Positions 1-32,000 of a stretch of 32,000 nt of DNA are shown here, piece by piece. The notes beneath the pieces were generated by a model. The model did no database searches. It saw only the letters and a list, made by a program, of their open reading frames with translations, and had not been told where the DNA came from. Source of the DNA: Gammaproteobacteria bacterium (GTDB lineage: Bacteria > Pseudomonadota > Gammaproteobacteria > JBIOEC01); assembly GCA_965279305.1 (NCBI GenBank), contig OZ257143.1:390001-422000 (forward strand), in the 5' to 3' direction. The translations under genes were made by a program, and so were the position numbers. Position 1 is the stretch's first letter. Each line of letters begins with the position of its first letter.

Positions 1-211
1 CCCATAAGCCTACGCCTAATTCCATTTGCTCAATCATAGCGGTTTGGGCGGCTAATTGAAGAATGCGCTGCAGTTGCTGTGCTTCTTGTGTCACTACGCG
101 ACCACTTCGAGTAGTGCTCACGGTTAGTGTTGTCATCATGGCGATTAAGCCGATAATAAATACGACAACGAGTAACTCTATTAAAGTGAAGCCGTTATTA
201 GTTCTTAACAT
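1..211 (-). CDS. gspH: Type II secretion minor pseudopilin, GspH-like (5' part only; gene runs off the left edge)
   Basis: Not in the ORF track. My reverse-strand translation from the ATG at 211..209 gives MLRTNNGFTLIELLVVVFIIGLIAMMTTLTVSTTRSGR... This is a short leader, the G/FTLIELLVV prepilin-peptidase N-methylation motif and a hydrophobic helix. It lies directly downstream of gspG in a C-D-E-F-G ordered operon, where H is expected. Confidence 0.6.
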   Translation of the reverse strand, partial: MLRTNNGFTLIELLVVVFIIGLIAMMTTLTVSTTRSGRVVTQEAQQLQRILQLAAQTAMIEQMELGVGLW

Positions 212-223
212 TTTATTTTTATA

Positions 224-271
224 ACCCCTCACCCGCTGCTACGCAGCGACCTCTCCCACAAGGGGAGAGGT
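224..271. repeat. GC-rich double-hairpin intergenic element (REP-like) between gspG and gspH
   Basis: cccctcaccc is followed by hairpin cgctgc-tac-gcagcg (234..248). A second hairpin follows: acctctccc-acaag-gggagaggt (249..271, 9-bp stem). It is much more GC-rich than its surroundings. No U-run follows on the transcribed (minus) strand. Confidence 0.45.
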
Positions 272-279
272 GAAAAAAC

Positions 280-720
280 TTATTCCCAGTTACCAATATT
301 TCCTTCACCTTCACGGCCTTCAGCACCTAATGAATACACATCAATTAATCCATGTGTACCCGGATTACGATATTCATAAGCACGACCCCAAGGATCTTGA
401 GGAAGAGAGCGTAAATAACCTTCAGGATTCCAATGACGAGGAATAGGCTCAGTGATAGGCTTTTGAGTTAATGCCGCTAAACCTTGCTCTTGTGCAGGAT
501 AAAATCCGTTGTCTAAACGATATAAATCTAACGCTTGAACAATAGTCGACACATCTTGTTTCGCTCTTACCATACGCGCTTCATCAGGGCGGCTAATAAT
601 AGAAGGCACCACCACCATCGCTAAAATACCAATAATGACCACCACCACCATGATTTCTATTAAGGTAAATCCGGTCATTTGTGCTAAACGTTTACGTTTT
701 TCAGCATAATTAAATGTCAT
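280..720 (-). CDS. gspG: Type II secretion major pseudopilin GspG
   Basis: Contains the ...AQMTG/FTLIEIMVVVVIIGILA prepilin motif. Also has GspG-typical DxxRLDNGxYP and PxDPWGxxYxY segments (LYRLDNGFYP, QDPWGRAYEYRNPG). Confidence 0.93.
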   Translation of the reverse strand: MTFNYAEKRKRLAQMTGFTLIEIMVVVVIIGILAMVVVPSIISRPDEARMVRAKQDVSTIVQALDLYRLDNGFYPAQEQGLAALTQKPITEPIPRHWNPEGYLRSLPQDPWGRAYEYRNPGTHGLIDVYSLGAEGREGEGNIGNWE

Positions 721-738
721 AATATTTTCCTTTTTTAT

Positions 739-1959
739 TTAAATACCCACACCTTGCGTTAACGAGAAAATAGGCATCAGTACTGCTAATACAATTAACA
801 ATACCACTCCGCCCATCACTAAAATAATAATTGGTTCTAATAAGCTTAAAACACTTCCAATTAACGTGTCTACTTCTTTATCCTGAATACTCGCCGCTCT
901 TTCTAACATGGAAGACAATTGTCCGCTGGCTTCACCGTTAGCGATTAAATGTATCATCATCGGCGAAAAATAATGCGTATCTTGTAAGGAGCGAGAAATA
1001 TTCGCGCCTTCTCTTACACGTGCCGTAGCTACTAATACAGCTTCGCGCATAGGCATATTAGTAATCACTTCTGCACCGGTGCGCATAGCTTCTATTACAG
1101 GCACACCTGACGCCGTTAAAATGCTAAAAGTATGTGCAAATCGCGCCGTATTTAATGTGCGCATCACTTTTCCGATCAGCGGAATAGTGAGTTTAAATGC
1201 GTCTGCTTTTTTTCGTACATCCGGATTTTGCACCATTCGGCGCCACACTATATACGCCACTGCTAATAATAGTAGCACATACAAACCATACGTTTGTAAT
1301 ACACTGCTAATAGCAATTAACCCTAATGTTAAACCAGGTAATTCTTGTCCAGTATCAGCAAATACCGAAACAATATTCGGCACAATATACATCATTAAGG
1401 CTAATACAATTAAAGCAGATACTACTAACATTAAAATAGGATACACCGACGCTTGTTGTATTTTTTGTCGAATAGATTGTTGTTCTTCGGTATATTCAGC
1501 CAGTCTTTCTAATACAGCACCTAATTTACCGGATTCTTCGCCGGCTTTTACCGTTGCTCTATATAATTCTGGAAATATGTGTGGAAAATCGCCTAAGCCT
1601 GATGCCAGCGAAAAACCTTCCATTACTTTTGATCGCACCGCAATTAAAATACTTTTAATGCGTGCTTGTTCTGTTTGTTCAGCTACGCCTTTTAATGCTT
1701 CTTCTACGGGTAAACCTGCACTTAATAAAGTGGATAATTGGCGCGTTAATAAGGCTAAATCCGCTACTTTTAAGCCACGTTTAAATCCCCACTGACGAGA
1801 CGTTTCACGACGTTGTTGATCAGCCACACCTTTGACAGTGAGTGGAACTAAATTACGTTCGCGTAATTGCTGACGCACTTGGCGTTCAGTATCAGCTTGC
1901 AATACGCCTTTTTGCTCACGGCCTTGCGCATCCAACGCTGTATATTCAAATGCCGCCAT
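739..1959 (-). CDS. gspF: Type II secretion inner-membrane platform protein GspF
   Basis: 406 aa with a duplicated GspF/PilC-type cytoplasmic domain and three TM segments. N-terminus MAAFEYTALDAQGREQKGVLQADTERQVRQQLRERNLVPL is typical of GspF. It sits between gspE and gspG. Confidence 0.93.
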   Translation of the reverse strand: MAAFEYTALDAQGREQKGVLQADTERQVRQQLRERNLVPLTVKGVADQQRRETSRQWGFKRGLKVADLALLTRQLSTLLSAGLPVEEALKGVAEQTEQARIKSILIAVRSKVMEGFSLASGLGDFPHIFPELYRATVKAGEESGKLGAVLERLAEYTEEQQSIRQKIQQASVYPILMLVVSALIVLALMMYIVPNIVSVFADTGQELPGLTLGLIAISSVLQTYGLYVLLLLAVAYIVWRRMVQNPDVRKKADAFKLTIPLIGKVMRTLNTARFAHTFSILTASGVPVIEAMRTGAEVITNMPMREAVLVATARVREGANISRSLQDTHYFSPMMIHLIANGEASGQLSSMLERAASIQDKEVDTLIGSVLSLLEPIIILVMGGVVLLIVLAVLMPIFSLTQGVGI

Positions 1960-1973
1960 TCCTTATTCCTTCT

Positions 1974-3437
1974 TTAGGTCTCCGTCGTCACTCGCATCAC
2001 TTCTTCAATCGTCGTATCGCCTTCCAATATGCGGCGCACACCATCATCTCTAATGCTTTTCCACTTACTATGCGCCATGGCTTCCATATCTAATTCACCG
2101 GCACCATCATTAATCATTTTGCGCAAATCATCATCGACCGGAACCACTTCATAAATACCGGTTCTTCCGTAATAACCCGAACCATTACATTCAGGACATC
2201 CTACAGGGCGGCCAATCATAGGAGGATGCGCGGGATCTTTTCCTAAAAAAGCACATTCCGCTTCAGTAGCAGGGCTTTCTGTTTTACATTTTTTGCATAA
2301 TACACGCACTAATCGTTGTGCAATTAAACCCACTAAACTTGAAGATAATAAAAAAGACTCTACGCCCATATCACGTAAACGTGTAACAGCACCAATAGCG
2401 GTATTTGTATGCAAAGTAGATAATACTAAATGACCGGTTAAACTCGCTTGCACGGCAATTTCAGCAGTTTCTAAATCTCGTATTTCACCTATCATCACCA
2501 CATCGGGATCTTGTCGTAAAATAGCGCGTAATCCTTTTGCAAACGTCAGTTCAATTTTAGAATTAACTTGGGTTTGTCCAATGCCAGGAATATCATACTC
2601 AATCGGATCTTCAATGGTTAAAATATTACGAGTGGTTTGATTTAAACGCGTGAGCGATGCATATAAAGTAGTTGATTTACCAGCACCGGTAGGACCTGTC
2701 ACTAAAATAATTCCGTGTGGACGTGACAGCAACGATTCCATAATAGTTAAACCTTCAGCCGACATGCCCAATTGTTTTAAATCTAAACGTCCCGCTTGTT
2801 TATCAAGTAAACGTAATACCACGCGTTCACCATGATTAGAAGGCATGGTAGATACACGAACGTCAATGGCACGTCCACCAATACGTAACCCGATACGACC
2901 ATCTTGAGGTAAACGTTTTTCAGAAATATCAAGTTTCGCCATTACTTTAATACGTGAAATAATTAAAGGCGCCAGTGCGCGTGGGGGTTTTAAAACCACA
3001 CTTAATACACCATCTCTACGGAAACGAACTAGCAGTTCATTCTCATAACTTTCTATATGAATATCTGAGGCATTTTCTTTGATAGCCTGGCTAAGCAAAG
3101 CATTAATCAAGCGAATAATAGGCGCATCATCTGCACTTTCCAACAAATCTTCAGGATGCTGTAGTTCTTGCGCCATGCTTTGTAAATCTAATTCATCACC
3201 AATATCCGCGGCCATTTGCTCAGTTTGCATAGCATTAGTTTCATACACGGCTACTAATAAATTATTAAATTCATCACCACTCACTAAACGCAATTGAATA
3301 GGCTGCCGAATACTACGACGTACTTCCATTAAAATCATGGGATCCGTTTTTGAGGTGTATAGCAATTCAGGTGGCGTAGTAGGGTTTATAATGACATGGT
3401 GGCGTTTGGCATAACCAAATAAAAGTGGTTTTATCAT
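1974..3437 (-). CDS. gspE: Type II secretion ATPase GspE
   Basis: Walker [10 protein letters not shown], Asp and His boxes, Walker [18 protein letters not shown]-terminal tetracysteine motif CKKC...[17 protein letters not shown]. Confidence 0.95.
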
Positions 3438-3442
3438 AATAA

Positions 3443-5560
3443 TTAATTAAATGGTTGTGGCAATGGTAATCCTTCAGGCTTATCTTGCTCCCATGGCATA
3501 AAGCGGGATTCCGCTAAATTAGGATTACCTTCCAAGCTTGATAAAATTTGTTCATCGCGAATAAAGTTATATTTATTTTTCGTGATCTGATTAGCTTCTA
3601 ACATATCACGCATGATAGAAGGACGAATAAATATCATTAAATTCGTTTTTCTGGTTTCTTTAGTGGTATTTCGGAATGCCTGGCCAATAATAGGAATATC
3701 GCCTAATACAGGCACTTTTTGTATCACTTCGGTTTCAGTAGATTGAATTAAACCACCTAATACTAAAATATCATTATTGTTTACCATCACTCGTGTGCTA
3801 ATCATACGGTTACTGGTAGTAGGCTGATCGTTCGTATCGGTTAATATATTATCTACGCGTTGCATAATATCTAATTGTATTAGATCGCCTTGAGAAAGCT
3901 GAGGTTTAATAATTAATTCTAAACCTACTTCACGATATTCAATAGTATTAAACGGCGTTACCGTTGCAGTGGTATCGGTGGTTGCATAAGAACCCGTTTC
4001 AAACGCAACTGCGTCACCCACACTAATACGCGCTTCTGCATTATCCATAGCCACAATACTAGGCGTTGCTAATACGTTACTGCTGCTATCAGAGCTCAAT
4101 GCATGTAATAAAAACCGTAATGATCCATTATGAATAATACCTACGGTTAAACCCGATCCAGGTAAGTCGCCTTGCGCTAAACTATCGTTATTTCCATTCA
4201 AACTATTTTGGTATTGATTTAATAGACCATTTCCATTATCCCAGCCCACACCACCGGCTAATGCACCGCCGCCTCTCCACTCAATACCAAATTCATTATT
4301 ACGATCAGCGGACACTTCGGCAACTACAGCTTCAATCATGACTTGTGCGCGGCGAACATCTAATTGTGAGATAACAGCACGTAAATTACGCATTAAAGAA
4401 GGTGGCGCAGTAATAATTAAAGCGTTCATATTAGGCTCTGCTTGCACGCCATAAGATCCGATTACTGTTCCAGTTGCTTGGCGCTCAGGCGTTTGGAAAC
4501 CGGTAAACGTAGAAGCACCGCCGGTTGAAGAAGTAGAAGTGGTGCTAGCGGCTAATGAACGATTAGGTGTTGCGCGTGACACAGAAGCGGTAGTGCTATT
4601 AGCAGTAGCACCACCTGAAGTACTAAAATAACTGCTGAGAATATTGCTCAATACAGGCACTAATTCTTCTGCACGCTGATATTGCAAATAAACTACTTCG
4701 GTATTGCCTAACTCATCTCGCGGCACATCTAATTGCGCGATAAGAGAACGCACTTTTAAACGTTGTGATTTATCTCCGCTAATAATAACTACATTACTTC
4801 TGTCATCAGCGGCTAATGCAACAGGACCTGCAGCATTTCCTCGATTAGACGCAATAACCGTATTCAAAGATTCTACTACTTCACTTGCAGTAGCATGCTC
4901 AAGTACAACCACTTCTGCACCATCAAATTCTTCGCGATCAATACGCTCAATGACTTCGGTTAATCGCGCCACATTACTTTCTCTATCAGCAACAATAATT
5001 ACGTTTGATGGTGCATATGCAGCCAAATGGCCTTGTTGTGACACTAAGTTACGTAATACAGGCACCAATGCAGCAACGCCTACATGACCTACAGGAATTA
5101 CGCTAACCACTAAACTGTCACCCGGTTGATCGGTACCTGCAAAAGGTAACGCTAAATATTTGGCATTGGCATCGGGAACAATTTTAATAATATCGCCAGC
5201 AGGAACTGCTGAAAAACCTAATACTTGTAAAACAGAAAGATATACTTGATACAATTCGTCAGGGCTCAACTGTTTATTGGAAACGATGGTAGCTTTACCG
5301 TTAACAGCAGGATCGATAATAAAACTTTTTCCGGTTTCTCTCGCAACTTGTTCAGTGACCGTGCGAATATCTACATCACGTAAATTCCACATGCGGCGAT
5401 TAGGTTCTTGAGTGGGTTGTGTACCGGTAGTGTTGATCACACCGATTTGTTGATCAGCAGGTAAGCTTGACGTTGAATTATTTTCAGGTGTAGATGCAGC
5501 CCACACTACTGCTGCAGCGGGCCATAAGGTACACCAGATTATCATGAGTAAACGTCGCAT
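3443..5560 (-). CDS. gspD: Type II secretion outer-membrane secretin GspD
   Basis: Signal peptide, N0-N3 type repeats, and a C-terminal secretin core ([20 protein letters not shown]..., [34 protein letters not shown]). Carries an S/T-rich low-complexity linker. Confidence 0.93.
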
Positions 5561-5624
5561 GACTTCCCTTTAGGACGGTTGCAAAACGCGCGCTTTGCTG
5601 TGTCCTTGTCCTGGTTATAAGTTT

Positions 5625-6131
5625 TTAATGCTTACCCTCTTCTAACTTCTTTTGAGGAAGCATTAACGCTTCGAGTTGACCGGCTCGACGTAAAATAACC
5701 CGGTCTTCATAAATATCTAATAATACCGCCCCGCCTGGCACAGTATCACCGATTAAGTATACGTGATCTTGTTTGCCAGGAACAGCAATAATTGCAGATC
5801 CCATCTCTTCATTTGGATCACTGTAAATGCCTTTTAAATCTAACTGCAAAGTAGTTTGAGGTAAGTCGCTCAAATTTTGTTCGAGGTTTTGTCCAAACAA
5901 ATGTAATTCGGTTAATTTATTTAACGGTAGTGCTTCTGATGGTGCTTCAACAGGTTGAGAAGGCACTAAATCGGCTGGCATAGGTGGTATTTGAAAACGC
6001 CACCACCACTGAATCACAGCAGCACCTAAAACAATGCACAAAAAAAGAACTAACCAAGCCACTGGCGGCTGATTTTGCCACTCATCGAACTCTTTAAAAA
6101 ATGAATCGTTCCATTTTTTCCAAAAGATCAT
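5625..6131 (-). CDS. gspC: GspC-like T2SS inner-membrane component (short form: TM + HR domain, no PDZ)
   Basis: First gene of the gsp string, with an aagga RBS before the ATG. One N-terminal TM (VAWLVLFLCIVLGAAVIQWWW). C-terminal segment VYLIGDTVPGGAVLLDIYEDRVILRRAGQLEAL resembles the GspC homology region that contacts secretin N0. The assignment rests on position plus this motif. Confidence 0.55.
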   Translation of the reverse strand: MIFWKKWNDSFFKEFDEWQNQPPVAWLVLFLCIVLGAAVIQWWWRFQIPPMPADLVPSQPVEAPSEALPLNKLTELHLFGQNLEQNLSDLPQTTLQLDLKGIYSDPNEEMGSAIIAVPGKQDHVYLIGDTVPGGAVLLDIYEDRVILRRAGQLEALMLPQKKLEEGKH

Positions 6132-6214
6132 GAGAATTTTCCTTGTTTTGCTTCTCTGGCACCACTAGAATAAAAAACATAATATCAATAAAACACTAAC
6201 ATAGGTACTCTTTT

Positions 6215-6700
6215 ATGCATTCTTTTTTAACATCAAAACGCTTATTTATTATTTGTTTACTTATCTGCATTACTTCTCTTGCCACTGCAGCTTATCTTCA
6301 ATATGTTGCAGGATTAGAACCGTGTCCTTTGTGTTTATTACAGCGCTGGATGTTAATTATTATTACGCTGTGGTTATCCGTTGCTTTAATACATGGCACA
6401 TCTAAAGCTATTTATCCTATCGGTTTGCTCGTTTTTTCAGCACTAGGCGCCATTATTGCGGCTCGACAAGTGTGGTTGCAACATTTACCCACTGCTGATC
6501 AACCTGCATGCGGTCCTAGTTTAGATTTTTTATTAGAAAATTTTCCTGTCACTGAAGCACTCAGTTATGTATTCACGGGAAGCGGTGAATGCGCTATTGT
6601 CGATTGGACATTCCTAGGCCAATCGATTGCCATGTGGTCTTTATTGCTATTTTTAGGCTTGTTCGTAGCAGGTGGGCTTGCATTAAATAAAGGGCGATAA
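6215..6700 (+). CDS. dsbB: Disulfide bond formation protein B (DsbB)
   Basis: Four-TM protein of 161 aa. Has the CPLC pair after TM1 (EPCPLCLLQRW) and a second periplasmic Cys pair region (QPACGPSLDF...SGECA). Confidence 0.85.
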   Translation: MHSFLTSKRLFIICLLICITSLATAAYLQYVAGLEPCPLCLLQRWMLIIITLWLSVALIHGTSKAIYPIGLLVFSALGAIIAARQVWLQHLPTADQPACGPSLDFLLENFPVTEALSYVFTGSGECAIVDWTFLGQSIAMWSLLLFLGLFVAGGLALNKGR

Positions 6701-7034
6701 ATAAATACCACCCTTTTAACACAATAGTGTTGATCTCCGTATCAGAGCTTGGTAGTTCCTTCTTATTTCCTGCCCTGGAATAGACCCATTCCTTGTTCGC
6801 TAGAGGCCAATGATACGTGATACCAATGTGAAAACAAGTGGGAAAAACACAATATGTTGCGGTTGTTAAACTAAGACAGCACTAAGTTACTGGCATCAAC
6901 GATAATAATTTCATTGAGTTAAATATGTTATCCACAGATTTTTCACTGCCGCGAAATATTTTATTTTCCGAGAATAACCTACTGATGGCATGGCTAAAAT
7001 CTTACATTTTAAGTCGCCACTCTCTTAAAAAAAA

Positions 7035-7358
7035 CTATTCTTCAATCAAATGACGTTTCTCTTTTACGTCTTTCCACTCATCTGCATCGGCGGGGGCATC
7101 TTTTTTTGTGCTGATCTCTTGCCATTGCAAACTTAAACGCGCATTGATCTCAATAAAGTCTTGTTGATCCGAAGGAACATCATCATCGGCATAGATAGCA
7201 TTGACCGGGCACTCAGGCACACATAGCGCACAGTCAATGCATTCTTCCGGATCAATCACCAACATATTGGGACCTTCACGGAAACAGTCTACAGGGCAGA
7301 CCTCTACGCAATCGGTATACTTACACTTGATACAGCTTTCCGTGACTACGAATGTCAT
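7035..7358 (-). CDS. fdxA: 7Fe (3Fe-4S/4Fe-4S) ferredoxin, Azotobacter FdxA type
   Basis: [26 protein letters not shown]...[16 protein letters not shown]. The cysteine spacing and the 107-aa length are classic for FdxA. Confidence 0.92.
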
Positions 7359-7511
7359 AATATTCCTCGCAAAAAATTAAGGACTAGAATGCAGATTTTA
7401 GTTGATTTAACTATTTTTTTCTATAATATGTAATTGGCAGTAAAAAATTTTTGTTCTATACTCCACCTAAGGCGATAACATTCATCCACGAAACTCAACA
7501 GGAGTGATACC

Positions 7512-8357
7512 ATGGCAAAAGCGACCAAAAAGAAGCACGCCGCTAAAAAAAGAAGTGGCAGTAAAGCAAAAAAAGGTAATTTAGTTTCCATTAAAGCATC
7601 TATTGGCAAAGTAGAAAAATCGTATGCAGAAGCTTTTGCCACCGCTAAAAAACAAGTAAAAAAACAAGCTGACCAAACCATGAAATTGGTTACTGCATAT
7701 AACAAAGAATTAATCAAACTGGCTACCCAAGACAGAACATTACAACAAAAATTATTAAAAGCTGAAGCTCAGTTAAAAACCAAAGCCACTGCCGCTAATA
7801 AAGCCGCTGTAAAAAATGCTAAAAAACTCTGTGAAAATTTCAAAAAACAACAAAAACATGCATTAAACCAGTTTAAACAAACTGAAGCTATGCACTATAT
7901 GGTAAAAAGCGCTGAATCTAAGCTTAATTTCCTTGCTGAAAGAATGGGCAAATTAGTGAAAGAATGGAAGCCTCCAATGCACAAACCTTTAACATTGCCT
8001 AAAGCAAAAGCGGTAGTGAAGAAAAAAGTGAAAGCCGTGGCTAAGAAAGTAGCGAAAAAAGTGGCTAAAAAAGTAAAAGCGGTGTCAGCATCAGCAGATT
8101 CTGTTGCACGCTCACCTATGCTAAACAAGCCCATGATTAATAAACCACTAACCAGCTCTATCCCTAAAGCATCTCCTATGATGCCGCCTCGCGCGCCTTT
8201 AGGACTTTCTGGTTTATCCGGTCAAGGTCCAGCGCCTATCAGACCTCCTTTTACCTCCATCACTCCTCAAACGATTGCTCGTCAACCGTTAACCGGTGGT
8301 GTGCGTCCTGGTCATGATATGGGTAATAAATCATTTAGCTTTAAAGATGATTTCTAA
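7512..8357 (+). CDS. Lys/Ala-rich basic protein with histone-H1/AlgP-like repeats, central coiled coil and Pro-rich tail
   Basis: aggag RBS lies 7 nt before the ATG. N-terminus MAKATKKKHAAKKRSGSKAKK. Repeat block KAKAVVKKKVKAVAKKVAKKVAKKVKAV lies at about 8000-8085. A strong bidirectional terminator follows. The function is inferred from composition only. Confidence 0.6.
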   Translation: MAKATKKKHAAKKRSGSKAKKGNLVSIKASIGKVEKSYAEAFATAKKQVKKQADQTMKLVTAYNKELIKLATQDRTLQQKLLKAEAQLKTKATAANKAAVKNAKKLCENFKKQQKHALNQFKQTEAMHYMVKSAESKLNFLAERMGKLVKEWKPPMHKPLTLPKAKAVVKKKVKAVAKKVAKKVAKKVKAVSASADSVARSPMLNKPMINKPLTSSIPKASPMMPPRAPLGLSGLSGQGPAPIRPPFTSITPQTIARQPLTGGVRPGHDMGNKSFSFKDDF

Positions 8358-8371
8358 GCAATAAGCCTTAT

Positions 8372-8401
8372 AAAAAAGGGACAGCAATGTCCCTTTTTTT
8401 T
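8372..8401. terminator. Bidirectional rho-independent terminator between the convergent histone-like gene and xthA
   Basis: aaaaaa-gggaca-gcaa-tgtccc-tttttttt. The perfect 6-bp GC-rich stem is flanked by an A-run and a T-run. Confidence 0.8.
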
Positions 8402-8415
8402 GCCCTTGAAAAAAC

Positions 8416-9183
8416 CTAGCGAAATTCAGCTACCACAGGCGCATGATCAGAAGGACGCTCATGTCCACGCACTTCTTTTACCATCCAACAACCCGAGCAG
8501 CGAGGCGCCAATTCTTTGCTGGCCAATATATGATCAATACGCAAGCCTTGGTTACGGCGAAAAGCAGCGGCGCGATAATCCCACCAACTAAACTCTACTG
8601 CATCAGCGCTGCAATGACGAAATAGATCCACCAACCCTACATTCAGAAATTCACGAAACGCTGCGCGTTCAGGCTCACTGACCAACACACAGTCCTTCCA
8701 GATCTTGGGATCCCACACATCTTGATCGGTAGGGGCAATATTAAAGTCGCCTAATACAATCATTTGTGGATGAACAGCCAATTCTTGTTTTAAAAAAGCC
8801 TTGCAGGCCTCTAACCAATTTAATTTGTACTGATATTTTTCAGAGGTCAGTTCAGAGCCATTGGGGATATACAAATTCACAATACGATATCCTTCCCAGG
8901 TAGCGGCTAGGACACGACGTTGCTCATCTTGAAAATTTGGCAAGTCTTTAACAATATTGGTACAAGGTACCGCGCGAGACAATATAGCCACACCATTGTA
9001 GGTTTTCTGCCCTGAAAAACAGGCGTAATAACCCAATTCTTCAAACACTGCGCTAGGAAAATCTTGATCTACCACTTTAATTTCTTGCAAGGCAATAATA
9101 TCCGGCTGCTCGGATTGTATTAAGCCCAGCAAAGAGTCTAATCGCACACGTAAGGAGTTCACATTCCACGAAATAATTTTCAT
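8416..9183 (-). CDS. xthA: Exodeoxyribonuclease III (AP endonuclease)
   Basis: MKIISWNVNSLRVRL...IIALQEIK...GDFNIAP...SDHAPVVAEF. These are the EEP-family catalytic motifs. 255 aa. Confidence 0.92.
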   Translation of the reverse strand: MKIISWNVNSLRVRLDSLLGLIQSEQPDIIALQEIKVVDQDFPSAVFEELGYYACFSGQKTYNGVAILSRAVPCTNIVKDLPNFQDEQRRVLAATWEGYRIVNLYIPNGSELTSEKYQYKLNWLEACKAFLKQELAVHPQMIVLGDFNIAPTDQDVWDPKIWKDCVLVSEPERAAFREFLNVGLVDLFRHCSADAVEFSWWDYRAAAFRRNQGLRIDHILASKELAPRCSGCWMVKEVRGHERPSDHAPVVAEFR

Positions 9184-9274
9184 AAATTTTGTATTCTGAC
9201 TTAAAGCATTAAGAGTGATCGTTGAAATTAAATTTATGGTACTATGGTTACTTAACTTTTTAAACCTATTTTAA

Positions 9275-11494
9275 TTGAACATGTTTGCACCACCTTCTTT
9301 TGTACTACGCATAGCAATACCTTCTCCTTTGCGAGAATACTTTGATTACTTGCCGCTCACTGGAATGCTGCCCGAACAATTACAACCTGGGATCCGCATA
9401 AAAGTACCTTTTGGTAGACGAATTTTGATTGGAATATTGATCAGCATTGAACCTACTACGAAAATTCCTACACATAAATTACGCTCGGTTATTCAAATAA
9501 TTGATGAAAAACCATTGTTTGACGAAACCTTTATTAAATTATGTCAATGGACCAGCGAATACTACCATTATTCTTTAGGTGAAATTTTAAGTAATGCATT
9601 ACCCACTACATTACGCAGAGATATTGCAGCAGAAAAACCAGGCATTACGGCATGGCGATTAACCGATTACGGCAAAACCACTTCTGATATTCCTGCCAAA
9701 AGCAATAAAAAACAAATAGAATTGCTGAGTTTATTTAAAAACCATTCAGACGGTTTAAATGAAAACGATTTATTGAATCAAGGTTTCACTCAACAAGCTA
9801 TTTATTATTTAGCACGATTTGATTACATAGAACCCTTTACCATTTATCCGGAAGGTCATGTATCGGTTTTAAAAAATGTGACCTTACCTACTTTAAATGA
9901 ACATCAAGCCACTGCCATTAATGCGATTAATAATGGACTTAATGCTTACCAAACATTTTTACTAGATGGCATTACGGGTAGCGGAAAAACCGAAGTTTAT
10001 TTACAAGTGATTGAAAAAGTATTGGCACAAAATAAACAAGCACTTATTTTAGTGCCTGAAATCAGCTTAACACCACAAACCGTAGAGCGTTTTTCTGCAC
10101 GATTTAACGTGAATATTGTTATATTACATTCAGGGCTTAATCATCGTGAACGCTGCCAAAACTGGTTAGCCGCAAAACATGGTACTGCCCGCATAATTAT
10201 TGGCACACGCTCTGCGGTTTTCACACCCATGACCAACTTAGGCATTATTATTGTGGATGAAGAGCATGATATTTCATTTAAACAACAAGATAGTTTTCGC
10301 TATTCTGCTCGCGATGTAGCCGTGATGCGCGCCCATCTGCAAAATATTCCTATCGTATTAGGCTCTGCTACACCTTCATTTGAATCTTTATACAATGCCA
10401 ATATTAAACGGTATGAAACATTATCATTGCCCATACGCGCAGGTGCTGCAACACCGCCTCAATTTAAATTAATTGATATTCGTCAACAACGTTTAGAAGA
10501 AGGATTGTCTGGCCAACTTATTAGCAGCATTCGCCATCATTTAGAAAAAGGCAATCAAGTATTATTATTTTTAAATCGTCGCGGTTTCGCTCCCGTAATG
10601 ATGTGCCATGATTGCGGCTGGATAGCCAACTGCACACAATGCGACGCTCGTTACACATTGCATTGGAAATCACAACGTTTACGCTGTCACCATTGCGAGC
10701 ACGAACAAGCTATTATAAAAGCCTGCCCTAAATGTGAAAGCACAGAGCTCATTTTCTTAGGACAAGGCACTGAAAAAATTGAGCAAGCGCTGAATACCCA
10801 TTTTCCGGATTATTCCACTATTCGTATTGATAGAGATAACACACGCAAAAAAGGTGCTTTGCATGATTTGCTGGATAAAGTACATACCGGAAAAGCACAA
10901 ATACTGGTAGGCACACAAATGCTGGCTAAAGGTCATCATTTTCCTAATGTAACCATGGTAGCAATTTTAGATGCCGACAGCGGATTATTTAGTATTGATT
11001 TTCGCACTACCGAACGCATAGGCCAATTACTGATGCAAGTAGCCGGGCGCTCAGGCAGAAGCGGAACACAAGGCGAAGTATTAATTCAAACACGACATCC
11101 TGATCATCCTTTGCTGCAACAATTAATTACTCAGGGCTATCATGAGTTTGCAAAACTCGCATTAGCTGAGCGAGAAATGGTGATGTTACCGCCTTACGGA
11201 TATATTGCCATGATGCGCGCCGAATCCGTGCATGCTGAAGAACCTTTGCAATTTTTAGAAAACGTATCAGAAATTGCCAAAAAAATGGGGATCCCTGGTG
11301 TGCAATTACTAGGCCCCGTACCTGCTCCTATGGAAAAACGTGCAGGACGATATAGAGGCCAATTATTATTGCAAGCGCAACATCGAAAAGCACTGCAACA
11401 TTTATTAAAAGCATTAATGAGCCATTTAGGATTATGTAAAATTTCCCGCGGAGTTCGCTGGTCGTTAGACGTAGATCCGCAGGAAATGTTTTAA
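9275..11494 (+). CDS. priA: Primosomal replication protein N' (PriA helicase)
   Basis: Walker A GITGSGKTEVY, DEEH box (IIIVDEEHD), and Cys-rich Zn-binding insert (CHDCGW...CTQCD...CHHCEH...CPKCES). The track start at 9275 is TTG; the ATG at 9281 is an equally plausible start. Confidence 0.93.
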   Translation: MNMFAPPSFVLRIAIPSPLREYFDYLPLTGMLPEQLQPGIRIKVPFGRRILIGILISIEPTTKIPTHKLRSVIQIIDEKPLFDETFIKLCQWTSEYYHYSLGEILSNALPTTLRRDIAAEKPGITAWRLTDYGKTTSDIPAKSNKKQIELLSLFKNHSDGLNENDLLNQGFTQQAIYYLARFDYIEPFTIYPEGHVSVLKNVTLPTLNEHQATAINAINNGLNAYQTFLLDGITGSGKTEVYLQVIEKVLAQNKQALILVPEISLTPQTVERFSARFNVNIVILHSGLNHRERCQNWLAAKHGTARIIIGTRSAVFTPMTNLGIIIVDEEHDISFKQQDSFRYSARDVAVMRAHLQNIPIVLGSATPSFESLYNANIKRYETLSLPIRAGAATPPQFKLIDIRQQRLEEGLSGQLISSIRHHLEKGNQVLLFLNRRGFAPVMMCHDCGWIANCTQCDARYTLHWKSQRLRCHHCEHEQAIIKACPKCESTELIFLGQGTEKIEQALNTHFPDYSTIRIDRDNTRKKGALHDLLDKVHTGKAQILVGTQMLAKGHHFPNVTMVAILDADSGLFSIDFRTTERIGQLLMQVAGRSGRSGTQGEVLIQTRHPDHPLLQQLITQGYHEFAKLALAEREMVMLPPYGYIAMMRAESVHAEEPLQFLENVSEIAKKMGIPGVQLLGPVPAPMEKRAGRYRGQLLLQAQHRKALQHLLKALMSHLGLCKISRGVRWSLDVDPQEMF

Positions 11495-11548
11495 TCACTG
11501 CCCGTTTTCTTAGTTGCAATCAGCAACAAACTATGATATTTTCCAAAA

Positions 11549-11875
11549 ATGAGCTATTTTTCTAAATTTGTTACAACTTCAAAAAATAAAACCCTAGTAC
11601 TGTTTTTTTTGCTAGCCAGTTTTTTCTTTTTACAGTATCACTTTCTTGAACATAATTTTTCTCATACTGAAACAGGCGAACCTGTTTCATCTTGTTTGAT
11701 TTGTTTTAAATCGAATCAATCAGAAGAAATGTTTCCACCTGTTACCTCCCCGTATTTACCTTTTATTTTATGTGCATTTTTAGCTTTTTTCTTATTTTAC
11801 TCTAACATCAACACCCCCACTTTTCTGCTCCCCCATACCCGAGCACCACCCTTATTTACCTCGTTTTGTTTTTAA
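11549..11875 (+). CDS. Hypothetical small membrane protein (orphan)
   Basis: 108 aa with two hydrophobic segments and a CLIC motif. I cannot assign a recognisable family. An AT-rich hairpin (cccaaaa-taaa-ttttggg, 11882..11899) follows. Confidence 0.35.
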   Translation: MSYFSKFVTTSKNKTLVLFFLLASFFFLQYHFLEHNFSHTETGEPVSSCLICFKSNQSEEMFPPVTSPYLPFILCAFLAFFLFYSNINTPTFLLPHTRAPPLFTSFCF

Positions 11876-11935
11876 AAATTACCCAAAATAAATTTTGGGG
11901 AGCTGTATTTTAATTGCATTTTTGAAGGTGATTTT

Positions 11936-12556
11936 ATGTCAAATAAACTTAATCGCTATGAAACATTTCATAGTATGCTAAATCAACTATCCAAACCTCA
12001 TGTGAAAGCTTGGTTAATCGTAGAATGTGGCTATGATCTAAGCGAACTAGAAAAAATTATAGGCTATGCACAAGTAACCTACGATCTTTTATTAATGCTA
12101 GATAAAGATAGCAAGGATTTTAAATTATGGGATATAACCCGTAAAAATCCAAAAAAAATATCACCAGTTATACTCGATCATTTCAAGTCAAATCCAGTTA
12201 CAGCGGCTTTTACGATGAATATATGTCTAAAGCTTTTAACGATAAAAGATGAGCTGCCCTTTGGCGTTACCAATATGTGTACACGAAATCTTGTGAGAGA
12301 ACCGTTTATGAGCGATAATTATGTAAAAATATGGTCTCACCTTCTGAAAGGACACACATCATTTGTTCATCTTTATTGTTATGATAGAAGAAAACCTTTT
12401 ACAGATAGATTTTCATTTTTAAAGAAAATTTCATTTTCCTGGTTATGGAATATATGTAAAGAGTACAAAACCACGTATAGCAGCTATACATACACAGAGC
12501 ATCCCATTAATTCAGCACCTGAACCACGGGAGACAATGAGACCTTCTTATCGATAA
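11936..12556 (+). CDS. Hypothetical protein (orphan, soluble, effector-candidate)
   Basis: 206-aa ORF with no recognisable motif. Very AT-rich and Lys/Asn-rich. Convergent with the ThiF/LeuA-like operon. Confidence 0.4.
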   Translation: MSNKLNRYETFHSMLNQLSKPHVKAWLIVECGYDLSELEKIIGYAQVTYDLLLMLDKDSKDFKLWDITRKNPKKISPVILDHFKSNPVTAAFTMNICLKLLTIKDELPFGVTNMCTRNLVREPFMSDNYVKIWSHLLKGHTSFVHLYCYDRRKPFTDRFSFLKKISFSWLWNICKEYKTTYSSYTYTEHPINSAPEPRETMRPSYR

Positions 12557-12570
12557 TAAACTTGAGGATC

Positions 12571-12592
12571 GCCCTCTTTTACCAAAGGGGGC
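12571..12592 (+). terminator. Hairpin between convergent genes (weak terminator candidate)
   Basis: gccctcttt-tacc-aaagggggc: 9-bp stem with one G.U pair in the plus-strand transcript. No clean U-run follows. Confidence 0.3.
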
Positions 12593-12606
12593 TCTCAAAA
12601 AATGTT

Positions 12607-14013
12607 TTAGTCTTTCAAACTACTGTTATAATCAGGCGCTAATACGATATTCCAATAAGTTCCAGAACCGCCTATATAATAGTAACTATGCTTAACTCCA
12701 GCAGGAATATAAATAGTAGAAGGACTTTCTATATCATACTCTTCATCATTTAATAGAACACGGCAAGACAAACCCTTTCCATCGGGTTTATTTCCCCAAA
12801 AAATAAATACGCTAGGACAATGGTGAACATGTGCATCTACATGTCTTTTTTCTTCCAGGGGTAAATTTTCCAAGAGTTCCTGATTAAAAATTCGTTGAAT
12901 AACGTACAAAGACGTTCGAGGATCTATACGTTTATCTAACATTAGCCAACGTACTCCTGGTCCATCACGATGATATTGCAACTCACTCGCAGGCTTAATA
13001 CAAGGCTTATTGATGGGTAATATTTTTTTAAACCTATTCACATTTTCATTACGATTCTCTGAAGCAACAAACCGGCGTGTCTGTCCAAACATTTCTGGTT
13101 TAATACCCTCATATGAATTGACGTTACGTTTCATTGCTTTCTGATGATAAACACTCGTATGACTAAAAACATGGCTGCCAATAATAGGCCGCATGGGATC
13201 GGGCATAAATCCAATAAGGTTAGATAATATAGTGCTAAGAGAGTAAGCATCTGACAATGAAAAACGATTGTCTTTATAAAATTGATTTAAGCAGGCTGTT
13301 AATTGAAAAAGATCCGTAATACCCGCTCGTTCACCTAAACCTAAAGCTGACACATCAATTGCATCTACGCCTGCTTCAATGGCAGCAACAGCATTCGCTA
13401 AAGCCAATCCAAAATCATTATGCAAGTGAACTTCAATAGGACAATTAAATTTTTCTTTACATTTTTTTATCAATGCAGAGCAAGAATGAGGATGCCATAC
13501 CCCCACGGTATCGGCCAAACTAATTCGATCAGCGCCTGCTGACAATGCAATATCAATCGTTTTTTGCATCAATTCCCAGTCAGTGCGAGAAGCATCTTCG
13601 ATTGTAAATCTTACCTTTAGCCCCAATTTTTTAGCCAAAGAAACAGAATCTTTCGCCTGCTCCATCACCCACTCAAGTGTTCGCTCTGTAAATTTAGTTT
13701 CTAATGCTAAATCATTTACTGAAATCCAGATCCCCACCCAATCAGCGCCTGTTCGTGCTGCACTTTCAATTTCTTTGGTGCACGATCGGGCATGTACTAA
13801 GGTAATAATAGAAGAAGATAATGCTCTTATCACTGATGAGCAATGTAATTCAGATTCATTATCAATACCAGGATGCCCTATTTCAATAAGATCCACCCCG
13901 TATTCATGCAAAAGATTAGCTAATATAATTTTTTCATTAGCAGAAAAGCAAACGCCTGGATGCTGCTCCCCTTCTCGCAAGGTACAATCTACAATTAAAG
14001 GTTGGTAACTCAT
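12607..14013 (-). CDS. LeuA/NifV-family (DRE-TIM, HMGL-like) 2-oxoacid:acetyl-CoA condensing enzyme fused to a C-terminal cupin domain
   Basis: N-terminal DCTLREGEQ (compare DTTLRDGEQ). Metal-site motifs EVHLHNDFGLALAN and GLGERAGIT. Family motif HQKAMKRNVNSYEGIKPEMFG (compare HQDG..K....YE...PE..G). The last ~90 aa carry cupin-like AHVHH...IYIPAGVKH motifs instead of a LeuA regulatory domain. The start overlaps the upstream stop (ATGA). Confidence 0.75.
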   Translation of the reverse strand: MSYQPLIVDCTLREGEQHPGVCFSANEKIILANLLHEYGVDLIEIGHPGIDNESELHCSSVIRALSSSIITLVHARSCTKEIESAARTGADWVGIWISVNDLALETKFTERTLEWVMEQAKDSVSLAKKLGLKVRFTIEDASRTDWELMQKTIDIALSAGADRISLADTVGVWHPHSCSALIKKCKEKFNCPIEVHLHNDFGLALANAVAAIEAGVDAIDVSALGLGERAGITDLFQLTACLNQFYKDNRFSLSDAYSLSTILSNLIGFMPDPMRPIIGSHVFSHTSVYHQKAMKRNVNSYEGIKPEMFGQTRRFVASENRNENVNRFKKILPINKPCIKPASELQYHRDGPGVRWLMLDKRIDPRTSLYVIQRIFNQELLENLPLEEKRHVDAHVHHCPSVFIFWGNKPDGKGLSCRVLLNDEEYDIESPSTIYIPAGVKHSYYYIGGSGTYWNIVLAPDYNSSLKD

Positions 14014-14858
14014 AGCGTAGTATTATCCCAGCTTTCTCCATTATCAGGTTTTACAACCATCACCATATTTTCCGATGATAAATCGACTTTAATGAGTTCA
14101 GGCGCTATCACTGGAGATAATCCATCACGTTTAATTAACCATTTCATGGCTTCAAAAGAAGCCAATAAACCCACCATATTTGCCACAGGGCAAATTACAG
14201 CCCAAGGTAACGTTTTATGAATAAATCCTTCTCCCCATTCCGGCAATGCCCCTTGTTTTACTGAATAGTTAGCTCTACCGTCTTTAATTTCTTCAATTTT
14301 CTTTTTTATTTCAGAAGACAATGGTTGCTGATAAGAAGGATGTTGCAACACTTTTTCATAGGGAATACCGTTAGGAATGAAATTCATCAAACCACCTCTA
14401 AAAGGAGGAGTGACAGCAATCCACACAGAAGGAATTTTCAAAAGAGCGGCAGCTCTATGAATAATTACTCTAGATACTAAATTATCGGTAGCATCAATAA
14501 TAACATCGCTATCTGCTAGTAATTGATTAGCATTATCTTCTGTTAAGCGGGAAACGTAGGTATCTATTTGGATGGTTGGATTAATATCTCGTAATATTCT
14601 GGCTGCTTCTTCAGCTTTTGATTTGTTTTGGTTACTGATAAACCCTAACATTTGTCTATTTATATTACTTAATTCAAAAACATCATTATCAACGATTCGA
14701 ATAAAACCCACGCCTAGTCGTGCCAGTGAAAGCAAAGTAATTCCTCCCACACCACCAGCACCGACAACAGTTACACGTCCATTCTTTAATCGACTCTGTT
14801 CTTCTTTTGTTAATACACCGTAATTTCGTGTATAAATTTGATTATATACTTCTACCAT
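14010..14858 (-). CDS. ThiF/MoeB/HesA-family (E1-like) adenylyltransferase, paralog 2
   Basis: Rossmann loop VVGAGGVGG, DNDVFELSNINRQ and IDATDN motifs. No CxxC zinc motifs, no rhodanese domain and only one Cys. Collinear with the upstream paralog. Confidence 0.8.
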   Translation of the reverse strand: MVEVYNQIYTRNYGVLTKEEQSRLKNGRVTVVGAGGVGGITLLSLARLGVGFIRIVDNDVFELSNINRQMLGFISNQNKSKAEEAARILRDINPTIQIDTYVSRLTEDNANQLLADSDVIIDATDNLVSRVIIHRAAALLKIPSVWIAVTPPFRGGLMNFIPNGIPYEKVLQHPSYQQPLSSEIKKKIEEIKDGRANYSVKQGALPEWGEGFIHKTLPWAVICPVANMVGLLASFEAMKWLIKRDGLSPVIAPELIKVDLSSENMVMVVKPDNGESWDNTTL

Positions 14859-14867
14859 ATTTTCTCT

Positions 14868-15731
14868 TTAAAAATGTTCTGCCTGCCAAAAACCTGATCC
14901 GGGTTTTGCTAATCGAATCGGTTGCTCATGATTTAAATCTATTAATAGTGATTCAGGAGCTGCTGCAAATAATGAATTCCCCATCAATACTTCAATAGCA
15001 GCATGTACAGAAAAAGTGGCTAATAAACTCGCTCGAATAGGTGTAATAAGCCAACTCGCTTTTCCCTGGCAATAGTCATCTGCCCATTCTTTAGGCGCAC
15101 CTTGGCTAACTGAATATTGTGCACGTTTATATTTTACTTCTTGCAATAATTTTTCTGTTGATGAATTTAATATTTGGCCTTTAGAGGGTAAATTTAATGC
15201 TTCTTCATACTCTATACCTGTAGGTAAAAAAGTACTGATCCATCCTCGTTGTGGTGGGCTGCCAGACATGGCAATACTCGGAATCCCTAATGTTTTAGCA
15301 GCACGATGAGCACAAACCCGCGCAAACATATTATCTAAACCATCAATAACTACATCATGGTCTTTTATTAAATCAATAACATTGTCTGGGGCCACTTCTT
15401 GTGTTAAAAACTGATGAGATAAATAAGGATTAATACGTAACAATTCTTTTTCAGCACTTTGTGTTTTGTATTTCCCTAAGGTATCTGTATAAGCAAACAT
15501 TTGGCGGTTTAAATTGCTTACCTCAAAAATATCGGGGTCAACGCCTGTAATATGCCCAATTCCCATACGAGCACATAGCATAGCAGCCATTCCACCTACG
15601 CCCCCTAGGCCTAAAATAATGACCCGCGAGTGCCGTAATGTTTCTTGCTGAGCTGGCGTATAAACCCCAATATTTTTAAAGGTCAGTTGTTGATAAAACG
15701 CATCTTCAACAGGTGTAATAAAATTTTCCAT
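14868..15731 (-). CDS. ThiF/MoeB/HesA-family (E1-like) adenylyltransferase, paralog 1
   Basis: ILGLGGVGG, DPDIFEVSNLNRQ and IDGLDN motifs. Shares paralog-specific blocks with the downstream gene (HRAA..L.IPS, PP.RG, GI.YE, RA.YSV.QGA.PEW). A 9-nt gap separates it from paralog 2. Confidence 0.8.
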   Translation of the reverse strand: MENFITPVEDAFYQQLTFKNIGVYTPAQQETLRHSRVIILGLGGVGGMAAMLCARMGIGHITGVDPDIFEVSNLNRQMFAYTDTLGKYKTQSAEKELLRINPYLSHQFLTQEVAPDNVIDLIKDHDVVIDGLDNMFARVCAHRAAKTLGIPSIAMSGSPPQRGWISTFLPTGIEYEEALNLPSKGQILNSSTEKLLQEVKYKRAQYSVSQGAPKEWADDYCQGKASWLITPIRASLLATFSVHAAIEVLMGNSLFAAAPESLLIDLNHEQPIRLAKPGSGFWQAEHF

Positions 15732-15764
15732 TACTTAAAAAACATAGTGTTGGATATATTCCAG

Positions 15765-16184
15765 TTATTCTGGCCCGTTTTGAATTTGCTGGTAATGGGG
15801 TTTTGGAGCCGCATATTTATATCCTGCATAAGCTGCAACAAGAGATGCTGCAGCTAATACGGATAAAGCAATACCGGCAGCATTATATTGAGTAGCTGTT
15901 TGCGTTTCGGTTTGTTGACCTCTAATACAATGCTCCACCATCTCATCTGCAATGGCAAGAGCAGCGGTAACATAAGACCAGTTTCCTGTTGCCAATGCGG
16001 TAGTTAACATTTGAGATTGTTCTGTAAATGTTGCTTCGCTTTCTGCATGAGCTTGAGCTCCATCATTATGTGTATTACGAAGCGTAAAGGTGAGCGCAGC
16101 TCCGGTTGCAAATGCTGCGGTAGCTACTGCAGCAACGGAACAAGCGCTTTCTCTAGCTAATTTTAAATAATGTGTTACTAGCAT
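15765..16184 (-). CDS. Ala-rich 139-aa hypothetical protein with hydrophobic Ala/Thr segments (first gene of the ThiF cluster)
   Basis: aaggag RBS lies 7 nt before the ATG. Segments SACSVAAVATAAFATGAALTFTL and AAGIALSVLAAASLVAAYAGY look membrane-embedded. Locally GC-richer than its neighbours because of Ala codons. No family recognised. Confidence 0.55.
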   Translation of the reverse strand: MLVTHYLKLARESACSVAAVATAAFATGAALTFTLRNTHNDGAQAHAESEATFTEQSQMLTTALATGNWSYVTAALAIADEMVEHCIRGQQTETQTATQYNAAGIALSVLAAASLVAAYAGYKYAAPKPHYQQIQNGPE

Positions 16185-16224
16185 ATATTACTCCTTATTT
16201 TTAAACTAAATTAAATTTCTGGTA

Positions 16225-16563
16225 TTAAACATCTAATAATGCATTGACTTTGGCAGCGCAAATCAAATCATTTTCAGTTAAACCGTCTACTGCATGAGTC
16301 GTATAGCGCACCGTACATTGATCAAAACTCACTTCCATATCAGGATGATGCCCTTCTTGATGGGCAATCCACGCCACCGCATTTACAAACGCCATGGTTT
16401 TTCCGTAACCTTTAAATTTGAAAGTGCGGGAAATAAATTTACTGTCAGTAGATAAATTCCACTCAGGTAATTGCTTTAAAAATTCTTTCACTTGTGAAGT
16501 ATTCAACACAGGTACTCCGCCTTCGCAACCCACACATTTCATTTCTTTTAGCAATTTTTCCAT
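16225..16563 (-). CDS. phhB: Pterin-4-alpha-carbinolamine dehydratase
   Basis: 112 aa with EGHHPDMEVSFDQCTVRYTTH motif. Overlaps the phhA stop by 16 nt. Confidence 0.9.
   Translation of the reverse strand: MEKLLKEMKCVGCEGGVPVLNTSQVKEFLKQLPEWNLSTDSKFISRTFKFKGYGKTMAFVNAVAWIAHQEGHHPDMEVSFDQCTVRYTTHAVDGLTENDLICAAKVNALLDV

Positions 16564-32000: not shown

Follow-up and report, generated by a model that had tools for sequence, protein, structure and literature searches.

Homocitrate synthase (HCS) genes are already known to lie beside a gene of the ThiF family. In Paenibacillus, Frankia and cyanobacteria, hesA, a ThiF/MoeB-family gene, adjoins the homocitrate-synthase gene nifV in one operon of the nif cluster (PMC3961195); there the ThiF-family gene is single and belongs to a nitrogenase cluster, and NifV lacks a cupin. 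Characterised ThiF-like enzymes nearly all use proteins, peptides or tRNA, and a 2025 review recognizes OxzB (a ThiF–nitroreductase, tyrazolone) as the only validated small-molecule member (PMC12596934). OxzB adenylates the carboxylate of an N-acyl amino acid, intramolecular cyclisation follows, and the enzyme is fused to a nitroreductase and partnered by an N-acyltransferase (PMC12596934). MccB and PaaA carry an N-terminal peptide clamp of ~90 residues and require a co-encoded precursor peptide; PaaA works alongside a second tailoring enzyme.

The locus described here lies in a 32-kb stretch of gammaproteobacterial DNA (the window) and consists of four intact genes on the minus strand (12607–16184). 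In order of transcription these encode an Ala-rich protein of 139 residues with two transmembrane (TM)-like segments (15765–16184), the paralogous ThiF/E1-fold adenylating enzymes ThiF_A [14868–15731, 287 residues, Pfam ThiF 2.1e-38] and ThiF_B [14010–14858, 282 residues, Pfam ThiF 1.4e-45], and a fusion of an HCS-like enzyme to a cupin (12607–14013, 468 residues). The tight packing proposed in the original prediction is borne out by the coordinates, with gaps of 33 nt (139-residue protein gene to ThiF_A) and 9 nt (ThiF_A to ThiF_B) and a 4-nt ATGA overlap between ThiF_B and the fusion; the predicted product ends NGPE, AEHF, NTTL and LKD were likewise confirmed in the translations. Such long reading frames in DNA of 38% GC, together with very strong family scores, exclude chance. 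Immediately upstream on the same strand are phhB and phhA (16225–17360), which encode a pterin-4a-carbinolamine dehydratase (Pterin_4a, 1e-29) and an aromatic amino-acid hydroxylase (Biopterin_H, 4e-53). The phhB side is separated from the 139-residue protein gene by 40 nt, an interval without a terminator-like site; phhB/phhA possibly share a transcript with the cassette. The order phhB–small gene–ThiF_A recurs at loci L090 and L094. The locus departs from hesA–nifV in that its ThiF genes are a paralogous pair, its HCS-like enzyme is fused to a cupin and nif genes are absent.

Both ThiF proteins carry the full adenylation motif set, as had been predicted. ThiF_B has GAGGVGG, VDNDVFELSNINRQ and DATDN, and ThiF_A has GLGGVGG, VDPDIFEVSNLNRQ and DGLDN. 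Throughout both paralogue families every motif for nucleotide and Mg binding is kept, including GxGGxGG, DxD...SNxNRQ, DxxD(N/D) and a conserved Lys. Among cassette loci, identities are 51–57% between ThiF_A proteins, 55–59% between ThiF_B proteins and 33–40% between A and B. ThiF_A and ThiF_B are thus, by sequence comparison, separate orthologue lines; each is present at every cassette locus examined, and ThiF_A is always encoded first. ThiF_B has relatives in 236 database clusters at E ≤ 1e-20 and reaches the cut-off of no NCBIfam equivalog, the best being PRK08223 ‘hypothetical protein’ (139 vs 266). The TcdA model gives 58–66 bits against a cut-off of 304, and the Rv1355c-type (OxzB-related) model just 55–66 bits against 476.

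By sequence, the nearest solved relatives of both proteins are ThiF, MoeB and Uba4, which match over the Rossmann half (E 1e-16 to 1e-19) and have the nucleotide and Mg motifs in common. This likeness, and source annotations that name the pair MoeB or sulphur-carrier adenylyltransferases, would fit ThiF/MoeB-type sulphur chemistry, in which the pair would adenylate a trans-encoded sulphur-carrier protein, or a small acid, on the way to a thiocarboxylate, and sulphur would pass into a homocitrate-derived thio-acid metallophore. Those source names are, however, generic family names, the alignment with ThiF, MoeB or Uba4 does not extend into the C-terminal ~130 residues, and the ThiF, MoeB, MoeZ and SAMP-E1 equivalog models all fall far under their cut-offs. 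The pair has neither the CxxC zinc motifs nor a rhodanese domain, and no cassette locus encodes a ThiS/MoaD-like protein or a cysteine desulphurase. We regard sulphur chemistry as very unlikely. The absence of the known ThiF partners, noted in the original prediction, holds: no open reading frame of at least 40 residues in the window ends in Gly-Gly, even allowing up to six extra residues, and none of the window proteins scanned contains a rhodanese, E2, JAB, YcaO or ThiG/MoaE domain.

The adenylation core is also common to MccB and PaaA (E 1e-10 to 1e-13), but alignments to MccB start only at its residue ~95, so that the N-terminal peptide clamp is absent from both ThiF proteins. The ThiF pair might nonetheless act on a ribosomal peptide or protein encoded in trans, RiPP-like or ubiquitin-like, and activate its C-terminus or one of its side chains, with the HCS/cupin protein supplying or installing an acyl modifier. 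The usual substrates of characterised ThiF-like enzymes would agree with this (PMC12596934), as would a resemblance, at the domain level, of both proteins to the E1 adenylation domains of CBASS Cap2-type proteins and the conserved GxW(D/E)xxx(L/I/F) tails at both C-termini. Against it, the window has no Gly-Gly-ended reading frame, and the 10 complete cassette loci encode no peptide clamp, RRE domain, E2, JAB or Ubl protein. At locus L008, overlaps between the cassette genes and the adjoining genes leave no room for a precursor gene, and an all-against-all comparison of reading frames of at least 70 residues from the cassette loci gave no conserved small family. A peptide or protein substrate of this kind is therefore, in our judgement, unlikely.

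The fusion protein comprises a DRE-TIM Claisen condensing domain with an HCS_D2 subdomain (residues 1 to ~320), a low-confidence linker (~320–335) and a cupin (335–468); its full-length model has a pLDDT of 86.5. Many phyla have full-length homologues of it, at 46–53% identity. The condensing part contains DCTLREGEQ, HLHND and YEGIKPEMFG and matches Pfam HMGL-like (E 3e-58) and HCS_D2 (8e-8). The original prediction described a LeuA/NifV-type synthase in which a cupin replaces the regulatory domain; the replacement stands, whereas the LeuA-like assignment gives way to an HCS-like one. The highest NCBIfam score is to the LysS_fung_arch HCS model (283.6 bits, under the cut-off of 413.55), and the top PDB matches are the HCS structures 6ktq, 3ivs and 2ztj. 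In Thermus HCS, His72, Arg133 and Ser135 contact the C5-carboxylate of 2-oxoglutarate, and these correspond to H74, R135 and T137 of the fusion; in an IPMS, the residue aligned with R135 is Glu. Across the fusion family the catalytic residues are invariant, as is the triad H74, R135 and T/S137. On models, structures and these residues, the enzyme is homocitrate-synthase-like rather than LeuA-like. It has in common with the homocitrate synthases (Sulfolobus, Thermus, yeast Lys20/Lys4, NifV, AksA) and LeuA the DRE-TIM fold, the catalytic Arg/Glu/His set, the HCS_D2 subdomain and the residues for the distal carboxylate of 2-oxoglutarate. It differs in its low identity to them (30–34%), in having a cupin instead of the regulatory RAM or LeuA_dimer domain and in lacking a lysine or leucine pathway context. 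It is no ordinary leuA, cimA or nifV orthologue, the LeuA, CimA, NifV and LysS models all scoring far under their cut-offs.

The Pfam call for the C-terminal domain (12610–13011) is below threshold (Cupin_2, E 0.016–0.14), though the fold proposed originally is borne out by structure prediction. The AlphaFold (AF2) model of these 134 residues has a pLDDT of 90 and matches cupins in Foldseek with a probability of 1.0, so the domain is predicted to fold as a cupin. The best Foldseek matches are 7eqk/7eu6 (non-heme iron epimerase/lyase), MarH (6j4b/6j4d), oxalate decarboxylase, DddK and KdgF, and MarH is also matched by sequence profile (E 0.002). Small cupin epimerases of the MarH/7EQK type [PDB titles: epimerase in maremycin biosynthesis (MarH), non-heme iron epimerase/lyase (7EQK)] are thus the closest structural and sequence neighbours; identity is 15–19%, they are stand-alone proteins and their function is not transferable. 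The substrate of MarH is a 2-oxo acid with a beta substituent. The fusion family has an invariant motif, H391-V-D393-x-H395-x-H397-x-C399 ... H442, and Ser replaces the usual cupin Glu, unlike in MarH/7EQK-type proteins. The invariant cluster from H391 to H442 is a probable metal site, judged from its residues; the domain could also have a regulatory role only. Position D400 is nearly invariant but is Pro in the window protein; P0111 likewise has Pro there, so the residue is not essential.

The core ThiF_A–ThiF_B–HCS/cupin, in this order, is found in 10 complete loci and two related fragments; the complete loci span Bacillota, Cyanobacteria, Fluviispira and Gammaproteobacteria (Bacillus cereus group, Hazenella, a Bacillus MAG, Allofrancisella, three gammaproteobacterial/Pseudomonadota MAGs, Oscillatoria and Fluviispira). 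The fuller arrangement is ThiF_A–ThiF_B–(DUF441)–(hydrolase)–HCS/cupin, constant in order and strand, with genes that usually overlap or nearly abut. A secreted alpha/beta-hydrolase with a signal peptide or lipoprotein signal is added at most loci and a DUF441 membrane protein at some (Bacillota, Cyanobacteria); both are absent from this window. A dedicated exporter is missing at most loci, and only L011 has two MFS genes, downstream. Flanking genes are unrelated from locus to locus, which indicates that the cassette moves as a unit. Between the window and the sister strain (L089), dN/dS is 0.12–0.24 for the three enzymes, which by this measure are under purifying selection. The triad is thus conserved in unrelated genomes and reaches no curated family, and we found no description of the cassette among searchable curated families, defence models, solved structures or papers. 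Of the earlier claim that no characterised pathway combines these parts, the lack of a match holds; the combination is not wholly unprecedented, given hesA–nifV (PMC3961195).

That precedent raises a metal-cofactor role, with homocitrate as a metal ligand and the ThiF proteins aiding metal or sulphur insertion into a metalloenzyme. High molybdate or cystine suppresses the hesA defect (PMC6361004), and the fused cupin has its metal-ligand-like cluster. Yet no cassette has nif or other metalloenzyme genes nearby, the NifV model gives 262 where its cut-off is 463, the hosts include non-diazotrophs with small genomes and a secreted hydrolase does not fit; such a role seems distinctly unlikely. That housekeeping genes (leuA, cimA or lysine HCS with TcdA, ThiF or MoeB) merely lie side by side, as the source annotations ‘2-isopropylmalate synthase’ and ‘MoeB’ might imply, is barely credible: every equivalog model misses its cut-off widely, both the cupin fusion and the pairing of ThiF paralogues are specific to the cassette, which is scattered among phyla amid unrelated flanking genes and adjoins no further genes for leucine, lysine, thiamine or Moco.

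More distant HCS/cupin paralogues (42% identity) occur in NRPS-type clusters, where their neighbours are a TauD-like oxygenase and an Asn-synthetase-like enzyme. Asn-synthetase-like enzymes also adenylate carboxylates, so that HCS/cupin enzymes are paired with ATP-dependent carboxylate activation in two independent contexts.

The 139-residue protein has a good AAGGAG ribosome-binding site and no Pfam match; hydropathy places its TM-like segments at ~13–35 and ~99–123, and it has a conserved polar loop and C-terminal tail. A relationship to DUF441 was considered and the two proved unrelated on comparison. The original prediction offered it as a possible substrate of the enzymes, and three related lineages (the window, the sister strain L089 with L090, and the more distant L094/L091) do have its gene immediately upstream of ThiF_A. 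Only five homologues were found among 1.8 billion representatives, however, and no cassette outside this gammaproteobacterial clade has the gene, which argues against a general substrate role. It evolves far faster than the enzymes (dS 0.43 vs 0.03–0.08 against the sister strain; 33% identity where ThiF_B keeps 71%), and it has two TM-like segments and an NGPE end, unlike the Gly-Gly or Asn/Glu ends of known ThiF substrates. Modification of this protein is thereby weakened to a highly improbable reading, and we class it, from its distribution, as a clade-specific operon member.

Our best guess remains the other original proposal, which gains indirect support, that the carboxylates of a polycarboxylate are adenylated. 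The N-terminal HCS domain would form a homocitrate-like hydroxy-tricarboxylate by condensing acetyl-CoA and a 2-oxo-dicarboxylic acid; in view of the conserved residues, 2-oxoglutarate is the likeliest such acid. The fused cupin, to judge from its fold and invariant His/Asp/Cys cluster, would bind a metal and might process the 2-oxo acid or the product by enolisation, epimerisation or decarboxylation type chemistry; alternatively, it may sense a ligand, standing in for the LeuA/HCS regulatory domain. E1-fold enzymes are obligate dimers, and co-conservation of the paralogues suggests that ThiF_A and ThiF_B probably form a heterodimer in which each would use ATP to adenylate a carboxylate of the polycarboxylate. 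The acyl-adenylates could then be trapped intramolecularly (lactone, anhydride or imide) or by an amine (amide); the cassette encodes no obvious amine-supplying or ligase partner. This logic resembles that of OxzB, with a presumed hydroxy-tricarboxylate as substrate, and precedents for acyl-adenylate formation and intramolecular capture by ThiF-fold enzymes have been reviewed (PMC12596934). In most hosts the alpha/beta-hydrolase, sometimes with the DUF441 protein, would process or export the product outside the cytoplasm.

We tentatively conclude that the three enzymes make up a biosynthetic cassette for a small molecule, and that this cassette is self-contained, has spread horizontally and matches no characterised pathway. 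In this gammaproteobacterial clade the hydrolase and DUF441 protein would have been replaced by, or lost in favour of, the fast-evolving small two-TM protein and, with no secreted hydrolase in the window, the end-point of the pathway may differ in this organism.

The ThiF pair and the fusion enzyme belong to a compact cluster of four genes, all on the minus strand. The first encodes a 139-aa protein with no Pfam assignment (15765–16184) and is followed by ThiF_A [287 aa, 14868–15731; Pfam ThiF E = 2e-38, 132.3 bits], ThiF_B [282 aa, 14010–14858; E = 1e-45, 155.7 bits] and a 468-aa fusion of a homocitrate synthase (HCS)-like enzyme to a C-terminal cupin [12607–14013; HMGL-like E = 3e-58, HCS_D2 E = 8e-8]. 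The 139-aa gene and ThiF_A are separated by 33 nt, ThiF_A and ThiF_B by 9 nt, and ThiF_B and the fusion gene share a 4-nt ATGA overlap. The original prediction had described these four genes, and its ORFs, spacing, motifs and C-terminal ends, read in the translations, are correct in all details that could be checked. Promoter and terminator scans around the cassette gave counts not above those of shuffled sequence, and a hairpin 3′ of the fusion gene falls short of significance (z = −0.88); it is thus spacing and synteny that delimit the operon. No riboswitch or T-box leader was found upstream of the cassette in the window or in 10 complete loci from other genomes (Rfam, gathering thresholds). 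The window is otherwise ordinary chromosome, with T2SS genes, xth, priA, argS and rho, and its GC content is even at about 0.35–0.45, the cassette being no outlier. The type II secretion genes are gspF, gspE, gspD and gspC (739–6131, minus strand). For Rho, the best named matches come from Gammaproteobacteria MAGs and a Coxiellaceae MAG (83% identity); the contig measures 1.87 Mb. Two ORFs without Pfam match, encoding a hydrophobic protein of 108 aa and a protein of 206 aa, run convergently toward the cassette end (11549–12556, plus strand); the 206-aa product is kept in the sister strain (P0133).

The condensing domain of the fusion enzyme is, judged by its alignments, HCS-like. It matches the HMGL-like profile (PF00682) with 197.6 bits, well above the Pfam threshold of 29, and the best NCBIfam model is the fungal and archaeal homocitrate synthase LysS_fung_arch (283.6 bits against a cut-off of 413.55). 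The possibility that it is an ordinary leuA, cimA or nifV orthologue finds no support, all equivalog scores lying far under their cut-offs: 261.9 against 462.9 for nifV, 188 against 599 for leuA_bact and 138 against 450 for citramal_synth. The LeuA_dimer regulatory domain has no Pfam match in the protein and the cupin stands in its place. The catalytic arginine and glutamate (LREGEQ), the HxH metal ligands and the histidine and tyrosine of subdomain II are all kept; R13, E14, H196, H198, H285, H290 and Y301 align to HCS catalytic residues and are invariant in 14 family members. The closest solved structures are the homocitrate synthases of Sulfolobus (34% identity), yeast and Thermus. In the Thermus enzyme (2ZTJ/3IVT structures) His72, Arg133 and Ser135 are the residues which we take to hold the distal (C5) carboxylate of 2-oxoglutarate. 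Pairwise alignments place H74, R135 and T137 of the fusion enzyme at these positions; all family members keep H74 and R135 and have Thr or Ser at position 137, whereas the isopropylmalate synthase of Cytophaga has Glu at the position of R135. We infer from this pattern that the fusion enzyme is a competent Claisen-condensing enzyme that would use a 2-oxo-dicarboxylate, most simply 2-oxoglutarate.

The C-terminal 134 residues had been called a cupin, a claim borne out by the structural model and by residue conservation but not by the Pfam check, in which both Cupin_2 (E = 0.016–0.14, the best value being reached in 4 of 11 family members) and AraC_binding (E = 0.003) score below gathering. A profile built from the 11 members matches the cupin MarH with E = 0.002. 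The AlphaFold model of the domain has a mean pLDDT of 90, and Foldseek returns 269 PDB matches at E ≤ 0.001; the 50 top matches listed are all cupin folds with probability 1.0, led by MarH and 7eqk/7eu6 (non-heme iron epimerase/lyase), with oxalate decarboxylase, DddK and KdgF next. The cluster H391-V-D393-x-H395-x-H397-x-C399 together with H442 is invariant in the fusion family and suggests a putative metal site.

Both ThiF proteins exceed the gathering score of PF00899 (28.1 bits). As originally predicted, they retain all nucleotide- and Mg-binding motifs in the window translations and in alignments of orthologues: the GxGxxG loop, the arginine of SNxNRQ, the lysine and the Mg-binding aspartate of DxxD are present in both and invariant across seven A-type and seven B-type orthologues. 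Neither reaches a curated family; NCBIfam, Pfam and PADLOC were searched for such an assignment and gave superfamily-level matches only. The scores of the two proteins are 125 and 101 for the adenyl_thiF equivalog (cut-off 275), 121 and 100 for MoeB (449) and 111 and 77 for MoeZ (647), and the SAMP-E1 and Rv1355c models are also missed widely. The nearest NCBIfam model is PRK08223, a ‘hypothetical protein’ (139 and 108 bits, cut-off 266). Homology to the tRNA ct6A dehydratase TcdA/CsdL, raised earlier as a way in which the genes might prove commonplace, reaches 57.8 and 66.1 bits where the model demands 304, and we regard a housekeeping role as having almost negligible probability.

Several better-known activities of the fold can be weighed against the same sequences. 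Sulfur transfer would make the pair relatives of the sulfur-carrier enzymes ThiF and MoeB, with which they share the adenylation motifs; unlike these, which have zinc-binding CxxC pairs, ThiF_A and ThiF_B contain no CxxC and no rhodanese. No gene for a ThiS/MoaD-type Gly-Gly carrier occurs in the window or the 10 complete cassette loci, and the predicted absence of a Gly-Gly end holds for all window ORFs of at least 40 aa, even with up to six extra residues. Sulfur transfer is accordingly given a very low probability. Action on a peptide or protein, as by MccB and PaaA, is unlikely, if less so. These enzymes have an N-terminal peptide clamp of ~90 residues and an adjacent precursor gene; ThiF_A and ThiF_B have neither clamp nor RRE, their Rossmann loop beginning at residue ~33–41 whereas alignments to MccB begin at MccB residue ~95, and one locus (L008, a Pseudomonadota MAG) leaves no space for a precursor-peptide gene. 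In Cap2-like E1–E2/Bil anti-phage systems the resemblance is limited to the E1 adenylation segment of PADLOC models of 426–778 positions; PADLOC matches none of the remaining cassette proteins, and neither E2 nor JAB domains or partner genes were found. The 10 complete loci, in which precursor-peptide genes, clamp domains, ubiquitin-like (Ubl) proteins, E2 and JAB are all absent, speak against a cis-encoded RiPP or Ubl system but are compatible with a trans-encoded peptide or Ubl substrate.

The two ThiF proteins form separate orthologue lines, with identities of 51–57% among A-type, 55–59% among B-type and 33–40% between A- and B-type sequences. By these comparisons the two copies arose long ago, and neither has been lost anywhere. 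E1-fold enzymes are dimeric, and because the paralogues are co-retained this suggests that ThiF_A and ThiF_B form a heterodimer. The two families also share a conserved C-terminal tail, GxW(D/E)xxx(L/I/F), which is unusual among ThiF-fold enzymes (14868–14890 and 14010–14035 in the window, and in the orthologues).

Conservation of the triad across unrelated genomes, named in the original prediction as supporting evidence, is seen in all 10 complete loci, where ThiF_A, ThiF_B and the fusion gene lie on one strand in the same order between unrelated flanks. The fusion enzyme has full-length homologues (46–53% identity, 98–100% coverage) in the Bacillus cereus group, Brevibacillus, Parageobacillus, Thermoactinomycetaceae, Fluviispira, Oscillatoria, Francisella/Allofrancisella and many MAGs. 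A search with ThiF_B returns 236 database clusters at E ≤ 1e-20, the best 120 of which all have at least 55% identity; for ~38 of these clusters the longest contig has exactly the length of that of a fusion-protein cluster, an indirect sign of more co-located pairs. A contig scan with the family alignment, based on generic HCS peptide patterns, was dominated by ordinary archaeal homocitrate synthases and yielded five useful loci. In most of the 10 complete loci the fusion gene is preceded by a gene for an α/β-hydrolase of 342–387 aa, and in Bacillota and Oscillatoria a DUF441 membrane protein of ~145 aa is inserted before the fusion gene. The hydrolase starts with a signal sequence, in the Bacillus version with a lipobox (LISGC) read from the sequence, and is therefore predicted to be extracytoplasmic.

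In the Bacillus cereus group (L001/L002, 4745–9419 and 12211–17419) the cassette lies ~2.8 kb upstream of a bacillibactin-type dhb operon with isochorismate synthase, DhbE-like, DhbB-like and NRPS genes. In Allofrancisella (L003, 2471–5120) and in L008 (54–3976) a gene for an MMR_HSR1-type GTPase is found just upstream of ThiF_A, which it overlaps in L008. Also upstream are a 576-aa TPR/Sel1 protein in L003 and proteins of 569 and 495 aa without Pfam match in L008; these GTPase and large-protein genes may be accessory. A Scytonema homologue of the fusion enzyme (L010, 47% identity) with neither cupin nor ThiF was considered as a decayed cassette, but no cupin remnant lies downstream and it is a stand-alone paralogue.

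The version in the window is smaller, tblastn finding neither hydrolase nor DUF441 gene in the 32 kb. The sister strain L089 and the more distant lineage L091 (ThiF_B 71% identical) have the same hydrolase-less three-gene core, and a Bacillus MAG cassette (L009) likewise has no hydrolase. Compared with L089 the three enzymes have dN/dS of 0.12–0.24 at dS of 0.03–0.08, and these low ratios argue that all three genes are functional. The 139-aa gene behaves differently, with dS of 0.43 and dN of 0.23 against its L089 counterpart (59–496), about ten times the synonymous divergence of its neighbours. Such a pattern points to a membrane protein that has recombined or is under diversifying pressure. 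Two segments of the product are TM-like, and the changes cluster in both of these hydrophobic stretches; conserved are a central loop and the C-terminal tail YKYAAPxPHYQQIQNGPE. It is a near-orphan (five matches among 1.8 billion representatives), and its gene sits between phhB, the pterin-4a-carbinolamine dehydratase gene, and ThiF_A in L089/L090 and in the more distant L094 too, where the copy is 33% identical. A divergent DUF441 was considered and discarded (hhalign probability 0.1%). The proposal that the enzymes modify this co-encoded protein fits its position beside ThiF_A; since it is a near-orphan, clade-specific and fast-diverging, we hold that proposal to be highly improbable and treat the protein as a probable clade-specific membrane accessory and not a substrate.

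Paralogues of the fusion enzyme (~42% identity) have no ThiF neighbours and lie directly beside an Asn-synthetase-like (AsnB-like) enzyme and a TauD-like oxygenase (L092, 3427–9882; L093, 3630–9120; L004, 5241–11995). One such cluster type, in Pseudomonas lijiangensis, includes two citrate synthases; the other is NRPS-type, with carrier protein, acyl-CoA dehydrogenase, SerRS-like ligase, MbtH and NRPS. REGEQ is changed to REGMQ or REGCQ in these proteins and the cupin motif is kept. The Asn-synthetase-like partner is a carboxylate-adenylating enzyme too, and this parallel pairing is a hint, by analogy, of independent support for a small-molecule product. The clusters are apparently undescribed.

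A small-molecule pathway is the best-supported reading of the cassette, and one we hold tentatively. An HCS-type condensation would come first, the cupin would then handle the 2-oxo acid or the product, and ThiF_A and ThiF_B would perform two ATP-dependent carboxylate activations. The adenylation of a polycarboxylate made by the LeuA-like enzyme, as originally proposed, is reasonable but unproven. Possible, though doubtful as a whole, is a more specific scheme in which a heterodimeric ThiF would carry out two regiospecific adenylations of a homocitrate-type tricarboxylate made by the HCS–cupin enzyme, giving a metabolite of a new class, either a polycarboxylate in strained or cyclic form (a lactone, anhydride or imide) or an amide, which would be exported and processed by the dedicated extracytoplasmic hydrolase. 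A homocitrate-synthase gene with a ThiF-family neighbour has one precedent, hesA–nifV of nif clusters (PMC3961195), where high molybdate or cystine suppresses the hesA defect (PMC6361004). A HesA-like metal role for the pair is nevertheless improbable, as no nif genes accompany the cassette.

The cassette is real, conserved, built from known enzyme folds and apparently uncharacterized. Full-text literature searches (ThiF/E1-like with isopropylmalate or homocitrate synthase; TauD/AsnB/IPMS) found no description of it. A 2025 review of ThiF-like enzymes covers ThiF, MoeB, TcdA, MccB, PaaA, GrcB, EnfB, IndF and OxzB, of which OxzB is the sole validated small-molecule case; isopropylmalate and homocitrate synthases, cupins and tandem arrangements do not figure in it (PMC12596934).

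Eukaryote-like proteins adjoin the cassette region in the window. The product of 17520–18446 (plus strand, 308 aa) has a U-box at its C-terminus (Pfam E = 1.6e-8), after a hydrophobic stretch, and is a candidate E3-ligase-type effector; its exact sequence was not found in a collection of 15 billion proteins. The gene at 18486–21320 (plus strand) encodes a 944-aa protein with a eukaryotic-type Ser/Thr/Tyr kinase domain at its C-terminus (PK_Tyr_Ser-Thr, E = 3.5e-35) and, in the N-terminal region, a GHSLGG that reads as a lipase-like nucleophile elbow; this protein is a candidate for a secreted effector. The organism plausibly lives in association with a host, and the uncultured Gammaproteobacteria carrying the cassette look host-associated.

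Almost all known ThiF-fold enzymes activate proteins, peptides or tRNA. Here a ThiF pair is tied by conserved synteny to an HCS/cupin fusion, across at least 236 protein clusters from Bacillota, Cyanobacteria, Fluviispira, Francisella relatives and Gammaproteobacteria, and some of these carriers matter in medicine and ecology. Should the product prove to be a small molecule, the cassette would represent new ThiF chemistry and a new polycarboxylate family, perhaps of metallophores, signals or inhibitors. Were the scheme with two adenylations true, it would be a phylum-crossing pathway with non-NIS, non-ANL polycarboxylate activation and would suggest a biochemical role for the hesA–nifV pairing; comparison with the cassette could illuminate the role of HesA beside NifV in nitrogen-fixation clusters. 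The cassette is widespread and compact and may reveal new ThiF chemistry, and the window provides a tractable three-gene minimal version for reconstitution.
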